Under the pieces are notes generated by a model. The model was not told where the DNA came from. It did not search any database and saw nothing but the letters and a program-made list of their open reading frames with translations. This document shows positions 1 through 64,000 of a stretch of 64,000 nucleotides of DNA, in pieces; position 1 is the stretch's first letter, and the number at the start of each line of letters is the position of its first letter. A program made the position numbers and the translations under genes. Source of the stretch: Flavobacteriia bacterium (lineage in GTDB: Bacteria > Bacteroidota > Bacteroidia > Flavobacteriales_D > Crocinitomicaceae); NCBI GenBank assembly GCA_026391005.1, contig JAPLEV010000053.1:9218-73217 (forward strand), read 5' to 3'.

Positions 1-834
1 TTTTTAGAGTTGGCCCTTGCTTTCAAATTTCTTTCAAATGCTGATTTAGTTGTGCAAGGACATTTCTTAGAAAGAGAGTTGTTTCTAGCGATTTGGATTG
101 GATTATTTACTGTGTTAACGATTTATCTTTTTGGATTTATTCGACTTCCACACGATAGCCCAACTGAAAAATTATCAGTATTTAGGACTTTATTAGCCAG
201 TACTTGTTTAGTGTTTGTCATCTACTTAATTCCAGGAATGTGGGGCGCTCCTTTAAAATTAATCAGTGGATTCCCTCCACCACTTTCTTATAGCGAATCG
301 CCAACTGGAATTGGAGCGAGTCAAAATACAAATTCGCATTCGGAAAATAATGACATGCACCTCGGACCTCAAAACATCATGGTTTTTCATGACTTAGAAA
401 AAGCAGAGGCATATGCAAAAGAAGTGCACAAACCTCTTTTTGTAGATTTCACAGGACATGCATGTGTCAACTGTCGAAAAATGGAGGAAAAGGTTTGGGG
501 CGAGCCAGGAATCATTGAAATACTGCGTGATAAAATGGTTATTGTTTCATTATATGTTGATGAAAAAACAGCGCTTCCTGCTTCTGAACATAAAGAATTG
601 GAATATGCGCCGGGTAAAAAAATGGAAATAACGCAAGTTGGCCACAAATGGAGCTATCTACAAACTACCCGATATAAGAGTAATACACAACCATATTATC
701 GTTTACTCGGGCCAGAAAATGAAGATTTAGACATTGGTTCAGCAGACTATGAACACCACGGCAACGCAACAGATTTTAAAGCATGGTTGGAAAAAGGTCT
801 TCTTGAATATAGCAAAGCAGAAGCTAATAAATAA
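1..834 (+). CDS. Thiol:disulfide interchange protein DsbD-like, C-terminal part (5' end lies outside the window)
   Basis: The reading frame is open from base 1. It encodes TM helices followed by a thioredoxin-like domain with a CVNC redox motif (FVDFTGHACVNCRKMEEKVW). Confidence 0.75.
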   Translation, partial: FLELALAFKFLSNADLVVQGHFLERELFLAIWIGLFTVLTIYLFGFIRLPHDSPTEKLSVFRTLLASTCLVFVIYLIPGMWGAPLKLISGFPPPLSYSESPTGIGASQNTNSHSENNDMHLGPQNIMVFHDLEKAEAYAKEVHKPLFVDFTGHACVNCRKMEEKVWGEPGIIEILRDKMVIVSLYVDEKTALPASEHKELEYAPGKKMEITQVGHKWSYLQTTRYKSNTQPYYRLLGPENEDLDIGSADYEHHGNATDFKAWLEKGLLEYSKAEANK

Positions 835-900
835 TTGACCAAATATAATTTAGATTGTTGCATGCAAACTTCCCAATTCATTTATATACTTTCCTGTTAA

Positions 901-2700
901 ATGAAACTTTGTATCGCCGAAAAACCCAGTGTTGCCAAAGATTTAGCGGAAATTCTAGGCGCAAAAACACGACACGACGGATATTATGAAGGCAACGATT
1001 ATTGCGTAACTTGGACCTTTGGACACCTTTGCTCTTTAAAAGATCCTGAAGATTATAATCCTAATTGGAAATATTGGAAACTAGAAGATCTTCCAATTAT
1101 TCCTGCGCAATTTGGCATAAAGATAAAAGGAGATAAAGGGGTTGAAAAACAATTCCAAACCATCAAATCATTGGTTGCTAAGGCTTCTGAAGTGATTAAT
1201 TGTGGGGATGCTGGACAAGAAGGAGAATTGATTCAGCGATGGGTACTCATTAAAGCAAAATGCAAAGTGCCAGTTAAAAGACTTTGGATTTCTTCTCTGA
1301 CCGAAGAGGCCATTAAAGCGGGCTTTAATAAACTGAAAGATTCAAAAGATTTTGATAATTTATTCGCTGCAGGAAACTCGCGCGCTGTAGGTGATTGGAT
1401 GCTCGGTATAAACGGTACCAGATTATACACTAAAAAATACGGAAAAGATAAGTTGGTCTTGTCGGTTGGGCGCGTTCAAACACCGACCTTGGCCATGATC
1501 GTTAACCGTCAAAAAGAAATCAACGCGTTTAATTCGGAAGAATATTGGGAACTAAAAACGACGTATCGCGACACGGAATTTTTATGCCAAATTGATCGCC
1601 TAAAATCCGTAGACAAAGCAAAAAAAGGATTGGAATATCTCCTAAACAAACCCTTTGAAGTCACTTCTTTCGAACAGAAAGAGGCTAAAGAAGGAAATCC
1701 ACGCTTGTATGATTTGACCTCTCTCCAAGTGGATGGAAACAAACGATTTGGTTTTGGTGCTGAACAAACGCTTAACCTTATCCAAAGTTTATACGAGAAA
1801 AAATTAGTTACCTACCCAAGGGTTGATACTACTTACCTCTCGGAAGATTTACACCCAAAAATTACGGGTATTCTAGGAAATTTAAAGGAATACAAGCAAT
1901 TTACGGATGTTTTACTTCAGAAAGCCATTCCAAAATCAAAAACGATTTTCGACGATAAAAAAATTACTGACCACCATGCCATTATTCCTACGGGAATTGT
2001 CCCATCGGGTATTTCCCAAGATGAGCAAAAAATTTATGACTTAATCTGTCGTCGTTTTATTGCTGTTTTTTATCCTGAGTGTAAAGTATCGAATACTACG
2101 GTATTGGGAAAAGTAGATGCTTTGGTCTTTAAAGCCACTGGAAAGCAAATTATTTCAAAGGGTTGGCGAGAAGTATACGATGATTTGAAAGAAGAAAAAG
2201 TGGACGAAGCGGAGGCCAAAGAGTTGAAAAAAGATCCCAAAGAGGCCGAAGAAAAGATCCTTCCTATTTTTGAAAAAGGAGAAAGTGGGCCACATACCCC
2301 TGAAATTCATAAAGGAAAAACAAGTCCTCCAAAATACTATACCGAAGCCACCTTATTGCGCGCCATGGAAACCGCAGGTAAATTGGTGGAAAACGAGGAA
2401 ATGAGAGAATTAATGAAAGAAAACGGTATTGGCAGACCTTCTACACGTGCCAATATTATCGAAACGCTTTTCAAACGAAAATACATTGAAAAGAAGAAAA
2501 AGAATCTTATCGCAACGGATACAGGGATGTCTTTAATTGATGTTATTAAAAGTGATTTATTAAAAAGTCCAGAACTGACGGGACAATGGGAACATAAACT
2601 TCGATTAATTGAAAAAGGGTCGTACGATCCACAAACCTTTAAGGATGAACTTTTTAAGATGGTCCGAGAATTAAGTGACGAGGTTGTCTTTAACCGCTAA
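901..2700 (+). CDS. topB: DNA topoisomerase III (type IA)
   Basis: The N-terminal Toprim-like sequence is MKLCIAEKPSVAKDLAEILG. Typical type IA blocks follow (GRVQTPTL, YPRVDTTYLS, ITDHHAIIPT). Length is 599 aa. Confidence 0.9.
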   Translation: MKLCIAEKPSVAKDLAEILGAKTRHDGYYEGNDYCVTWTFGHLCSLKDPEDYNPNWKYWKLEDLPIIPAQFGIKIKGDKGVEKQFQTIKSLVAKASEVINCGDAGQEGELIQRWVLIKAKCKVPVKRLWISSLTEEAIKAGFNKLKDSKDFDNLFAAGNSRAVGDWMLGINGTRLYTKKYGKDKLVLSVGRVQTPTLAMIVNRQKEINAFNSEEYWELKTTYRDTEFLCQIDRLKSVDKAKKGLEYLLNKPFEVTSFEQKEAKEGNPRLYDLTSLQVDGNKRFGFGAEQTLNLIQSLYEKKLVTYPRVDTTYLSEDLHPKITGILGNLKEYKQFTDVLLQKAIPKSKTIFDDKKITDHHAIIPTGIVPSGISQDEQKIYDLICRRFIAVFYPECKVSNTTVLGKVDALVFKATGKQIISKGWREVYDDLKEEKVDEAEAKELKKDPKEAEEKILPIFEKGESGPHTPEIHKGKTSPPKYYTEATLLRAMETAGKLVENEEMRELMKENGIGRPSTRANIIETLFKRKYIEKKKKNLIATDTGMSLIDVIKSDLLKSPELTGQWEHKLRLIEKGSYDPQTFKDELFKMVRELSDEVVFNR

Positions 2701-2702
2701 TT

Positions 2703-5700
2703 TTAAGGCATCTTTACAAAGGAGCGAACATTTAAGCCCTGACTTGTGTATATTTTGAATATATAATTACCACTTTGTAAGCTAGATGCGTCCACCTCAA
2801 GCTCAGAACCCTGCGCAATTCTAGAAAAGATTAAGCGACCCGAGGATTCAAAGACATCAATTTTTTCAATGGACGCCAAGTTAGTTTTGACCGTAACCAT
2901 TGCACTGGACGGATTTGGATATAATTCAACCATAAAATTGGAAAAGTCATCCAATCCTGCATCATCAGCAAAAGAGGTGAAATAAGCCGTGTCTGAACAA
3001 TTGGCATTCGATGCCACCATCATTACATTATAGGTACCAGGACTTGTATATAGATTGGAAGGTGTAGCTAGATTTGAAAATGTAGCGTTACCAAAATCCC
3101 AAGCATAATTTGTAGCATTAAAAGAAGTATTGCTAATGGTTGAATACGTCATGCCAACTGTGTTGCCCGTAAAAACAGCATCAACAGAATCCATCGCAGC
3201 AATTATAGGAACACGTGGACTTATACATGCATCTTTTTGAATTTCCCAATCATAAAAATAATAGTAATAAGTTGCCCCGGCCGAAGAACCGGTAATTTGA
3301 AGCATTCCAGGAATACTATATGGGTAAACGACCCCAGCACTATTTCTAACTAAATTCATCTGAGACCCCCCCATTCGGTAACCGTTTCCTGGCGGAACGT
3401 GAAAATTTAAGGCCACCCTTGAAGCACCTGCTGGAATATTCACAAAGCGCGTGTCTAATTGATTCCCTGACACATCCCATAATGTAATGGTTCGATCTCC
3501 TGCTCCAGTAGCACTTACCCAAGCAGAGATGATTGTTAAGGGCTGTTGGACATTAAATGTTAAGTACTGAGTCGAAGCATTATTATGATTGGCACTTGTT
3601 CCGATAGCATTGGTAAGAGGTCCAACATAAGACAAGGGTTGAGGCTCATTATTTTCCACCCAAAAAGTATCTGTTAAGGCCAAATAGGTTGAATAGGTGT
3701 TGCCAAACCAAAGCGGTGTAGCAGAAAATTCATCCGAATACCCAATTACATTTCCGAATGCACTTGCCGTAATAGTTACTGAATCTGCTTGACAAATTGC
3801 CAAATCAGAGGCGATTGGACTAAGTGGCCTAGAAACATTGATATAACTCGGTTTAATTAAGGTGTCTTGTCCTTGTGCATTACTAGCAATTAATTGAACA
3901 GTATAAATTCCATTTTGTGTGTAAACATGTGTTGGAGATTGAATATTTGAAGTGGATCCATCACCAAAATCCCATTGCCAAGCAATCGGGCCATTCGTAG
4001 AAACATCAACGAAATTGATAACGCCGTCACAAGTGCTTTGTGTGGTTGAATAAAAATCAACAAGAGGAGGAGTGCTTGGTAAGTTACACGTCCATGTCAT
4101 TACAAAACCAGGATTATTAAGATAGGTATCACTAAAAAACTTTAAAGTCACTGCGCCATACAAGCTTGTGATGCTACCACCATTTGGCAACGTTGTTCCA
4201 GTATACTGACCAATTAAGGGACTATTAACCGAGTTTCCATTATAAATATACAAATAGTCGTAATCTAATTCCAAGTTGAAACTGCTGAAATTTAGCGTAA
4301 TCGTTGAGGCACCAGCAGGCGCAATGGTAATCGTACTTGTAATATTATCTTGGTAATTATTAGCCAACCCTCCTGGATCAAACAATGAACCGCTACAAGT
4401 GGTTTGGGTTTGATTTACCCCATTTGGATTCATGGTAATGGCACATGGTAAGTTTGGATCAACTACGATATAATTGATTAAGGTTTCTGTATCGGATCCA
4501 CACGCACCACCCGAGGCAGTCAAGCTCACTGTATATGAACCCGGATTCATATAAGTATGCGAAGGATTCAAAGCAGTCGACGTGCCACCATCACCAAAAT
4601 TCCAAAGGAAAGAGCCACTATTTGTACTTGCATTTGCAAATGTAACCAGCGCTGGAGATTGGCAATACGTTTGAAAAGTAGTGGAGAAACCAGCTGTAAC
4701 AGTATAGGAAAAGACAGCGCCAACACCTACTGCATGCCATGCATTTGTCGTGGCAATTACCTCAGGCGTACAAGGTCCGAATAAATCAATAGCAGATTGA
4801 ATGGCATAAAATCGAGCGTCTTGATGATCCACATTTGGCGTTAAATAAATAGTCAAGTTTCTAAAGGCTATTTTTGATGCATTCGTAATGCCTAAACCTG
4901 TAACGTTGAATGCATTCCCAATATCGTTGGTTCCAGTTCCACCGACAGTAAGTCTATAATACCAATGGTTCTGAACACCTGAATTCGTGTGTACTCCACC
5001 ATTGTCTTGCGCTCCTGTATAATAATTTGTTCCTAAATACGTATCGGGATCTTGAAATGCATTAGGATTACTCATGCTTCGGATTCCTAATCCGTTGGGC
5101 GTAGCATCTTCGCCCATACTCCAATTAAGAGTATTGTTATTCGCAAATGACGAAACCGAAATACCAAAAATATCTGAGAAGGATTCATTTAGCGCCCCCG
5201 ATTCGTTCGCATACACCAAACCTGCCGAATTGGAGGTAAGTCCGTGGGTAATTTCATGCCCAGTAATATCTAAATCAGTTAGCGGCGTGAAGGTAGTACC
5301 ATTGCCATCACCATAGGTCATTCGTTGACCATCCCAAAAAGCATTATTGTATCCCGTATTGTAATGCACATAACTTTTTAACATAAATCCATTTCCATCA
5401 ATACTATTTCGATTATGTACTTGATCAAAATAATCATAGGTCATTTCTGCACCCCAATGGGCATCGGTGGCATATTGATCCAACGATGCGTTTACGTTGT
5501 TCCAATTATTATCTGCATCGATAAAATCAACAGCAGCGCCATAATTTGATGTGTTGTTAAGATCAAAGGTTTGAATGCCATTTCCCCTTCCAGTTTCGCG
5601 AAGTCTAAATTGATTGTTAAAATAATCCGCCATCATGGCACGATTTCCAGAATATACCGTTACCGCATTCCCCAAGCTATCCGCTGTATGAATTTGATCG

Positions 5701-6398
5701 GTTGAATAAACCACCAACCCAGTATGCGCATCAACATAAATATTTTGTCGGCTTAAAGGTTGACTAGCATAGACATCCATTTTGTAGGCCAATTGAAATT
5801 CAGCCCGCGTATAATCTCCTTGAGTTGCCACCCAAACTAAGGACGGTTTCGGGAAATAACTTGCTTCAGCATTCTGAGTTTCATATTTCAACAAGGCTTC
5901 CTCCATTGGGACGTCCCATTTATAAGTTGAGGCATTAACAGCATTAAGAGCTGATTGAACCGCAACAGATGCTTCAATTGAAGGACTAGCACTTTGATCA
6001 ATATTCGTATAAAAAGCACCGTTAATTGAAGATAATTTACCAGCAATAAAGTGTGCTTTATAGATCCCGAACTCTACTGGATTTCCTTTATAATATTGCT
6101 GAAAGGAGAGGTGTTTTTGTTCTTGATTATCGGATTCAGCTTTCACTAATTCGAAGCTATAATCTGTAGACAAATTAAATAGTTTGCTTAAAAAACTAAC
6201 TATTTGCCCCTCATTTATTGATAGTTCAGCACTAAATTGAATGTAATCTGGCACCCTATTTTCTCCTTTCAACCTTAATACAGTTGCATATGGATACTTT
6301 TGAGAGGCTTCATTGCCATAAAAAACTTGCTGGGCAGAACATGGGGAAGTAACTTGTAATGCAGCGAATAATAAACAGAGTGTAAATGTTATTTTCAT
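2703..6398 (-). CDS. Secreted multidomain M4 (thermolysin-like) zinc metalloprotease with PKD and CUB-like domains and a T9SS C-terminal sorting domain
   Basis: Signal peptide present. HEITH (HExxH) plus GALNESFSDIFG mark the M4 catalytic domain. Three WxFGDG/PKD-like modules and a CUB-like module (YDYLYIYNG...) follow. The C terminus, ELYPNPSS...FKIYTSQG...VKMP, is typical of a T9SS CTD. Confidence 0.88.
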   Translation of the reverse strand: MKITFTLCLLFAALQVTSPCSAQQVFYGNEASQKYPYATVLRLKGENRVPDYIQFSAELSINEGQIVSFLSKLFNLSTDYSFELVKAESDNQEQKHLSFQQYYKGNPVEFGIYKAHFIAGKLSSINGAFYTNIDQSASPSIEASVAVQSALNAVNASTYKWDVPMEEALLKYETQNAEASYFPKPSLVWVATQGDYTRAEFQLAYKMDVYASQPLSRQNIYVDAHTGLVVYSTDQIHTADSLGNAVTVYSGNRAMMADYFNNQFRLRETGRGNGIQTFDLNNTSNYGAAVDFIDADNNWNNVNASLDQYATDAHWGAEMTYDYFDQVHNRNSIDGNGFMLKSYVHYNTGYNNAFWDGQRMTYGDGNGTTFTPLTDLDITGHEITHGLTSNSAGLVYANESGALNESFSDIFGISVSSFANNNTLNWSMGEDATPNGLGIRSMSNPNAFQDPDTYLGTNYYTGAQDNGGVHTNSGVQNHWYYRLTVGGTGTNDIGNAFNVTGLGITNASKIAFRNLTIYLTPNVDHQDARFYAIQSAIDLFGPCTPEVIATTNAWHAVGVGAVFSYTVTAGFSTTFQTYCQSPALVTFANASTNSGSFLWNFGDGGTSTALNPSHTYMNPGSYTVSLTASGGACGSDTETLINYIVVDPNLPCAITMNPNGVNQTQTTCSGSLFDPGGLANNYQDNITSTITIAPAGASTITLNFSSFNLELDYDYLYIYNGNSVNSPLIGQYTGTTLPNGGSITSLYGAVTLKFFSDTYLNNPGFVMTWTCNLPSTPPLVDFYSTTQSTCDGVINFVDVSTNGPIAWQWDFGDGSTSNIQSPTHVYTQNGIYTVQLIASNAQGQDTLIKPSYINVSRPLSPIASDLAICQADSVTITASAFGNVIGYSDEFSATPLWFGNTYSTYLALTDTFWVENNEPQPLSYVGPLTNAIGTSANHNNASTQYLTFNVQQPLTIISAWVSATGAGDRTITLWDVSGNQLDTRFVNIPAGASRVALNFHVPPGNGYRMGGSQMNLVRNSAGVVYPYSIPGMLQITGSSAGATYYYYFYDWEIQKDACISPRVPIIAAMDSVDAVFTGNTVGMTYSTISNTSFNATNYAWDFGNATFSNLATPSNLYTSPGTYNVMMVASNANCSDTAYFTSFADDAGLDDFSNFMVELYPNPSSAMVTVKTNLASIEKIDVFESSGRLIFSRIAQGSELEVDASSLQSGNYIFKIYTSQGLNVRSFVKMP

Positions 6399-6456
6399 AG
6401 TAAAATTCTAAGTCACTAATATACGACTAATAGAATAAAATACTATTAATATAAGA

Positions 6457-8358
6457 TTACATTTTTTCAGGGGCGTCAATACCCAACAAAGCCAATCCGC
6501 TTTTTATAACCTTGGCCACATTTGCGCATAGCAACAAACGGCCGACCTTAGCATCCTCATTTGCTTCGATTAAGATTGGAATTGTTTGATAAAAATGACT
6601 AAATTGTTTTACTAATTCGTACAAATAGTTGGCTAATAATGCGGGAGAATAATTGGCTGCAGCATCTTTGATAATCGTTGGATATAAAGCCAAGCATTTA
6701 ACTAGTTCTTTTTCCTCCGCCTGCAATTGAAATGAATTTTTTAGCTCGTAATTTTCTAGTTTTCCTTTCTTTAACAAGGAACAAATTCGAGCATGCGCAT
6801 ATTGAATAAAAGGGCCCGTATTTCCAGTAAGGTCAACCGACTCTTCGGGATTAAATAACATACGTTTTTTTGGATCGACCTTCAGTAAATAATACTTCAA
6901 TCCTCCCATTCCAATCTGAGCGTATAGTTCTCCGCGTAAATTTTCGGACATTCCTTCTAAATGACCTCTTTCTTTAGTTATCTCCGTCGCTTTCTCAATA
7001 ACTTCCTCCATCAAATCATCCGCATCCACGATTGTACCTTCCCGAGATTTCATTTTACCACTTGGTAAATCTACCATACCATACGAAAGATGGAAACAGT
7101 TTTTTGCCCAAGCGTACCCTAATTTATGAAGAATTAAAAACAGGACTTTAAAATGGTAATCTTGCTCATTTCCAACGGTATATACCATACCATCTAAGGA
7201 AGGATAATCAGAAAAACGATCAATAGCAGTGCCAATATCTTGGGTAATATAAACCGCTGTTCCATCGGATCGCAACACTATTTTTTCATCTAAACCTTCT
7301 GCGGTAAGATCAATCCAAACGGAACCATCGTCTTTTTTAAAAAATACGCCTGAACGCAAGCCTTCTACGATAACATCTTTTCCTAATAAATAGGTTTCTG
7401 ATTCGTAGTACAATTTATCAAAATCAACCCCCATTTTTTGGTACGTGAGTTCAAAACCAGCGTAAACCCAATTATTCATGGTCGTCCAAAGCAAATAGGT
7501 TTGAGGATCACGAGCCTCCCATTTCACTAACATGTCTTTCGCTTCGCGCAACAAGGTAGTTTCGTTTTTCGCTAACTCTTTAATTTTATCCTGAATGGCT
7601 TGCTGCGCCTTCTCCTCTTTTCCAACTAAGGCTTCTTGAAATTTCTTGTAAGTTTCGACAACAGCACTAGAGAAGCCATCAAACTCGCCATTTCCCCATT
7701 GGGAAATAATCTCATTGGCTTCCGCATTGAAGCGTTTATCAAATTCAACGTAATACTTTCCAACTAACTTATCTCCTTTTAATCCAGTATTAGCAGGCGT
7801 TTCTCGCTCACCTTTTGAATTTAAAGGCGAAAATTTCTCCCAAGCCAACATACTTTTACAAATATGTATGCCGCGATCATTTATAACCTGAGTTTTAATG
7901 ACTTCATGGCCAGCGGCTTTTACTATTTCAGCTAAAGAATATCCTAAAAAGATATTTCGTAAATGTCCTAAATGAAGCGGTTTATTAGTGTTTGGGGAAG
8001 AATATTCCACCATAATCATTGGCTGACTATTTTGCGGAGCCATACCGAAAGTTGAATTCGCATTAATGGCATGAAACGAATTAAACCAATATGAATCAGA
8101 AAAAGACAAATTCAAAAAACCATTGATTACTTCGAATGAATCCAGCTCTTGAGAATGTTCGGAAATGAAAGTTCCAATTTTCTCTCCCGCAAGTTGGGGC
8201 GATGTTTGCATTAATTTTGCAAATGGAAAAACAACGAGGGTGAGGTCCCCTTTCACATCTTTTCGTGTGGCTTGAAATTGAATCGAAGTTTCCGAAATTT
8301 GAGTATTAAAGAGCTCGACCGAATTAAGCAGTAATAATTCCTTGATTTTATTTTCCAT
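6457..8358 (-). CDS. argS: Arginine--tRNA ligase
   Basis: Class I HIGH motif (PLHLGHLRN) and overall ArgRS architecture. The listed ORF start at 8373 is a TTG codon, so I prefer the ATG at 8358 (MENKIKELL). Confidence 0.92.
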   Translation of the reverse strand: MENKIKELLLLNSVELFNTQISETSIQFQATRKDVKGDLTLVVFPFAKLMQTSPQLAGEKIGTFISEHSQELDSFEVINGFLNLSFSDSYWFNSFHAINANSTFGMAPQNSQPMIMVEYSSPNTNKPLHLGHLRNIFLGYSLAEIVKAAGHEVIKTQVINDRGIHICKSMLAWEKFSPLNSKGERETPANTGLKGDKLVGKYYVEFDKRFNAEANEIISQWGNGEFDGFSSAVVETYKKFQEALVGKEEKAQQAIQDKIKELAKNETTLLREAKDMLVKWEARDPQTYLLWTTMNNWVYAGFELTYQKMGVDFDKLYYESETYLLGKDVIVEGLRSGVFFKKDDGSVWIDLTAEGLDEKIVLRSDGTAVYITQDIGTAIDRFSDYPSLDGMVYTVGNEQDYHFKVLFLILHKLGYAWAKNCFHLSYGMVDLPSGKMKSREGTIVDADDLMEEVIEKATEITKERGHLEGMSENLRGELYAQIGMGGLKYYLLKVDPKKRMLFNPEESVDLTGNTGPFIQYAHARICSLLKKGKLENYELKNSFQLQAEEKELVKCLALYPTIIKDAAANYSPALLANYLYELVKQFSHFYQTIPILIEANEDAKVGRLLLCANVAKVIKSGLALLGIDAPEKM

Positions 8359-9301
8359 TTTTTGCTTTTTCAAGGACTTTCACCATGTTTTGTATTAATT
8401 CAAAAGCGACTTCCGCCATTTTATTTTTTTTATCATCCAAACAAGGATTAACTTCCACCAATTCGAAGGCTGCAATATTTGGCAACAGGATCATTTCAGT
8501 TAAAAGACAATTAGCCTCTTGTATGCTCAATCCATTTGGGACAGGCGTGCCAGTTCCGTTACTGGTTTCAGAAGGATCCATTGAATCGACGTCAAAAGAA
8601 ACATAAACGATATCACAGGATGAGAATTTAGCTTTGAGTTCAAGGATTAAATTATTGATCCCCATTGACCGTAATTCAGCCACTGAATAATTTTTTATCC
8701 CTAATTCCTCCATCAAAAAATCCTCTTGAGATTCTGTATCACGCACCCCAATAAAAACTAAATCTTCCGGAAGAATGGCTGTACTTTTTAGCGAATTCCA
8801 TTGCGTTGCCGTTGCAACATCCACTTCATTTTTTTTACAGGCAAGATTATCTACGCCTAAGGCGGTTGCCAAAGGCATTCCATGTAAATTTCCGGATGGA
8901 GTTGTGTAAGGAGTATGCATATCGGCATGTGCATCAATCCACAAAACACCTATTTTTTTACCAGGACAGGTCTTTTTGAGGCCGGAAATTGTTCCCCCAG
9001 CAGATCCATGATCACCAGAAATAATAAATGGGAATTTCTTTAGCGAATATTGAGTTTGAATTTCTTTTTCTACCAATCCAAAAACCTTCAACATTCCATC
9101 AATTCGCTTTGCTTTTCGATAAGGCGAATCAACATCTAGTAAATAATTACAATCGTTAAGAATAATTGGTGGAAAATCAGAGAAAAAAGAACTGTTTTGG
9201 TCCCTTGCAACAGAAACAATCGCTGCCGGACCAAGTGAAGCACCACGCGTTCCGGCACCAATTTCTGATGGATTAAATATAAATTTAATTTCTAAAGACA
9301 T
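8348..9301 (-). CDS. Arginase / ureohydrolase family protein (arginase, agmatinase or formimidoylglutamase-like)
   Basis: Mn-binding signatures GDHGSAGG, DAHADMHT, SFDVDSMDP and ELVEVNP are all present. Confidence 0.85.
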   Translation of the reverse strand: MSLEIKFIFNPSEIGAGTRGASLGPAAIVSVARDQNSSFFSDFPPIILNDCNYLLDVDSPYRKAKRIDGMLKVFGLVEKEIQTQYSLKKFPFIISGDHGSAGGTISGLKKTCPGKKIGVLWIDAHADMHTPYTTPSGNLHGMPLATALGVDNLACKKNEVDVATATQWNSLKSTAILPEDLVFIGVRDTESQEDFLMEELGIKNYSVAELRSMGINNLILELKAKFSSCDIVYVSFDVDSMDPSETSNGTGTPVPNGLSIQEANCLLTEMILLPNIAAFELVEVNPCLDDKKNKMAEVAFELIQNMVKVLEKAKNGK

Positions 9302-9412
9302 AAAGTATTGCTTTTCATAGCGCCGTAAAGTTACGGATTTTACAGGAAAGAAAACAGAAATTGGTCCCTAGTATCAACTACTTTTAACTACATTTGTATT
9401 TCATTTCAAAAA

Positions 9413-9420
9413 TAAAGTTG
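9413..9420 (+). promoter_or_regulatory. Possible Bacteroidota -7 box (TAAAGTTG) upstream of the tRNA leader
   Basis: One mismatch to TAnnTTTG. A TTTG lies 16 bp upstream at 9393-9396. Confidence 0.2.
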
Positions 9421-9521
9421 GGGATGTAGCTCATCCGCCTAGGCGGAGGCTAGATTTTGATAATTGACATGGGGATGTAGCTCATCCGCCCAGGCGGAGG
9501 CTAGATTTTGATAATTGACAT
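9420..9521 (+). repeat. Two 51-bp tandem direct repeats, each a truncated 5' copy of the downstream tRNA-Ala plus a palindromic hairpin
   Basis: Unit sequence is GGGGATGTAGCTCA-TCCGCC(T/C)AGGCGGA-GGCTAGATTTTGATAATTGACAT. Copies lie at 9420-9470 and 9471-9521 and differ at one base. The first 14 nt are identical to the tRNA 5' end. Confidence 0.9.
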
Positions 9522-9595
9522 GGGGATGTAGCTCAGTTGGCTAGAGTGCTTGACTGGCAGTCAAGAGGTCGTGGGTTCGAATCCCATCTTCTCCA
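9522..9595 (+). tRNA. tRNA-Ala (anticodon GGC)
   Basis: Hand-folded cloverleaf: acceptor GGGGATG/CTTCTCC with the G3:U70 alanine identity pair, anticodon loop CTGGCAG, T-loop TTCGAAT. There is one U6-U67 mismatch in the acceptor stem. CCA is not encoded. Confidence 0.85.
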
Positions 9596-9600
9596 CATTA

Positions 9601-9630
9601 AAAACCCTGATTGTGAAATCAGGGTTTTTA
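9601..9630 (+). terminator. Intrinsic terminator after tRNA-Ala
   Basis: Perfect 12-bp stem AAAACCCTGATT / AATCAGGGTTTT with a GTGA loop and a T-rich tail. Confidence 0.75.
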
Positions 9631-9705
9631 ATTATATCGTTTGGGAAAGCATATAACGAAAGCGTTAACGACTGCTCGAAGCAACATAAAGTGAACCTAT
9701 CACCA

Positions 9706-9915
9706 TTACTCTACTTCTTCGATGTCTATGTTATAGGCATCTTCATAATCCTCATGCTCGTCTTCTAAGACCTTATCACAGTGTTGAAAAAATTCACCAC
9801 ATTCACTAAATTGTTCATCACCCTCATTATATAGTGCTAGCTCTTCTTCGCTTAATATACATGAGAAGGTTTTTACGGTAGACGTGTGTTCACACCAGGT
9901 TATTTTTGTTGGCAT
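9706..9915 (-). CDS. Hypothetical small, highly acidic 4-Cys protein (69 aa)
   Basis: ORF only. It has 21 Asp/Glu versus 3 Lys, and Cys at residues 8, 19, 39 and 46. It lies 60 bp downstream of the lipoprotein gene on the same strand. Confidence 0.5.
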   Translation of the reverse strand: MPTKITWCEHTSTVKTFSCILSEEELALYNEGDEQFSECGEFFQHCDKVLEDEHEDYEDAYNIDIEEVE

Positions 9916-9975
9916 ATGTTTGTGTTTTTATATTTATTTATTAATGTACTATATTTAATTAAGTTTTATACTAAT

Positions 9976-10872
9976 CTATTTTATCTTATTTTTAATCACT
10001 ACGCTGTTAAAATTATCAGGACCATACCACCTTCCTTCGCTTGAAACGTAGATAAAAGGAGCCCTATAGTAACCAAAATTAGTTAACGAAGTAATGATTT
10101 TACCGCTTTTAATTAAATATTCATCCCTTGCAGGATTATATTCAAACCCTTCAGGAAGTTCATAATTACCAATATAAACTTCGTTTTCGGCAATAGGAAA
10201 AAACGTGTTTTGTTGGTTATAAAACCCAATTCGTGGTATCTTTCTCAAATTGTTGATAAAGTAATATTCTTTTAACTCCTGTTTTTCTGCAAATTCCATA
10301 AACTCCCAGAAGGAAGTTTCACCCCTTTTAAGTTTCTTTAATTCTTCGTAAAGAAATGCCGTATCGATTTTTAGTGAATTAAAAATTGCGGTGTCTATTT
10401 TATTACCATTGGATTTTTCGTTAAGGGAATAACTGCTAACCTGTCGTTTTAGATTCTCAATTTCCGTTTTTAATTTTTTATCCCACAGTAAATTAATTTT
10501 TTTATTGTAAAGATTTTCCTTCTCTGCCAAAGCATGCCCTAATTCATTCAAGGTGAATTTGGCAAATTCTCCATTACCCTGAGCATACCAACCATCATTC
10601 GATTTGTAAGCATAAAAAATACCGTCCATGGATCGAATAATAATGCGCGATGTAGTGGAATCCAGCTCCGCATGTGTTTTTAAAAAAATATATCCTTGGT
10701 CTTGCTCGACTTCCGTTGGCTCAAAATCTTTTGCTATTTGGTCATAATAATCACAAAGTAAACCCTTACAGTCAGGTTGGTTCTTATTAGAGCATGCTGA
10801 AATAATCAACACAACAACTGCAGAAATAATTGAAAAAATCACGCTATTATTCCGATTAATGAACCTTTTCAT
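9976..10872 (-). CDS. Hypothetical lipoprotein (298 aa)
   Basis: Lipoprotein signal (VVLIISAC). The central part is Lys/Glu-rich and looks like coiled coil. I recognise no family. Confidence 0.65.
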   Translation of the reverse strand: MKRFINRNNSVIFSIISAVVVLIISACSNKNQPDCKGLLCDYYDQIAKDFEPTEVEQDQGYIFLKTHAELDSTTSRIIIRSMDGIFYAYKSNDGWYAQGNGEFAKFTLNELGHALAEKENLYNKKINLLWDKKLKTEIENLKRQVSSYSLNEKSNGNKIDTAIFNSLKIDTAFLYEELKKLKRGETSFWEFMEFAEKQELKEYYFINNLRKIPRIGFYNQQNTFFPIAENEVYIGNYELPEGFEYNPARDEYLIKSGKIITSLTNFGYYRAPFIYVSSEGRWYGPDNFNSVVIKNKIK

Positions 10873-11056
10873 AGTATTTAATTTTTATTGTCAAATATAT
10901 TAAAAAAATTACCAACCCTTTTATTCAAACTAGTTTACCTAAAGGTTAAAATATTTCAAGGACACCCTAGTGTTCATCTTCCCTACTCGAAAGATAAAAC
11001 TTCCAATATCACTAAGCTTGCATGATTTTTATTATCTTTATTCAAAATTAATTATA

Positions 11057-11389
11057 ATGAAAAAGCTGATCTTAACCCTCTGGGCATTGGTATCTTTGCA
11101 TGCCTTTAGCCAAACCGTCTATTCCGTAAACTCCAAATACGACGCAGATGTTAAAGTATTCGTAGCCTCCTCTAAGTATGACGCGGATTTAGTGGTGTAC
11201 AAGTGTTCTTCTAAATACGATGCCACCGACAACAAAGGATTGTGGTTCTTTGTCTCGTCAAAATATGATGCAAAAAAGAAAATTTATTTCTGCGATAGCA
11301 AATACGATGCTGACCTCATCATCTTTTTCAGCGATAGCAAATACGATGCGCAATGGAGAAGTAATGCAAAGAAGAGTTTAATGTATTAG
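11057..11389 (+). CDS. Secreted SKYDA-repeat protein (110 aa)
   Basis: The ATG at 11057 gives a signal peptide (MKKLILTLWALVSLHAFSQ). It is followed by six SKYDA(D/T/K/Q) motifs spaced 13, 13, 16, 13 and 13 aa apart, each followed by a hydrophobic beta-like stretch. The listed ORF start at 10970 adds an implausible leader. Confidence 0.7.
   Translation: MKKLILTLWALVSLHAFSQTVYSVNSKYDADVKVFVASSKYDADLVVYKCSSKYDATDNKGLWFFVSSKYDAKKKIYFCDSKYDADLIIFFSDSKYDAQWRSNAKKSLMY
11292..11349 (+). repeat. Near-identical 19-bp DNA duplication (GCGATAGCAAATACGATGC) spaced 39 bp apart inside the SKYDA gene
   Basis: Copies at 11292-11310 and 11331-11349. The spacing equals one 13-aa protein repeat. Confidence 0.8.
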
Positions 11390-11420
11390 ACTGAGGGGAA
11401 AATTAATAATTATAAGAACT

Positions 11421-12221
11421 ATGGATATTGCTAAGTTGCTTGAGCGTTTTGACTCCAAAAAATTAAGGCCTTTAACTACAATAGTTATTGTTGAAGTTAT
11501 GTTGTTTTTGTTCTCAATTGAAACACTAATTGAATGGTTCAACATACATCCGTTTGTATTTTTTATATTTTTTGTAATGGCCAGTATCCTAGTTTTTAGT
11601 ATTCTTCAATACATAAAACAATCACCGGAACAAAAATCTTGGTGCAAAGCAACATTTCAATGGTTAGTTTTTGTAAGAACAACCCTGGCAATAATTATTT
11701 TTTTCTTGCTTTTTGTCCTATATGTGGTCTTTATAGTTCCGGATTATAGAGTAATCGCTATTACAGATTCCGAAGATAGACAGTTTGAAAAAAAGAAACT
11801 TATGATTCCTTTTGCCAAGCAAGGGATGCTTGACACATTGAGTGCTGAAATTCAAGCACTATTAGGGGATCAATACAGTGTTAAAATCGATAATTTTGTC
11901 TATAAAGGCAAAAACCAAAAATTAATTAAAAATTCAAGATTGATTATAGTGCCTGGCATTTTCAATAAAGAGAAAGCTGTTGAAACTTTAATGAAACTCG
12001 AAGAACGAATTGAATTTTTTATTGCCAGTGATGAAGAAATGGAAATTCCAAAATTAGCAATTTTATGGAAAAATAAAGGATGTTGGAAGAACAACAAGCT
12101 TGAAATCATTAAAATAAAAGCCCAAATAGGTTTTATGAGTGGGACTGATAATAATTCAAAAGAAATTAGTTGTTTTGCTCAACAATGGAACAAATTTAAA
12201 TTCATAATCAACTTAAAATGA
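11421..12221 (+). CDS. Hypothetical integral membrane protein (266 aa)
   Basis: Several N-terminal TM helices, then a ~150 aa soluble domain. The stop codon overlaps the next start (ATGA at 12218). Confidence 0.6.
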   Translation: MDIAKLLERFDSKKLRPLTTIVIVEVMLFLFSIETLIEWFNIHPFVFFIFFVMASILVFSILQYIKQSPEQKSWCKATFQWLVFVRTTLAIIIFFLLFVLYVVFIVPDYRVIAITDSEDRQFEKKKLMIPFAKQGMLDTLSAEIQALLGDQYSVKIDNFVYKGKNQKLIKNSRLIIVPGIFNKEKAVETLMKLEERIEFFIASDEEMEIPKLAILWKNKGCWKNNKLEIIKIKAQIGFMSGTDNNSKEISCFAQQWNKFKFIINLK

Positions 12222-12739
12222 AAAAAATGATCCGCCTTTCTTTATTATTGGTGCTTATTGCAGGGATAATTTATTACGTATGGCCACAAGAGCAATTAGT
12301 AAAAAATCAGCGCATTGATAAAATAGTGGTAAATAAAACCGATCGACAAATGATTGTATACTACAAGAATGAAGAAATTGCGCGATATACCGTTTCATTA
12401 GGCTCGAAAAAATGGCCGTCACCTAAGTGGGGACCATTCTTAAATCATGATGATGGTCCAAAAAATCGGTTTGGTGATGCGAAAACTCCAGAAGGGGAGT
12501 ATAGATTGTCACCCTCTCACGGCAAATACCAACCCGCGCTGAAACTAAATTACGAAAAAAAATACCCAGGACAGGGAGGGGGAATTTTAATACACGGCCC
12601 AAACCAAATGAATAAATTCGCAGGTAAATTCCTGCGTTGGGTTGATTGGACAGACGGCTGCATTGCACTAACGGAATCGGAAATGAAAGAAATTTACAAT
12701 GCCGTCAAGCCAAATTGTTACATTCAAATTAATCACTAA
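12218..12739 (+). CDS. L,D-transpeptidase-fold (YkuD/YafK-like) protein with N-terminal anchor
   Basis: GGILIHGP ... DWTDGCIALTESEMKEIY matches the YkuD catalytic His/Cys region in its YafK-like form. An N-terminal TM or signal segment is present. Confidence 0.75.
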   Translation: MKKMIRLSLLLVLIAGIIYYVWPQEQLVKNQRIDKIVVNKTDRQMIVYYKNEEIARYTVSLGSKKWPSPKWGPFLNHDDGPKNRFGDAKTPEGEYRLSPSHGKYQPALKLNYEKKYPGQGGGILIHGPNQMNKFAGKFLRWVDWTDGCIALTESEMKEIYNAVKPNCYIQINH

Positions 12740-12825
12740 CTCAGATTTTAATGAAACAAAAAAATTGTCTTTTGCCTTTTGTTTTCTTAAAAAATACCAC
12801 CTTGTAGCTTTAAATTGAATCATTT

Positions 12826-13770
12826 ATGAAAGCCCTTAAAATTTTCTCTGTAGTACTATTATTCATTCTTTTAACCATTCTTTCTCAAGTAGGCGGAATA
12901 ATTCTTCTGCTTTGGCTACTAATTTTTCGATATTTTAAAGCCAAACTTACCAAACCATGGGCGCGACGAACAACAAACGTATTCGGTTTTATGGCCTTTT
13001 ACATGATTTTTAATCTGTTGATTATTCCTTTCCTCGCAGGACTGGGTGGCAAAGTACGGCTACCAATGTCCAAATCGGGGAACCTAGTTCCTGTGACGTA
13101 TTGGACAGCCATCTTCATGAGAAATTATATCACGGAGGAAGGAAAAGAAAAGATGTCGAAGATAGCCGACGAATTCGCCCAAAAATACCCTGGCCTGCAA
13201 GTGAAATACATGGACTGTAATTATCCGTTTAATATACCAACGCCAACGATACCCAAAGGATATATCTCGAAGAAAGAAGTGGAAACCTTTCCACTGACTG
13301 AAGGCTTAATACCCCACATATCTCATTTTGGCAATAAAGCTGACATAGCTTTGGTATATACTGATGAAACTGGAAAACCCTCTAATTTAACCCCGACCGC
13401 GATTGGTTATGGAAGTTCGGTTGATCCATTACCAGATGAACCTGGATATGCTAACCCAAAATGTGGTTGCAAAACAAATCATCAATCTCAGAGAAAAGAC
13501 TCGAAAGGAAAAATCAATGAAGGGACACCATGTATGTGTGATAAGGAATATGTTTTATATTCATTCATGTATCACATTATTCCAATTAATAAAAGTATTA
13601 AATTGTCCAAAATCCCTTCAGCTTCACTTATTAATAGATTTTACAAATTTGATAAAGAAATAATTCTTGAAGCGCACCTAAGAAAGAGATTGGAAGTGCT
13701 ACAATATAGTTGGGGAAATCACCCATGTTCTAGCGTCCGCCACGATGACCATTTTCACGTTAAATTTTAG
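12826..13770 (+). CDS. Membrane-anchored putative LAS-family (MepA / M74-like) zinc peptidase
   Basis: N-terminal TM helices. The HISHFGNKAD stretch contains an H-x5-D motif (HFGNKAD), and the C-terminal RHDDHFHVKF supplies an H-x-H motif, as in LAS metallopeptidases. A Cys-rich insert (KCGCK...CMCD) is present. The family call is from motifs only. Confidence 0.5.
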   Translation: MKALKIFSVVLLFILLTILSQVGGIILLLWLLIFRYFKAKLTKPWARRTTNVFGFMAFYMIFNLLIIPFLAGLGGKVRLPMSKSGNLVPVTYWTAIFMRNYITEEGKEKMSKIADEFAQKYPGLQVKYMDCNYPFNIPTPTIPKGYISKKEVETFPLTEGLIPHISHFGNKADIALVYTDETGKPSNLTPTAIGYGSSVDPLPDEPGYANPKCGCKTNHQSQRKDSKGKINEGTPCMCDKEYVLYSFMYHIIPINKSIKLSKIPSASLINRFYKFDKEIILEAHLRKRLEVLQYSWGNHPCSSVRHDDHFHVKF

Positions 13771-13775
13771 TATCT

Positions 13776-14198
13776 ATGAAGCGGTTACTAATTTATATCA
13801 GTTTATTTATCGCTCCCTTTTTACTTGTTGTTTGCGTTAATGAATTAAACAGACCTTCGCAATTGAATACCATTAACCTTATGGGCAAAAAGGTAGTTTC
13901 GATTAATCCCAGTCGTTGCATGAAAGACCGTTGCACTTGGTTTTGTCACAACCACGGTTGCGGAAAAACACAAAAACCGAATCGTTGTCCTCACAAAAAA
14001 AAAAACGTCATTAATACAGGATTTGTTGCAACAATTTATTGGGGCATACTTGAATTCAATGGGATTTCCAACGGCGAAAGCAACTCTTATCAGTCGCAAT
14101 CTGTTATGAATTTAGTGATTTTATGGCCCCTGTTACTACTAGGATTGCTTATCTTCAATATTGAATTATTTCTCACCCGAAAAAAGAAAGATGACTGA
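13776..14198 (+). CDS. Hypothetical Cys-rich membrane protein (140 aa)
   Basis: N- and C-terminal TM segments flank the Cys cluster CMKDRCTWFCHNHGCGKTQKPNRCPH. The gene contains an A11 tract. Confidence 0.55.
   Translation: MKRLLIYISLFIAPFLLVVCVNELNRPSQLNTINLMGKKVVSINPSRCMKDRCTWFCHNHGCGKTQKPNRCPHKKKNVINTGFVATIYWGILEFNGISNGESNSYQSQSVMNLVILWPLLLLGLLIFNIELFLTRKKKDD
13995..14005 (+). repeat. Homopolymeric A11 tract inside a coding sequence
   Basis: CAC AAA AAA AAA AAC, encoding HKKKN. Confidence 0.9.
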
Positions 14199-14376
14199 AT
14201 TAATAAACTCCATTTACATATACTGTACTGATTTTACGATTACCTCCGCTAACTTAATTGGGATAACCTATGAAGACTTTAATGCACTCATTTTCTGTGT
14301 TATTTGGCCTCTCCTAACCATAGTAAGCTTGATTACCCTTTTTGTACAAATTTATTTAAGACATAAAAAGATTTAA
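14191..14376 (+). CDS. Hypothetical small membrane protein (61 aa)
   Basis: The ATG at 14191 overlaps the upstream stop codon (ATGACTGA). There is one clear C-terminal TM segment (FCVIWPLLTIVSLITLFV). Confidence 0.45.
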   Translation: MTELINSIYIYCTDFTITSANLIGITYEDFNALIFCVIWPLLTIVSLITLFVQIYLRHKKI

Positions 14377-14410
14377 AATCATATTATTAGCAGAATAATT
14401 AACTTTGAGG

Positions 14411-15037
14411 ATGCAAAAACTAGCAATCATCCTATTCTCAACACTTTCATTGAGCTGTTTTTCTCAGAAAAATAAAGCAGCGTTTAGCGGAGAATTACTT
14501 TACAACATTGAAAAATTAAGCCCTGCAGATTCAACACCTTCAAAGATGCTGATTTATGCAAAAGATAGTTTATTAAAGGTTATTAATTTTTCGTCTATTT
14601 TGGGCAAACAAGAGATGATTAAACACCTCAGATTAAATCGATCCTATGTTCTTGTATCTACTACCAGGGGGAATTTCGCAATTAAAAACGACTTAAATAC
14701 TGATAAAGATACTGTTGAAACATATACCTTCAAAAAGAAATTTGGTAGAACAAAAATTGCGGGAATTAGAGCGAAAAGAATTTTAGTAACATTAACGGGT
14801 ATTGAAAAAAAATTTATTTTTTATTATCACCCTAAAATAAATGCGAAATACGGAAGTGCCTATCAAAACCTTCCAGGCTTATTGCTCGAATACTATGTGG
14901 TCAATGAAAATGGCCTCATAAAATATACGCTTGAAAATATAAAACATAGTGATGTACCTTTGGGAATTTTTATGATTCCTACCGACTACAAAAAAGTCAG
15001 CCTTGAAGAATTTATTCAAGAAGTCTCTGCGCAATAA
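14411..15037 (+). CDS. GLPGLI-family-like secreted protein
   Basis: Signal peptide (MQKLAIILFSTLSLSCFSQ). The motif NLPGLLLEYY resembles the GLPGLI signature of this Bacteroidota paralogous family. The listed start at 14405 is a TTG codon. Confidence 0.55.
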   Translation: MQKLAIILFSTLSLSCFSQKNKAAFSGELLYNIEKLSPADSTPSKMLIYAKDSLLKVINFSSILGKQEMIKHLRLNRSYVLVSTTRGNFAIKNDLNTDKDTVETYTFKKKFGRTKIAGIRAKRILVTLTGIEKKFIFYYHPKINAKYGSAYQNLPGLLLEYYVVNENGLIKYTLENIKHSDVPLGIFMIPTDYKKVSLEEFIQEVSAQ

Positions 15038-15149
15038 TAGTGGCGCATTTTAACGTCTTTTTTAACTAACAAAACATTGTTTATAGATATCACGCTCTTT
15101 TCTTAATGAAAATACTGCTTTACCTATCTTCGTGAAATAGATTATAAAA

Positions 15150-17654
15150 ATGTCAGACAACGAATATACACCCAAAGAAAAAACTAAGGAAGGCATTCCA
15201 AAAGGAAAGCCCACTCAATCCGACAAAAAAAAAATAAATTCTAAAGAAGTAAAAGAGAATTGGCTAAATCGAAAAAAGGTAAAAACTATTTTAGGATCTA
15301 GTACTATATTATTCTCTGTGTTCTTATTCGTCTCGTATGTATCTTATTTTTTTACTTGGAAAATTGACCAAGATATTATTTTAAACACCTCTTTTTTTGA
15401 CTATATTTTTAATTCTAGTATTCCTGCTCCAGAAAACTGGCTAGGTAAATTCGGCGCATGGATATCTCACATTTTAGTATTTGGAACCTTTGGAATTAGC
15501 GCAATCGGAATTTGTTTGTTCTTATTCCTTTTAGGTATAAAAATCCTATTTAATGTTGATTTATTGCCTTTTAAAAGAACAACTGCAATTACATTTTCAT
15601 TCATGATTTGGGGTTCATTATTATTCGGCTATTTTTCAAATTATGTTAATTACCTTGGAGGAACTTTTGGTTTCTACGTAAATAAGTGGTTAATAACAAC
15701 AATTGGTAATATCGGTGCGATAGCATTGATAATAGTTCTATTATACATAATCGTCACCTTACTTTTTAATCCGAATTACGCACAACTGTTTTCCTTTTTA
15801 TCATCAAAAAAACAAGCTGCTGCTTCCAATGATCAGGAAACTAACGATGAACAAGAGGATAGCTATACGTCAGTGTATGATGACATGCATGTTATAAATA
15901 CGATAAAGGATGAAGAAATAGAAAAAGAAAATATTTCCGAAACAATCCACTTCGGAGAAAATGAAGAAGAAGAAGAAGATGATGACGATGATGAGTCCGA
16001 ATTAATTGACACCATTCACACTGACGATGATTTCGAAATAGAAATTCCTGAAAAAGAAGCAATGGTTAATATTCCGCAATCGGAAACAATTAAAAAAGAA
16101 GATGAGGAAGGATCGCTTGCTGATAAATTAGTGGCCGAATTTGGAATGTATGATCCTACCAAAGATCTTGATGGCTTCCTACTCCCTCCTATTGACTTAT
16201 TAAAAGAGTACGGTGGCAATGGTACAACTGTAAGCAAAGAGGAATTAGAAGGAAACAAGGATAAAATTGTGCAAACGCTATCGCATTATAAAATTGACAT
16301 TGCCAAAATTAAAGCAACTGTAGGTCCTACGGTTACTTTATATGAAATCGTTCCCGCTCCCGGAGTTCGTATATCAAAAATTAAAAATCTGGAGGATGAT
16401 ATCGCACTTAGTCTAAGCGCTCTTGGGATACGAATCATTGCACCAATACCAGGAAAAGGAACGATCGGTATTGAAGTCCCTAACTTAAACCCGGAAATGG
16501 TAAGTATGAGGTCGCTGATTGCCTCTGAAAAGTTTCAAAATTTTGACGGCGAATTACCAATCGTATTGGGAAAAACCATCACCAATGAAACCTTTGTATT
16601 CGACTTAACGAGAATGCCACACTTATTGGTTGCTGGATCAACAGGTCAAGGGAAATCAGTAGGTTTAAATGCCATCTTAGTCTCCTTGTTGTACAGAAAA
16701 CATCCCGCTCAAGTTAAATTCGTTTTAGTGGATCCGAAAAAAGTTGAGTTAACACTTTACAATAAAATAGAACGACATTATCTAGCCAAACTTCCTGGAA
16801 ATGAAGATGCCATCATCACTGACACCTCAAAGGTTGTTCATACCCTAAACTCGCTCTGTATTGAAATGGATGATCGATACGAACTTCTTAAAACGGCAGA
16901 GGTTCGTACGATTAAAGAATACAATACCAAATTTATTGAGAGGCGATTAAATCCAGAAAAAGGACATCGTTACCTTCCCTATATCGTGGTGGTAATTGAT
17001 GAATTTGCTGACTTAATCATGACCGCAGGCAAAGAAGTCGAACATCCGATTGCAAGAATTGCGCAATTAGCAAGGGCAATTGGAATTCACTTAATTGTAG
17101 CCACACAAAGGCCTTCGGTAAACGTAATTACCGGAATGATAAAAGCTAATTTCCCAGCGAGAATAGCCTTTAGAGTGCTTTCAAAGATAGATTCAAGAAC
17201 CATATTAGATTCTTCCGGAGCCGATCAACTCATAGGACGAGGTGATATGCTAATAATGAACGGATCAGACATGATTAGATTACAATGTGGCTTTGTTGAT
17301 ACACCAGAAGTTGAAAGTATTTGTAATTTTATTGGGGGACAACGTGCCTACCCTGAAGCATTAATTTTACCTGAATATATTCCCGATGGTGCTGAGGGAA
17401 GCGCCGACTTAGACATGAATGAAATTGATGCCATGTTCGTGGAATCTGCTCGGATTGTAGTAATTAACCAACAAGGATCCGCCAGTTTACTTCAACGTAA
17501 ACTAAAATTAGGCTATAATCGGGCTGGACGAATTGTTGATCAATTGGAAGGAATGGGTATTATCGGTGCATTTCAAGGTAGCAAAGCTCGCGAAGTCCTT
17601 TATAGCGACATTGAATCACTCGATGATTTACTAAGAACAAAAGGTTTGATTTAA
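15150..17654 (+). CDS. ftsK: DNA translocase FtsK/SpoIIIE
   Basis: N-terminal TM domain, an acidic linker (EEEEDDDDDESE), a motor domain with Walker A (GSTGQGKS), and a C-terminal gamma-like winged-helix domain. Confidence 0.93.
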   Translation: MSDNEYTPKEKTKEGIPKGKPTQSDKKKINSKEVKENWLNRKKVKTILGSSTILFSVFLFVSYVSYFFTWKIDQDIILNTSFFDYIFNSSIPAPENWLGKFGAWISHILVFGTFGISAIGICLFLFLLGIKILFNVDLLPFKRTTAITFSFMIWGSLLFGYFSNYVNYLGGTFGFYVNKWLITTIGNIGAIALIIVLLYIIVTLLFNPNYAQLFSFLSSKKQAAASNDQETNDEQEDSYTSVYDDMHVINTIKDEEIEKENISETIHFGENEEEEEDDDDDESELIDTIHTDDDFEIEIPEKEAMVNIPQSETIKKEDEEGSLADKLVAEFGMYDPTKDLDGFLLPPIDLLKEYGGNGTTVSKEELEGNKDKIVQTLSHYKIDIAKIKATVGPTVTLYEIVPAPGVRISKIKNLEDDIALSLSALGIRIIAPIPGKGTIGIEVPNLNPEMVSMRSLIASEKFQNFDGELPIVLGKTITNETFVFDLTRMPHLLVAGSTGQGKSVGLNAILVSLLYRKHPAQVKFVLVDPKKVELTLYNKIERHYLAKLPGNEDAIITDTSKVVHTLNSLCIEMDDRYELLKTAEVRTIKEYNTKFIERRLNPEKGHRYLPYIVVVIDEFADLIMTAGKEVEHPIARIAQLARAIGIHLIVATQRPSVNVITGMIKANFPARIAFRVLSKIDSRTILDSSGADQLIGRGDMLIMNGSDMIRLQCGFVDTPEVESICNFIGGQRAYPEALILPEYIPDGAEGSADLDMNEIDAMFVESARIVVINQQGSASLLQRKLKLGYNRAGRIVDQLEGMGIIGAFQGSKAREVLYSDIESLDDLLRTKGLI

Positions 17655-17699
17655 CTATTTTAACGCTTCAGAGCCCTTTTATCCTAAATCAAAATTCAG

Positions 17700-17707
17700 T
17701 AGCTTTG
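17700..17707 (+). promoter_or_regulatory. Bacteroidota-type -7 box TAGCTTTG
   Basis: Perfect TAnnTTTG match 17 nt upstream of the M14 peptidase ATG. Confidence 0.3.
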
Positions 17708-17723
17708 GAGCTTAATTCATCTT

Positions 17724-20144
17724 ATGAAACCAATCTTCTGCTTTCTTTTTACATTGCTTCTTTTGGAGGCGAATTCACAAACGTCCTTCTCCCCTGAAAA
17801 TATACTAGGATATAAAATTGGTACGCAATTCACACGACATGATAGAGTAGTCAACTACTTTGAAAAACTCCAAAGTGCTTTTCCTAAACAAGTAAGAATT
17901 GATCCATACGGTCAAACCAATGAAAAAAGAAATTTATTCCTCACTATTATAGCATCAGAGGAAAATTTTAAGCGAATCGAAGAAATTCGAATGAATCACC
18001 TAAAGAATGACCCTTCAGAAAATGTTGCCATTGTATGGCTTAGTTATAATGTACATGGCAATGAAAGCTCCGGAACAGAAGCAGCTATGCAAACGGCTTA
18101 TGAATTACTAACGCAACAAAAAGAGCTGCTGAAAAATACCATCGTTATCATTGATCCGTGCTTAAATCCAGATGGAAGAGAACGTTACGTTAATTTTTTC
18201 TACCAATATAGCGCAAATCCAGTGAACGTGAGTCGCATAAGTGCTGACCATAATGAACCTTGGCCAGGCGGAAGAGCAAATCATTATTTATTTGATTTAA
18301 ATAGAGATTGGGCGTGGCTAACACAAATAGAATCTAAACAGCGGGTAAAGTCCTATAACCGATGGTTGCCACACGTTCATGTAGATTTTCATGAACAATC
18401 AATTAACGAACCGTATTATTTTCCACCAGCGGCAGAACCCTATCACGAAGTGATAACAAAATGGCAACGAGATTTTCAAAAAGAAATAGGAAAAAATCAC
18501 GCAAAGTATTTTGATAAAGCTGGCTGGTTGTATTTTTCAAAAGAAATCTTTGACCTACTCTACCCTAGTTATGGCGATACCTACCCCACCTATAATGGAG
18601 CCATCGGAATGACCTATGAACAAGGTGGTAGCGGAAGATCAGGACTTGCAGTTTTGACAAACACAGGCGATACATTAACACTTAGTGACCGTGTCGCGCA
18701 CCACGTAATGACCGGAATCTCTACCGTTGAAGTGAGTTCAGAAAAATGTAAAAAACTTATTGATGAATACCAACAATTTGCAACAAAGAAAAAATTCACC
18801 TACCAAAGCTACCTTCTTGATGGAAATGCACCGAATTTAGGAGCCTTATTAAAATTAATGGATCAACACGAAATTAGCTATTCGAATGCGCTACCAAATA
18901 ATACGGTTAAAGGATTTGATTATTTCACATCGAAAGAAAGCACCTATAAAACAAAAGAAGGGGATGTGATCATTTCCACCAATCAAATAAAAGGGACGTT
19001 CATTAATGTCTTATTTGAACCCAAAACAGAATTATCCGATTCCTTAACCTACGATTTAACCGCTTGGTCATTGCCCTATGCGTACGGCATCTCAACCATT
19101 GCCTTAGGCCCGGTGCTTGAAGGAAAAAAATACGCGAATAAAACGAAAGAAAACCTAGTAAACGAATCCAATTATGCCTATTTATGTAAATGGGACAATT
19201 TGAATTCTGCTAAGTTTTTGACGCGATTATTGTCAAATAACCTAGCTGTTTCTTTTAGTGAAACAAGCTTTGAAATAAATAAAATGAGCTACGAAAAAGG
19301 AACCTTGATAATTATGAGGGGACAGAACAAACAAGCCGACTTTGATAAAATCATTACTAAAATTGCTAACGAGATTGGTGTGGAATTACACTCTATTTCT
19401 TCAGGTATGGTTGATAAAGGGAATGATCTCGGCTCTTCCTTAGTGAAAAATATTCCAAGGCAAAGAATCGGCGTTTTAATTGGAGCAGAAACATCTTCCC
19501 TTTCTGCTGGCGAAATATGGCACTTCTTCGAACAAGAAGTTAAGCTGGGAGTATCCTTAATTATGGGGGAAGACATAACAAATGCACTAGCCGAGATAGA
19601 TGTTTTATTTATACCAGAAGGAGATTATTCACCTAATTTTTTAGTTAATAGTTGGGTAGACGAAGGAGGGAAATTAATTGTAATGGGAAATGCTGCAGCT
19701 TCATTTGTCAATGATGAAAATTATAGCCTCGATCTAAAAAAAGAGGAAGTAGATACTTTAATAAAAAATATCGCTTACGAAAATACAGAACGAAACGAAA
19801 TTAGCAAAACCATTCTTGGCGCAATTTATGCTTGTGATTTCGATAAGTCTAATCCGCTTTGCTTTGGCTATACTCAAGCGTATTTTACTCTCCGATTGAC
19901 GCCCGAATTGTACACGCTAACAGAAGAACAAACCCCTTTTAAGCTTAAAGCTACTGATGCATTAATTGCCGGGTTCTCTGGGGCATTTGTTAAGAACAAA
20001 CAGGCTTCGGCAATAATTAGTGGAATTGAATCGAAAGGCAAAGGTTGTGTAATTTACTTGCTCGACAATCCCCTTTTTAGAGGGTTTTGGCAAAATGGGA
20101 AATTGCAAATAATGAATGCTGTATATTTTGTTAATCAGCAGTAA
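17724..20144 (+). CDS. M14-family zinc carboxypeptidase, large secreted form
   Basis: Signal peptide present. Zn-binding block YNVHGNESSGTEA, plus FDLNRDW and VDFHE. Confidence 0.85.
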   Translation: MKPIFCFLFTLLLLEANSQTSFSPENILGYKIGTQFTRHDRVVNYFEKLQSAFPKQVRIDPYGQTNEKRNLFLTIIASEENFKRIEEIRMNHLKNDPSENVAIVWLSYNVHGNESSGTEAAMQTAYELLTQQKELLKNTIVIIDPCLNPDGRERYVNFFYQYSANPVNVSRISADHNEPWPGGRANHYLFDLNRDWAWLTQIESKQRVKSYNRWLPHVHVDFHEQSINEPYYFPPAAEPYHEVITKWQRDFQKEIGKNHAKYFDKAGWLYFSKEIFDLLYPSYGDTYPTYNGAIGMTYEQGGSGRSGLAVLTNTGDTLTLSDRVAHHVMTGISTVEVSSEKCKKLIDEYQQFATKKKFTYQSYLLDGNAPNLGALLKLMDQHEISYSNALPNNTVKGFDYFTSKESTYKTKEGDVIISTNQIKGTFINVLFEPKTELSDSLTYDLTAWSLPYAYGISTIALGPVLEGKKYANKTKENLVNESNYAYLCKWDNLNSAKFLTRLLSNNLAVSFSETSFEINKMSYEKGTLIIMRGQNKQADFDKIITKIANEIGVELHSISSGMVDKGNDLGSSLVKNIPRQRIGVLIGAETSSLSAGEIWHFFEQEVKLGVSLIMGEDITNALAEIDVLFIPEGDYSPNFLVNSWVDEGGKLIVMGNAAASFVNDENYSLDLKKEEVDTLIKNIAYENTERNEISKTILGAIYACDFDKSNPLCFGYTQAYFTLRLTPELYTLTEEQTPFKLKATDALIAGFSGAFVKNKQASAIISGIESKGKGCVIYLLDNPLFRGFWQNGKLQIMNAVYFVNQQ

Positions 20145-20194
20145 ATATTGCTCAAACTTGACTTCAATTAGACACTATTTTTGACTAAAAATTG

Positions 20195-20202
20195 TATCTT
20201 TG
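20195..20202 (+). promoter_or_regulatory. Bacteroidota-type -7 box TATCTTTG
   Basis: Perfect TAnnTTTG match 41 nt upstream of the FKBP gene ATG. Confidence 0.3.
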
Positions 20203-20242
20203 TTCTCGAATTTTAAGATAAAATTAACCATTGAATTTTCCT

Positions 20243-21190
20243 ATGCTAAAAATAACCTGGTTCTTACTTGCTTTTACCTTGATAGTTCTTGCAGTGTGCT
20301 ACGAAATTAATAAAAATGAAACTGAAACTGAAATCAAAGTTAAACTTTCAAATGCAAAAGATAGCTTGTCGTATATACTTGGGGCGAAAATTGCACAAGA
20401 AATAGTTAAAGAAACCGGCAAAGATTTTGCGCGTTTAAACAAAGAGCAAATAATAATCGGTTTTAACTCCGATATAAAATCATACTCGCCATCTAAATGT
20501 ATTTCAGCAATTCAAAAGTTATTTGGAAAAAATTTCCAAGACTTCAATGAAAAATATGTTTCAGAGGGCTCGCTAAATATAGGTATATATTCAGCATATT
20601 CTTTTTATTATGATATTCGTAAAGTGAGAGGTAATGACTACGTTAATAAAAGCCTTGTATACAAAGGATATGCCGATGGTTTATACAAAAAAGATGCTTT
20701 TTTGAGCAACGGTTTAAAGGAACAAATAGCGTATAATTTTTATGTTGGATTAAATGAAAAGCATGGTGCTAAAATGATGGCACAAGCCAAACTCATTAAA
20801 GGCGCACAACTATTTGAAAATGGGGTTGTTATTGAAACAATTAAAGCAGGCAATGGCCCTATGCCCGGACTAACTGATGATGTAAAAGTTCATTACATAT
20901 TAACTTCTGCCGTAGGTGACACTATTCAAAATTCGTTCGAAATGACGAACAATGAAAATAAAATAGAGCCTGTGGCATTGAGTTTAAATGGTGGTGTAAT
21001 TCCTGGCTGGTCGTATGCCATACCTAAAATGAAAGTGGGAGGAACGTATCGATTATATTTGCCTTGGGAACTTGCATACGGAGAACAAAATAGACGGGAA
21101 TCACTTTGTTTTGTGGTAGAACTAGTTGCCAGAGGAAAATCAGGTAGCTTTACAGATCTTAAAGAAAATAAACCAGGAGAAAAAAAATAA
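20243..21190 (+). CDS. FKBP-type peptidyl-prolyl cis-trans isomerase (FkpA/Mip-like; possibly a lipoprotein)
   Basis: The C-terminal FKBP domain contains VKVHYILTS and IPGWSYAIPKMKVGGTYRLYLPWELAYGE. The N-terminal sequence LIVLAVC resembles a lipobox. Confidence 0.85.
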   Translation: MLKITWFLLAFTLIVLAVCYEINKNETETEIKVKLSNAKDSLSYILGAKIAQEIVKETGKDFARLNKEQIIIGFNSDIKSYSPSKCISAIQKLFGKNFQDFNEKYVSEGSLNIGIYSAYSFYYDIRKVRGNDYVNKSLVYKGYADGLYKKDAFLSNGLKEQIAYNFYVGLNEKHGAKMMAQAKLIKGAQLFENGVVIETIKAGNGPMPGLTDDVKVHYILTSAVGDTIQNSFEMTNNENKIEPVALSLNGGVIPGWSYAIPKMKVGGTYRLYLPWELAYGEQNRRESLCFVVELVARGKSGSFTDLKENKPGEKK

Positions 21191-21198
21191 ACTGAGAA

Positions 21199-22338
21199 AT
21201 GAAGAAAAAAATAATTGGTAGTTTAATGCTCTTAACGGTTTTGTTTAGCAGTTGTAGCGAAAAGATAGATCTCATTGGTAATTTTCAAGAGACCGCTGTA
21301 ATTTATGGCCTTCTAAATCAAGCAGATACCCTGCACTATATTAAAATTACACGTGCATTTATTGGTCCTGGAGATGCCATGCAAATAGCACAAATAGCTG
21401 ATTCAAGCTATTTTGATCAAGTTGATGCTACCATATCTGAGAAATTAAATGGCATTACAATTCGTACTTGGCAATTAAAAGATACCCTTATTCAAGAAAA
21501 AAATACGAATGGCGTTTTCTATGGCCCAATTCAAAAAGTATACTATTTTAAAACCTTAGCAACGGATGCTAATGAGGGACAAGTAATTTCACAAATCCCT
21601 AGCGAAACATCTTTAAATAAAAATGCTATCTATACTTTAAAAGTTATTCTTAATAATGGTGAGTTTGAAGTAAATGGAGAGACACTTTTAGCAAGTGGCT
21701 TAACAACCACAGCATCCTCGCAGAATTTTACATTCAAATTTTCAGATAATCCAGGTGAATATGTTTCCACATCTGTCGCTGCTTCAAGTACAGGCAATTG
21801 CTTTGTTGTGAATACAAAATTAGAAATCGAATACAATGAGTATATTGGAAACAATAAAACCTTAAAATCATTTGATTGGAACCTCGGTGAAGTGGATGTG
21901 GAACCGAATTCAAGTAAATCTTTTATTGCTATAGGTGAAACGTTTTATAACTTAGTAAAATCAAAAGTGGTAATTGACCCACTTATAACACGTAGAACAT
22001 TTAATGGCATTCGTATCACATTAACAGGAGGTGCTGAAGAACTCTACAACTATATGGTAGTGAACAAGCCAAGTAGTAGCCTTGCGCAAACAAAACCATC
22101 ATACACTAACTTAAGCGTTACAAACGGTAAACGCGTTATTGGAATATTTTCATCCCGACAAACAGTTACTGCATACAAACCATTCTTTGTAGGTGCAGGT
22201 CAAGCCTATCTTCGTGCTATTGATAAAAAAAGCACAAAAGAACTTTGTAGTGGTCCAATAACAGGATTACTCTTATTTTGCTCCGATCATCCAGGTGACA
22301 ATGTTTTAAATTTAGAAGAGCCGTACGCTTGTCCTTAA
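21199..22338 (+). CDS. Hypothetical lipoprotein (379 aa)
   Basis: Lipoprotein signal LLTVLFSSC. I recognise no motif with confidence. The C-terminal tail is Cys-containing. Confidence 0.65.
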   Translation: MKKKIIGSLMLLTVLFSSCSEKIDLIGNFQETAVIYGLLNQADTLHYIKITRAFIGPGDAMQIAQIADSSYFDQVDATISEKLNGITIRTWQLKDTLIQEKNTNGVFYGPIQKVYYFKTLATDANEGQVISQIPSETSLNKNAIYTLKVILNNGEFEVNGETLLASGLTTTASSQNFTFKFSDNPGEYVSTSVAASSTGNCFVVNTKLEIEYNEYIGNNKTLKSFDWNLGEVDVEPNSSKSFIAIGETFYNLVKSKVVIDPLITRRTFNGIRITLTGGAEELYNYMVVNKPSSSLAQTKPSYTNLSVTNGKRVIGIFSSRQTVTAYKPFFVGAGQAYLRAIDKKSTKELCSGPITGLLLFCSDHPGDNVLNLEEPYACP

Positions 22339-22380
22339 TGACTTGCCACTTTATTTAGAATAATAGGTAAATTTATCTTC

Positions 22381-24864
22381 ATGACTGAACGTGCCACTTT
22401 TTTTGTTGACGTTGTCCTTCCTGTGCCAATTGCGCAGGCGTTTACATATCGCGTTCCTACTGAGCTAAATGAGCAAATTTGCTTTGGAATTCGGGTTATC
22501 GTTCCCTTTGGAAAAAATAAGCGATTAACAGGGATTATAACGAGAATTCATGAAATCGCACCTATTAATTATCAGGCAAAATATCTGGAATTACTTCTGG
22601 ATCAATCTCCAATCATAACAGAAAAACAATTCTTTTTGTGGAATTGGATTTCAAGCTATTATCTAGCACCTATCGGAGACGTAATGAATGCTGCACTACC
22701 TGCCAATTTCAAACTGGCAAGTGAAACTAAAATAGTTATACATCCTGATTATGACCCTAATCTCGACGGACTATCTGAAAAAGAATTAACCATAGTGACA
22801 ATCGTAGAAGAGAGAGAATCAATAGATCTTAAAGAATTATCAGATATCGTAGATATAAAATATATTCAGCCCATCATAAAACGATTAATTGAAAAAAGAA
22901 TCATTGCAACACAAGAAGAGATTAACCAACGATATTCGCCCAAAACCATTACATGCCTAGAATTAACTGAACTATTTTCAAATGATGAGGCTTTAAATAG
23001 CTTAGTTCAAAAATTGGAAAATAAAGCAAATGGAAAAAGTCAACAAAATGCTTTATTAATGGTAATTAAAATGGCAATGGAGCTGGGTGGAATTACGCAT
23101 CCTGTTCCTAAAAATCAACTTATTAAAAATGAAGTAAGCACCTCAGCACTCCATACGCTAGAGAAAAAAGGGGTCCTAAAAAGCAGCAAAATGACAATAG
23201 ATCGACTTGTTTCAACTAACAAGGATCAACTTGCTTTCAAGCCATTGTCAATAAATCAAACACGTTGTTTAACTGAAATAGAAGATTCATTCCAAAACAA
23301 AGCCATCACATTGTTGCACGGCATAACAGGATCCGGAAAAACAGAAATATACGTTCAACTCATCCAATCGTACTTGGATATGGGGAAACAAGTGCTCTAT
23401 TTATTACCAGAAATTGCCCTAACAACACAACTAATTCAACGGTTATCCATCTATTTTGGAAAACAAATTGGCGTTTATCACTCCAAGTTTAATCAAAATG
23501 AAAGAGTAGAAATATGGAATAAAGTGCTGACAAATGATAACGAAGAATTTAGACTCGTAATTGGTGCGAGGTCGGCAGTATTTTTACCTTTTCAAAATTT
23601 AGGACTCATCATTGTAGATGAAGAGCATGAAACATCCTTTAAGCAGCATGATCCTTCGCCAAGGTATAATGCAAGAGATACTGCTCTTATCTTGGCACAT
23701 AGCCATAAAGCGAAAACCCTTTTGGGCTCAGCTACGCCAAGTTTTGAAAGCTATTTTAATGCAAAACAAGGAAAATATAGCTTAGTAGAATTAATGGAAC
23801 GCTTCAGAGGAGTTGAACTGCCAGAAGTTGTTTGTTCTGATATGAAAAGTGAATACAAACGAAAGACGGTAAACACTAATTTTTCCACTCTCTTATTAGA
23901 AGAAATTAATTTGACACTAAAGAGAAATGAACAGATTATTCTTTTTCAAAATCGTAGAGGATATACCCCTCGTTGGTCCTGTGAAGTTTGTACTTGGTCA
24001 CCAAAATGCACCAATTGTGATGTTACCCTAACCTATCACAAATTTGGGAATGTTTTAAAATGTCACTATTGCAGCTTCGTTATCCCCCCAATGGGTTCTT
24101 GTCGTGCCTGTGGAAGCAATCGTTTAAAAATGATTGGTTTTGGAACTGAAAAAATTGAGGATGACTTAGCGATTCACTTTCCGGCTGCCGTTATCAAAAG
24201 AATGGATTTAGATACGACTCGATCTAAAAATGCATATTCAGAAATAATAAATGATTTTGAAAACAGAAAGATTGATGTGTTAATTGGCACCCAAATGTTA
24301 TCTAAAGGATTAGACTTTGATAACGTTACACTCGTTGGTATAATGGATGCCGATATGCTTCTAAATCGCCCTGACTTTCGGGCGTTTGAAAGGTCTTTCC
24401 AACTGATGACTCAGGTTGCGGGGAGAGCCGGAAGAAAAGAAAAAAAAGGAAAAGTAATTATTCAAACTGGGCAAGTTGATCATTGGGTCATTAAAAAAGT
24501 AATGCATCATGATTTTATTGAATTCTATAATCACGAAATCATTGAGCGAGAAAACTTTTTCTATCCCCCTTATTATAAGTTGATTGTTTTAACCCTCAAA
24601 CATAGCGAAGAACCTTTATTAAATTTAGCTGCAATTGAATTAGCGAATTCCTTGAGAACTAGTTTTAAAGAAAGGGTATTAGGGCCAGAATTTCCAATTA
24701 TAAAAAAAATTCAAAAATTATATTTGAAAGAAATAAAGATCAAATACGAAAAAAGCCTTTCTGACATAAAAGTAAAAGAGCGCATTCAAGCGCTCTTAAC
24801 TGAATTCTATTCAAAATCACAGAACAAAAGTGTTCGGGTGGTAATTGATGTCGATCCTATTTAA
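22381..24864 (+). CDS. priA: Primosomal protein N' (replication restart helicase PriA)
   Basis: Walker A (GITGSGKT), DEEH box, and the Cys-rich zinc insertion (CEVCTW..CTNC..CHYC..CRAC). Confidence 0.93.
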
Positions 24865-25730
24865 CCTAAATACTCCTGAAGCATCTTGTTCTTGGAGGTA
24901 TGTTTCAATCGACGAATCGCCTTTTCTTTAATCTGTCGAACCCGTTCACGTGTTAATTCAAATCGGTCTCCTATTTCTTCAAGAGACAATGGCGCTTTTC
25001 CTTCAAGGCCAAAAAACATTGAAATAACTTCACTCTCACGTGGTGTCAAAGATGTTAATGAGCGACGAATATCGCTTCTTAATGATTCTAAAACTAAATT
25101 ACTTTCGGGACTAGGTAATGAATCCCCCATTAATACATCATACATATTAGATGATGATTCGTCACTTTCAACTAATGGTGCATCCATTGAAATATGACGG
25201 CCATTTTGTGCCAAAGACTGTTTGATTTCATCTGTACTACAACTCAAAAATTCAGCTAACTCTTCGGCTGAAGGCGGACGCTCAAATTTTTGTTCTAATT
25301 CTGAAAATGCGCGATTTATTTTATTGATATTCCCAATTTTATTGAGAGGTAAACGGACAATCCGAGCCTGCTCGGCAAGTGCCTGCAGAATAGACTGCCT
25401 AATCCACCAAACAGCATATGAGATAAATTTAAAACCACGTGTCTCATCAAAACGCTCCGCAGCTTTAATCAAACCCAAATTACCTTCGTTGATTAAATCT
25501 GGCAAGGCCAATCCTTGATTTTGGTATTGCTTAGAAACCGAAACAACGAATCGTAAATTAGCTTTTGTCAATCTCTCAAGTGCTAAGCGATCCCCTGCCC
25601 TGATTTTTCTTGCTAATTCTACCTCCTCATCTGCCGAAATAAGATCCATTCGACCAATTTCTTGTAAATACTTGTCAAGAGAAGCTGTTTCTCTATTGGT
25701 AACCTGTTTAGCGATTTTTAATTGCCTCAT
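24861..25730 (-). CDS. rpoD: RNA polymerase primary sigma factor (sigma-70 family, Bacteroidota SigA type)
   Basis: Regions 2 to 4 are recognisable ([15 protein letters not shown], the [15 protein letters not shown] helix-turn-helix). Length is 289 aa. Confidence 0.92.
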
Positions 25731-25880
25731 AATTTGTATAATTGTTTATTAAAGTGAATACCTTAACGAAAGAAAATCAATAAGGTTAGGCTATTAATGA
25801 AAAAAACCTAAAAAGATTACACAAAGATGAAAATTAAGCTTGTTTAAGAGATAATAACACGCTCTTTAACGAGGATTTGG

Positions 25881-26849
25881 CTAATAACCTAGTTTAGTCC
25901 GTACCCTGTTCAAAACAACTTGAGCCGTTTTTCTTGCCTTTTCTGCCCCCTGAGCTAAGATAAGATTCAATTCTTTTTCGTGCGACATAAAATATACATA
26001 CTTTTCACGTTCTTGATGAAATCTTGTTAAGATTGTATCAAATAATGCTTGCTTAGCATGACCATAGCCGAAGCCACCAGCCAGATAATTACGATGCATA
26101 ATTGAAACTTCCTCCTTAGAGGCGATTAACGAATATAAGCTGTAAATAGAACACTTAGAAGGGTCTTTGGGCGCTTCAAGAGGAGTACTATCAGAAGAAA
26201 TAGACATAACTTGTTTTTTCAACTCTTTCTCTGGAGCAAAGATATCGATGAAATTATTTCTTGATTTACTCATTTTCTGCCCGTCTGTGCCAGGAATTAG
26301 CATTGTACTTTCACTAACCCTTTCAGAGGGAATGATAAAGGTGTCTCCCATCTTTAAATTAAAACGCATGGCAACATCGCGCGTCATCTCAAGATGCTGT
26401 AATTGATCTTTTCCAACAGGTACAATGTTCGCATCATACAACAATATATCAGCGGCCATTAACATTGGATAGGTAAAAAGTCCCCCATTTACATCTTCTA
26501 AACGATCCGATTTATCTTTAAAGCTATGCGCCAATGTAAGTCGTTGGTATGGATAGAATGCCAAAAGATACCACATTAATTGAGTTACTTCCGGGACATC
26601 GCTTTGCCTGTAAAAAGTTGCTTTATCGGTATCTAAACCGCATGCTAACCAAGTGGCCGCAGTAGATAAAGTATTTCTTTCTAATTCTTCAGCAGACTTT
26701 ATCTGAGTGAGTGAATGGAGATTCGCAATAAAAAAAAACGCATCATTACCTGGCTCATTGGATAAAGCTATCGCAGGTAGTATGGCGCCAAGAATATTAC
26801 CTAAATGAGGTGTACCTGTACTTTGTATTCCAGTTAAAATTCTTGACAT
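25881..26849 (-). CDS. trpS: Tryptophan--tRNA ligase
   Basis: HIGH-type motif TPHLGN and a KMSKS motif. Length is 322 aa. Confidence 0.93.
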   Translation of the reverse strand: MSRILTGIQSTGTPHLGNILGAILPAIALSNEPGNDAFFFIANLHSLTQIKSAEELERNTLSTAATWLACGLDTDKATFYRQSDVPEVTQLMWYLLAFYPYQRLTLAHSFKDKSDRLEDVNGGLFTYPMLMAADILLYDANIVPVGKDQLQHLEMTRDVAMRFNLKMGDTFIIPSERVSESTMLIPGTDGQKMSKSRNNFIDIFAPEKELKKQVMSISSDSTPLEAPKDPSKCSIYSLYSLIASKEEVSIMHRNYLAGGFGYGHAKQALFDTILTRFHQEREKYVYFMSHEKELNLILAQGAEKARKTAQVVLNRVRTKLGY

Positions 26850-26930
26850 TAGTGACTATTTTTAACAAAAATAATTAAAAGCAGGCAAAGCATAGATGTA
26901 ATTTATGCTGTTAATTCACTAAATTTGAAA

Positions 26931-27689
26931 ATGAAATACATTTATGGTAGTGCTGCGAACCTATGGAAGTTGTATATAGCTATTATTTTTAGCATTTTCG
27001 CGATTCTTTTTTATCCTTTTTTGTACATTTTACTATTGAATAAGAAGTGGAAAAAAATTAGTTTTAAATTCTTTATCGTTTGGAGTTGGTGCATGCGAAT
27101 AGCCTGTTTCTACCGAGTCAAAAAAGTTATCTATTCCAAAATTCATGAAGGCCCCTACATTATTGTATCGAATCACGTTTCTTACTTAGATATCTTTTTG
27201 ATGTATTCAATACTTCCTAAATCCCCATTTGTCTTCTTGGGGAAAAGTGAAATTCTTTCCTACCCCATAATAAGAACTTATTTTAAAAATCTAAATATCC
27301 CAGTTTATAGAAATGATAAATCAAAAGCTGGACAAGCGTATTCGGAGTCATTGAAATCTGTTAATAATGGTTGGTCACTCGTGATTTTTCCTGAGGGAAC
27401 AATACCAGACAACGACGCGCCAAAAATGCTACCTTTTAAAAATGGGGCTTTTAAATTAGCAAAAGTTTTAAATATTCCAATTTTACCACTAACATTTGAG
27501 AATAATCATAAATTATTTTCAGATCCAACCAACATTTGGGGCCCAGCAAGACCTGGATTGTCAATTGTGCATATTCACGATATTATTCCGGCCGATGTAA
27601 TTCAAAAAAAGGAAGTGACCGAAATTAGTGAGATGTGTTTTGAAATTATTTCCAAACCTTTAAAAGAAAAGCATCCAGAACTTTATTAA
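26931..27689 (+). CDS. plsC: 1-acyl-sn-glycerol-3-phosphate acyltransferase family protein
   Basis: NHVSYLD (HX4D) and FPEGT motifs, with an N-terminal TM segment. The listed start at 26925 is a TTG codon. Confidence 0.82.
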   Translation: MKYIYGSAANLWKLYIAIIFSIFAILFYPFLYILLLNKKWKKISFKFFIVWSWCMRIACFYRVKKVIYSKIHEGPYIIVSNHVSYLDIFLMYSILPKSPFVFLGKSEILSYPIIRTYFKNLNIPVYRNDKSKAGQAYSESLKSVNNGWSLVIFPEGTIPDNDAPKMLPFKNGAFKLAKVLNIPILPLTFENNHKLFSDPTNIWGPARPGLSIVHIHDIIPADVIQKKEVTEISEMCFEIISKPLKEKHPELY

Positions 27690-27698
27690 TTTTGTAGT

Positions 27699-27989
27699 AT
27701 GAAAATTGACAACGAATTAATCGACCATCTATCCTATCTTGCTAAACTTAAATTCGAAGGGGAAGATAAAGAGGCGATAAAAGCAGACATGATCAAAATA
27801 ATTGGTTTTATGCAAACCCTAGGCGAGGTGAATACAGAGAATGTTGAACCTTTGATTTTCATGACAGAAGAATTTGATCGTTTACGCGATGATGTAACTC
27901 AAATAAGTATTTCACAAGAAGAAGCTCTTAAAAATGCACCCAAAAAAGACAGTGATTATTTTCGAATCCCAAAAGTTTTAGACAAATAG
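27699..27989 (+). CDS. gatC: Asp-tRNA(Asn)/Glu-tRNA(Gln) amidotransferase subunit C
   Basis: 96 aa. The sequence is typical of GatC (LAKLKF..., EPLIFMTE, LRDD). Confidence 0.85.
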   Translation: MKIDNELIDHLSYLAKLKFEGEDKEAIKADMIKIIGFMQTLGEVNTENVEPLIFMTEEFDRLRDDVTQISISQEEALKNAPKKDSDYFRIPKVLDK

Positions 27990-27990
27990 C

Positions 27991-28353
27991 TTACTGAACA
28001 TAATCTTGCTTTTGCACCAACATATATTGATCATTATCTAATTTAATGTATCCGTATTCATAGCAAAAATAATAATTATACCCTTTTTGGGTCTGATACA
28101 AATTAGTGAAGTAATGAAAATTAAATCCTTCCTCCGCTAAACTAATCCCGTTTAATGTTTTTTTACCATTCGGATTTAATTTATAGAGGATCCTGCGGTT
28201 TTTACGAAGAATTCTATTTACTCTTCTCACGATTGAATTAGCATCTTCATTTAAGCGATTATTAAACGAATTGCGGCAATAGTCTCCGCAAAACTTTTGG
28301 TCCTTCCGTCCCGAAAGTTTATTGCAACATTCCAAACAAGTTCGAAGCTCCAT
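27991..28353 (-). CDS. Hypothetical zinc-ribbon protein (120 aa)
   Basis: N-terminal CxxC...CxxxC pattern (CLECCNKLSGRKDQKFCGDYC). Confidence 0.6.
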   Translation of the reverse strand: MELRTCLECCNKLSGRKDQKFCGDYCRNSFNNRLNEDANSIVRRVNRILRKNRRILYKLNPNGKKTLNGISLAEEGFNFHYFTNLYQTQKGYNYYFCYEYGYIKLDNDQYMLVQKQDYVQ

Positions 28354-28452
28354 ACGAATAGCTATTTGATTTAAGATTTTGAATAAAACAACTACCTAAC
28401 GAAAAAAGGTGATTAAAATTCTACATTAAAAGAGAATGAATAAATCTTTCAC

Positions 28453-29373
28453 TTAGTGAATACTAATTTTCATTCCGTCTTCAACAATAGTTGTATTTGG
28501 AAATATGGCGGAGGCTTCAGACAAGTGCTCTTCACAATTGGCATAGCGTGATGAAAAATGGCCCAAAAACAATTGTTTAACGCCTAAATTTAAGGCAACA
28601 GTTGCTGCTTGCTCGGCAGTAGAATGCGCAGTATTTTTAGCTCTTTCTTTATGCCGATTTGAAAAAGTTGCCTCATGATATAAAAAAGTAGTGCCCTTGA
28701 TAAAGGAATAAATATTCTTGAAAGGAGCTGTATCTGAGCAATATGCATATGAAAGAGGTGGTGATGCTGAAATAGTATAATCAGCGAAATTCAATAGAGT
28801 GCCATCTAATAATTCAATTGAATTTCCTTGTTTTAATAATCGAAAATATTCTTTTTTTATTCCCGCTTCTTTTAAAGCTGGTAAGTTGAGTTTCAATTCT
28901 GATCCTTTTTCTTCAATTAAAAACCCAAAGGTTGGTATGCGGTGCTTAAGCGGAAAAGCGCTAACACGCATTAAATTATCTTCGAAAATAACTTCTTTTT
29001 GATTTGCAGTTAAGGGAATAAAGTTTAATTGAAAATTTAAAGGTGAAAAGGCTGCTTCAAATTGTACCTTTAAAATATTTTCTAACGATACTGGCCCATA
29101 TATGGTTAACCCTTGATTTCTTCCTAAAAGACTCATTGTGCTCAACAAACCAATTAATCCAAAATAATGGTCACCATGCAAATGAGAAATGAAAATATGT
29201 GCTATTTTTTGGAAATGAACACCATATTTTCGCATCTGGCTTTGTGTCCCTTCGCCGCAATCAATTAATAGATGTCGATTATTACAAACAATATACTGCG
29301 CACTTGGAGCTCTATTTGAAGTGGGCAATGCCGCACCACTCCCTAAGACAACAACTTCAAATAGCTTACTCAA
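28453..29373 (-). CDS. rnz: Ribonuclease Z
   Basis: Metallo-beta-lactamase motif HLHGDH. Length (306 aa) and layout fit RNase Z. Confidence 0.88.
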   Translation of the reverse strand: MSKLFEVVVLGSGAALPTSNRAPSAQYIVCNNRHLLIDCGEGTQSQMRKYGVHFQKIAHIFISHLHGDHYFGLIGLLSTMSLLGRNQGLTIYGPVSLENILKVQFEAAFSPLNFQLNFIPLTANQKEVIFEDNLMRVSAFPLKHRIPTFGFLIEEKGSELKLNLPALKEAGIKKEYFRLLKQGNSIELLDGTLLNFADYTISASPPLSYAYCSDTAPFKNIYSFIKGTTFLYHEATFSNRHKERAKNTAHSTAEQAATVALNLGVKQLFLGHFSSRYANCEEHLSEASAIFPNTTIVEDGMKISIH

Positions 29374-29722
29374 GACTAGATAATGCTTCTTCTTTCGTTG
29401 TACAAATTTGTAATACTTTGTTCAGTTGTGCTATTTCAACCATTTTCATTACGGTTGGCTGTAATCCATACATTACAAATGCACCATTTGTATCTTTACA
29501 TAGCCGATTTGCAACCAAAATAGCACTTAATCCCGAAGAATCGCAGTATTTCGTTTTCTCTAAATTAAAAACAATCTTGTTATTTCCAGATTTATTAACA
29601 ACCGTAAAGATTGTCTTAAGCTCTGCAGCGTTGGTTGTATCTAGTTTTTCAACATTGGAGACAATCACAACAATTTTACCATGGTACTCACTTGGGAAAT
29701 TCATATTCAGATGTTTTTCCAA
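29366..29722 (-). CDS. STAS-domain protein (anti-sigma-factor antagonist-like)
   Basis: 118 aa. The conserved DSSGL motif (KYCDSSGLSAIL) corresponds to the SpoIIAA/RsbV phospho-serine loop. Confidence 0.75.
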   Translation of the reverse strand: MEKHLNMNFPSEYHGKIVVIVSNVEKLDTTNAAELKTIFTVVNKSGNNKIVFNLEKTKYCDSSGLSAILVANRLCKDTNGAFVMYGLQPTVMKMVEIAQLNKVLQICTTKEEALSSLE

Positions 29723-29734
29723 ATGTAAAAAAAA

Positions 29735-30664
29735 TCAGCGTTCAATCTTAGATGCGAGCAAATAAATTATTGCCATTCGAATAGCAACTCCATTTTCAAC
29801 TTGATTTAATATGATACTTTGGTCAGAATCTGCCACTTCGCTTGTGATCTCAACACCCCTATTTATTGGACCCGGGTGCATAATAACGATACGTTTATCC
29901 AAAGAATCGAGTAAAGGTTTGTTAAGTCCAAATAACATCGAATATTCACGCAAGGATGGGAAAAAATTTATTTCTTGGCGTTCTAATTGAATTCGGAGCA
30001 TATTAGCCACATCGCACCATTGTAGAGCATCTTTAAGATTATGTGAAATCTTTATACCAAGATCAGCAATATATTTAGGAATTAGAGTTGTTGGTCCACA
30101 GACCATTACTTCAGCTCCTAATTTTTGAAGGCAATAAATATTTGAAAGTGCCACTCGCGAATGAAGAATATCGCCCACTATAACAACTTTTTTACCCTCA
30201 ACCTCACCCAAGGCCTCGCGAATAGAGTAAGCGTCTAAAAGAGCTTGTGTTGGATGCTCATGTGTGCCATCGCCTGCATTAATAACTTTTGCAGATATTC
30301 GTTGAGAAAGAAAATGAGCCGCTCCAGGATTTGGATGGCGCATGACTACCATATCAACTTTCATTGATAAAATATTATTAACCGTATCAATTAATGTTTC
30401 ACCTTTTTTTACAGAACTACTTGACGCACTAAAGTTGATAATATCAGCGGACAACCTTTTCTCTGCCAATTCAAATGATAACCTCGTGCGAGTGGAGTTT
30501 TCGAAAAATAAATTAGCAATCGTTATATCGCGAAGAGAAGGCACTTTCTTAATTGGGCGATTAATTACATCCTTAAAGCTATCAGCCATTTTAAAAATTA
30601 ACTGAATATCATCATGGTTTAAATCACGAATACCCGTTAAATGATCGACACTTAAATTATTCAT
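29735..30664 (-). CDS. pyrB: Aspartate carbamoyltransferase catalytic subunit
   Basis: STRTR, HPTQ and HPGP motifs. The ATG at 30664 (MNNLSVDHL) overlaps the pyrR stop codon (ATGAATAA). Confidence 0.92.
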   Translation of the reverse strand: MNNLSVDHLTGIRDLNHDDIQLIFKMADSFKDVINRPIKKVPSLRDITIANLFFENSTRTRLSFELAEKRLSADIINFSASSSSVKKGETLIDTVNNILSMKVDMVVMRHPNPGAAHFLSQRISAKVINAGDGTHEHPTQALLDAYSIREALGEVEGKKVVIVGDILHSRVALSNIYCLQKLGAEVMVCGPTTLIPKYIADLGIKISHNLKDALQWCDVANMLRIQLERQEINFFPSLREYSMLFGLNKPLLDSLDKRIVIMHPGPINRGVEITSEVADSDQSIILNQVENGVAIRMAIIYLLASKIER

Positions 30665-31205
30665 TTCCCGCTTTTGTATAAAGTAATACTTGGTCAATTC
30701 CTTCTATTTCACTCCAATCAACAGAAACACGCTCCATTTTCAATGTGTCTACTGTCTTTCCGTAATAATCTGCTTGAATAGGTAAATCGCGGCTAAATCG
30801 CCGATCAATAAGAACTAAAAGCTCCACCTTACTTGGTCGGCCAAAAGTCAATAGCGCATCTAATCCCGCTCGAATAGTTCTTCCCGTGTACAAAACATCG
30901 TCGACTAAGACGACTTTTTTATTTTCTATACTAAAATCAAGGTTGGTAACGCTGGGCAGTAATTGTTTTTCTGTTCTTCTAAAATCATCTCGAAAAAAAG
31001 TAATATCTAAATTTCCACATTGAATAGAATGACCTAAGATAGATTCTAATTCCAATTTAAGTCTACCAACAACTTGTATTCCTCGCGGCTGTAAACCAAT
31101 GATTACCGAGTTTTTGAAATCGTCATGGGACTCTATTAATTCATGACAAAGGCGTTTGATGGTTAACTCGATTTGTTTTGCATTTAGAATGACCTGCTTT
31201 TCCAT
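30657..31205 (-). CDS. pyrR: Bifunctional pyrimidine operon regulator / uracil phosphoribosyltransferase PyrR
   Basis: 182 aa. PRPP-binding motif VVLVDDVLYTGRT. Confidence 0.88.
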   Translation of the reverse strand: MEKQVILNAKQIELTIKRLCHELIESHDDFKNSVIIGLQPRGIQVVGRLKLELESILGHSIQCGNLDITFFRDDFRRTEKQLLPSVTNLDFSIENKKVVLVDDVLYTGRTIRAGLDALLTFGRPSKVELLVLIDRRFSRDLPIQADYYGKTVDTLKMERVSVDWSEIEGIDQVLLYTKAGNE

Positions 31206-31305
31206 CTATGCAAAGATAAGGTTAAAAACAAGAATCTCAAAAATTACTTTTATAATCCGATTTTATATCTTATTCTTCCGCTTATGTTAGTGTGTAATGA
31301 CTAAA

Positions 31306-31785
31306 TTAGTCTTTTGACAACAAACAAGCTGCATAGGCCTTTATTGCTCTTCTCTCTCCAAAAGAGTCCACACTTTCATGGGTGGTTGCCTTTATAGAAA
31401 TTGCATCTATATCTACCTTTAACAACTTTGCAATAATTGCTTGCATTTCTGGCACATGGGGATTTAACTTGGGGGATTCAAGTACGATTGTAGAATCGAT
31501 ATTAATGACTTTATAATCATTTCCTGAGATTAAATCGACAACATTTTTAAGTAATATTTTCGAATCTATCCCTTTGAATTTTGGATCCTTATCAGAAAAA
31601 TGATATCCAATGTCCCGCATATTAGCTGCGCCCAATAAAGCGTCACAAATAGCGTGGAGTAGCACATCCGCGTCGGAATGGCCAAGAGCACCTACGTCTG
31701 AAGGTATATTAATACCACCAATAATTAAAGGAATCCCTGCTTTAAGCTGATGAACGTCAATACCGTATCCAATTCGTAATTTCAT
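31306..31785 (-). CDS. ispF: 2-C-methyl-D-erythritol 2,4-cyclodiphosphate synthase
   Basis: RIGYGIDVHQL, HSDADVLLHA. Length is 159 aa. Confidence 0.93.
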   Translation of the reverse strand: MKLRIGYGIDVHQLKAGIPLIIGGINIPSDVGALGHSDADVLLHAICDALLGAANMRDIGYHFSDKDPKFKGIDSKILLKNVVDLISGNDYKVINIDSTIVLESPKLNPHVPEMQAIIAKLLKVDIDAISIKATTHESVDSFGERRAIKAYAACLLSKD

Positions 31786-31794
31786 TGAAAGAAA

Positions 31795-33060
31795 TTAATT
31801 GGCATCTTTAACTACAGGTTTATCACCTAAATAAAGGCGAAGTGTAAAACGCAAGGTGTTGGCTAAAGGACTTTGACGCCCGTTCAACGATGCTAAATAT
31901 GAAAAATCAATCCCGAACATATTGTATTTTAAACTTGCTCCGATATTCATAAATTGTCTATTTCCTTTATTCTTACTTTCATAAAAAACACCACCACGAA
32001 CGGCAAAAGTATTATTGTACCACCATTCCACTCCTCCAGCTAAATTAATTTCAGCCATTTCCTCTTTAAACTTTGTGCCCTTTACAACCTCGTATGTGCC
32101 GTCAGGGTTTTTTATGTAATTGCCAGAAGCATCCGTTGCGACAACTCCTGGAGCGTCATAAAACGATTGCAAGATACCGTTTATAATACCTACATCACTT
32201 GTTTTACCGGACATTAAATCGCCTAAATCATCTCCTAAATTATCATTATAACTAGCGGGAGTAGGAACTAATAATTTTTGAATATCAATTGAAAAAACCA
32301 CTTGATTGTAAGCGTCAAAATTGGCCAAGAAAGAATTTCCAATTTTTAAATTCATTGGAATAAAATCGCGTTGAGACAATTCGGAATAAGCTACTTTATT
32401 TCCAATATTATTAATTGTAGTTGCAAAAGTGTAGACACCTTTCGTTTTGCCAAATTTAACCTTGTCATTATAATATGTAAAAGATAAATCAGCCGCACCT
32501 ACAACTCCAGGTTTAGTATTAACTCCACCTACGGTTAGACCACCTGTAAGATTTGAATAAGCGAATTTCCCATTTATTCCAATACTCAGCTTATCAGCCA
32601 ATTTAAATGCGTAAGCCCCAGTAAGTTCGAACTCGCTTGGTTTGTCATCACGAATAACATTACCTGAAGCGTCCGTAAAAGTTATCTCACCAAGACTAAA
32701 ATAGCGTAATGCTCCACCAATTGCGTGTTGTTTGTTTATTTTATAATAGCCTGATAAATAGGACAAATGAATATCATTTGTAAGTTGTCTTAACCAAGGC
32801 GTATATGACAAACTTATTTCAGACTTTTTTTCAGAAAAACTTAAGATAGAGGTGTTCCAATAAACGGAGCTTGAACTTGCATTTAAAGCTGTTCCCGCAT
32901 CACCCATACCACCTGCTCTCGAATCGGGCGTAATTGCCATGAAAGGAAGGGCAGTCGTTATAGTATTTAATTGTAAATCGTTTTGATCGACACCGCCATT
33001 AGGTTGAGCAAAACTACTAAAACATATTGTTAAAAATGCAATTGAGTATATGTATTTCAT
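31795..33060 (-). CDS. porV: T9SS outer-membrane shuttle/channel protein PorV (LptO)
   Basis: Signal peptide, the conserved N-terminal block ITTALPFMAITPDSRAGGMGDAGTA, beta-barrel-like composition, and a position directly downstream of porU. Confidence 0.85.
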   Translation of the reverse strand: MKYIYSIAFLTICFSSFAQPNGGVDQNDLQLNTITTALPFMAITPDSRAGGMGDAGTALNASSSSVYWNTSILSFSEKKSEISLSYTPWLRQLTNDIHLSYLSGYYKINKQHAIGGALRYFSLGEITFTDASGNVIRDDKPSEFELTGAYAFKLADKLSIGINGKFAYSNLTGGLTVGGVNTKPGVVGAADLSFTYYNDKVKFGKTKGVYTFATTINNIGNKVAYSELSQRDFIPMNLKIGNSFLANFDAYNQVVFSIDIQKLLVPTPASYNDNLGDDLGDLMSGKTSDVGIINGILQSFYDAPGVVATDASGNYIKNPDGTYEVVKGTKFKEEMAEINLAGGVEWWYNNTFAVRGGVFYESKNKGNRQFMNIGASLKYNMFGIDFSYLASLNGRQSPLANTLRFTLRLYLGDKPVVKDAN

Positions 33061-33120
33061 CTAAATCTTTAAAAAAATTGGGTAAATATACGTTCAAAGA
33101 TACATTTTATTGTGCAAAAA

Positions 33121-36100
33121 TTAAAAGATTACTAATTTTTCAGTTTTTTGAGCCGTTTCACCCGAGTCTGTTTTTATGGCAACACTGTAAACATAGACAC
33201 CTCTCGCTAATTTATCTCCAAAATCATCTTTTCCATCCCAAGAAATACCATCCATTCTAAATCCAAGTGTTGGAATTTTTTCTAAAATAGTTTTAACCAA
33301 TCTTCCACTAACGGTATAGACTTGAATCTGAACATCCATATTATCGCAAGATTGGTTATGCTCAAATATGAATTTTGTACTACTTGTAAATGGATTTGGA
33401 TAATTATATAGATGACTTAACTCAGCGGTTTCACTTGGGCGAACTAAAAAATTTACTTTAGTCAAAGAAGAGTTGTTATTAACATCCCAAACTTTAAGTG
33501 AAACAGAATGCGCGCCTTCAGCTAATTCGGGTAATTTATAACGAATTGTACCCGACTGATAAGTATCTAAATCTGAAGAGTAATAATCATTTAAGTTAAT
33601 CGATTCAGCAGAATTGTCATCAATAATCGCTGTTAAATCATGCCCAATACCATTACCAACGGTGTTTATACCATTTTCATCGAAAATTTTAGCAAAAAGT
33701 ACAGGAGATGCATCTGTTATTCCACCATCAATAAATTTATCATCATTCAGAAATAATTCAACTGTTGGTCCAGTAGCATCTGCTACACCAAGTGGATCGA
33801 TTCCACCTATAATAAATGAGGTATCAACCCCAGAGGCATCTGTTGTTTCGTTGAAAGCATACAAACTAATTTTACCAAAACCATAGCTTAGTGTAATATC
33901 CTTGGGCACAATAAAAGTAAAAGAAAATGATCCGTTGGACACAGTAGATTTTCCTTTATATACAACGTTTCGTTGTAATTCATAGTTGATTACAGGGGAA
34001 CTATCATCCTGGCCGAGCGTATTTAGCATCTTACTTTTATCAAAAATTGAAGGGGTAACATACCCATTAAAATTAGTTTGTGGATTCCCAAAAAAATCTT
34101 CTACATGCCCTTTAATCGTCACCTTTCCCAATGCCTTAATTGTATCAATTACAATACTAGGTTGACTATTCAATGAATCTATTACCACCCTTAAGCGAGG
34201 TAATGCGATTTTTAGAGCTGGATCGCCTATTAATGTGAAACTTCTTTTATTATCGTTACTTCCAGATTGATTCTTTGTAAGACGAGCAATTTCACCAAAT
34301 GTTTTAGGTTGCATATTTAGATCGCGCTGAAAAACGTTATTAAAAAATGCAATACCTGTTGCTGTATTTACGCCAAAATAAACGGAACGAGTGGTAGTCA
34401 TAAGAGCAATAGCTCCGCCAGTAGGATTTAAAGAAAGCCACTCGCCGGCAGAGACTCTTTTGGGGTCATCAAACTTTGTAAATTCACAAGTAGCAGAAAC
34501 AAACAAATGCATTGCATTTATATTGGTCCAAGATTGAATTTGAGGAATGGTCACTATTCGTTCTTCGGCCAAACCAACTTCACCGCCGTGACCAACATAA
34601 TTCACTACTAATGCGCCGCGCTGAACACGATCAGAAATTGCGGAATAAACCTCCGGAGAGCGCTGGCCGCCAGCAGAGGTCTGTTGCGGATAAGCATCAA
34701 GATACAGTTTGTCGCAATTCATTTCTCGATGGTTTGATTTAACGATATCGTATTGAGGTTCGGTATCATTATTTACAAAATATCCTCCCTCTTCATCATC
34801 CGCAATTTGTATAAATTTCATTCTCCAATCACCAAAGCTTCCATTAGTCGACGAATCCAGGCAGCAATTATTTGCACTAGCATTTAAAAATAAATCAGAA
34901 CCATTTTTCATGTAATGTTCAATTTTATCAACCTGTTGTTTTGCTTGGGTAAGATCACTTACTAATAGCCGCCCAATGCCTACATCTAGCAAATCCGTTT
35001 GTGTGATTGCCTCATTATCTCCTAATATCCCAAAAAAGTCATCGGTTACTAAAGCAGATATGTGATTTTCACTATTATCAACCTGATAGGTTAATATATA
35101 ATTATTGTTATTAGATACCCGATCTTTAGGATCATAAGTTCCATCACCAAAAAGCAAAAGATACTTTGGGGCTAGACTTCCTGAAATTAATTGTGACCGA
35201 TCATAAAACATTTTGACAAACATGCGAATTCCGGCAGCATCTTTTGCGCCGGAACTAAATTCATTATAAACCTGTTCATCGGTGACCACATGAACAATCA
35301 AACCTTCATCCCTATGTAGATTTGCTAGTCTATTCGCTTGTTCATAAAACAATGAATTAGTTATAATTAAATAATCTGCTTGCGCTAATCCATGAAGATT
35401 CTGATAATTAATCGTTCCAATTTTATCAGGCACATAAAACGAAGTTCCATTTGACGCTATAAACTCGCTAAACTTCATATTTTGTTTAAATGTATAAGTA
35501 CTGACTCCCTCAATACTTCCTGAAACTAACTTAGGAATCTGTCGATTGGAAACATCCCAAATAAATCCTTGAGTAGGAAAATTAGAAATTTGATATTCTC
35601 CTAATAAAAGAGAATCTGAATTCACTAAATTTCTAAAGCCAAACTGCGTACCATAAAAAACCAAATTTCGTTTGGCATTTAAAATAATTCGATCTAGATA
35701 AGTAAGCGTATTTGGGCTATTTCTTGTGATATTTATTTTAAATTCTAAAAGTGAACTTGGATTGGAAAACACCATGGATTTAGAAGACCTAGCAAAATCA
35801 TATGGAGCAGAAGGAAGGGCCTCGTTTAATAATTGTGAACCATTACAGAAATATTGCTGTGCAGTACCGATTGAACTCAATGAATTAGTAGCAATAGCTG
35901 TTTTAAATCTTGCAGGGGAAGTAGTAACAATATTGGGAATGGAGAAGTTAAAAGTGCGTTCTAAATCAATATCAAACAATTCTCCATACCAGCGTTGTCC
36001 ACCACCAACCAACGAAATTAAATCATTTTCATAAACATCTCGAAAATCATAATCAGTTACGACCACATCTGGATTACTCGTAATTAAAGGTGCATTTTGT

Positions 36101-36957
36101 ATTCTAAGAGGCGAGACATTTGGATTTACGTTGATAAAGTAATAGGATAAATCCGAATAAACATTTCGTTTCTGATCGAACTCAACAGTGCCATTAGGGA
36201 ACCATCTATGTGGCCCAGCACCATAAAAAAGAACATAATCTTGATCATTAAAAACGCCATCAGCTTCGCCGCTAATTTTAATCGCCAATTGAGCTAGGTC
36301 ATCCGTTCTTGGGATTGAGTTTAATTCCGGCAACATTCCATCACCATTACCATAAATGTGTAAATGAGCCGGATTTAAATTTGGCACATCAATTCCAACA
36401 CCACTTAGAAATTCTTTGTCTAACTTATATAAACCATCTCGTGAAACAGCAATTTTGTACCAAAATCCAGAACCCTCTTGAAGAACAGAATTTGGAACAA
36501 AGTCTTTTAAGAAAGATTGAGAAGTTTCTTTTGGCGCAATCTTCACATCAAATCGTTGCACACGATGAATAATATTATTAACCTTAATGTAAGGAATACT
36601 AAAAATGACCAAAAACGCGTCTTTTCCGGCTTTGGTGACCTTTAAATCTAATTGAATGTCCTCGGTAACTACTACAGAAAATCGATTAATAAACGAAACC
36701 TCAGCTGAAGTTGCAGGGGCCGTTGTGTAAGTAATTAATTCAGCGGTAAAGCGATCATTTTTGAGGGATATGGTATGGTAGAAAACAGGGTTTACATTAT
36801 CCAGTGACTGCCCCTTAATGGATGGGATATAAAGAGATTCTTCATTAAATTTTGTGGATACAGGTTCTTCCCATGGAACCTCAATTGTAAAAGTTTGAGC
36901 TTTTACTTTTGGACAAATTAAAAAAATAAAGAAAAAATAAAATAAGACTAGCTTCAT
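33121..36957 (-). CDS. porU: T9SS C-terminal signal peptidase/sortase PorU (peptidase C25-like)
   Basis: 1278 aa. Gingipain-like core (YLLLFGDGTYD, NYVGHGG) with a C-terminal beta-sandwich tail. The conserved porU-porV pairing lies next to gldJ. Confidence 0.85.
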   Translation of the reverse strand: MKLVLFYFFFIFLICPKVKAQTFTIEVPWEEPVSTKFNEESLYIPSIKGQSLDNVNPVFYHTISLKNDRFTAELITYTTAPATSAEVSFINRFSVVVTEDIQLDLKVTKAGKDAFLVIFSIPYIKVNNIIHRVQRFDVKIAPKETSQSFLKDFVPNSVLQEGSGFWYKIAVSRDGLYKLDKEFLSGVGIDVPNLNPAHLHIYGNGDGMLPELNSIPRTDDLAQLAIKISGEADGVFNDQDYVLFYGAGPHRWFPNGTVEFDQKRNVYSDLSYYFINVNPNVSPLRIQNAPLITSNPDVVVTDYDFRDVYENDLISLVGGGQRWYGELFDIDLERTFNFSIPNIVTTSPARFKTAIATNSLSSIGTAQQYFCNGSQLLNEALPSAPYDFARSSKSMVFSNPSSLLEFKINITRNSPNTLTYLDRIILNAKRNLVFYGTQFGFRNLVNSDSLLLGEYQISNFPTQGFIWDVSNRQIPKLVSGSIEGVSTYTFKQNMKFSEFIASNGTSFYVPDKIGTINYQNLHGLAQADYLIITNSLFYEQANRLANLHRDEGLIVHVVTDEQVYNEFSSGAKDAAGIRMFVKMFYDRSQLISGSLAPKYLLLFGDGTYDPKDRVSNNNNYILTYQVDNSENHISALVTDDFFGILGDNEAITQTDLLDVGIGRLLVSDLTQAKQQVDKIEHYMKNGSDLFLNASANNCCLDSSTNGSFGDWRMKFIQIADDEEGGYFVNNDTEPQYDIVKSNHREMNCDKLYLDAYPQQTSAGGQRSPEVYSAISDRVQRGALVVNYVGHGGEVGLAEERIVTIPQIQSWTNINAMHLFVSATCEFTKFDDPKRVSAGEWLSLNPTGGAIALMTTTRSVYFGVNTATGIAFFNNVFQRDLNMQPKTFGEIARLTKNQSGSNDNKRSFTLIGDPALKIALPRLRVVIDSLNSQPSIVIDTIKALGKVTIKGHVEDFFGNPQTNFNGYVTPSIFDKSKMLNTLGQDDSSPVINYELQRNVVYKGKSTVSNGSFSFTFIVPKDITLSYGFGKISLYAFNETTDASGVDTSFIIGGIDPLGVADATGPTVELFLNDDKFIDGGITDASPVLFAKIFDENGINTVGNGIGHDLTAIIDDNSAESINLNDYYSSDLDTYQSGTIRYKLPELAEGAHSVSLKVWDVNNNSSLTKVNFLVRPSETAELSHLYNYPNPFTSSTKFIFEHNQSCDNMDVQIQVYTVSGRLVKTILEKIPTLGFRMDGISWDGKDDFGDKLARGVYVYSVAIKTDSGETAQKTEKLVIF

Positions 36958-37059
36958 AGAAAAACAAAAATAATAAGTATTCGGTTTGAAAAACGCACTG
37001 GTATTTTATTTATTTGATTTTATTTACGATATTTGTAACCATCATTAATTAAGAACGTA

Positions 37060-38067
37060 TTGGACAGCGTGGTAATAGAAAACAAAACCTTTAAAACATT
37101 CCTAAAACACAAGCTACTAGTAGTAGTTTTAGTTTCACTTATTGCCCAAAACATAGTTTTGGCCCAAGATCCCACTTTCACACAATTTTACTCTAACCCA
37201 CTTTATTTAAATCCAGCGTTAGCAGGATCAACTGGCTGCCCAAGAATTAATATGAATTACCGAAACGAGTGGCCGCAATTAACGGGAAACTATGTTACTT
37301 ATTCAGCTTCATTTGATACCTACTCTAAAGATATCAATGGAGGCATAGGTTTAATGGCCACTTATGATCAGCAAGCGGAAGGAACAATTTCAACAACTAT
37401 GTTAGGGGCTATTTATTCTTACAATTTAAAAGTAAATAGAAAAACATCCTTTATGTTTGGTGCTAGAGCTGCTTATTATCAGAAATTCTTAGATTGGAAT
37501 AAATTAACTTTTGGTGATATGATTGACCCTAGGCGCGGATTCATTTACCAAACCAATGATATTCCTAGAGGAGGGAAACGTGGCTTTTTTGATGTTTCGG
37601 GTGGAGCAGTTCTTTTCACCAAACAATTTTATGTTGGTGTAGCAGGCCATCACGCCAATCAACCCGATGAATCAATGATTTTAGGTGAATCAAAACTTCC
37701 TGTTCGAATAACCGCTCACATGGGGGGTACTATTCCCATAGGCAGGCGAGGACGATATTCTGACGGAACAAGCATAAAGCCCGCAGTTATCTATCAATTA
37801 CAAAACGGATTTCAAGAATTGAACATTGGAGCTTACCTAAATTATAGTTCTCTTAATATTGGGGTTTGGTATCGTAATAAAGATGCATTTGTTTTTATTG
37901 TAGGTGCCAAAACAGAAAAGTTTAATATCGGATATAGTTATGATTTAACAGTATCTAAGCTAGGCAATGGTTTAACAGGTGGTTCGCACGAAATATCAAT
38001 GCAAATTAACCTTAAGTGTAAGAAAAAAGCTAAGAATTTCAGGAAAATTTCCTGTCCTTCGTTTTAA
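37060..38067 (+). CDS. PorP/SprF-family T9SS membrane protein
   Basis: QDPTFTQFYSNPLYLNPALAG signature with beta-barrel composition. The start is TTG at 37060 or GTG at 37069; there is no upstream ATG. Confidence 0.8.
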   Translation: MDSVVIENKTFKTFLKHKLLVVVLVSLIAQNIVLAQDPTFTQFYSNPLYLNPALAGSTGCPRINMNYRNEWPQLTGNYVTYSASFDTYSKDINGGIGLMATYDQQAEGTISTTMLGAIYSYNLKVNRKTSFMFGARAAYYQKFLDWNKLTFGDMIDPRRGFIYQTNDIPRGGKRGFFDVSGGAVLFTKQFYVGVAGHHANQPDESMILGESKLPVRITAHMGGTIPIGRRGRYSDGTSIKPAVIYQLQNGFQELNIGAYLNYSSLNIGVWYRNKDAFVFIVGAKTEKFNIGYSYDLTVSKLGNGLTGGSHEISMQINLKCKKKAKNFRKISCPSF

Positions 38068-38080
38068 ATAATGTAACGAA

Positions 38081-40756
38081 ATGAAAAAAATTAATTTTAT
38101 TTTTGCTCAAAATAGATTATTTATGAAAATCTCAAACATTAAAAGATTTGGTCTTATAAGCCTAGGAATTTTCTTTTTAGGAAGTTGTGCTCAAGATGAA
38201 TCCTCTTCCACTGGTTGGAAATACAATAAACCAGAAAATGGTGGTTTTGAAAAGAAAGACTTTGAAGAACAAGAAACTGGTCCAGGTTTAGTAATGATTG
38301 AAGGTGGTACTTTTACCATGGGACGAACGGAAGAGGATGTAATGGATGATTGGAACGCGCGTGCAAGTAAAGTATCTGTAGCATCATTCTATATGGATCA
38401 AACTGAAGTTTCCAATTTTCATTGGTTAGAGTATGTTTATTGGATGAAGCGTGTTTACTATAAGTCATACCCGCACATTTATAAAAAGGCCTTGCCTGAT
38501 ACCTTAGTTTGGCGATCTCCATTATCATATAGAGAAAAATATGTTGAAAATTATTTTAGACATCCAAGTTATAGAGACTACCCTGTTGTTGGCGTTTCTT
38601 GGATTCAAGCAAACGATTTTTGTAAATGGAGAACTGACCGAGTAAACGAAGCCATATTAGTTAGAGAAGGTATTTTAGATTGGCATTTCTCAGAAGGAGA
38701 GGATGTGGCCTCAGCAAATGATCCAAAGTATGGCACTAAGTTTCGATCAGCACCTGAAAACATGTTTAATACTGATTCCTATCTAGCAGGCCAATATAAC
38801 CAAACCACCAAGGATGGGTATACTGTTACAACAGACATGAAGGGTGATTTTAAAGATAAAAATAAAAAAGATGTGCCTAGAGATCCTTATATGTTAGATA
38901 ATTATGATCCAGTATATGCCTATAAAGATGATCCTAACAACCCAAAATCTAGTGTTTACAGAGGTAAACGTCAGGTTCGAATAGAGGATGGAATTCTTCT
39001 TCCGAAATATCGTCTACCAATAGAAGCTGAATGGGAATTTGCGGCGAGCGGTTTATTAGGTAATTTAGACCCTAACTCTGAGAACATTGACCAAAGAAGA
39101 ATATATCCTTGGGATGGACATTACGTTCGTAAAGATGAGGAACAATTTCAAGGTTCAATCCAAGCAAACTTTACCCGAGGAAAAGGTGACTTAATGGGTG
39201 TTTCTGGTGCACTTAATGATGGTGCAGACATTACGTGTCGTGTAGACGATTTCTGGCCAAACGATTATGGTTTATATAATATGGCAGGCAATGTTTCTGA
39301 ATGGGTGATGGATACTTACAGACCTTTATCAAGTGAGGTTACTGACGAATTCATGCCTTTTAGAGGAAATGTATATCAAACTAAATTATTAGTACCTGAC
39401 GGACTTTATGATAAGCAAGTAAAAGCATCTGAAAATATCTATGATGTCTATGGAATGAAGGAATTTGTCAATGAGTATGCTAGGGTTAAATACTTAGCAA
39501 TGACGAATAACCCACTTGATCTTTCTACTAAGTTCCAAAGTAATTATGCTGATCAACAAAATAATTCAACAAGGAAGTTTTTGGATTTTACCGTAAGCTC
39601 CCAAGAATTATTAACTGGCGACATCCTAACTATTACTAATGATACGGTGTTAAGTAACAAAAGTAAATCGCCAATCAACTGGGCTATTTTAGGTGCTGAG
39701 TTTGTTGGTGGAACCAAAAGTTCAGACAATGAAATTAAAATTGTATTCAAAACTCCTGGTACATACACCATAAAACTTAGTCAAGGTGCTCAAAGTGAAA
39801 TAAAAACAGACTTAATCAGAGTTGTAAATACTAGTGATGAACTAAAAGGACTAGTAAATACCATAAGTAGTCAAACGAAAATCAAATCAAATCAAGACAA
39901 GAGAAAGTATCAATTTAATAGCCCTAGTAATACCTATTTAGCAAATAGCAGCCAGTATACTCTAAATGACAGTATTCAGTTTGCAGTCCTTGACGATATT
40001 AATGCTCTATTAGATACCGCAATTTTCTTATACAATAAAGGTAATACCATTAAAGCGTCTGCATATATTGAAAAGGTATTATTTGGCAACCCAAATAAGT
40101 CAGTAAAAGCAAGCGAATTTAGAAAAGGATTTGATAAAGAAAATGGGGATGAGGAAAGGTTTGGGGTACCATTAGTTAATAAAGATGATGAAGCCGATTA
40201 TTTTAGCATATTTACTGATGATTATCTCGAATTAAGATTTCATGACTACAAATTAGATCCTACCATATCATCATGGATAATTGTCCTTAGAAATGGCTTA
40301 AGTGAATTTATCTTAGAGAGTCGTGGAAAACAACGTTGGAGAAATGTTACCGAAGAGGAAAACGTAGGGCGTCTAAATTACCGAAAAGACGACTACATTG
40401 ATTATTTGGATGGTGATTTAGAGTCATCAATATACTATAATGACAAATCTCGAAAAGAGGATATCAATAGCGGAAAAAGAGATGGTTCTCAAGTTGTCTA
40501 TCAAAATGAACATGAAAACTATGATTTACAGGGCAAACAATTAAATATTGGTGTCAATGGTTGGCCAACGACACTTATATCCGATAAATCAAAAGTATAC
40601 AAGGGAGGTTCTTGGGCGGATCGTGCCTATTGGATGTCAGAAGGAAATCGAAGATTCTTAGATGAAGATAAATCTTCTGCTATGATAGGCTTCCGTTGTG
40701 CAATGGACAGAGTTGGTAGCTCTCGACAAAACGTTGATGAGAAAAAACGGAAATAA
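38081..40756 (+). CDS. gldJ: Gliding-motility lipoprotein GldJ, unusually long form (891 aa)
   Basis: Lipobox FFLGSC. FGE/sulfatase-modifying-factor-like blocks (GGTFTMGR, YPVVGVSW, MAGNVSEWV, KGGSWAD, IGFRCA). The gldJ-murF adjacency is conserved. An alternative start is the ATG at 38123. Confidence 0.88.
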   Translation: MKKINFIFAQNRLFMKISNIKRFGLISLGIFFLGSCAQDESSSTGWKYNKPENGGFEKKDFEEQETGPGLVMIEGGTFTMGRTEEDVMDDWNARASKVSVASFYMDQTEVSNFHWLEYVYWMKRVYYKSYPHIYKKALPDTLVWRSPLSYREKYVENYFRHPSYRDYPVVGVSWIQANDFCKWRTDRVNEAILVREGILDWHFSEGEDVASANDPKYGTKFRSAPENMFNTDSYLAGQYNQTTKDGYTVTTDMKGDFKDKNKKDVPRDPYMLDNYDPVYAYKDDPNNPKSSVYRGKRQVRIEDGILLPKYRLPIEAEWEFAASGLLGNLDPNSENIDQRRIYPWDGHYVRKDEEQFQGSIQANFTRGKGDLMGVSGALNDGADITCRVDDFWPNDYGLYNMAGNVSEWVMDTYRPLSSEVTDEFMPFRGNVYQTKLLVPDGLYDKQVKASENIYDVYGMKEFVNEYARVKYLAMTNNPLDLSTKFQSNYADQQNNSTRKFLDFTVSSQELLTGDILTITNDTVLSNKSKSPINWAILGAEFVGGTKSSDNEIKIVFKTPGTYTIKLSQGAQSEIKTDLIRVVNTSDELKGLVNTISSQTKIKSNQDKRKYQFNSPSNTYLANSSQYTLNDSIQFAVLDDINALLDTAIFLYNKGNTIKASAYIEKVLFGNPNKSVKASEFRKGFDKENGDEERFGVPLVNKDDEADYFSIFTDDYLELRFHDYKLDPTISSWIIVLRNGLSEFILESRGKQRWRNVTEEENVGRLNYRKDDYIDYLDGDLESSIYYNDKSRKEDINSGKRDGSQVVYQNEHENYDLQGKQLNIGVNGWPTTLISDKSKVYKGGSWADRAYWMSEGNRRFLDEDKSSAMIGFRCAMDRVGSSRQNVDEKKRK

Positions 40757-40772
40757 AAAATAAAAGTATTTA

Positions 40773-40797
40773 AGCCCCTTTCACGAGGGGCTTTTTT
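40773..40797 (+). terminator. Intrinsic terminator or attenuator between gldJ and murF
   Basis: 7-bp GC-rich stem AGCCCCT / AGGGGCT, a 6-nt loop and a T5 tail. It ends 8 nt before the murF ATG. Confidence 0.7.
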
Positions 40798-40805
40798 ATG
40801 GTACT

Positions 40806-42086
40806 ATGAATTTATATAGTTTATTTTACGAATCCTCTGGTATATGCACTGATACACGTGCTATTAGAAAAGACACACTATTTATTGCCCTAAAAGGAAG
40901 TAACTTCGACGGGAATGACTATGTAAAAAATGCATTATTAGAAGGAGCTAAATATTGCATTTCCGATAGACAATCAATCTGTGATAACGAAACAATTTTT
41001 TACGTTAAAGACGCGCTTGTATTTTTACAAGAACTTGCTCTTCACCATCGAGAAAAATTTAAAATTCCAATCATTGGAATAACAGGAAGCAACGGTAAAA
41101 CAAGTACAAAGGAACTTATCAATTGTGTATTAAGTAGACAGTACAAGGTACTTTGTACTGTTGGGAACCTAAATAATCACATCGGAGTGCCATTAACGAT
41201 TCTGAATCTCTCCCATAGCCATGAAATTGCCATTATTGAAATGGGAGCAAATAAACATGGTGACATTGCCGAGCTTTGTGCTATTGCTAAACCAACTCAT
41301 GGTATAATTACGAATATCGGTAAGGCTCATTTAGAGGGATTTAAGGACTTTAATGGAGTACTTCAAACTAAAAAAGAATTATACAATTCGGTGAGTCAAA
41401 GTAATGATGGTGTAATCTTTTATAATTTGGATGATTCATTACTCACTAGTAACCTACCTAAAAATACATTAAATATATCTTTTGGAACGAATCCTCAAAG
41501 CAACATCACTGGGGAACTAATCGCTTTAAATCCCGCTGTTAAATTGCGTTATGCCCACAATTCATACGAATCTGCTGCATTACAAACACAATTGATAGGG
41601 AAATACAACTTTTATAATTTTCTTTGCGCTATAAGCATCGGCGTATTTTTTAAAGTCAATGCGATAAATATTGAGAGCGCAATAGAAGAATATATATCAA
41701 AAAACAATCGCTCTCAAGTAGAAAAAACGCTTCATAACACCCTGATAGTTGATTGTTATAATGCTAATCCTAGCAGTATGGCTTCTGCCCTTGAAAGTTT
41801 CTTAATGATCGACCATGAAAATAAAATTGCTATTCTAGGCGATATGTTAGAGTTAGGAAAGGAAACTAATTCAGAGCATGAAAAAATTATTCATTATTGT
41901 GAAAACAATCAAATTAACTATCTGACTGTGGGCGGCTATTTTGCTGCAGTTACTTTAGCAGGAAAATCGTTTTTATCTACAGATGAGATAAGTACTTATT
42001 TAAGTAAGTCCCCCTTAAAAGATGCATTGATTTTATTAAAAGGATCTAGAGGTATTGCATTAGAAAAACTCTTGCCACTCTTATAA
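40806..42086 (+). CDS. murF: UDP-N-acetylmuramoyl-tripeptide--D-alanyl-D-alanine ligase
   Basis: GITGSNGKTSTKE P-loop and Mur ligase layout. Confidence 0.92.
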   Translation: MNLYSLFYESSGICTDTRAIRKDTLFIALKGSNFDGNDYVKNALLEGAKYCISDRQSICDNETIFYVKDALVFLQELALHHREKFKIPIIGITGSNGKTSTKELINCVLSRQYKVLCTVGNLNNHIGVPLTILNLSHSHEIAIIEMGANKHGDIAELCAIAKPTHGIITNIGKAHLEGFKDFNGVLQTKKELYNSVSQSNDGVIFYNLDDSLLTSNLPKNTLNISFGTNPQSNITGELIALNPAVKLRYAHNSYESAALQTQLIGKYNFYNFLCAISIGVFFKVNAINIESAIEEYISKNNRSQVEKTLHNTLIVDCYNANPSSMASALESFLMIDHENKIAILGDMLELGKETNSEHEKIIHYCENNQINYLTVGGYFAAVTLAGKSFLSTDEISTYLSKSPLKDALILLKGSRGIALEKLLPLL

Positions 42087-42102
42087 TTATTGATCTATTT
42101 TA

Positions 42103-43185
42103 TTACGCCCCATATTGCATAAGAAACGCTTTCAGAAAAGGATCGAGGTGACCATCCATAACTGCTTCAACATCTGAGGTTTCAGTTCCAGTGCGCACAT
42201 CCTTGACTAATTTATAAGGTTGCATTACATAATTACGGATCTGAGACCCCCACTCTATTTTCTTTTTGCCAGCTTCGATTTCATTTCGTTTTTCAAGACG
42301 TTCACGCAGTACTAATTCATATAACTGCGAACGAAGAAGCTGCAGGGCTTTTTCTTTATTTGCCAATTGAGAACGAGATTCAGAATTTTCAATTATAATT
42401 CCAGAAGGGGCGTGTCGAAGACGAACAGCTGTTTCCACTTTATTTACATTTTGCCCCCCTGCTCCACCAGATCTAAACGTTTCAAAACTCACATCCGCAG
42501 GATTCACATAAATATCTATATTATCATCAACGAGAGGATAGACGTAAACCGAAACAAAAGACGTATGTCTTTTCGCATTTGAATCAAATGGGGAAATACG
42601 TACAAGTCGATGAACACCATTTTCGCCTTTCAAATAACCAAAAGCAAACTCTCCTTCAAACTCAATGGTAACTGTTTTAACACCCGCCACATCGCCTTCC
42701 TGAAAATTAAGCTCTGTTAGTTTGTGCCCTTTCTTTTGTCCCCACATCATGTACATGCGCATTAGCATGGACGCCCAATCACAACTCTCTGTGCCTCCAG
42801 CGCCTGCAGTGATTTGAACAACCGCACTTAAAGCATCTTCTTCGCCGGATAACATGTTTTTTAATTCTAATTCTTCGACGCCTGCTTGAATTTCAATAAA
42901 ATTGAGATCCACTTCTTTTTGATCAGCTGCGCCCTCTTTAACAAATTCCATCAATACGTCAAGATCTTGGGTTGCAGTATTAAGCCGATCAAAACTATCT
43001 ACCCAATATTTCAAGCCACGGATAATCTTCATTTGTTTTTCTGCTTTTTTAGGATCATCCCAAAAATTTGGATCCTGAGAACGAAGGTCCTCCTCACGTA
43101 ATTGCTGTCTTTTATCACTAATTTTCAAGTAAACTGAAATTTCCTCTACTCGTTTGATTAAATCCTTGTATTGTTCATTCGTCAT
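42103..43185 (-). CDS. prfB: Peptide chain release factor 2 (single uninterrupted ORF)
   Basis: SPF and GGQ ([17 protein letters not shown]) motifs. Start at the ATG at 43185 (MTNEQYK). No in-frame TGA occurs at the usual frameshift position (the reading is YLKISDK). Confidence 0.92.
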
Positions 43186-43255
43186 AACGCAAAAATAATT
43201 AATCTTTAAGAACAAAAGAGATTTAAAATTTCTTAGCTAAATAATAGAAATTATT

Positions 43256-43263
43256 TACCTTTG
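43256..43263 (+). promoter_or_regulatory. Bacteroidota-type -7 box TACCTTTG
   Basis: Perfect TAnnTTTG match 17 nt upstream of the gcvH ATG. Confidence 0.3.
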
Positions 43264-43279
43264 AAAAAAAGCAAGAAAC

Positions 43280-43657
43280 ATGAGTGTACCAGCAGAATTA
43301 AAATATACCAAAGACCACGAATGGGTTAGAATGGATGGTGAAATTGCCATTGTAGGAATTACAGCGTTTGCGCAAGGAGAATTAGGAGATATTGTCTATG
43401 TAGAAATAGAAACGGTTGGTGAATCTTTAGATCGAGAAGAAGTTTTTGGTTCAATAGAAGCCGTTAAAACTGTATCAGATTTATTCATGCCATTGAGCGG
43501 TGAAATTTTAGAACTTAATGAGGCATTAGAAGGCAATCCAGCATTAGTGAACAGTGACCCTTATGGCGAGGGATGGATGGTAAAAATTAAAGTTTCCAAT
43601 CCTAGTGAACTAGATCAATTACTTAAAGCCGAAGAGTATAACGGATTGGTTCATTAA
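43280..43657 (+). CDS. gcvH: Glycine cleavage system protein H
   Basis: 125 aa. Lipoyl-lysine context IEAVKTVSD. Confidence 0.93.
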
Positions 43658-43680
43658 ATAAATCATATAAAAAATAAAAA

Positions 43681-43703
43681 GGCGCTCAATGAGCGCCTTT
43701 TTT
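43681..43703. terminator. Bidirectional intrinsic terminator between convergent gcvH and gyrB
   Basis: GGCGCTC-AAT-GAGCGCC hairpin flanked by an A-run upstream and a T-run downstream. Confidence 0.8.
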
Positions 43704-43726
43704 AATGCTTTAAAAATAGAAGTTGC

Positions 43727-45691
<1,965 letters not shown>

Positions 45692-45798
45692 TTAAAAATC
45701 ATTTGTATTTTAATAACAAAAATACAAATAATAAGCGTGTTTTAAGTGAAAAAAAAACACTGAAAACCCTTAACTTATCAACAAAATATGAACGAAAA

Positions 45799-46368
45799 TT
45801 ATCCTTTTATCCAATCGACAATAGAAGCGTCCATTGGGGAGGTTTGAGGAGAAATAACCTTAACTAAAAAACCATCTTCATCCAATAGGTATTTTTGAAA
45901 ATTCCACTGAACATTACTATCTTCTAAACCGTTTGATTCCTTTTCTGTCAAAAACTTATAAATAGGATGCATATCCTTACCTTTAACTGAAATTTTGGAC
46001 ATCATAGGAAAAGATACACCGTAATTTTTTTTACAAAAATCCGCTATATTTTCATTTGAACCTGGTTCTTGTCCCATAAAATTATTCGCTGGAAATCCAA
46101 CAATTATAAAATTTTTGTCTTTGTAGGTTTTGTACAAGGTTTCTAAATCTTCATATTGGGGGGTTAATCCACACTTAGAAGCCGTGTTGACTACTAAAAT
46201 TTTTTTTCCTTTTAGTGCAGCAAAATCGTATGTTTGTCCGTTAATGTCTTGAACAGTAAAGGAATGAATGGATATTTTTGGAGACGTACTTGACATAGTT
46301 TTTTTGGGGTTTAGGTTCGAACAAACAACAAAAATTAATGCAACTAAACTAAAAGTAATTGTTTTCAT
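45799..46368 (-). CDS. Glutathione peroxidase (Cys type, with signal peptide)
   Basis: VVNTASKCGLTPQY active-site block and a WNFQKYL motif. Confidence 0.88.
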   Translation of the reverse strand: MKTITFSLVALIFVVCSNLNPKKTMSSTSPKISIHSFTVQDINGQTYDFAALKGKKILVVNTASKCGLTPQYEDLETLYKTYKDKNFIIVGFPANNFMGQEPGSNENIADFCKKNYGVSFPMMSKISVKGKDMHPIYKFLTEKESNGLEDSNVQWNFQKYLLDEDGFLVKVISPQTSPMDASIVDWIKG

Positions 46369-46456
46369 ATAATGGTTTTAAGTATAACAAGGTAAATAAA
46401 AAATTGTTTCATAAACAAAAAACAAACCTTTTTTTTGGTTTTACGAATAAGATAAC

Positions 46457-47332
46457 ATGCATAAATTCCAACTTTTAATCCTTTTTTGTTTATTACTTGC
46501 ACCATGGAGTTTTTGTCAATTCAAAATCAGTGGTACGTGGCAAGGATTAATTTGTAAAGAAAATCAAGATTGGATAACCTCTGAACCAATTTATTTTGAC
46601 CTCATCTGCATTGGGTCAACAATAAGTGGCGAAAGCCGAGATGAAAAATACAATACAAACAATTATTCCTTGAAAATAATTAATGGAAAACTTAGTGAAG
46701 GAAAATCGATAAAATCGATCGTGATTTCACAATTTATACACCCCTCTAAATCTGGAAAGGATGTCCAATCATGCCTACTCGATTTCACAATTAAATATAA
46801 TGATACCACGGGCTATTTTGAAGGAAACTATACAAGCACTAAGTGTCCTAGCGAAAAAGGTAAAATCATCTTATACAAATCTAGTTTAGCGTTTAATTTA
46901 GATCCAAAACCGTTGAGTCCTCACGCTTGGGTAGATCGCTTTAGATCAGATGTAATATACGGCTTATCAGCTGTCGAAAAACGACAAAAGGAACTTCAAG
47001 AATTTCAATTTGAACCCATTTATTTTTCCTATAATTCCGACAGTATCCCATTGAAGTACACACTTTTTTTAAATAAAATGACTAAAATAATCTTAGGTCA
47101 TTCTGATTTGAGAATCAAAATAATCGGGAATACAGATGCTGACGGCTCAGACAGGTTCAATGAAAATTTATCATTAAGGCGTGCAGAATCATTAACACAA
47201 TACTTTGAGAATAGAGGATTAAAACGAGATCGAATTCTAATTGAGTATCATGGTGAAAAAAACCCAGCAGATTCAAATAAAACAGCAGAAGGAAGAAGAA
47301 AAAATAGAAGGGTAGAGTTCAAATTTATATAA
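46457..47332 (+). CDS. OmpA-family (peptidoglycan-binding) protein
   Basis: C-terminal OmpA-like domain (GNTDADGSDRFNENLSLRRAESL...NRRVEFKF). Signal peptide present. Confidence 0.82.
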   Translation: MHKFQLLILFCLLLAPWSFCQFKISGTWQGLICKENQDWITSEPIYFDLICIGSTISGESRDEKYNTNNYSLKIINGKLSEGKSIKSIVISQFIHPSKSGKDVQSCLLDFTIKYNDTTGYFEGNYTSTKCPSEKGKIILYKSSLAFNLDPKPLSPHAWVDRFRSDVIYGLSAVEKRQKELQEFQFEPIYFSYNSDSIPLKYTLFLNKMTKIILGHSDLRIKIIGNTDADGSDRFNENLSLRRAESLTQYFENRGLKRDRILIEYHGEKNPADSNKTAEGRRKNRRVEFKFI

Positions 47333-47335
47333 ATG

Positions 47336-49963
47336 CTACTCAAATCCCGCCAATTTTTCACTTAGAATTTTAATTTTTGCTAGGGCATCTTGCTCTTTCT
47401 TTTTTTCGCTTTCTACCACAGAACTTTGTGCACCTGAAACAAATTTTTCATTTGATAATTTTCCTTGAACACTTTTAAGAAAGCCCTTGATATATTCTAA
47501 TTCAGCAAGAATTTTATTTTTTTCAGCGACAATGTCTATTTCCTCTCCAAAAGGAATAAAAAATTCTTTCCCTCCCAAAAGAAAAGAAAAAGCACCTTTC
47601 ATATCTTCATTGATATATTCCATCGTTGAGAGATTCCCAAGTTTTACAATTACCGCATGAAAATTTAATTGTTCATTGACCTGGCTTTTGACAAAGAGAG
47701 AAAGCTTCACCTTATTAGCAATATTTTGTTGCTTCCGAATATTTCTAATATTTGAAACGACCGCTTCACACTGATTAAAACTAAGTAATGTGGCATCATC
47801 CACTTTTCCAGCAATAGGCCAAGATGCTACAATAATATCATTTCCTTTCTTGTCATTTCCAATCAGATGCCATAATTCTTCCGAAATAAAAGGAGCGAAT
47901 GGATGTACCAATATCAAAAGTTTTTCAAAAAATGAAATAGTACGTTCCTTTGACAACTTATCAATAGGTTGTTCATAGCCAGGCTTTACAATTTCCAAAT
48001 ACCATGAGCAGAAATCATCCCAAATCAACTTATAGGTAAGCATGAGTGCATCAGAGATTCTAAACTTATCAAAGGCATCATTTATTTCGGATAAGGCCTT
48101 ATTAAATTTGCTTTCAAACCAATTAATCGCCAAATTAGCTGATTGTGGTTGTTCAAAATCAACTACTTCCCAAGCAGACACAAGCCGATAAACATTCCAC
48201 AATTTATTGGTAAAATTTCGTCCTTGTTCACATTGAGAGGTATCAAAAGGTAAATCATTTCCTGCAGGAGATGAAATCAGCACACCAATCCGAACACCAT
48301 CTGCACCATACTGGTCAATTAAGGCAATCGGATCAGGTGAGTTACCCAATGATTTAGACATCTTTCGTCCTAATTTATCGCGAACAATTCCCGTGTAATA
48401 TACATTTTTAAAGGGCAAATCACCTTTATATTCATAGCCCGCTATCACCATCCTTGCCACCCAAAAAAACATGATATCAGGACCAGTTACTAAATCATTG
48501 GTAGGAAAATAATAATTTATTTCTGGATTATTAGGTTGTGTCAAGCCATTAAAAACTGAAATTGGCCATAACCAACTTGAAAACCAAGTATCGAGCACAT
48601 CTTCATCTTGCTTAAGCGCCTCAGCTTTATAAACGACACCTGTTTTTTCATGCGCTAAGCTAGCCGCTTTATCAGCAGTTAGTGCTACAACAAAATCATT
48701 TACACCTTCTCCATAATACCATGCAGGAATTCGATGTCCCCACCACAATTGCCTTGAAATACACCAATCCTTGACGTTTTCCATCCAATGACGATAGGTA
48801 TTTTTGAACTTCTCAGGATAAAATTGAATATTATTATTCATAACATTTTCCAAAGCAGGCTTCGCCAAATCTTTCATTTCTACAAACCATTGCATAGAAA
48901 GTTTCGGTTCAATTATAGCATTTGTCCGTTCTGAAAACCCGACCTTATTAATGTGATCTTCCGTTTTTACAAGAAATCCCGTTTCATGCAATTCCTTTTC
49001 TATTAATTTACGAACTTCAAATCGATCCACACCTTCGTAATGCAAACCATTATTATTTAATGTCCCATTTTCGTTAAAAAGATCAATTGAAGCTAGATTA
49101 AACTTCCTTCCTATTTCATAATCATTAATATCATGAGCAGGTGTAATTTTAAGACATCCTGTCCCAAATTCCATATCGACGTAATCATCTGTCAAAATAG
49201 GAACGATGCGATTTACAATCGGAACGATGACGCTTTTACCATGCAAGTGAGTAAACCGCTTATCCAACGGATTAACACATATTGCTGTATCGCCAAGAAT
49301 AGTTTCAGGTCGTGTGGTTGCAATAGTTATCCACTCATCATCTGAGCCATCAATTTTATAACGGACATAAAAAAGACGAGAATTAACTTCTTTATAGATT
49401 ACCTCTTCATCCGAAACCGCCGTTAGGGCCTCAGGATCCCAATTCACCATTCGGACACCTCGATATATTTTACCTTTATTAAAAAGGTCGATAAAAACAT
49501 TCACAACCGATTCAGAATACTCTTTATCCATCGTAAAATGAGTACGTTCCCAATCGCAAGAAGCGCCAAGTTTCTTAAGTTGTTCAAGAATAATTCCACC
49601 ATGCTTATCCTTCCATTGAAATGCATGACTTAAAAACTCATCACGTGTTAAATCAGATTTTTGAATTCCCTCCGCCTTTAGTTTTTGTACTATTTTTGCT
49701 TCAGTAGCAATGGAAGCGTGATCCGTTCCGGGAACCCAACACGCATTTTTACCCAACATCCTAGCCCGTCTAATCAAAACATCTTGTATAGTGCTATTGA
49801 GCATGTGGCCCATGTGCAAGACACCGGTAATATTTGGAGGAGGAATTACAATTGTATAAGGTTCCCTGTTGTCAGGAACAGAATGAAAATAGCCTTTTTC
49901 CATCCAATGGGCATACCATTTCTCTTCTATTTTGCCAGGCTCAAATATTTTAGGCGTTTCCAT
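47336..49963 (-). CDS. valS: Valine--tRNA ligase
   Basis: HMGH (HIGH-type) and KMSKSLGN motifs, plus a C-terminal coiled coil. Length is 875 aa. Confidence 0.95.
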   Translation of the reverse strand: METPKIFEPGKIEEKWYAHWMEKGYFHSVPDNREPYTIVIPPPNITGVLHMGHMLNSTIQDVLIRRARMLGKNACWVPGTDHASIATEAKIVQKLKAEGIQKSDLTRDEFLSHAFQWKDKHGGIILEQLKKLGASCDWERTHFTMDKEYSESVVNVFIDLFNKGKIYRGVRMVNWDPEALTAVSDEEVIYKEVNSRLFYVRYKIDGSDDEWITIATTRPETILGDTAICVNPLDKRFTHLHGKSVIVPIVNRIVPILTDDYVDMEFGTGCLKITPAHDINDYEIGRKFNLASIDLFNENGTLNNNGLHYEGVDRFEVRKLIEKELHETGFLVKTEDHINKVGFSERTNAIIEPKLSMQWFVEMKDLAKPALENVMNNNIQFYPEKFKNTYRHWMENVKDWCISRQLWWGHRIPAWYYGEGVNDFVVALTADKAASLAHEKTGVVYKAEALKQDEDVLDTWFSSWLWPISVFNGLTQPNNPEINYYFPTNDLVTGPDIMFFWVARMVIAGYEYKGDLPFKNVYYTGIVRDKLGRKMSKSLGNSPDPIALIDQYGADGVRIGVLISSPAGNDLPFDTSQCEQGRNFTNKLWNVYRLVSAWEVVDFEQPQSANLAINWFESKFNKALSEINDAFDKFRISDALMLTYKLIWDDFCSWYLEIVKPGYEQPIDKLSKERTISFFEKLLILVHPFAPFISEELWHLIGNDKKGNDIIVASWPIAGKVDDATLLSFNQCEAVVSNIRNIRKQQNIANKVKLSLFVKSQVNEQLNFHAVIVKLGNLSTMEYINEDMKGAFSFLLGGKEFFIPFGEEIDIVAEKNKILAELEYIKGFLKSVQGKLSNEKFVSGAQSSVVESEKKKEQDALAKIKILSEKLAGFE

Positions 49964-50049
49964 TACTTAATTTTGGCTCAAAGATAGAAAATTATCTAGC
50001 TCATGAAGAAAATTGAGAATTCGAATAAGAAAACTTACACTAAAAAAAG

Positions 50050-50445
50050 TTAGTGTTTTTCCGGTAATACATTTCCCGAAATAGTCAATACCACAGGTAA
50101 GCCAACATTCGATGTAACAGTAATTGTTTTTGTAAATTGCCCTACACGATAGGTATCATAAGAAACAGAGATCTTACCTTTACCCCGTTTTTTGATTTCT
50201 CCATTCGGCTTTTCCGCAGTAGTACAACCACAGCTTGTTTGCACATTATCAATAATTACCGGCGTCTTTGATGTATTAACAAATTCAAAAACGAATAACT
50301 CCTTACTTGCAAATTCGATATCGCCACGTGCAATTTCAACAGTTTTAAACTTAAGACCTTTCTTAACATAACCGGTCGGGTTAGAATTTTGAGCTTGCGC
50401 AATTGAAAAGCAAATTGGAATAAGAAATAATACTAAAATTTTCAT
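50050..50445 (-). CDS. DUF1573-like secreted protein
   Basis: Signal peptide and the characteristic SCGCT motif within a ~110-aa beta-sandwich-sized domain. Confidence 0.7.
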   Translation of the reverse strand: MKILVLFLIPICFSIAQAQNSNPTGYVKKGLKFKTVEIARGDIEFASKELFVFEFVNTSKTPVIIDNVQTSCGCTTAEKPNGEIKKRGKGKISVSYDTYRVGQFTKTITVTSNVGLPVVLTISGNVLPEKH

Positions 50446-50458
50446 CGGTTTATATTTT

Positions 50459-51064
50459 TTATAAAGTTACACATTTCAATACTTCAGCGATAGAAGCATA
50501 GCTTTTTTTAAGTTTGATTGGAAGCCCGCTGGCACTCACCCAACATACACTCGTGATCCCTTCTTCCTTTTGAGCCACTAACTTTTCAATCCCGTCATAA
50601 TTCATGAGAAACCAACTTGTTTTCTTAAGATATGACTTACCATTAAATAAATAAACATGATAGGAATTCAATAATTTACTTTTTATTTGAGGCTTATTGA
50701 TCAAGCCACATTCTTCCATTACCTCCCGCACCGCTGCATTTTTTGAAGTTTCTTTTTTTTCAACTTTACCTTTTGGCAGATCCCATTTATTGTTTCTATG
50801 AATAAATAGCATTTCTTTATCACGAAAAACCAGCCCCCCTGCCGCTTTTATTTTTACAAATGACTTGAAAAAGCTTTTAAAAGCACGCTTAGGATCATCC
50901 GAAATAATTTGACATTGCTTTGTTGTTACTTCCAACATTTTTTCCGTTAGACATTGCAAATCTTGAGGTGAAAAAGGTTTCAAGAGGACAGCAACATTTT
51001 TTATTTCTTCTGAAACAAAAAAAAGTTCAACATTATCTATAAATACTTTATATTTTTGAGCCAT
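50459..51064 (-). CDS. NUDIX hydrolase with N-terminal extension
   Basis: Nudix box GKVEKKETSKNAAVREVMEECGL. Confidence 0.8.
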   Translation of the reverse strand: MAQKYKVFIDNVELFFVSEEIKNVAVLLKPFSPQDLQCLTEKMLEVTTKQCQIISDDPKRAFKSFFKSFVKIKAAGGLVFRDKEMLFIHRNNKWDLPKGKVEKKETSKNAAVREVMEECGLINKPQIKSKLLNSYHVYLFNGKSYLKKTSWFLMNYDGIEKLVAQKEEGITSVCWVSASGLPIKLKKSYASIAEVLKCVTL

Positions 51065-51713
51065 GATTCATAACAAAGATACAGCATTTCGAATTGCAGA
51101 CGAGCTGTTAAAAATAAAAGCGATAAAGTTACGCCCCCAAAACCCTTTTACATGGGCATCTGGATGGAAATCACCCATTTATTGCGACAACAGAATTACC
51201 CTTTCATTTCCTGCTGTTAGAACTTATATTCGTCAAGAATTTTGCGCAGCTATATTAGCTCATTATGGCAAACCTGATATAATTGCTGGTGTTGCGACGG
51301 GAGGTGTGCCTCAGGGAGTATTGGTGGCTCAAGAGCTTGGCCTACCTTTTATTTACATTCGAAACGCGCCAAAAGAGCATGGCATGGGTAATTTAATTGA
51401 GGGTTTATATGAAAAAGGCCAAAAAGTAGTTGTTGTTGAAGACCTAATATCTACTGGCGGAAGCAGTATTAAAGCCGTTGAATCCCTGCGCGAGGCAGGT
51501 CTAATCATAAAAGGATTGGCTGCTATCTTTTCCTACGGATTTAGTGTTGCTGACCTAAGTTTTAAGAAGGCTGAATGTCATCATATCACCTTATCAGATT
51601 ATTCAACGCTTATCGAACAAGCATTAAGTTCAAATTACATAACAGAAGATGATTTGCTAGAACTACGCAAATGGAAAGAAAATCCATCGAAATGGCATAA
51701 TTCAATGTCATGA
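51063..51713 (+). CDS. pyrE: Orotate phosphoribosyltransferase
   Basis: SGWKSPIYCDNR and the PRPP motif VVVVEDLISTGGS. Confidence 0.92.
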   Translation: MIHNKDTAFRIADELLKIKAIKLRPQNPFTWASGWKSPIYCDNRITLSFPAVRTYIRQEFCAAILAHYGKPDIIAGVATGGVPQGVLVAQELGLPFIYIRNAPKEHGMGNLIEGLYEKGQKVVVVEDLISTGGSSIKAVESLREAGLIIKGLAAIFSYGFSVADLSFKKAECHHITLSDYSTLIEQALSSNYITEDDLLELRKWKENPSKWHNSMS

Positions 51714-52117
51714 TTATTACGAGTAATGAAATCGTTGTTTTTACTAACAAAAAAGAGCTACAATCTTTTCTGATTGATTGTACAAACTACGAGCTATTGC
51801 TGCCACAGGATAAAATATCTGATTTCAAAGCCACAATGGCTGAATGTAGCTTTAAAGTTCAAGGCGGAATAACTATTAAATTAATTCAAAGTGGAGTAGA
51901 CGAAACGGGTGCTATTTTACTTAAATCAGGAGTAGAAAGTCCATTTCCTTTTACACTAAAAGTTAATTTGATAGAGGCTATTAACTCCACACGAGGGAAT
52001 ATTAAATTCGACGGAGAACTTAGTCCTTTTGTAGCCATGGTGGCAAAAAAACCACTGGAAAACCTTTTTAATTTTATGGCGGAGAAAATAGTTGAACGAT
52101 TTACAATAAAAAACTAA
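51710..52117 (+). CDS. Hypothetical protein (135 aa; possibly SRPBCC-like)
   Basis: ORF whose start overlaps the pyrE stop codon (ATGA). The fold assignment is a guess from size and context only. Confidence 0.5.
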   Translation: MIITSNEIVVFTNKKELQSFLIDCTNYELLLPQDKISDFKATMAECSFKVQGGITIKLIQSGVDETGAILLKSGVESPFPFTLKVNLIEAINSTRGNIKFDGELSPFVAMVAKKPLENLFNFMAEKIVERFTIKN

Positions 52118-52829
52118 TTTCTTTATTCCTAAATGTTTTGATCTCATCCTGGACATACATTTCCAATTCTCCGCGATGATTTACACCAATAATCGTCCCT
52201 TCAAATTCTTGGCCTAGCGCTTCAAAACGCATTAATGTTTGAAATCCAAATAACTGTTGCAAATAATCTTTCTTAATCAAGGCATTATTTTTTCCAACAA
52301 AAGAAGTCCAATAATTTAATTCCCTAGTTAAAATTATTGACACCTCGTCGATCACGAAAGATTTACACTTAATTTGAGACATGCTAATTGCATTAACATT
52401 GCTAAAATCAAGCTGATTGACATTCAATCCAATTCCAATAATCATCGATTTTACTTTTCCTTCAATGATATTATTTTCAATTAATATTCCAGCTATTTTT
52501 AAGTTTTTGACTAAAATATCATTCGGCCATTTAATTTTGGACTCAATTCCAAAATAATTTAAACAGTGTAATAGAGCCAGAGATATACTCCAAGAGTACT
52601 CTTCTAAGCAATCGACTGACACTTTGTCGGGAAAAAAAATATAACTACAGAGTATATTTTTTCCTGACTCAGACTCCCATAACGAAACCCTTTGGCCTTT
52701 TCCCTCAGTTTGGGCATCTGCCAAAACAAGTGTACCATTTTGACAAAGCGCTTGTTCTATTAAGTTGGCAGCAAAATTGTTGGTAGAGTCAACCTGGTCT
52801 AAGCGGAAAATTTGACTGCCAAAAAACAT
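52101..52829 (-). CDS. birA: Biotin--[acetyl-CoA-carboxylase] ligase (group I, no DNA-binding domain)
   Basis: GKGQRVSLWES loop (a variant of GRGRxGRxW) and KWPNDI motif. Length is 242 aa. Confidence 0.85.
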   Translation of the reverse strand: MFFGSQIFRLDQVDSTNNFAANLIEQALCQNGTLVLADAQTEGKGQRVSLWESESGKNILCSYIFFPDKVSVDCLEEYSWSISLALLHCLNYFGIESKIKWPNDILVKNLKIAGILIENNIIEGKVKSMIIGIGLNVNQLDFSNVNAISMSQIKCKSFVIDEVSIILTRELNYWTSFVGKNNALIKKDYLQQLFGFQTLMRFEALGQEFEGTIIGVNHRGELEMYVQDEIKTFRNKEISFLL

Positions 52830-52880
52830 TATGGATAATCTATTTGTAATATTCCAAAGGTATAATTAAAATATAAGGTT

Positions 52881-52888
52881 TAGATTTG
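52881..52888 (+). promoter_or_regulatory. Bacteroidota-type -7 box TAGATTTG
   Basis: Perfect TAnnTTTG match 17 nt upstream of the rsfS ATG. Confidence 0.3.
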
Positions 52889-52904
52889 TAAACTAAAAAA
52901 ATTA

Positions 52905-53282
52905 ATGCGAAAGAAAAAAGATACTGATTCCTCAGATTTATTAGTTAAAGCAATCGTTGAGGGAATGCAAGAGAATAAAGCAAAAGATATTGTAATTTTA
53001 GATTTACGAAAATTAAACAGTGCAGTATGTGATTTCTTTGTTATTTGCTCGGGCGATTCAAGCACTCACGTGGATGGCATAGCCAATTCTGTTGCTCGAT
53101 TTACTAGAAAAGAGCTCAAAGAGAAACCGTGGCACATCGAAGGCAAAACAAATAGTGAATGGATTTTGTTAGACTACATAAATGTGGTAAGTCACGTGTT
53201 CTATAAAGACGCAAGAAATTTCTATGAATTGGAGGACTTGTGGGCAGATGGAATTAGAACAGATATACCCAATATAAATTAA
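52905..53282 (+). CDS. rsfS: Ribosome silencing factor RsfS
   Basis: 125 aa. VICSGDSSTHV and WILLDYINVVSHVF blocks. Confidence 0.88.
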   Translation: MRKKKDTDSSDLLVKAIVEGMQENKAKDIVILDLRKLNSAVCDFFVICSGDSSTHVDGIANSVARFTRKELKEKPWHIEGKTNSEWILLDYINVVSHVFYKDARNFYELEDLWADGIRTDIPNIN

Positions 53283-53284
53283 TT

Positions 53285-55393
53285 ATGGCTAAAGAGAATA
53301 AAAAAGGTGGTTTTTCAGTTTATTGGATTTACGCCATTTTAGGAGTATCACTAATTGCTTTCCAATTAATGATGAGTGGTGACACCCACGTTACTATTTC
53401 AAATAAAAAAACACTTTTCGAACTAGTAGATGCTAAAGGTGTTAAAAAAATTGAAATTGTTAATCAAACAAGTGCCGACTTTTATCTTTCTAAGGAAGGT
53501 ATTGAATATGTGAATAAAGCGCGTGGATACGATTTCGAAACTATTAAGAAAGCTTTAAAGAAACAAGGTCCCGTTAAAGGGAAAGAAATTATTTTCGAAA
53601 TAGAAAATATTGGTGATTTGGGTAATTTTCAGCATGATTTAGATGATCGTAAAGCAAATTACTCGATAGTTAACCGAGTCAATTATTTTTCTCAGATACT
53701 TAGTTATATATTGCCTTTCGGTATTATCATCCTGATTTGGATATTCGTTATGCGAAGAATGTCTGGTGCTGGCGGTGGTGGTGGTGGAAGCCAAATATTT
53801 AATATTGGTAAATCGCGTGCTCAAGTTTATGACAAAGGTAAATCCACAAACACCACTTTCAAAGATGTGGCCGGTTTAGCAGAAGCAAAGATAGAAATTG
53901 AAGAAATTGTTGAGTTTTTAAAAAATCCAAAAAAATATACCGACATAGGCGCGAAAATTCCCAAAGGTGCCTTATTAGTTGGTCCTCCAGGAACAGGAAA
54001 AACCTTGTTAGCAAAAGCAGTAGCAGGTGAAGCCAAAGTTCCATTCTTTTCATTATCAGGATCAGACTTCGTTGAAATGTTTGTAGGTGTAGGAGCATCG
54101 CGCGTTCGTGATTTGTTCAAACAAGCAAAAGAAAAAGCCCCGGCGATCATATTTATTGACGAAATAGATGCAATTGGGCGAGCAAGAGGTAAAAACAACG
54201 GCTTTAATTCAAATGATGAGCGAGAAAATACCCTTAACCAACTTCTTACTGAAATGGATGGATTTGGAACTAACTCAGGTGTAATTATTTTGGCAGCAAC
54301 CAATCGTGCCGACGTATTAGATAGCGCCTTAATGAGAGCTGGACGTTTTGACAGGCAAATATATGTTGATATGCCGGACTTAAACGAGCGTAAAGAAATT
54401 TTCCAAGTCCATTTGAAACCCTTGAAATTAGAACCGAATTTAGATGTAGATTTTTTGTCTAAACAAACTCCTGGCTTTTCAGGTGCCGATATAGCCAACC
54501 TATGCAATGAAGCCGCGTTAATTGCAGCTAGAAATGGTAAAAAGAAAGTTGAAAAACAAGACTTTTTAGATGCTGTGGATCGCATTATCGGTGGATTAGA
54601 GAAGAAAAATAAAATAATAAGCGTTGAAGAAAAGAAAGCAATTGCTTTTCACGAAGCAGGACACGCAACGATTTCATGGTTATTAGAATTTGCGCATCCA
54701 CTCGTTAAAGTGACTATAGTGCCTAGAGGCCAGTCCTTAGGTGCCGCATGGTATTTACCAGATGAGAGAAGTATTACAACCACAGAACAATTACTTGACC
54801 AAATGTGCTCAGCACTCGGAGGTAGAGCAGCGGAAGAACTAACATTTGGAAAAATCAGTACGGGTGCCTTGAGTGATTTAGAAAAAGTAACTAAACAAGC
54901 CTATGCAATGGTTTCCATCTATGGTTTGAATAAAAAACTTGGTAATATTTCTTTCTATGATTCCCAAGGTAGAGATTCCTTTACAAAACCTTACTCAGAC
55001 GATACCGCGAGGATTATAGATGAAGAAGTAAGCACATTAATTGAATCACAATACCAGAGAGCGCTGAAAACGTTAACAGAAAACCAAGATAAACTAATCT
55101 TGTTGGCTGATAAACTGTTGAAAACAGAAGTTATTTTTAAAGAAGATTTAGAACTTATCTTTGGTAAAAGACTTTGGGATAAAGATGTTTTATTAGAGGA
55201 CGCATCTGAGGAAACGATTAAACCGAAACCAAAAAGGATTCCAAAGAAAGCTGCTACTGTTGCGACAACTGATTCAACAACTGATTCAACCATTGATTCA
55301 ACCATTAATTCAACAACTGATTCAACAACTGATTCAACCATTGATTCAACAACTGATTCAACCATTGATACAAGTTCTAAAACCAATGAATGA
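53285..55393 (+). CDS. ftsH: ATP-dependent zinc metalloprotease FtsH with repetitive Thr/Asp/Ser C-terminal tail
   Basis: Two TM segments, an AAA+ domain (GPPGTGKT, DEIDA) and an HEAGHA zinc site. The tail is TTDSTTDSTIDSTINS... Confidence 0.95.
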   Translation: MAKENKKGGFSVYWIYAILGVSLIAFQLMMSGDTHVTISNKKTLFELVDAKGVKKIEIVNQTSADFYLSKEGIEYVNKARGYDFETIKKALKKQGPVKGKEIIFEIENIGDLGNFQHDLDDRKANYSIVNRVNYFSQILSYILPFGIIILIWIFVMRRMSGAGGGGGGSQIFNIGKSRAQVYDKGKSTNTTFKDVAGLAEAKIEIEEIVEFLKNPKKYTDIGAKIPKGALLVGPPGTGKTLLAKAVAGEAKVPFFSLSGSDFVEMFVGVGASRVRDLFKQAKEKAPAIIFIDEIDAIGRARGKNNGFNSNDERENTLNQLLTEMDGFGTNSGVIILAATNRADVLDSALMRAGRFDRQIYVDMPDLNERKEIFQVHLKPLKLEPNLDVDFLSKQTPGFSGADIANLCNEAALIAARNGKKKVEKQDFLDAVDRIIGGLEKKNKIISVEEKKAIAFHEAGHATISWLLEFAHPLVKVTIVPRGQSLGAAWYLPDERSITTTEQLLDQMCSALGGRAAEELTFGKISTGALSDLEKVTKQAYAMVSIYGLNKKLGNISFYDSQGRDSFTKPYSDDTARIIDEEVSTLIESQYQRALKTLTENQDKLILLADKLLKTEVIFKEDLELIFGKRLWDKDVLLEDASEETIKPKPKRIPKKAATVATTDSTTDSTIDSTINSTTDSTTDSTIDSTTDSTIDTSSKTNE
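55265..55372 (+). repeat. 12-nt tandem repeat x9 (ACM AYT GAT TCA) encoding (T-T/I-D/N-S) units
   Basis: Read directly from the sequence: nine consecutive units with only 1-2 substitutions each. Confidence 0.92.
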
Positions 55394-55589
55394 TTTAGTC
55401 TGTTTACTAAACACCACCGATCGATTTTATTTCGAGATCTGTAAAGACTTACTTATGAATAATGAAATTGAATTTCGAGAAAGGAACACAGTAGACAGCA
55501 TGTATCAAAATTTTGGGGTATACGAGCTATATGTTCATTCAAAAGAGTTAGAAAAAGCGAAACATCTAATCGATAACACAAATGAATAA
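55386..55589 (+). CDS. Small conserved-looking protein (67 aa; possibly DUF2007-like)
   Basis: The ATG at 55386 overlaps the ftsH stop codon (ATGAATGA), and its own stop overlaps the cdsA start (ATGAATAA). The listed 109-aa ORF start at 55260 is a repeat-frame artefact. Confidence 0.5.
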   Translation: MNDLVCLLNTTDRFYFEICKDLLMNNEIEFRERNTVDSMYQNFGVYELYVHSKELEKAKHLIDNTNE

Positions 55590-56403
55590 TTTGGTGATTC
55601 GATCCATAACAGGGCTAATCTTTGGCACCGTAGTTATTGGCTCAATTCTTTGGGGACCATACGTTCAAGCTCTTGTATTTTCAGTTTTCATGCTCATTGG
55701 ATTACTTGAATTTTATCGATTATTTAAAAATCACCCCTTACTAAATATTAGTAAAGAAATAGGCGTCTTTATCGGTGTTTTTATTTTCGTATTACTTGTT
55801 GGTATTAGCATGAAAACTCTGCCAGTATTATCCATAGCATTTATTTTTCCATTATTTTTCACCTTAGTTTTGGTTGAATTGTGGAAAAAACATGCCAATC
55901 CAATAATCAACATATCTGTATTGGTATTTGGGATAATCTATGTAGTAATACCTTTTTATTTAACTATTGATTTGAATTTAAGAAACACCTTCGTTTTACC
56001 AAGTATGGTAGGAATGTTTCTATTAATATGGACAAACGACACCTTTGCCTATATTACCGGACGATTATTCGGAAAAACGAAATTATTCGAACGTATTTCC
56101 CCAAAAAAAACGTGGGAAGGAACCATCGGAGGCATCGTTATGACAATTCTATTGGGTTATATTATTGGGCGATATATAAATGAAGGCCATATTCTCTTTT
56201 GGATGATATCTGCGGCGATCATTGTACCAGGATCGATCTTTGGTGACTTATTAGAATCATTATTTAAAAGAAGTCTACAAATAAAAGATTCCGGAAGTAT
56301 CCTTCCAGGTCATGGAGGAATTTTGGATCGATTTGACTCAGCCTTATTTTCAATCCCATTTTTTTATTGCTGGAGCATGGTTTATTCTTATTGGTTGTCT
56401 TAG
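55582..56403 (+). CDS. cdsA: Phosphatidate cytidylyltransferase
   Basis: Signature SLFKRSLQIKDSGSILPGHGGILDRFDS. Polytopic membrane protein. Confidence 0.92.
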   Translation: MNNLVIRSITGLIFGTVVIGSILWGPYVQALVFSVFMLIGLLEFYRLFKNHPLLNISKEIGVFIGVFIFVLLVGISMKTLPVLSIAFIFPLFFTLVLVELWKKHANPIINISVLVFGIIYVVIPFYLTIDLNLRNTFVLPSMVGMFLLIWTNDTFAYITGRLFGKTKLFERISPKKTWEGTIGGIVMTILLGYIIGRYINEGHILFWMISAAIIVPGSIFGDLLESLFKRSLQIKDSGSILPGHGGILDRFDSALFSIPFFYCWSMVYSYWLS

Positions 56404-56451
56404 AAAGTTCATAATGTTGCCAAAGTCGATCTAATTTATTAATTTCCCGTC

Positions 56452-57120
56452 ATGAAATTTCATAGAGAGGGGTATTCAATACTATTAATTTCTTTCATTG
56501 CTTCGCTAATTATTGGTATTGCCAGCTATTTTCTGCTACTAAAGAATCTACATTGCATTGTTTTTTGCGTAATCGAAGCAATCAATTTAATTTTCTTTAT
56601 TTTAATCGTTCAGTTTTTCAGGATTCCAAAAAGACAAAAAACCTATCAAGACGATGAAATAGTTTGCCCAGCTGACGGTGAAATTGTTGTAATAGAAGAA
56701 ACCTTAGAAACAGAATACTTTAATGATAAAAGAATCCAAGTTTCGATTTTCATGTCCCCCCTAAATGTTCATGCGAACTATTACCCAGTTAATGGTGTAG
56801 TAAATTATCAAAAATATCACCCAGGAAAATTTTTAGTCGCATGGCATCCAAAAAGTAGCACGGAGAATGAACGAACCACAATGGTCATTAAAACAGATCA
56901 AGGCGTTGAAGTATTAGTTCGACAAATAGCAGGTGCAGTTGCGCGACGAATTTGTTATTACAATGAAGTTGGAAGTATTGCAAAACAAGGAGAAGAATTC
57001 GGTTTTATCAAGTTTGGCTCAAGAATTGATGTTTTCTTACCAAAGAATACCGAGCTTTCAATTGCAATTGGAGATAAGGTACAATCAAAATTAACAATCT
57101 TAGGAAAAATTAAAAATTAA
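56452..57120 (+). CDS. psd: Phosphatidylserine decarboxylase proenzyme
   Basis: Two N-terminal TM segments and a FGSR self-cleavage-type motif (IKFGSRIDVFLP). Length is 222 aa. Confidence 0.85.
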   Translation: MKFHREGYSILLISFIASLIIGIASYFLLLKNLHCIVFCVIEAINLIFFILIVQFFRIPKRQKTYQDDEIVCPADGEIVVIEETLETEYFNDKRIQVSIFMSPLNVHANYYPVNGVVNYQKYHPGKFLVAWHPKSSTENERTTMVIKTDQGVEVLVRQIAGAVARRICYYNEVGSIAKQGEEFGFIKFGSRIDVFLPKNTELSIAIGDKVQSKLTILGKIKN

Positions 57121-57148
57121 TATATAACTTTATCAAAAATTAAAAATC

Positions 57149-57358
57149 ATGAAAAAATTACTTTTAGTATTGACATTAAGCACATTTGTTGCTCCGATGG
57201 CAATTAATACCTATGCAGCAGCCAATGGTATTAAGGTTGAATTAAATGATGATGACAAGAAAAAGAAGCGTAAGAAAAAGAAATCTTGTTGTGCATCAGA
57301 AACAAAATCTTGTGGCGCAGGCGAACAAAAAGCTTGTTGTACTAAGAAAACGAATTAA
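57149..57358 (+). CDS. Small secreted poly-Lys / Cys-rich peptide (69-aa precursor)
   Basis: Signal peptide ends in TYA-AANG. The mature part is ...DDDKKKKRKKKKSCCASETKSCGAGEQKACCTKKTN. A strong terminator follows. Confidence 0.6.
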   Translation: MKKLLLVLTLSTFVAPMAINTYAAANGIKVELNDDDKKKKRKKKKSCCASETKSCGAGEQKACCTKKTN

Positions 57359-57380
57359 TTAAAACTAAGATTAAAAAAAA

Positions 57381-57407
57381 ACCACCTTACCGGTGGTTTT
57401 TTTTTTG
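57381..57407. terminator. Bidirectional intrinsic terminator
   Basis: ACCACC-TTACC-GGTGGT hairpin flanked by A8 upstream and T10 downstream. It lies between the convergent small peptide gene and the acyl-CoA ligase gene. Confidence 0.8.
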
Positions 57408-59174
57408 TCAATTAGCATACATTTTAGAATATAAATGCTGATAATTCTCCATTATCCTTTTTCGTTTTAGCTTCAAGGTCGGAGTTAATTCACTTGCAGC
57501 AATAGAGAACTCATTTTCTAATAAAGAAAATTTCTTAAGCTGTTCCCAATTGCCATATTGCTGATTATATTCATTTACCTCCAAATTAATTCGATCAAAC
57601 ACCAATTCTGAATTTGCTATTTCGGCGTTAGATAATGTGCTAAAATCATCACCCTTTTTTTCTGCCCATTCGCGAATATAGGCGAAGTTAGGAACGATAA
57701 ATGCTGCAGGAAATTTTTCTCCTTCGCCTACTACCATAATTTGTTCAATAAAGCGTGATTCTTTAAATTTATTTTCCATGGCTTGAGGCACAATGTACTT
57801 TCCTCCTGAGGTTTTGAAGATTTCTTTTTTACGATCCGTAATTTTTAAAAACTTATCTTCTTGGAACATTCCGATATCACCGGTATGAAACCAACCATCC
57901 ACATCAAAAACTTCCTTTGTCGCTTCTTCATTTTCGAAATACCCCATCATCACATTGGGGCCTTTAACCAAAATCTCTCCATCCTCGGCAATTTTGACTT
58001 CTACTTTCTCAATTAATTGACCAACACATCCAATACGAATTCCTTTAACAAAGCAATTTACTGAGACCACAGGTGATGTTTCAGATAAGCCATACCCCTC
58101 TAAAATGGGCAAGCCAGCGGCAAAAAAGATGCGTGCAAGTCTAGGCTGTAAAGCTGCACTTCCTGAAGCAATAGCGCGGACATTACCACCGAGTGCTTCC
58201 TGCCATTTTTTAAAAATCAATTTGCGGGCAATTGTTAATTTAAAGGTATACCAAGCACTTTTTCCCATAAAATCGTACTCTTCTGCTAAGGCAACGGCCC
58301 AAAAGAACAATTTTCGCTTGATGCCTGAAAGATCATCGCCCTTTGCCATAATTTTATCGAACACTTTCTCAATTAAACGTGGAACAGCTGAAAAAACTTC
58401 CGGCTTCACTTCTCGAATATTTTCACCAATGGTTTCCATGGATTCTGCAAAATAAATAGAGCAGCCTAAATACATATACAAGTAATGTAACATGCGTTCA
58501 TAGACATGACAAACAGGTAAAAAGGAAAGGACTTTCGACCCTTGAGATGCAGGAATTGGCGCTATGCAAGCTTCAACATTTGATAATAAATTTATGTGTG
58601 AAAGCATTACACCTTTGGGATTACCAGTAGTACCAGAAGTATAAATGATTGTCACCATATCTTCAGGGGCAACTTCAGCCATTCGCTTAGTAACCTCACT
58701 TTCTTCGACATTAGCCGCTAGTTGATGAATCGATTTCCAATTAGTTGCTCCCTCCACTTCATCAAAAGTAAAAACTGAGCTTAGAGAAGGCGTATTGGGA
58801 CGGATTTTTTCTACTTTATCAAACAATTCTTTATTAGAAACCACGATTAATTTCACGGAAGCATTATTGATTATAAAAGAATAATCAGATTCTGAACTTG
58901 TAGGATAAAGCGGTACAAGAATTGCCCCTATTTGTTGGACGGCAATATCAAAGATATTCCACTCTACCCTATTATTCGCCGATACGGATACCCGATCACC
59001 TTTTTGAATATTGAGTGCAATTAGTCCCCTAGAGACAAGCATGACCTCATCGAGAAATTGTTGTGTTGAAGTACCAATCCAATCGCCTGATACTTTGGTG
59101 ACAAACATCGTAGCATTCGGATAATTTTTTACTTGGTGATAGGGAACATCAAAAAGTCTTTTAGCGTAGAACAT
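57408..59174 (-). CDS. Long-chain fatty acid--CoA ligase (AMP-dependent synthetase/ligase family)
   Basis: AMP-binding motif YTSGTTGNPKGV, plus GYGLSET and TGD blocks. Length is 588 aa. Confidence 0.88.
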   Translation of the reverse strand: MFYAKRLFDVPYHQVKNYPNATMFVTKVSGDWIGTSTQQFLDEVMLVSRGLIALNIQKGDRVSVSANNRVEWNIFDIAVQQIGAILVPLYPTSSESDYSFIINNASVKLIVVSNKELFDKVEKIRPNTPSLSSVFTFDEVEGATNWKSIHQLAANVEESEVTKRMAEVAPEDMVTIIYTSGTTGNPKGVMLSHINLLSNVEACIAPIPASQGSKVLSFLPVCHVYERMLHYLYMYLGCSIYFAESMETIGENIREVKPEVFSAVPRLIEKVFDKIMAKGDDLSGIKRKLFFWAVALAEEYDFMGKSAWYTFKLTIARKLIFKKWQEALGGNVRAIASGSAALQPRLARIFFAAGLPILEGYGLSETSPVVSVNCFVKGIRIGCVGQLIEKVEVKIAEDGEILVKGPNVMMGYFENEEATKEVFDVDGWFHTGDIGMFQEDKFLKITDRKKEIFKTSGGKYIVPQAMENKFKESRFIEQIMVVGEGEKFPAAFIVPNFAYIREWAEKKGDDFSTLSNAEIANSELVFDRINLEVNEYNQQYGNWEQLKKFSLLENEFSIAASELTPTLKLKRKRIMENYQHLYSKMYAN

Positions 59175-59208
59175 AGGCTTAATTTATTAAGCGAATATAA
59201 CCAAAAGA

Positions 59209-60576
59209 TTATAAAAAGAATACTCCAAAAAAGGAAATAAGAATAATACCTATAATATTTAACACTAAACCGGCCCTTGCCATCTGTCCCATAGATACAA
59301 AACCAGAAGAAAAAACAATAGCGTTAGGCGGAGTTCCCATAGGAAGCATAAAGGCACAACTTGCCGCTAAGGTGAGGGGAATACATAATTGCAGAATATC
59401 AAAACCAGCAAATTTTGCGAAGGCAGCAACAATTGGAACACAAATAACTACCAAAGCTATGTTCGATAATAATTCTGATGCAAAAATAGTTATCGCGACC
59501 ATTGCAACAATAATGACAAATATCGATTCATTATTAAACGATGCGAGTACATCCGTTAATAAGGCAACTATACCATTCACTTCTAACATTTTAGCAAGCG
59601 CCAATCCACCTCCAAAGAGTATTAAAATTCCCCAAGGTAATTTTTCAGTATCCGACCAATTCAAAAGTGGCTTTTTCGTTTTATTAGCTGGAATAATAAA
59701 TAGTAAGACAGCGCCTAATATGGCAACGTTTTCATCGTCGTATTTTACTGGTGTAAGATCGTTGATTAAATCCTTGAAGATCCATAAAACCACCACCCCA
59801 CCAAAAACTAAGACCACTCTAATTTGTTCCGTGGACCAGGGTTTTTTCACAATTTTAAAATCATGTAAATCCAGTCGTTCTTTACCAAGCGAAAAATAAA
59901 AATAAACGTAAGTAATGAAAAGCATTAACAAACTAATAGGCAAAGCAATCTTCATCCATTCAAAAAACCCTATGGTAATCCCATAATTTTGTTCTAAAAT
60001 GGCAGCCATTTGGGTATTGGTTGGCGTCCCAACAAGCGTAGCCATTCCACCAATACTCGATGCATAAGCAATCGATAGCACTAAATAAAGACTAAATTTT
60101 GATTTTTGATGTTCTACAGGAAGTGCGTGAATTATAGCCATTGCCATGGGAAGCATCATTAGCGCAGTTGCGGTATTGGAAATCCACATACTAATCAATC
60201 CGGTACTAAAAATAAAACCAAGCAAAATTCTAGGTTTTGAATCCCCAACAATAGTTAATATTCCGTGGGCAATTTGTTCGTGAACCCGCCATTTTTCAAG
60301 ACCTAAGGCCAAGATAAATCCACCCAAAAACAAATAAACATTACTATTACCGTAAGCACTTGCTAATTCAGCAGGTTTAAGAATTCCAAGTGGAATAGCT
60401 AAAACCAAAGGGAGAAGCGCTGTTAAATAGATGGGGATGATCTCTAAAATCCATAAAAAAACCATTAATCCACCGAGTGCAACGGCATTCCAGAAAGTAG
60501 AATTTCCACCAGAGATAAACAAAGTGAAAAAGAAACCAATGAACCCTAACAAGGCAAAAATTGATTTCCACTTCAT
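59209..60576 (-). CDS. SLC13/DASS-family anion (sulfate/dicarboxylate) : sodium symporter
   Basis: About 12-14 TM segments. Conserved SNTA and GTPPN hairpin motifs (WISNTATALMM, MLPMGTPPNAIV). Confidence 0.8.
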   Translation of the reverse strand: MKWKSIFALLGFIGFFFTLFISGGNSTFWNAVALGGLMVFLWILEIIPIYLTALLPLVLAIPLGILKPAELASAYGNSNVYLFLGGFILALGLEKWRVHEQIAHGILTIVGDSKPRILLGFIFSTGLISMWISNTATALMMLPMAMAIIHALPVEHQKSKFSLYLVLSIAYASSIGGMATLVGTPTNTQMAAILEQNYGITIGFFEWMKIALPISLLMLFITYVYFYFSLGKERLDLHDFKIVKKPWSTEQIRVVLVFGGVVVLWIFKDLINDLTPVKYDDENVAILGAVLLFIIPANKTKKPLLNWSDTEKLPWGILILFGGGLALAKMLEVNGIVALLTDVLASFNNESIFVIIVAMVAITIFASELLSNIALVVICVPIVAAFAKFAGFDILQLCIPLTLAASCAFMLPMGTPPNAIVFSSGFVSMGQMARAGLVLNIIGIILISFFGVFFL

Positions 60577-60585
60577 CCTATCCTC

Positions 60586-60846
60586 TTACTTGTTTAAGGT
60601 ATTTAAAGCATCAACAAAGTAATCAGATTTAGTCTCAATATCAGTATAGATAGCTCTAAATGCAGCTTTGCCTTTCGCCTTGTTCATTTTGCTTAATTGA
60701 TCATCTTGAAAATCAACCACTTCTGTAATTAACTTTTCAGTTGCTTCTATTTTTTTTGAGTCAGCAATTTGGATAAAATAACACTCATCCACTACATCAA
60801 AAACCATTTCATTAAGGCCTTTCTTTAAACTTCTTTTATTTCCCAT
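60586..60846 (-). CDS. Hypothetical small cytoplasmic protein (86 aa)
   Basis: ORF only. It ends 9 bp upstream of the DASS transporter start. Confidence 0.5.
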   Translation of the reverse strand: MGNKRSLKKGLNEMVFDVVDECYFIQIADSKKIEATEKLITEVVDFQDDQLSKMNKAKGKAAFRAIYTDIETKSDYFVDALNTLNK

Positions 60847-60968
60847 TTTTATTTTTTTGAGTAAAAGTAATGCGATTATTCTAGTTTTTCACTCGATAGA
60901 CAAAGAAATTTGAGTTTGTAGTATAATGAAATCGCATCCATGCCTTAAGATTCCGTAATTTTGAGGTC

Positions 60969-62144
60969 ATGAAATACCCAATTATAAATTTAAGAAAAGC
61001 GAAAGATCATTCCGTATTAAGAAAGCACCCTTGGGTATTTTCAGGCGCGATTTATACCGATACCAGTGACATTAAAGACGGTGATATCGTAGCAGTTCAC
61101 AATCATCGAAACGACTTTTTAGCCATTGGTCATTTTCAGCATGCGACCATCTCAGTTAGAATTCAAACATTTAAAAATGAATTGATTAACGCGCATTTTT
61201 TTACTGAAAAACTCAAAAATGCCCTGCAGTTACGTTATGATTTGGGACTTGACAGCAAAGTGAATTCCATCTTTAGAATTTGTCATGGCGAAGGAGATGG
61301 ATTGCCAGGATTAATCATAGATTACTACAACGGCGTTGCCGTTATTCAATGTCATTCGATAGGTATGTATCATTGCATCGCGGATATCTCCCTTGCGCTT
61401 CAAACTATATTGAAGGATAAATTAACAGCTATTTATTCAAAATCTTCCGATACGCTATCGACCAAAAATGAGATCGAAGACGCTTATTTATTTGGCGCAT
61501 GTGAGCTACCTCATCAAGCAATGGAAAATGGCGTTAATTACCATATTGATTGGATAAATGGACAAAAAACAGGGTTTTTCATTGACCAAAGAGAAAACCG
61601 GGCGATCCTTGGCAGGTATGCAAAAGGGAAAAAGATATTGAACACTTTTTGCTATTCAGGTGGATTCAGCTTACAAGCGCTGTATAAAGGAGCAAACATT
61701 GTTCATTCCTTAGATAGTTCCAAAAAAGCCATTGCATTAACCGAAGAAAATATCTTACTAAATACATTTAAAGGAAATCATGCGTGTATTGTTGCAGACG
61801 CTATGGAATACCTAAAAGAAGTAGAAGAAGCGTACGATATTATAGTTATTGATCCACCTGCATTTGCTAAACACCGCGATAAGAGACACCAAGCGGTCCA
61901 AGGCTACAAGCGTTTGAATGCGCACGTATTTAGGCAAATCAAACCAGGCGGGATTATTTTTACTTTTTCCTGCTCACAAGTTGTGGACAAACAACTTTTC
62001 ACCAATACCATAATTGCGGCAGCCATTGAAGCGGGAAGAAACATTCGAATTTTAGAACAGTTACACCAACCGGCAGACCATCCAATCAGCGCATTTCACC
62101 CAGAAGGTGAGTATTTAAAAGGCTTAATTTTACAAGTGGAATAA
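60969..62144 (+). CDS. rlmI: Class I SAM-dependent 23S rRNA (cytosine-C5) methyltransferase, RlmI-like
   Basis: N-terminal PUA-like region (HPWVFSGAI), QKTGFFIDQREN, and a DPPAF motif. Confidence 0.82.
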   Translation: MKYPIINLRKAKDHSVLRKHPWVFSGAIYTDTSDIKDGDIVAVHNHRNDFLAIGHFQHATISVRIQTFKNELINAHFFTEKLKNALQLRYDLGLDSKVNSIFRICHGEGDGLPGLIIDYYNGVAVIQCHSIGMYHCIADISLALQTILKDKLTAIYSKSSDTLSTKNEIEDAYLFGACELPHQAMENGVNYHIDWINGQKTGFFIDQRENRAILGRYAKGKKILNTFCYSGGFSLQALYKGANIVHSLDSSKKAIALTEENILLNTFKGNHACIVADAMEYLKEVEEAYDIIVIDPPAFAKHRDKRHQAVQGYKRLNAHVFRQIKPGGIIFTFSCSQVVDKQLFTNTIIAAAIEAGRNIRILEQLHQPADHPISAFHPEGEYLKGLILQVE

Positions 62145-63472
62145 TGCTAGATTATCGCTACAAAACACTTTTAGGAGTCGCTTTACCCATGATGGTTTCT
62201 GGATTTATTCAATCGATCGTTTTAATTACCGACGCATCATTTATCAGCCGATATTCAACAGAAGCGTTTGATGCCTTGGGAAATGGCGGCTTGATTTACA
62301 TTACCTTTTACATGATGCTATTAGGGATGAGTGATGGTGCACAAATCATCATAGCTAGAAGAATTGGTGAAAATCGCCTTGAAACGATTGGCCGTGTATT
62401 TGGGACCAGTCTTTTTACATTGTTCCTCCTCGCGATAAGCATGTTTTCAATCCTTTATTTTTTAATACCCGATTGGATTATAAGTTATTCAGCTAATAAA
62501 AATATTGCTTCACTCCAAGGAGAATTCCTACACATCCGCTCCTTTTCCTTGTTTTTTGCCATGATTACATTATGTATCCAAGCGATGCTGATTGCTAAAG
62601 GAAGAACGGTGGTGGTATTAATTGCCGCATTAATTACCGCTGGAAGCAATGTCTTAATGGCTTATGCTTTCATTTTTGGAAATTTTGGAATGCCTAGATT
62701 AGGAATACAAGGAGCTGCCCTCGCCTCCACACTAGCCGATGCGTGTTGTATGCTGTTTTTAATTATTTATTTAATTAGGTCAAAAGAGCGAAAAGAATAC
62801 CGCTTATTTTCCTATTTTTCATTTCAGCTAAAATCATTTATCGAACTTCTCAAAGTGGGGACTCCCCTATTAATACAAGGATTCTTCGCCTTAGCGACCT
62901 GGACCATGTTTTTTACCTGGATTGAGCAAAAAGGGCAATATGATTTAACCGTTTCACAAAATATTAGGTCCATCTACTTTTTGGCCTTCGTCCCTATTTG
63001 GGGATTTGCAGGCACAACAAAAACCTATATTTCTCAATACATTGGTAGTGGAAAGCTAGAAGCATTACCCATTATACAACGCAGGATCCAATTACTAACC
63101 TTTGGCTTTTTACTCATTACATTTCATGGCGCTTTATTATATCCTGAAGCATTAATCAGAGCCATTAATCCTGCTGAAATTTACGTGCAAAAAAGCGCCG
63201 AAATATTGCGATTAATCTCGTGCTCTATATTATTATACGGATTGGTTTCTGTCTATTTTCAAACAATACACGGAAGCGGTAATACGCTCGTCTCCATGTC
63301 AATTGAAATAGTTTCCGTAGTCATCTATACTATTTTCAGCTACCTATTCATTAAAGTATTTCAATGGGACATTTATTGGATTTGGACTGTTGAATATATT
63401 TATTTTAGTATTTTAGGAGGCTTGTCCTTGTTTTATTTAACCTTTTACAATTGGAAAAAGAAAGTTTTATAA
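62144..63472 (+). CDS. MATE-family efflux transporter
   Basis: 12-TM polytopic protein of typical MATE length with an internal duplication. Its start overlaps the rlmI stop codon. Confidence 0.8.
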   Translation: MLDYRYKTLLGVALPMMVSGFIQSIVLITDASFISRYSTEAFDALGNGGLIYITFYMMLLGMSDGAQIIIARRIGENRLETIGRVFGTSLFTLFLLAISMFSILYFLIPDWIISYSANKNIASLQGEFLHIRSFSLFFAMITLCIQAMLIAKGRTVVVLIAALITAGSNVLMAYAFIFGNFGMPRLGIQGAALASTLADACCMLFLIIYLIRSKERKEYRLFSYFSFQLKSFIELLKVGTPLLIQGFFALATWTMFFTWIEQKGQYDLTVSQNIRSIYFLAFVPIWGFAGTTKTYISQYIGSGKLEALPIIQRRIQLLTFGFLLITFHGALLYPEALIRAINPAEIYVQKSAEILRLISCSILLYGLVSVYFQTIHGSGNTLVSMSIEIVSVVIYTIFSYLFIKVFQWDIYWIWTVEYIYFSILGGLSLFYLTFYNWKKKVL

Positions 63473-64000
63473 GTGATTGCCCTTCCTTACGGATTGTGTT
63501 TATGGGTACACCAGCCTTTGCCGTTAAGACGCTTGAAACAATTTTGGATAGCCATCATCAAGTGGTTGGTGTTGTTACTGCTATGGACAAACCGGCAGGT
63601 CGAGGAAAAAAAATTAAAGAAAGCGATGTCTCTGTCTTTGCGAAAGCGCAAGCGTTGAACGTCTTACAACCCGAAAACTTAAAAGACGAGCAGTTTGTTG
63701 CTCAATTAGAAGCGCTCAAAGCAGATCTATTTGTGGTGGTTGCCTTTCGAATGTTACCAAAAGTAATATGGACGATACCACCAAAAGGCACGATTAATTT
63801 ACATGCCTCACTACTTCCCGAACTACGCGGTGCAGCTCCCATAAATTGGGCAATAATGAATGGGCTCAGTGAAACCGGTGTAACCACCTTTTTCATTAAT
63901 GAAGTTATTGATACAGGAAAAATAATCGACCGACGCAAGGTGTCAATAAGTGAAAATATGAATTGCGGAGAGCTGCATGATTTATTGAAAAATGAAGGTG
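63451..64000 (+). CDS. fmt: Methionyl-tRNA formyltransferase (3' end lies outside the window; not in the supplied ORF track)
   Basis: My own translation of this frame gives ...SLRIVFMGTPAFAVKTLETILDSHHQVVGVVTAMDKPAGRGKK...HASLLPELRGAAPINWAIMNG. The start is ambiguous: TTG at 63451, GTG at 63496 or ATG at 63502. Confidence 0.85.
   Translation, partial: MEKESFISDCPSLRIVFMGTPAFAVKTLETILDSHHQVVGVVTAMDKPAGRGKKIKESDVSVFAKAQALNVLQPENLKDEQFVAQLEALKADLFVVVAFRMLPKVIWTIPPKGTINLHASLLPELRGAAPINWAIMNGLSETGVTTFFINEVIDTGKIIDRRKVSISENMNCGELHDLLKNEG

Follow-up and report, generated by a model that had tools for sequence, protein, structure and literature searches.

In Escherichia coli K-12, ldtD and mepK form an adjacent gene pair, and production of YcbB is lethal without MepK. 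YcbB/LdtD groups with the YkuD_2 clade, and YkuD-fold proteins can also be type VI secretion system (T6SS) effectors with L,D-carboxypeptidase activity (10.1101/2020.02.18.954545). MepA cleaves 3-3 as well as 4-3 cross-links, and its H113A variant was used as a catalytically dead mutant (10.1101/2021.02.12.430937). YkuD enzymes are also documented to anchor proteins to peptidoglycan or to detach them (review PMC12729407). The locus described here lies between an arginase gene and ftsK in a 64,000-nucleotide stretch (the window) of contig JAPLEV010000053.1 from a Flavobacteriia bacterium of the Crocinitomicaceae, and combines transpeptidase-type and peptidase-type genes in a logic that parallels the ldtD-mepK pair.

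The sequence-only reading had described nine ORFs (o1-o9) as one accessory module of envelope proteins and as a candidate undescribed system. Nine ORFs were present with coordinates close to those proposed, but the block is a composite of three unrelated pieces (o9, o1-o2 and o3-o8) and the one-system reading is not supported. Not all nine products are envelope proteins, as o1 has neither a signal peptide nor a hydrophobic segment, and its functions are for the most part familiar ones in peptidoglycan enzymology, namely a LAS peptidase resembling MepA and a YkuD L,D-transpeptidase fold, rather than those of an undescribed kind of system. The family hints given for o5 (YkuD), o6 (LAS motifs) and o9 (GLPGLI-like) were real, while o3, listed as having no nameable family, is a DUF6150 protein. 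Both proposed stop/start overlaps were confirmed, with 4 nt between o4 and o5 and 8 nt between o7 and o8 when o8 starts at ATG 14191. On balance, o3-o8 is probably an old, partly eroded and dispensable peptidoglycan cross-link remodelling cluster, beside which o1-o2 is an orphan pair and o9 a backbone gene.

Of 48 loci from related species, 42 had a distance below 500 bp between arginase and GLPGLI-ftsK (median 175 bp), and only six of the 48 species had any insertion at this site. In the closest relative (L004) the arginase-GLPGLI gap was 354 bp and contained none of o1-o8. Therefore o9 belongs with ftsK, and o1-o8 are accessory relative to most relatives, L004 included, so that the accessory status proposed for the block holds for o1-o8 and not for o9. 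The o9 gene (14405-15037, forward strand; probable start ATG 14411) encodes a secreted GLPGLI-like protein matching TIGR01200 with an E value of 5.9e-6 (26 bits against a cut-off of 50). Of 80 related genome loci, about 50 had it next to ftsK, with or without the cluster, and its upstream 60 nt were conserved with L004. Overall, o9 is conserved backbone and stays with ftsK, outside the variable cluster and outside any insertion. With borders set against L004, the variable segment (o1-o8) extends from 9597 to about 14365, with the o8 stop codon falling within the conserved sequence upstream of o9.

The left edge of the variable segment is a single tRNA-Ala (anticodon GGC; 9522-9596, forward strand), identified by ARAGORN and matched by Rfam RF00005 at 66.5 bits. 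In the closer relatives this tRNA sits between arginase and GLPGLI-ftsK, and it was located between arginase and GLPGLI or DUF6150 in L004, L006, L009, L021, L028, L084, L085 and L094. Directly 3' of it is a terminator-like hairpin (9597-9632, forward strand) with a 16-pair stem followed by a T run; homology to L004 stops there, and the hairpin found at that point in L004 is a different one. The two extra copies of the tRNA 5' end that had been reported were present as two tandem 51-bp units (9419-9521, forward strand; TRF and direct reading), each joining the first 14 nt of tRNA-Ala to 37 nt that contain the palindrome CCGCCYAGGCGG. The whole array (9419-9535) showed a period of 51, 2.3 copies and 98% matches in TRF. 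Three tRNA 5' starts were counted in the window, four in L001 and one in each of eight other loci, and the 37-nt part had no further occurrence elsewhere in the window. The array is a species-specific repeat whose copy number varies between strains, in a slippage-like manner. Its copies lie between arginase and the tRNA, not on the side of the block, and do not bear out the idea that they mark rearrangement of the block.

The first two ORFs of the segment lie on the reverse strand. ORF o1 (9706-9915), identified as an open reading frame with its translation, encodes a 69-aa acidic protein with four cysteines and no membrane segment; it had no family match in Pfam, NCBIfam, PHROGs or PADLOC and was found only in the window's species (L001-L003, L174/L175). 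ORF o2 (9976-10872) encodes a 298-aa predicted lipoprotein with a signal peptide ending in ...IISAC. Among 5.8 billion proteins its homologues amounted to just 10 clusters, of which eight were 86-95% identical or fragments and the other two (40-43% identical) occurred in an unrelated TerD/VWA/kinase context. The o2 protein was 90% identical in L001 compared to 97-100% for neighbouring genes, and it evolves faster than they do. The o1-o2 genes are a species-specific, divergent pair unrelated to the rest of the block.

Comparison of gene content and synteny, read directly from the related loci, showed that the nine genes do not co-occur as a whole: o1-o2 were confined to the window's species, while o3-o8 recurred together, tightly spaced and at the same site, in L021, L084, L085/L086, L094, L095, L096, L098 and L100. 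The full order is DUF6150, o4, YkuD, YkuD_2, o6, o7 and o8, and since these genes recur jointly in the same order at the same site, they are not a random collection. Cluster proteins were 36-70% identical across carriers (85-90% for o3) and flanking proteins 49-69%. Because cluster and flanks are equally diverged, with synonymous sites saturated in both, any transfer would be ancient. The o3-o8 genes are an old, lineage-restricted cluster in the tRNA-Ala/GLPGLI gap of a subset of freshwater Crocinitomicaceae, and their presence in the window and absence from L004 requires several independent losses or an old transfer.

It is unlikely, on this evidence, that the locus has no functional unit and that unrelated envelope genes were gathered by chance in a permissive intergenic site. 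Such a gathering would fit the unrelated o1-o2 pair, the absence of individual genes (o4, YkuD, YkuD_2, o7/o8) from the carriers L084, L095, L097 and L174, and the mostly solitary distant homologues of o6, whose 97 immediate neighbours were heterogeneous and spanned 120 different Pfam families. YkuD_2 accounted for only two of these 97 neighbours, and therefore the pairing of o6 with a transpeptidase is not general to the o6 family. However, order, strand and tight or overlapping junctions were kept despite saturated synonymous divergence, the 7-nt spacing between YkuD_2 and o6 survived in an unrelated chromosomal context (L088/L089), o7 and o8 still accompanied o6 at about 30% identity, and two or three of the genes share a substrate class, the peptidoglycan stem peptides.

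The block also does not look like a recently acquired island, and horizontal acquisition of a tRNA-targeted genomic island beside tRNA-Ala is improbable. The block starts right at the tRNA 3' end, and L004, the closest species representative, lacks it; the site is occupied in so few species, and the tRNA/GLPGLI gap holds other cargo in L006 and L028, all as expected of an island. However, scans of the nine products against Pfam, NCBIfam, PHROGs and PADLOC found no integrase, transposase or phage protein, in agreement with the sequence-only reading, and no att repeat was found in the window, where no direct repeat of the tRNA 3' end was detected with three mismatches allowed. A deviation in composition was not seen either: GC content and pooled o1-o8 codon usage were indistinguishable from the rest of the window (JS 0.016, where random sets of window genes gave 0.012 +/- 0.005). 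Orthologous clusters share the site in lineages with flanks 55-69% identical and synonymous sites equally saturated, and the duplicated tRNA 5' fragments, with their slippage-like copy variation, are separated from the block by the tRNA.

The first gene of the conserved cluster, o3 (11057-11389, forward strand), encodes a secreted 110-aa protein with about six SKYDAD-type repeats that matched DUF6150 (Pfam PF19647) with an E value of 1.3e-39 and 134.6 bits against a cut-off of 27. It was 80-87% identical to orthologues in loci where arginase was ~55% identical and synonymous sites were saturated, and its GC3 was 0.51 (z = 7.3); o3 is under very strong purifying selection. The following gene, o4 (11421-12221, forward strand), encodes a membrane protein of 266 aa that has helices at its N terminus and, conserved in an alignment, a C-terminal alpha/beta domain with the motif SRLIIVPGIF..E.A.ET. 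Its family comprised 49 clusters, nearly all unnamed or hypothetical apart from two stray names (acyl carrier protein and beta-xylosidase); none of the 49 matched Pfam, and the AF2 model (pLDDT 74) gave no significant fold match (best E 0.22). The o4 gene belongs to the cluster in most lineages though not in every one: it was present in L085, L086, L094 and L096, absent in L084 and L095, and fragmented in L021.

The o5 gene (12218-12739, forward strand) encodes a 173-aa membrane-anchored YkuD-fold protein of the L,D-transpeptidase family, with the His...Cys motif present (ILIHG...TDGCIAL) and a match to Pfam PF03734 at E 3.7e-19 (70.2 bits against a cut-off of 23.4). Between o5 and o6, a 74-bp YkuD_2 remnant (12752-12825, forward strand) is all that the window retains of a tenth gene, since deleted: approximately 31 nt from its start and 37 nt from its end, and a 7-nt spacer. 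At window position 12781/12782, L001 has a further 584 bp that encode a 216-aa PF13645 protein, and both YkuD_2 gene ends are visible in the junction alignment of the two. Intact YkuD_2 was located 7 nt upstream of o6 in L084, L085, L086, L088, L089, L094-L096, L098 and L100. Further deletions were seen directly: o5 is deleted in L174/L175 and both YkuD genes are lost in a roughly 94%-identical relative, while another strain showed apparent frameshifts in o5 and o7. The cluster is dispensable and decaying in the window's species.

The 314-aa product of o6 (12826-13770, forward strand) combines three N-terminal membrane helices with a LAS zinc-peptidase domain that is predicted to be periplasmic. 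The window protein had no match in Pfam or NCBIfam, and its family of about 600 clusters at 50% identity, with the few named members called hypothetical, matched no Pfam model above threshold. A Foldseek search with the AF2 model (pLDDT 80.7) gave E. coli MepA (1u10/1tzp) as all five best matches (E 2.5e-3, prob 1.0), followed by Hedgehog-N and LdcB/VanY; the match to MepA is moderate, with TM scores of 0.48-0.52 by target and 0.37-0.40 when query-normalised. Residues H164, H167, D173, H306, H309 and H311 were invariant in 50 diverse homologues and align with MepA H110, H113, D120, H206, H209 and H211; they are the probable catalytic and metal-binding residues. An hhalign comparison with MepA spanned 140 columns and kept both motifs in register (E 2.7e-4, probability only 41%), and all 10 distant homologues tested gave sub-threshold matches to Peptidase_M74 and NF006947 (13-22 bits against a cut-off of 25). 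Although the sequence link is weak, o6 is best described as MepA-like, an unannotated membrane-anchored relative of MepA.

Two small genes follow on the forward strand. The o7 gene (13776-14198), recognised by alignment, encodes a bitopic membrane protein of 140 aa with helices at its N and C termini, a Cys/His-rich middle and, within that middle, an invariant CTWxCH. It was found downstream of o6 in L021, L084, L085, L094-L096, L098, L100 and the distant loci L109 and L112, and in the latter two both o7 and o8 follow an o6 that is only 30-32% identical. The o8 gene (14191-14376), whose conserved start was set by alignment, encodes a membrane protein of ~61 aa, 61-67% identical across lineages, with an invariant YxYCTDFxIxxAN...FCV; its translation is probably coupled to that of o7.

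For the remodelling cluster favoured here, enzymatic specificity is proposed from the fold and motif conservation observed in its products. The o6 protein, as a membrane-anchored LAS/MepA-type zinc peptidase, would cleave peptide cross-links of the 4-3 and/or 3-3 type, like MepA, and YkuD and YkuD_2 would make 3-3 cross-links or else edit or attach at the meso-DAP position. The coupled small membrane proteins o7 and o8 would probably act with o6 at the membrane, as its partners or regulators. Close strains keep o6-o8 but drop the YkuD genes, which argues against obligate cooperation.

A different use of the same enzymes, in which the YkuD proteins attach or detach an envelope protein such as DUF6150 at meso-DAP and o6 trims the linkage, would resemble E. 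coli LdtA-C and DpaA acting on Lpp, and is considered improbable. The documented YkuD anchoring and detachment (PMC12729407), the match of o5 to LdtF/DpaA/YafK (E 3e-4), and the constant first position and exceptional purifying selection of DUF6150 (80-87% against ~55% for arginase) are consistent with it. However, the o5 match is weak, its 19.9 bits being far under the family cut-off of 365, a DUF6150-peptidoglycan linkage is without support, and DUF6150 occurs at the same site without any YkuD gene in L028, L067, L097 and L174. An antibacterial toxin/immunity locus, with peptidoglycan-degrading effectors and small membrane or lipoprotein immunity proteins, would recall the YkuD-fold T6SS effectors (10.1101/2020.02.18.954545) and the combination of peptidoglycan enzymes with several small membrane proteins and the fast-evolving lipoprotein o2, but is very improbable given that o5, o6 and YkuD_2 begin with membrane anchors and not with secretion or T9SS C-terminal domains, that secretion-system or delivery domains were absent from the block products in the Pfam, NCBIfam, PHROGs and PADLOC scans, with zero PADLOC or PHROGs matches, and that the cluster has a fixed chromosomal position and vertical-like divergence.

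Finally, the tRNA/GLPGLI gap of L006 contained two ORFs unrelated to the cluster, one of 231 aa that reads like a short-chain dehydrogenase and one of 154 aa, and that of L028 contained two DUF6150 paralogues and other ORFs.

The block lies between arginase (8348-9301, minus strand) as the left flank and ftsK (15150-17654, plus strand) as the right flank. A 51-bp tandem array (9419-9535) stands between arginase and tRNA-Ala(GGC) (9522-9596), the only Rfam match in the whole-window scan, and a terminator-like hairpin (9597-9632) follows directly after the tRNA. Two Logan contigs (L002 and L003) showed 100% identity to the window over the entire block. For synteny, 80 genome loci around arginase homologues were searched with all window proteins. 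The gap between arginase and the homologue of o9 (14405-15037, plus strand) was less than 500 bp in 42 of the 48 loci having both, with a median of 175 bp and ftsK directly next, which places o9 in the backbone and outside any insertion. For the nearest species representative (L004, MAG contig JBIIOQ010000005; arginase 75% and ArgS 83% identical to the window), tRNA-Ala was followed by 47 unrelated nt and then by a match to the window from 14366 onward, i.e., the upstream region of o9 including the stop codon of o8. The variable segment, which comprises o1 to o8, runs from 9597 to about 14365; the sequence-only reading, which had set nine genes apart from their flanks, was right for these eight and wrong for o9. 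The tRNA-Ala was kept at the same site in closer relatives. The site seems permissive for insertions that lack recognisable mobility genes. Other cargo in the gap between tRNA-Ala and the GLPGLI gene was seen in genome locus L006 (8521-9689), with ORFs of 231 aa (resembling a short-chain dehydrogenase) and 154 aa, and small unknown ORFs were seen in loci L028 (8875-9441) and L021 (3508-3969).

Context look-ups of o6 relatives and a metagenome scan showed that the order DUF6150 (o3), o4 (not always present), YkuD (o5), YkuD_2, o6, o7, o8, GLPGLI and ftsK recurs in loci L021, L084, L085/L086, L094, L095, L096, L098 and L100. Where the flanks were on the contig, they were the same arginase/tRNA and ftsK/M14 genes. 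The junctions were tight, with 7 nt from the end of YkuD_2 to o6 in every case, and the stop/start overlaps noticed earlier were borne out (4 nt for o4/o5; 8 nt for o7/o8 with the o8 start ATG at 14191, kept in nine orthologues). Identity to the window was 85-90% for DUF6150, 70% for o4, 37-42% for YkuD, 49-57% for o6, 36-42% for o7 and 61-67% for o8, while YkuD_2 showed 54-59% with the copy of L001 (a conspecific metagenome contig) as reference. The flank proteins GLPGLI, M14, arginase, ArgS and FtsK showed 49-69%, and synonymous positions were saturated equally in cluster and flank genes. The proposed co-occurrence therefore applies to o3-o8, which recur in order, and not to o1-o2; what survives of the accessory envelope module is a co-occurring cluster of six or seven genes at the same site, not nine. 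On the whole, what that reading observed was largely borne out, and its interpretation partly so.

Recent acquisition of the cluster was not supported. The compositional deviation considered in the sequence-only reading was not found, as the pooled codon usage of o1-o8 was like the rest of the window (JS 0.016 compared to 0.012 ± 0.005 for random gene sets) and gene GC was within or just under the window range of 0.316-0.395 (o4 with 0.298 and o8 with 0.301 were slightly under). As that reading had stated, no integrase, recombinase, transposase or phage gene was matched by the nine products in the Pfam, NCBIfam and PHROGs scans. The tRNA 3′ end (22 nt) occurred only once in the 64-kb window at ≤3 mismatches, which gives no att direct repeat, and PADLOC returned no defence-system match for the nine proteins and YkuD_2. 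The segment resembles tRNA-associated genomic islands in that it abuts a tRNA 3′ end, has a patchy distribution and lies at a site with alternative cargo in other genomes; it differs from them in having no integrase, att repeat or compositional signature and in having ancient orthologues at the same site. Recurrence with saturated synonymous sites, native codon usage and no mobility signature together indicate that the cluster has long been at this site, with patchy retention, and nothing in these comparisons marks a recent acquisition. The absence of the cluster from L004 implies that it was lost repeatedly or that it was transferred long ago. A YkuD_2-o6 pair alone, also with 7-nt spacing, was found in a different chromosomal context in loci L088 (7350-8921) and L089 (872-2443), with a large T9SS-tailed protein on one side and a PhoH/PIN gene on the other; this o6 copy was 58% identical to the window o6, as similar as the copies in syntenic clusters.

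The cluster is degenerating in this genome. Compared to L001, 584 bp encoding the 216-aa YkuD_2 are missing at 12781/12782, and a remnant of 74 bp (12752-12825) comprises the first ~31 and last ~37 nt of the gene, with no intact YkuD_2 (PF13645) there. Intact copies were present in L001, L084-L086, L088 and among L094-L100. In L001, the strain that keeps YkuD_2, o5 (8823-9331) and o7 (10951-11371) were each apparently split by a frameshift, which represents either further pseudogenisation or metagenome assembly error. In loci L174 and L175 (92-95% DNA identity to the window), the sequence equivalent to 12219-12835 was gone, and of YkuD only a short N-terminal stretch was left. Furthermore, o4 was absent in L084 and L095 and fragmented in L021, and L097 kept DUF6150-o6 only. 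The near-identical strains thus form a natural series of full set, YkuD_2 lost and both YkuD genes lost, and comparing them could show what L,D-transpeptidation contributes to the cell walls of Flavobacteriales.

The product of o6 (12826-13770, plus strand) is a putative membrane-anchored MepA-like peptidoglycan peptidase. Its AF2 model (pLDDT 80.7) showed a globular domain preceded by three helices at the N-terminus. The top five Foldseek matches in the PDB were all E. coli MepA (1U10/1TZP; E 2.5e-3 to 4.9e-3, probability 1.0, target-normalised TM 0.48-0.52), followed by Hedgehog N-domains and then LdcB/VanY, all of the LAS fold; the model and these matches place the catalytic domain in that fold. 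The LAS zinc-peptidase motifs reported earlier were upheld, with H164, H167, D173, H306, H309 and H311 invariant in 50 diverse homologues. These six residues align with H110, H113, D120, H206, H209 and H211 of MepA, so that o6 carries the zinc/catalytic motif of M74/MepA, defined as H-x(6)-D within HxSHxxGxxxD plus HxxHxH. The hhalign alignment with E. coli MepA covered 140 columns (E 2.7e-4) and paired PHLSHxDGxKxD with GHASHQTGLDVD and RHDDHxHV with QHRAHMHV. In the subgroup of the window o6, the first motif is shorter by one residue and there is a Cys-rich insertion of ~30 residues, and the window protein matched neither Pfam PF03411 nor NCBIfam NF006947 at E ≤ 0.1. Ten distant members all scored sub-threshold (13-22 bits with Peptidase_M74 against a cut-off of 25; 13-21 with NCBIfam MepA against 272). 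The o6 profiles produced nothing significant against PDB sequences, where the broad profile reached MepA at no better than E 0.48. Singly these lines from sequence and model are not strong, yet all point the same way, to a MepA-like enzyme.

In structure, the o6 model matched MepA (penicillin-insensitive murein DD/LD-endopeptidase, MEROPS M74) best. Both have H-x-S-H-x-x-G-x-x-x-D and H-x-x-H-x-H-V in register and a predicted periplasmic action, whereas MepA has a cleavable signal peptide and o6 has three N-terminal membrane helices. The loop between helices 2 and 3 of o6 is positively charged (RYFKAKLTKPWARR), and the positive-inside rule predicts a periplasmic catalytic domain. MepA cleaves 4-3 and 3-3 cross-links and is inactivated by H113A (10.1101/2021.02.12.430937). 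The VanY/LdcB carboxypeptidases share the LAS superfold and, like the proposed o6 enzyme, act on peptidoglycan stem peptides; however, their structural match was far weaker than that of MepA (4jid, 4mph and 4ox3; E 0.4-6) and the motif spacing of o6 is of the MepA type, not the VanY type.

The family search for o6 produced 71 clusters at 90% identity. None had a Pfam match above threshold, and the few named members, including one RefSeq entry, were hypothetical proteins. A scan of 1.84 billion representatives produced 605 relatives (about 600 clusters at 50% identity; 418 at E ≤ 1e-10), nearly all of 260-290 aa with a full-length match. The o6 relatives form one coherent family of Bacteroidota, in which three membrane helices and a LAS domain make up a constant architecture. 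The practical gain is annotation, as the family can now be described by its putative function. The sequence-only reading had ranked the block as the best candidate for an undescribed system; mainly recognisable peptidoglycan enzymes were found instead, and the new part is this unannotated membrane-anchored branch of MepA-like peptidases with its uncharacterised small partners.

For the other genes of the cluster, o5 (12218-12739, plus strand) matched PF03734 (YkuD) with 70.2 bits against a threshold of 23.4 (E 3.7e-19) and had the catalytic His...Cys (ILIHG...WTDGCIAL). Its score with NF040599 (DpaA/LdtF/YafK) was 19.9 bits against 365, so the earlier assignment stands as an L,D-transpeptidase of the YkuD family and its YafK likeness is at fold level only. 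The small membrane proteins o7 (13776-14198, plus strand; bitopic, with an invariant CTWxCH) and o8 (14191-14376, plus strand; motif YxYCTDFxIxxAN) accompany o6 in loci L109 and L112, where o6 is only ~30% identical, and this company is the best evidence that o6, o7 and o8 are probably functionally linked. The AF2 model of o4 (11421-12221, plus strand; pLDDT 74) gave only generic alpha/beta matches with Foldseek (best E 0.22).

Six of the ORFs had been reported to be without a family, among them o3 (11057-11389, plus strand), which matched PF19647 (DUF6150) with 134.6 bits against 27 (E 1.3e-39) and covered 3-97 of the 98 profile positions. The protein is small and secreted, contains repeats, and was 80-87% identical to orthologues from genomes where arginase reached only ~55%, with synonymous sites saturated. 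Recent transfer as the source of this conservation was rejected on account of that saturation, and the pattern suggests that purifying selection on it is very strong and that expression may be high. Its GC3 of 0.51, compared to 0.29 on average in the window (z = 7.3), was the only unusual GC3 of the block, and two tandem DUF6150 paralogues were present at the same site in L028. For o9, the GLPGLI identification is supported by likeness to TIGR01200 across the greater part of the protein (E 5.9e-6; 65-225 of the 229 profile positions) and weakened by a score of 26.2 bits, below the cut-off of 50, and it is best called GLPGLI-like. A GLPGLI-like secreted protein was found immediately upstream of ftsK and on the same strand throughout Crocinitomicaceae (about 50 related loci), and the promoter-proximal 60 nt of o9 were conserved between the window and L004. 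PDB sequence searches gave nothing significant for o3, o5, YkuD_2 and o9, and DUF6150 had no solved relative there. In the literature, no mention of DUF6150 was found, and mentions of GLPGLI and YkuD_2 were incidental with no function for these proteins. Since a function is known for neither family, the names GLPGLI and DUF6150 explain nothing; the recurrent neighbours suggest what could be tested for the uncharacterised families o4, o7, o8 and DUF6150.

The most economical reading of the cluster is a peptidoglycan cross-link remodelling module, in which the YkuD-family enzymes would act at the meso-DAP position and the MepA-like o6 would open cross-links. At meso-DAP, YkuD enzymes can form 3-3 cross-links, work as carboxypeptidases or endopeptidases, or attach or detach proteins (PMC12729407). 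The closest precedent is the adjacent ldtD (ycbB) and mepK (ycbK) of E. coli, where LdtD production is lethal without MepK, which follows the logic that a cell forming 3-3 links needs a hydrolase that opens them. There too, a transpeptidase of the clade containing YkuD_2 proteins (10.1101/2020.02.18.954545) lies directly beside a metallo-endopeptidase gene. However, the 3-3-preferring MepK belongs to M15 and is not like o6 (hhalign probability 0.6%), so the analogy is functional only; the cluster also has an extra YkuD gene and four more (DUF6150, o4, o7, o8), and the transpeptidase-o6 pairing is not general in the o6 family and is lost in the window itself. Understanding of cell-wall biology would not change, and the cluster extends a known theme. 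An obligate system is disfavoured, as the immediate neighbours of ~66 distant o6 loci were heterogeneous (120 Pfam families; YkuD_2 in 2 of 97 neighbours) and variants keep o6-o8 without the YkuD genes. We also regard as unlikely that the whole cluster is a dedicated envelope machine of freshwater Crocinitomicaceae, in which a hitherto unrecognised membrane complex of o6, o7 and o8, joined to a pair of L,D-transpeptidases, would form and cleave 3-3 links or tether DUF6150 to the wall. Such a machine would possibly be division-linked, given the position beside ftsK, and if true it would supply functions for four protein families now without any.

Outside the cluster, o1 (9706-9915, minus strand) was found in this species only and lacks both a signal peptide and any hydrophobic segment, contrary to the claim that all nine products belong to the envelope. 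The lipoprotein o2 (9976-10872, minus strand) fell in ten clusters among 5.8 billion proteins, with two distant relatives that have unrelated TerD/VWA/kinase genes around them. The sole PHROGs match among the nine proteins and YkuD_2 was a weak one between o2 and a functionally uncharacterised family (E 1.2e-3). The window and L001 copies of o2 were 90% identical (strain range 86-95%) while all neighbouring proteins were 97-100% identical; this locally raised divergence might fit a surface-exposed or phage-targeted protein.

The duplicated tRNA 5′ end had been taken to mark local rearrangement. However, the repeats are on the arginase side, away from the block, and are species-specific and variable in copy number. 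The 51-bp unit consists of the first 14 nt of tRNA-Ala and 37 nt with the palindrome CCGCCYAGGCGG, with 2.3 copies in the window (9419-9535) and 3.3 in L001 (5966-6132). The tRNA 5′ start was counted three times in the window, four times in L001 and once in each of eight other loci, and the repeat was absent upstream of the orthologous tRNA in those eight genomes. The 37-nt core was rejected as a dispersed element, as it was present in the array only. A scan for promoter and terminator consensus produced counts at or below shuffle expectation except for the tRNA terminator; these counts are uninformative, because Bacteroidota promoters deviate from the sigma-70 consensus. The tandem repeat may duplicate the tRNA promoter region, and the strong RNA folding of the array (z = -5) is accounted for by its internal palindrome.

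Follow-up and report, generated by a model that had tools for sequence, protein, structure and literature searches.

The window, meaning the whole 64-kb stretch of Bacteroidota chromosomal DNA analysed here, carries a cluster of five genes, ORF1 to ORF5, on the + strand. The sequence-only reading had described five same-strand ORFs linked by an ATGA overlap, a gap of 5 bp and an overlap at 14191, and all of these were located at the same positions when the window was read. The genes of the cluster and their immediate neighbours are as follows.

10970..11389, + strand: DUF6150 gene (Pfam match to PF19647, E=2.5e-39), conserved in its upstream position
11421..12221, + strand: ORF1, 266 aa, with three or four N-terminal TM segments (hydropathy) and a soluble domain of ~160 aa; a variable accessory gene
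12218..12739, + strand: ORF2, 173 aa, a putative N-terminally membrane-anchored YkuD-fold Cys/His enzyme of the DpaA/L,D-carboxypeptidase (hydrolase) branch
12740..12825: intergenic gap of 87 bp between ORF2 and ORF3, the site of a YkuD_2 gene in relatives
12826..13770, + strand: ORF3, 314 aa, a predicted membrane-anchored MepA-like (M74-related) LAS zinc metallopeptidase from an unannotated family
13776..14198, + strand: ORF4, 140 aa, a two-TM protein with an outward-facing Cys/His motif, from a clade-restricted family
14191..14376, + strand: ORF5, 61 aa, a small and strongly conserved single-TM protein
14405..15037, + strand: GLPGLI-like gene, with a sub-threshold TIGR01200 match (26 bits vs a cut-off of 50) and supporting synteny

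ORF1 and ORF2 share an ATGA overlap (12218–12221), ORF3 and ORF4 are separated by 5 nt (13771–13775), and ORF4 and ORF5 share the 8-nt overlap ATGACTGA (14191–14198). Because of this last overlap, and because orthologues begin likewise, the start of ORF5 is most likely the ATG at 14191, giving 61 aa. The two overlaps and the gap of 5 nt imply that the genes are transcribed together and coupled in translation, and no terminator-like site was found on the + strand inside the cluster. The close-packed + strand run exceeds the span originally noted, with the DUF6150 gene upstream and the GLPGLI-like gene, FtsK, an M14 peptidase and more genes downstream. In most relatives, a conserved DUF6150 gene heads the cluster; here its true start is likely an ATG near 11057, which opens the signal-peptide-like MKKLILTLWALVSLHAFSQ. 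Within the clade, the GLPGLI-like gene always lies between ORF5 and ftsK, and the M14 peptidase gene is situated just 3′ of ftsK. As judged from these comparisons, ORF1 to ORF5 are genuine genes and not chance ORFs, because each has conserved orthologues in identical order in related genomes.

Within ORF3, four segments were distinguished.

12826..13038, + strand: N-terminal membrane domain, residues 1–71, with the intramembrane sequence LTILSQVGG (family consensus LTxxTQxGG)
13315..13344, + strand: LAS motif 1, H164-I-S-H167-F-G-N-K-A-D173, aligned with MepA H110-A-S-H113-Q-T-G-L-D-V-D120
13441..13536, + strand: lineage-variable insert, residues 206–237, containing C213, C215 and C236
13741..13758, + strand: LAS motif 2, H306-D-D-H309-F-H311, aligned with MepA H206-R-A-H209-M-H211

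The proposal that ORF3 is a LAS peptidase like MepA, made from the motifs HISHFGNKAD and HDDHFHV, was borne out, and the outcomes named as refuting it, a missing LAS fold or zinc ligands not conserved in homologues, did not occur. The AF2 model of ORF3 (pLDDT 80, pTM 0.80) was searched with Foldseek, and the top five PDB matches were all MepA (probability 1.00, ~250 columns), with moderate TM-scores of 0.46–0.49 on the target; the list then continued with ~35 Hedgehog N-domains, also of the LAS group. By hhalign, the ORF3 family profile aligned with MepA over 140 columns (E=1.7e-4), superposing PHLSHxDGxKxD on GHASHQTGLDVD and RHDDHxH on QHRAHMH of MepA. The family to which ORF3 belongs is unannotated and comprises 604 representatives, from which 71 diverse members (26–57% identity) were used for conservation analysis together with 32 close relatives. 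Pfam Peptidase_M74 (PF03411) was matched by 36 of the 71, weakly and below threshold (best E=1e-5; P0071 scores 18.4 bits vs a cut-off of 25), and NCBIfam MepA (PRK09429) by 14 (best E=3.8e-5). M74 was the only recurrent profile among the matches of these 71 relatives, and no competing family was found there. ORF3 itself matched no Pfam or NCBIfam model, and no sequence similarity to M15 or MepK was detected.

In LAS enzymes, an H-x(3-6)-D motif serves Zn binding, and an HxH motif provides the catalytic His and the third Zn ligand (PMC4087270). ORF3 contains H167-x5-D173, with both residues invariant in the 32 close and 71 diverse relatives, and H309-F-H311. The more specific MepA motifs were also found, namely, HxSHxxGxxxD (H164, S166, H167, G169 and D173, corresponding to MepA H110, S112, H113, G116 and D120) and HxxHxH (H306, H309 and H311, corresponding to H206, H209 and H211), so that all six His/Asp residues of E. 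coli MepA (M74, LAS superfamily; PDB 1TZP/1U10) are shared. Among the 71 representatives, G169 and H309 are likewise invariant, and conservation is at least 90% for H164, H306, D307, D308 and H311. From the model and the family alignment, ORF3 belongs to the LAS-fold peptidases and resembles MepA most; it is predicted to bind Zn, with H167, D173 and H311 as the predicted ligands and H309 as the predicted catalytic His. MepA cleaves 4-3 and 3-3 cross-links, and its H113A variant is inactive. The term ‘endopeptidase’ is applied to ORF3 by analogy, because the specificities accommodated by the LAS fold vary widely, including endopeptidase, D,D- or L,D-carboxypeptidase and dipeptidase (PMC4087270).

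ORF3 differs from MepA in several respects. Their identity is ~12–13% by structural alignment, and the scores fall under the Pfam and NCBIfam thresholds. ORF3 has the additional near-invariant residues E282 (upstream of the HxH block), D307, D308, C238 and C301, the two Cys being at least 90% conserved, as well as lineage-specific inserts. Both proteins have a periplasmic catalytic domain (predicted for ORF3), but MepA is soluble, with a cleavable N-terminal signal-peptide-like sequence, whereas ORF3 has a multi-helix membrane domain bearing conserved polar residues. The helices of the AF2 model span residues 2–20, 23–38 and 44–73. Within the LTxxTQxGG motif, which also occurs in Gemmobacter, Foetidibacter and other taxa, L16, T17, Q21, G23 and G24 reach at least 90% conservation. 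From the topology set by the K/R-rich loop 28–51, the catalytic domain is expected to lie outside. Conservation of LTxxTQxGG at the level of the catalytic residues and across phyla suggests that this domain is more than a passive anchor. The N-terminal TM helices and CxC...CxC (CGC...CMC) insert described from the sequence are present; the insert is lineage-specific, being limited to a subset of homologues, some close relatives, and is modelled at low confidence (pLDDT <50 for residues 218–233). Of the Cys in this region, only C238, just after the insert, is conserved family-wide.

The assignment of ORF2 as a YkuD-type, YafK-like protein held, with a Pfam YkuD (PF03734) score of 70.2 bits vs a cut-off of 23.4, and the expected ILIHGP...DWTDGCIAL motif was found. 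One N-terminal hydrophobic segment was detected by hydropathy, and the catalytic residues lie as follows.

12593..12667, + strand: ORF2 catalytic region, His126 ... Cys148-Ile-Ala150, with Ala in place of the transpeptidase Arg at Cys+2

The Cys and His had been expected to be conserved, and H126, C148 and also A150 proved invariant in orthologues, including one from Terriglobia. L,D-transpeptidases (LDTs) that form cross-links have a conserved Arg two residues past the catalytic Cys, and Ala at this position marks the non-transpeptidase branch (PMC8263019); YafK-type YkuD proteins are hydrolases that do not form cross-links (PMC8263019; PMC10653827). We took as marks of the hydrolase branch Ala or Asn at Cys+2, an mDAP-binding Lys (DpaA K83/Csd6 K107) and hydrolases as the nearest relatives. 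ORF2 reads C148-I-A150, with no Arg of the LdtD/LdtE/Ldtfm type, and its K82 aligns with K83 of DpaA. In the profile search against PDB, the best match was DpaA (8ikr, 1e-11), followed by Bd1075 (4.5e-6), Pgp2 (1e-5) and Csd6 (0.05), while canonical LDT structures ranked at E >0.25. ORF2 is 27% identical to E. coli DpaA (E=1e-6) and shares with this mDAP–protein amidase (DpaA/YafK/LdtF; PDB 8IKR) GPKxRxGDxK(S/T)PEGxY with the mDAP-binding Lys, IHG and GC-x-A without Arg, but falls far under the DpaA/YafK equivalog NF040599 (19.9 bits vs a cut-off of 365). It has the same GCIAL sequence as Pgp2; aromatic residues of the D-Ala pocket separate carboxypeptidases from DpaA (PMC10653827). By these sequence relationships, ORF2 belongs to the DpaA/L,D-carboxypeptidase (hydrolase) branch of YkuD.

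The remaining three proteins are less readily classified. ORF1 matched no family in Pfam or NCBIfam profile searches. ORF4 is predicted to have two TM segments with its Cys/His motif outward of the cytoplasmic membrane; its AF2 model was poor (pLDDT 67), and its 164 unannotated relatives all belong to the same lineage.

13932..13994, + strand: ORF4 conserved core, C53-T-W55-F-C57-H58-x3-C62 ... H73 (CxWxCHxxxC…H)

This core is invariant in 32 family members. The Cys cluster had been given as CX4CX3CX4CX9C, but its spacing is CX4CX3CX4CX8C, and the outer C48 and C71 are not conserved, occurring only in some close relatives. In ORF5, an acidic N-terminal region of 33 aa leads into a TM segment, and the protein ends in a basic tail (hydropathy); its orthologues conserve IYCTDFTITSANLxGITYEDFNALIFCVxWP. 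With two Cys only, ORF5 is not Cys-rich, contrary to the description of two Cys-rich mini membrane proteins; nor is the earlier emphasis on Cys clusters supported, most of these Cys varying between lineages.

The gene order of the cluster is kept in at least 12 related genomes, and conservation of the complete cluster is confined to a single Flavobacteriales/Crocinitomicaceae lineage, whose genomes carry it at the same chromosomal position. Such within-clade synteny could be mere inheritance. Several relatives have no ORF1; its orthologues were limited to L003/L004, L008 and L014, and L017 retains a remnant. All close relatives carry between ORF2 and ORF3 a YkuD_2 (PF13645) gene encoding a membrane-anchored protein of 204–215 aa; tblastn and reading of the 87-bp gap detected no remnant of it in the window. 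The window has thus lost, on sequence comparison, a gene retained by its relatives, and the local module is therefore incomplete relative to its clade. Outside this lineage, ORF3-like and ORF2-like genes are adjacent, with a 27-nt gap, in one Terriglobia MAG, a pair that arose independently of the Flavobacteriales cluster. Elsewhere the ORF2 and ORF3 families stand alone: an ORF3 partner is missing from 79 of the best 80 ORF2-like loci, and the distant ORF3 homologues, most without an ORF2 partner, showed no recurrent neighbours. The homologues, which had been expected to be neighbours elsewhere, thus lie side by side within one clade and in one Terriglobia MAG but not at the other loci, indicating that ORF2/ORF3 cooperation is not general to both families.

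The arrangement had been described as unfamiliar, but in E. coli ldtD lies next to mepK, and the two are functionally coupled. Like ORF2 and ORF3, they set a YkuD-fold gene beside a LAS-fold peptidoglycan peptidase gene on one strand. They differ in that LdtD is a genuine transpeptidase and ORF2, by sequence, a member of the hydrolase branch, and in that MepK, an L,D-endopeptidase, is an M15 enzyme without detectable similarity to ORF3; ORF2 and ORF3 are, in addition, both membrane-anchored, with small membrane proteins alongside. In Helicobacter, Campylobacter and Bdellovibrio, the YkuD L,D-carboxypeptidases Csd6, Pgp2 and Bd1075 work with the LAS/M23 endopeptidases Csd1-3 and the M14 enzymes Csd4/Pgp1. 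By analogy, the cluster may follow the same logic of a LAS endopeptidase and a YkuD carboxypeptidase trimming stem peptides, and an M14 peptidase gene is likewise present, here just downstream of ftsK. In contrast to these systems, ORF2 lacks an NTF2 accessory domain, its LAS partner resembles MepA and is not M23, and the enzymes are membrane-tethered and encoded at a single locus.

The cluster had been read as an operon for making and breaking 3-3 crosslinks, in which ORF2, an L,D-transpeptidase, makes 3-3 (mDAP–mDAP) cross-links or attaches proteins and ORF3 breaks them, as in LdtD–MepK. The YkuD His and Cys of ORF2, the cleavage of 3-3 links by MepA-type enzymes and the E. coli precedent, where MepK is essential once LdtD is overproduced, fit this model. 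The model is nevertheless decidedly unlikely and is not supported, because Ala at Cys+2, the mDAP-binding Lys and the nearest relatives DpaA, Bd1075, Pgp2 and Csd6 place ORF2 with the hydrolases. Furthermore, no transpeptidase activity was found for DpaA (PMC8263019), the clade's YkuD_2 protein also has no Cys+2 Arg (SDGCFVV), and no Arg-type YkuD gene occurs elsewhere in the 64-kb window. On these sequence criteria, two hydrolases are more likely than a make/break pair. That ORF2 is instead a DpaA-like amidase detaching an outer-membrane protein covalently linked to peptidoglycan, with the cluster controlling envelope tethering and not cross-linking, agrees with DpaA as its top match and with the reported occurrence of DpaA-like proteins in two groups without Lpp, Bacteroidetes and Acidobacteria (PMC8263019), suggesting other substrates. 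We consider this highly improbable, as a peptidoglycan-attached protein is neither known nor identifiable here, the equivalog score is far below its cut-off and GCIAL is shared with a carboxypeptidase.

It is quite unlikely that ORF3 is a membrane-bound carboxypeptidase or stem-peptide editor like VanY or LdcB, acting on lipid II or nascent glycan strands via its intramembrane motif and feeding or following the YkuD enzyme. VanY-type D,D-carboxypeptidases are typically membrane-anchored, and the conserved LTxxTQxGG, the nearly invariant E282 and the versatility of the LAS fold would suit such a role; yet the nearest relative in fold and sequence is MepA and not the M15 carboxypeptidases, and VanXY and LdcB have Glu replacing HxH (PMC4087270), whereas the ORF3 family retains HxxHxH as in MepA. 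Inherited synteny alone, with ORF2, ORF3 and ORF4/5 as independent housekeeping envelope proteins between arginase/tRNA-Ala and ftsK and no dedicated system, is an unlikely explanation, although the single chromosomal position, the solitary homologues and the gain and loss of ORF1 and YkuD_2 among relatives are in its favour. The gene overlaps and 5-nt gap, the lack of a terminator-like site on the + strand within the cluster and the independently built Terriglobia pair argue against it.

On the basis of fold, motif conservation, family relationships, predicted topology and gene order, we infer, with a probability of about 0.55, that the cluster is an inner-membrane-tethered, periplasm-facing peptidoglycan hydrolase module. 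Topology prediction placed both catalytic domains outside the cytoplasmic membrane. ORF3 would be a Zn-dependent LAS peptidase held at the membrane by its conserved two- or three-helix domain, and by analogy its most likely activity would be cutting peptide cross-links at meso-DAP (D-Ala–mDAP and/or mDAP–mDAP). ORF2 would most likely hydrolyse a bond on the L-centre carboxyl of mDAP, either as an L,D-carboxypeptidase converting tetrapeptide to tripeptide or as an amidase freeing something attached there. Together, the two enzymes may loosen and trim stem peptides near the membrane, and ORF4 and ORF5, as translationally coupled small membrane proteins, would probably associate with them or regulate them. 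A more far-reaching proposal, which we regard as very unlikely, is that the ORF3 family forms a new class of integral-membrane LAS peptidases, in which LTxxTQxGG would bind an undecaprenyl-linked precursor or a SEDS/PBP synthase and stem peptides would be edited or cleaved at the insertion point and not in the mature sacculus, under regulation in the Flavobacteriales clade by ORF4, as a two-TM protein with periplasmic Cys/His metal- or redox-sensing, and by the ORF5 micro-protein. The proposed hydrolase module is a variant on known peptidoglycan-remodelling enzymes, and its MepA relative, ORF3, represents a previously unannotated family.

The five plus-strand ORFs of the cluster and every motif quoted in the sequence-only reading were present, exactly at the positions claimed. 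ORF1 and ORF2 share an ATGA (12218–12221), ORF3 and ORF4 are spaced by 5 nt, and the stop codon of ORF4 lies within ATGACTGA (14191–14198), so that ORF5 most likely starts at the ATG at 14191 (61 aa), matching its orthologues. The co-directional, tightly spaced run exceeds the reported span, beginning with a DUF6150 gene and continuing downstream of ORF5 through a GLPGLI-like gene, ftsK, an M14 peptidase gene and further genes up to priA at the far end. No terminator-like hairpin was found on the plus strand inside the cluster.

Features of the cluster and its surroundings
2703–6398, minus strand: secreted M4 protease of the thermolysin type (1231 aa), containing PKD and CUB domains and a C-terminal T9SS sorting domain, which identifies the host as a member of Bacteroidota
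9522–9632, plus strand: tRNA-Ala (GGC), directly followed by a terminator-like hairpin with a 16-bp stem; upstream boundary of the region
9706–9915, minus strand: very acidic 69-aa ORF with four Cys, between the tRNA and the cluster
9976–10872, minus strand: 298-aa lipoprotein-like ORF without a family match, between the tRNA and the cluster
10970–11389, plus strand: DUF6150 protein (Pfam E=2.5e-39), which opens the cluster, a conserved position, in most relatives
11421–12221, plus strand: ORF1
12218–12739, plus strand: ORF2, 173-aa YkuD protein
12826–13770, plus strand: ORF3, 314-aa predicted LAS-fold protein
13776–14198, plus strand: ORF4, 140 aa
14191–14376, plus strand: ORF5
14405–15037, plus strand: GLPGLI-like protein, sub-threshold for TIGR01200 (26 bits; cut-off 50)
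17724–20144, plus strand: 806-aa protein, Peptidase_M14 domain at its N-terminus, directly 3' of ftsK, a position kept in relatives

Approximately six SKYDA(D/T/K/Q) repeats occur in the DUF6150 protein, whose signal-peptide-like start lies near 11057. The M14 enzymes include the peptidoglycan carboxypeptidases Csd4 and Pgp1. Core chromosomal genes flank the cluster (topoisomerase, ArgRS, arginase, tRNA-Ala, FtsK, PriA, sigma-70 and TrpRS) and GC content is uniform over the window; these housekeeping flanks and the uniform GC led to the rejection of an origin as a mobile element or defence island. A sigma-70 promoter scan, based on a model unsuited to Bacteroidota, detected sites more rarely than in shuffled sequence. 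The Rfam scan matched the tRNA alone, with no riboswitch or leader.

ORF3 matched no Pfam or NCBIfam model, and searches of the PDB by sequence, with the single sequence or a profile, gave nothing meaningful. From the alignment, AlphaFold produced a model with a mean pLDDT of 80 and a pTM of 0.80, and the top five Foldseek matches of this model in the PDB were all Escherichia coli MepA (probability 1.00, approximately 250 aligned columns, target TM 0.46–0.49), followed by the N-terminal domains of Hedgehog proteins, the second classic instance of the LAS fold. The ORF3 family profile aligned with the MepA sequence over 140 columns (E=1.7e-4), superposing the family motif PHLSHxDGxKxD on MepA GHASHQTGLDVD and RHDDHxH on QHRAHMH; H113 of MepA, which is needed for activity, has H167 as its counterpart in ORF3. 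Sub-threshold matches to Pfam Peptidase_M74 were obtained for 36 of 71 family members and to the NCBIfam MepA model for 14, and no other family recurred among the 71. LAS enzymes are defined by the H-x(3–6)-D...H and H-x-H signatures (PMC4087270), both of which ORF3 carries. Since its family motifs are these signatures, ORF3 is, as judged from sequence and modelled fold, a LAS peptidase remotely related to M74, with predicted peptidase activity; it was not called an M74 member, because it fell below the curated thresholds. The earlier assignment of ORF3 to the LAS peptidases is thus supported by fold, motif conservation and the MepA alignment. Descent in common with MepK (M15) was also considered and rejected, as hhalign of the family against the E. 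coli protein detected no relationship.

A word-index search identified 71 unannotated homologues of ORF3, and an exhaustive profile search extended the family to 604 representative clusters at 50 % identity, including 198 with E<1e-30. Nearly all members are 260–290 aa long and aligned over their full length. They belong chiefly to Bacteroidota, with others in Alphaproteobacteria and Acidobacteriota, and those of the cultured species Foetidibacter luteolus and Gemmobacter denitrificans are listed as 'hypothetical protein' in RefSeq. In 32 close homologues, H164, H167, D173, E282, H284, C301 and H306-D-D-H309-x-H311 were invariant. Among the 71 diverse representatives (26–57 % identity), H167, G169, D173 and H309 remained invariant, and H164, E282, H284, H306, D307, D308, H311, C238 and C301 were at least 90 % conserved. 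A search of the longer members for informative domain fusions found none, and a literature search of incomplete coverage found no earlier description of a membrane-anchored MepA-like family.

MepA is soluble, whereas ORF3 begins with helices at residues 2–20, 23–38 and 44–73. The loop at residues 28–51 contains six Lys/Arg, which, by the positive-inside rule, would place residues 71–314 outside the cytoplasmic membrane whether the first hydrophobic stretch forms one kinked helix or two. Within the membrane region (residues 1–71; 12826–13038), L16, T17, Q21, G23 and G24 were at least 90 % conserved. The resulting intramembrane motif, LTxxTQxGG, was also detected in Chitinophagales, in Alphaproteobacteria and in longer variants (family proteins P0340, P0341, P0108 and P0192), and its conservation across Bacteroidota and Alphaproteobacteria equals that of the catalytic residues. 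The membrane region therefore appears to be more than a generic anchor, and this cross-phylum conservation suggests a specific membrane-embedded function. The CGC...CMC insert previously described in the peptidase is present, but it is shared by only a subset of the close relatives, and the model has low confidence in this segment. C238 and C301 are the only family-wide Cys residues, and probably form a periplasmic disulfide.

The sequence-only reading had proposed a make/break operon, in which ORF2 forms mDAP–mDAP cross-links as an L,D-transpeptidase and ORF3 cleaves them. ORF2 matched YkuD with 70 bits and has a single N-terminal hydrophobic anchor. Transpeptidase-active LDTs carry Arg at the position two residues after the catalytic Cys (Cys+2), as reported by Winkle et al., the residue at this position being Ala or Asn in DpaA-like amidases and L,D-carboxypeptidases (PMC8263019). 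In ORF2 this segment is C148-I-A150, invariant among orthologues. ORF2 shares 27 % identity with E. coli DpaA (E=1e-6), and K82 of its GPK82 motif aligned with DpaA K83, a conserved mDAP-binding residue of both DpaA and the carboxypeptidases (PMC10653827). The profile of ORF2 orthologues gave DpaA as its best match in the PDB (8IKR, E=1e-11), followed by Bd1075 (7O21, E=4.5e-6), Pgp2 (6XJ6/7, E=1e-5) and Csd6 (4XZZ, E=0.05), with no significant match to the canonical L,D-transpeptidases of the PDB (E above 0.25). Given the Ala at Cys+2, K82 and this ranking, ORF2 most probably hydrolyses a bond at the L-centre carboxyl of mDAP and does not make 3-3 cross-links. The YafK-like assignment is upheld by the YkuD score and the DpaA match, but the make/break reading is not, as ORF2 falls in the DpaA/carboxypeptidase branch and lacks the transpeptidase Arg. 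ORF2 scored only 19.9 bits, far short of the DpaA equivalog cut-off of 365, and Lpp is restricted to Gammaproteobacteria (PMC8263019); an L,D-carboxypeptidase activity is the simplest guess. The 64-kb window contains no further YkuD or LAS genes.

Close relatives, defined by an ORF3 identity of at least 48 %, were Flavobacteriales, Crocinitomicaceae or 'Bacteroidota' MAGs. They have the entire array in common at the same chromosomal site, in the order arginase, DUF6150, ORF1 (present or absent depending on the relative), ORF2, YkuD_2, ORF3, ORF4, ORF5, GLPGLI, FtsK and M14, and the GLPGLI-like gene lies between ORF5 and ftsK without exception in the clade. The membrane-anchored YkuD_2 (PF13645) gene occurs between ORF2 and ORF3 in all close relatives (for example, at 5380–5994 of locus L003 and 5347–5994 of locus L001), and its product likewise lacks the transpeptidase Arg (SDGCFVV); the window has an 87-bp gap at this position (12740–12825), in which no remnant was detected. 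Distant ORF3 homologues (22–33 % identity), from Cyclobacteriaceae, Chitinophagales, Saprospiraceae and Paracoccaceae, had no YkuD, ORF4 or ORF5 gene beside them and no recurrent neighbour. The one exception was a Terriglobia MAG (MFD00032.bin.1.110, Acidobacteriota), in which a full-length ORF3 homologue is followed after 27 nt by an ORF2-type YkuD gene (L034:5794–7254; GDERTPEGIY...ILIHAP...DWTDGCIAV). A second, truncated or degraded ORF3-like/ORF2-like copy in this MAG (L042:4714–6781), with TERCIAP replacing TDGCIA, adjoins a transposase-like ORF. ORF2-like genes are very common (at least 530 loci in many phyla), and among the best 80 of these an ORF3-family gene was located within 4 kb at only one, in the window's own clade. 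From the Terriglobia adjacency and this reverse test, the ORF3/ORF2 pairing arose at least twice, yet is no general rule. The survey of neighbourhoods therefore bears out the association for the close relatives and one Terriglobia pair, but not for the other loci covered.

The arrangement had been described as unrecognised, but E. coli K-12 offers a precedent in ldtD and the immediately adjacent mepK, encoding a LAS-type L,D-endopeptidase that turns essential under LdtD overproduction. The likeness is only superficial, since ORF2 falls outside the transpeptidase type of YkuD proteins and ORF3 has no similarity to MepK. Closer in function is the network that trims peptides in Helicobacter, Campylobacter and Bdellovibrio, where stem peptides are remodelled by LAS endopeptidases together with L,D-carboxypeptidases of the YkuD type (Csd6, Pgp2 and Bd1075). 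We consider it somewhat better than even (approximately 0.55) that the cluster encodes a trimming module, in which the membrane-tethered ORF3-type endopeptidase and the ORF2-type YkuD hydrolase would act together.

The Cys spacing of ORF4 is CX4CX3CX4CX8C, the last gap being X8 rather than the X9 given before. Its family consists of approximately 164 unannotated proteins, every one from the window's lineage, with an outward-facing segment flanked by two TM helices; C53, W55, C57, H58, C62 and H73 of this segment are invariant, and C48 and C71 are not conserved. The AlphaFold model was of low confidence (pLDDT 67, pTM 0.34). A variant CX3CH haem-attachment site and a Zn knuckle were both considered for CxWxCH and not adopted; ORF4 had no family matches, and its family is confined to one lineage. 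ORF5, very conserved and with one TM helix, is not Cys-rich as had been stated, having two Cys only. Translational coupling to ORF3 and membrane location suggest that ORF1, ORF4 and ORF5 may form a complex with the tethered hydrolases or regulate them.

Of greatest interest is the ORF3 family, a widespread group of predicted membrane-integrated, MepA-like peptidases that lacks annotation and has a conserved intramembrane motif. A family of approximately 600 clusters of 'hypothetical protein' thereby receives a proposed identity, that of MepA endopeptidase relatives integrated into the membrane. An annotation error is also corrected, in that neighbouring YkuD and LAS genes do not constitute a make/break pair if the YkuD partner is of the DpaA/carboxypeptidase branch. 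In practical terms the value is moderate, and the enzymology is expected to be similar to known activities. Knowledge of the peptidoglycan endopeptidases in Bacteroidota is sparse, and a membrane-tethered enzyme with an intramembrane motif could reveal how cross-link cleavage stays within the zone of new synthesis.
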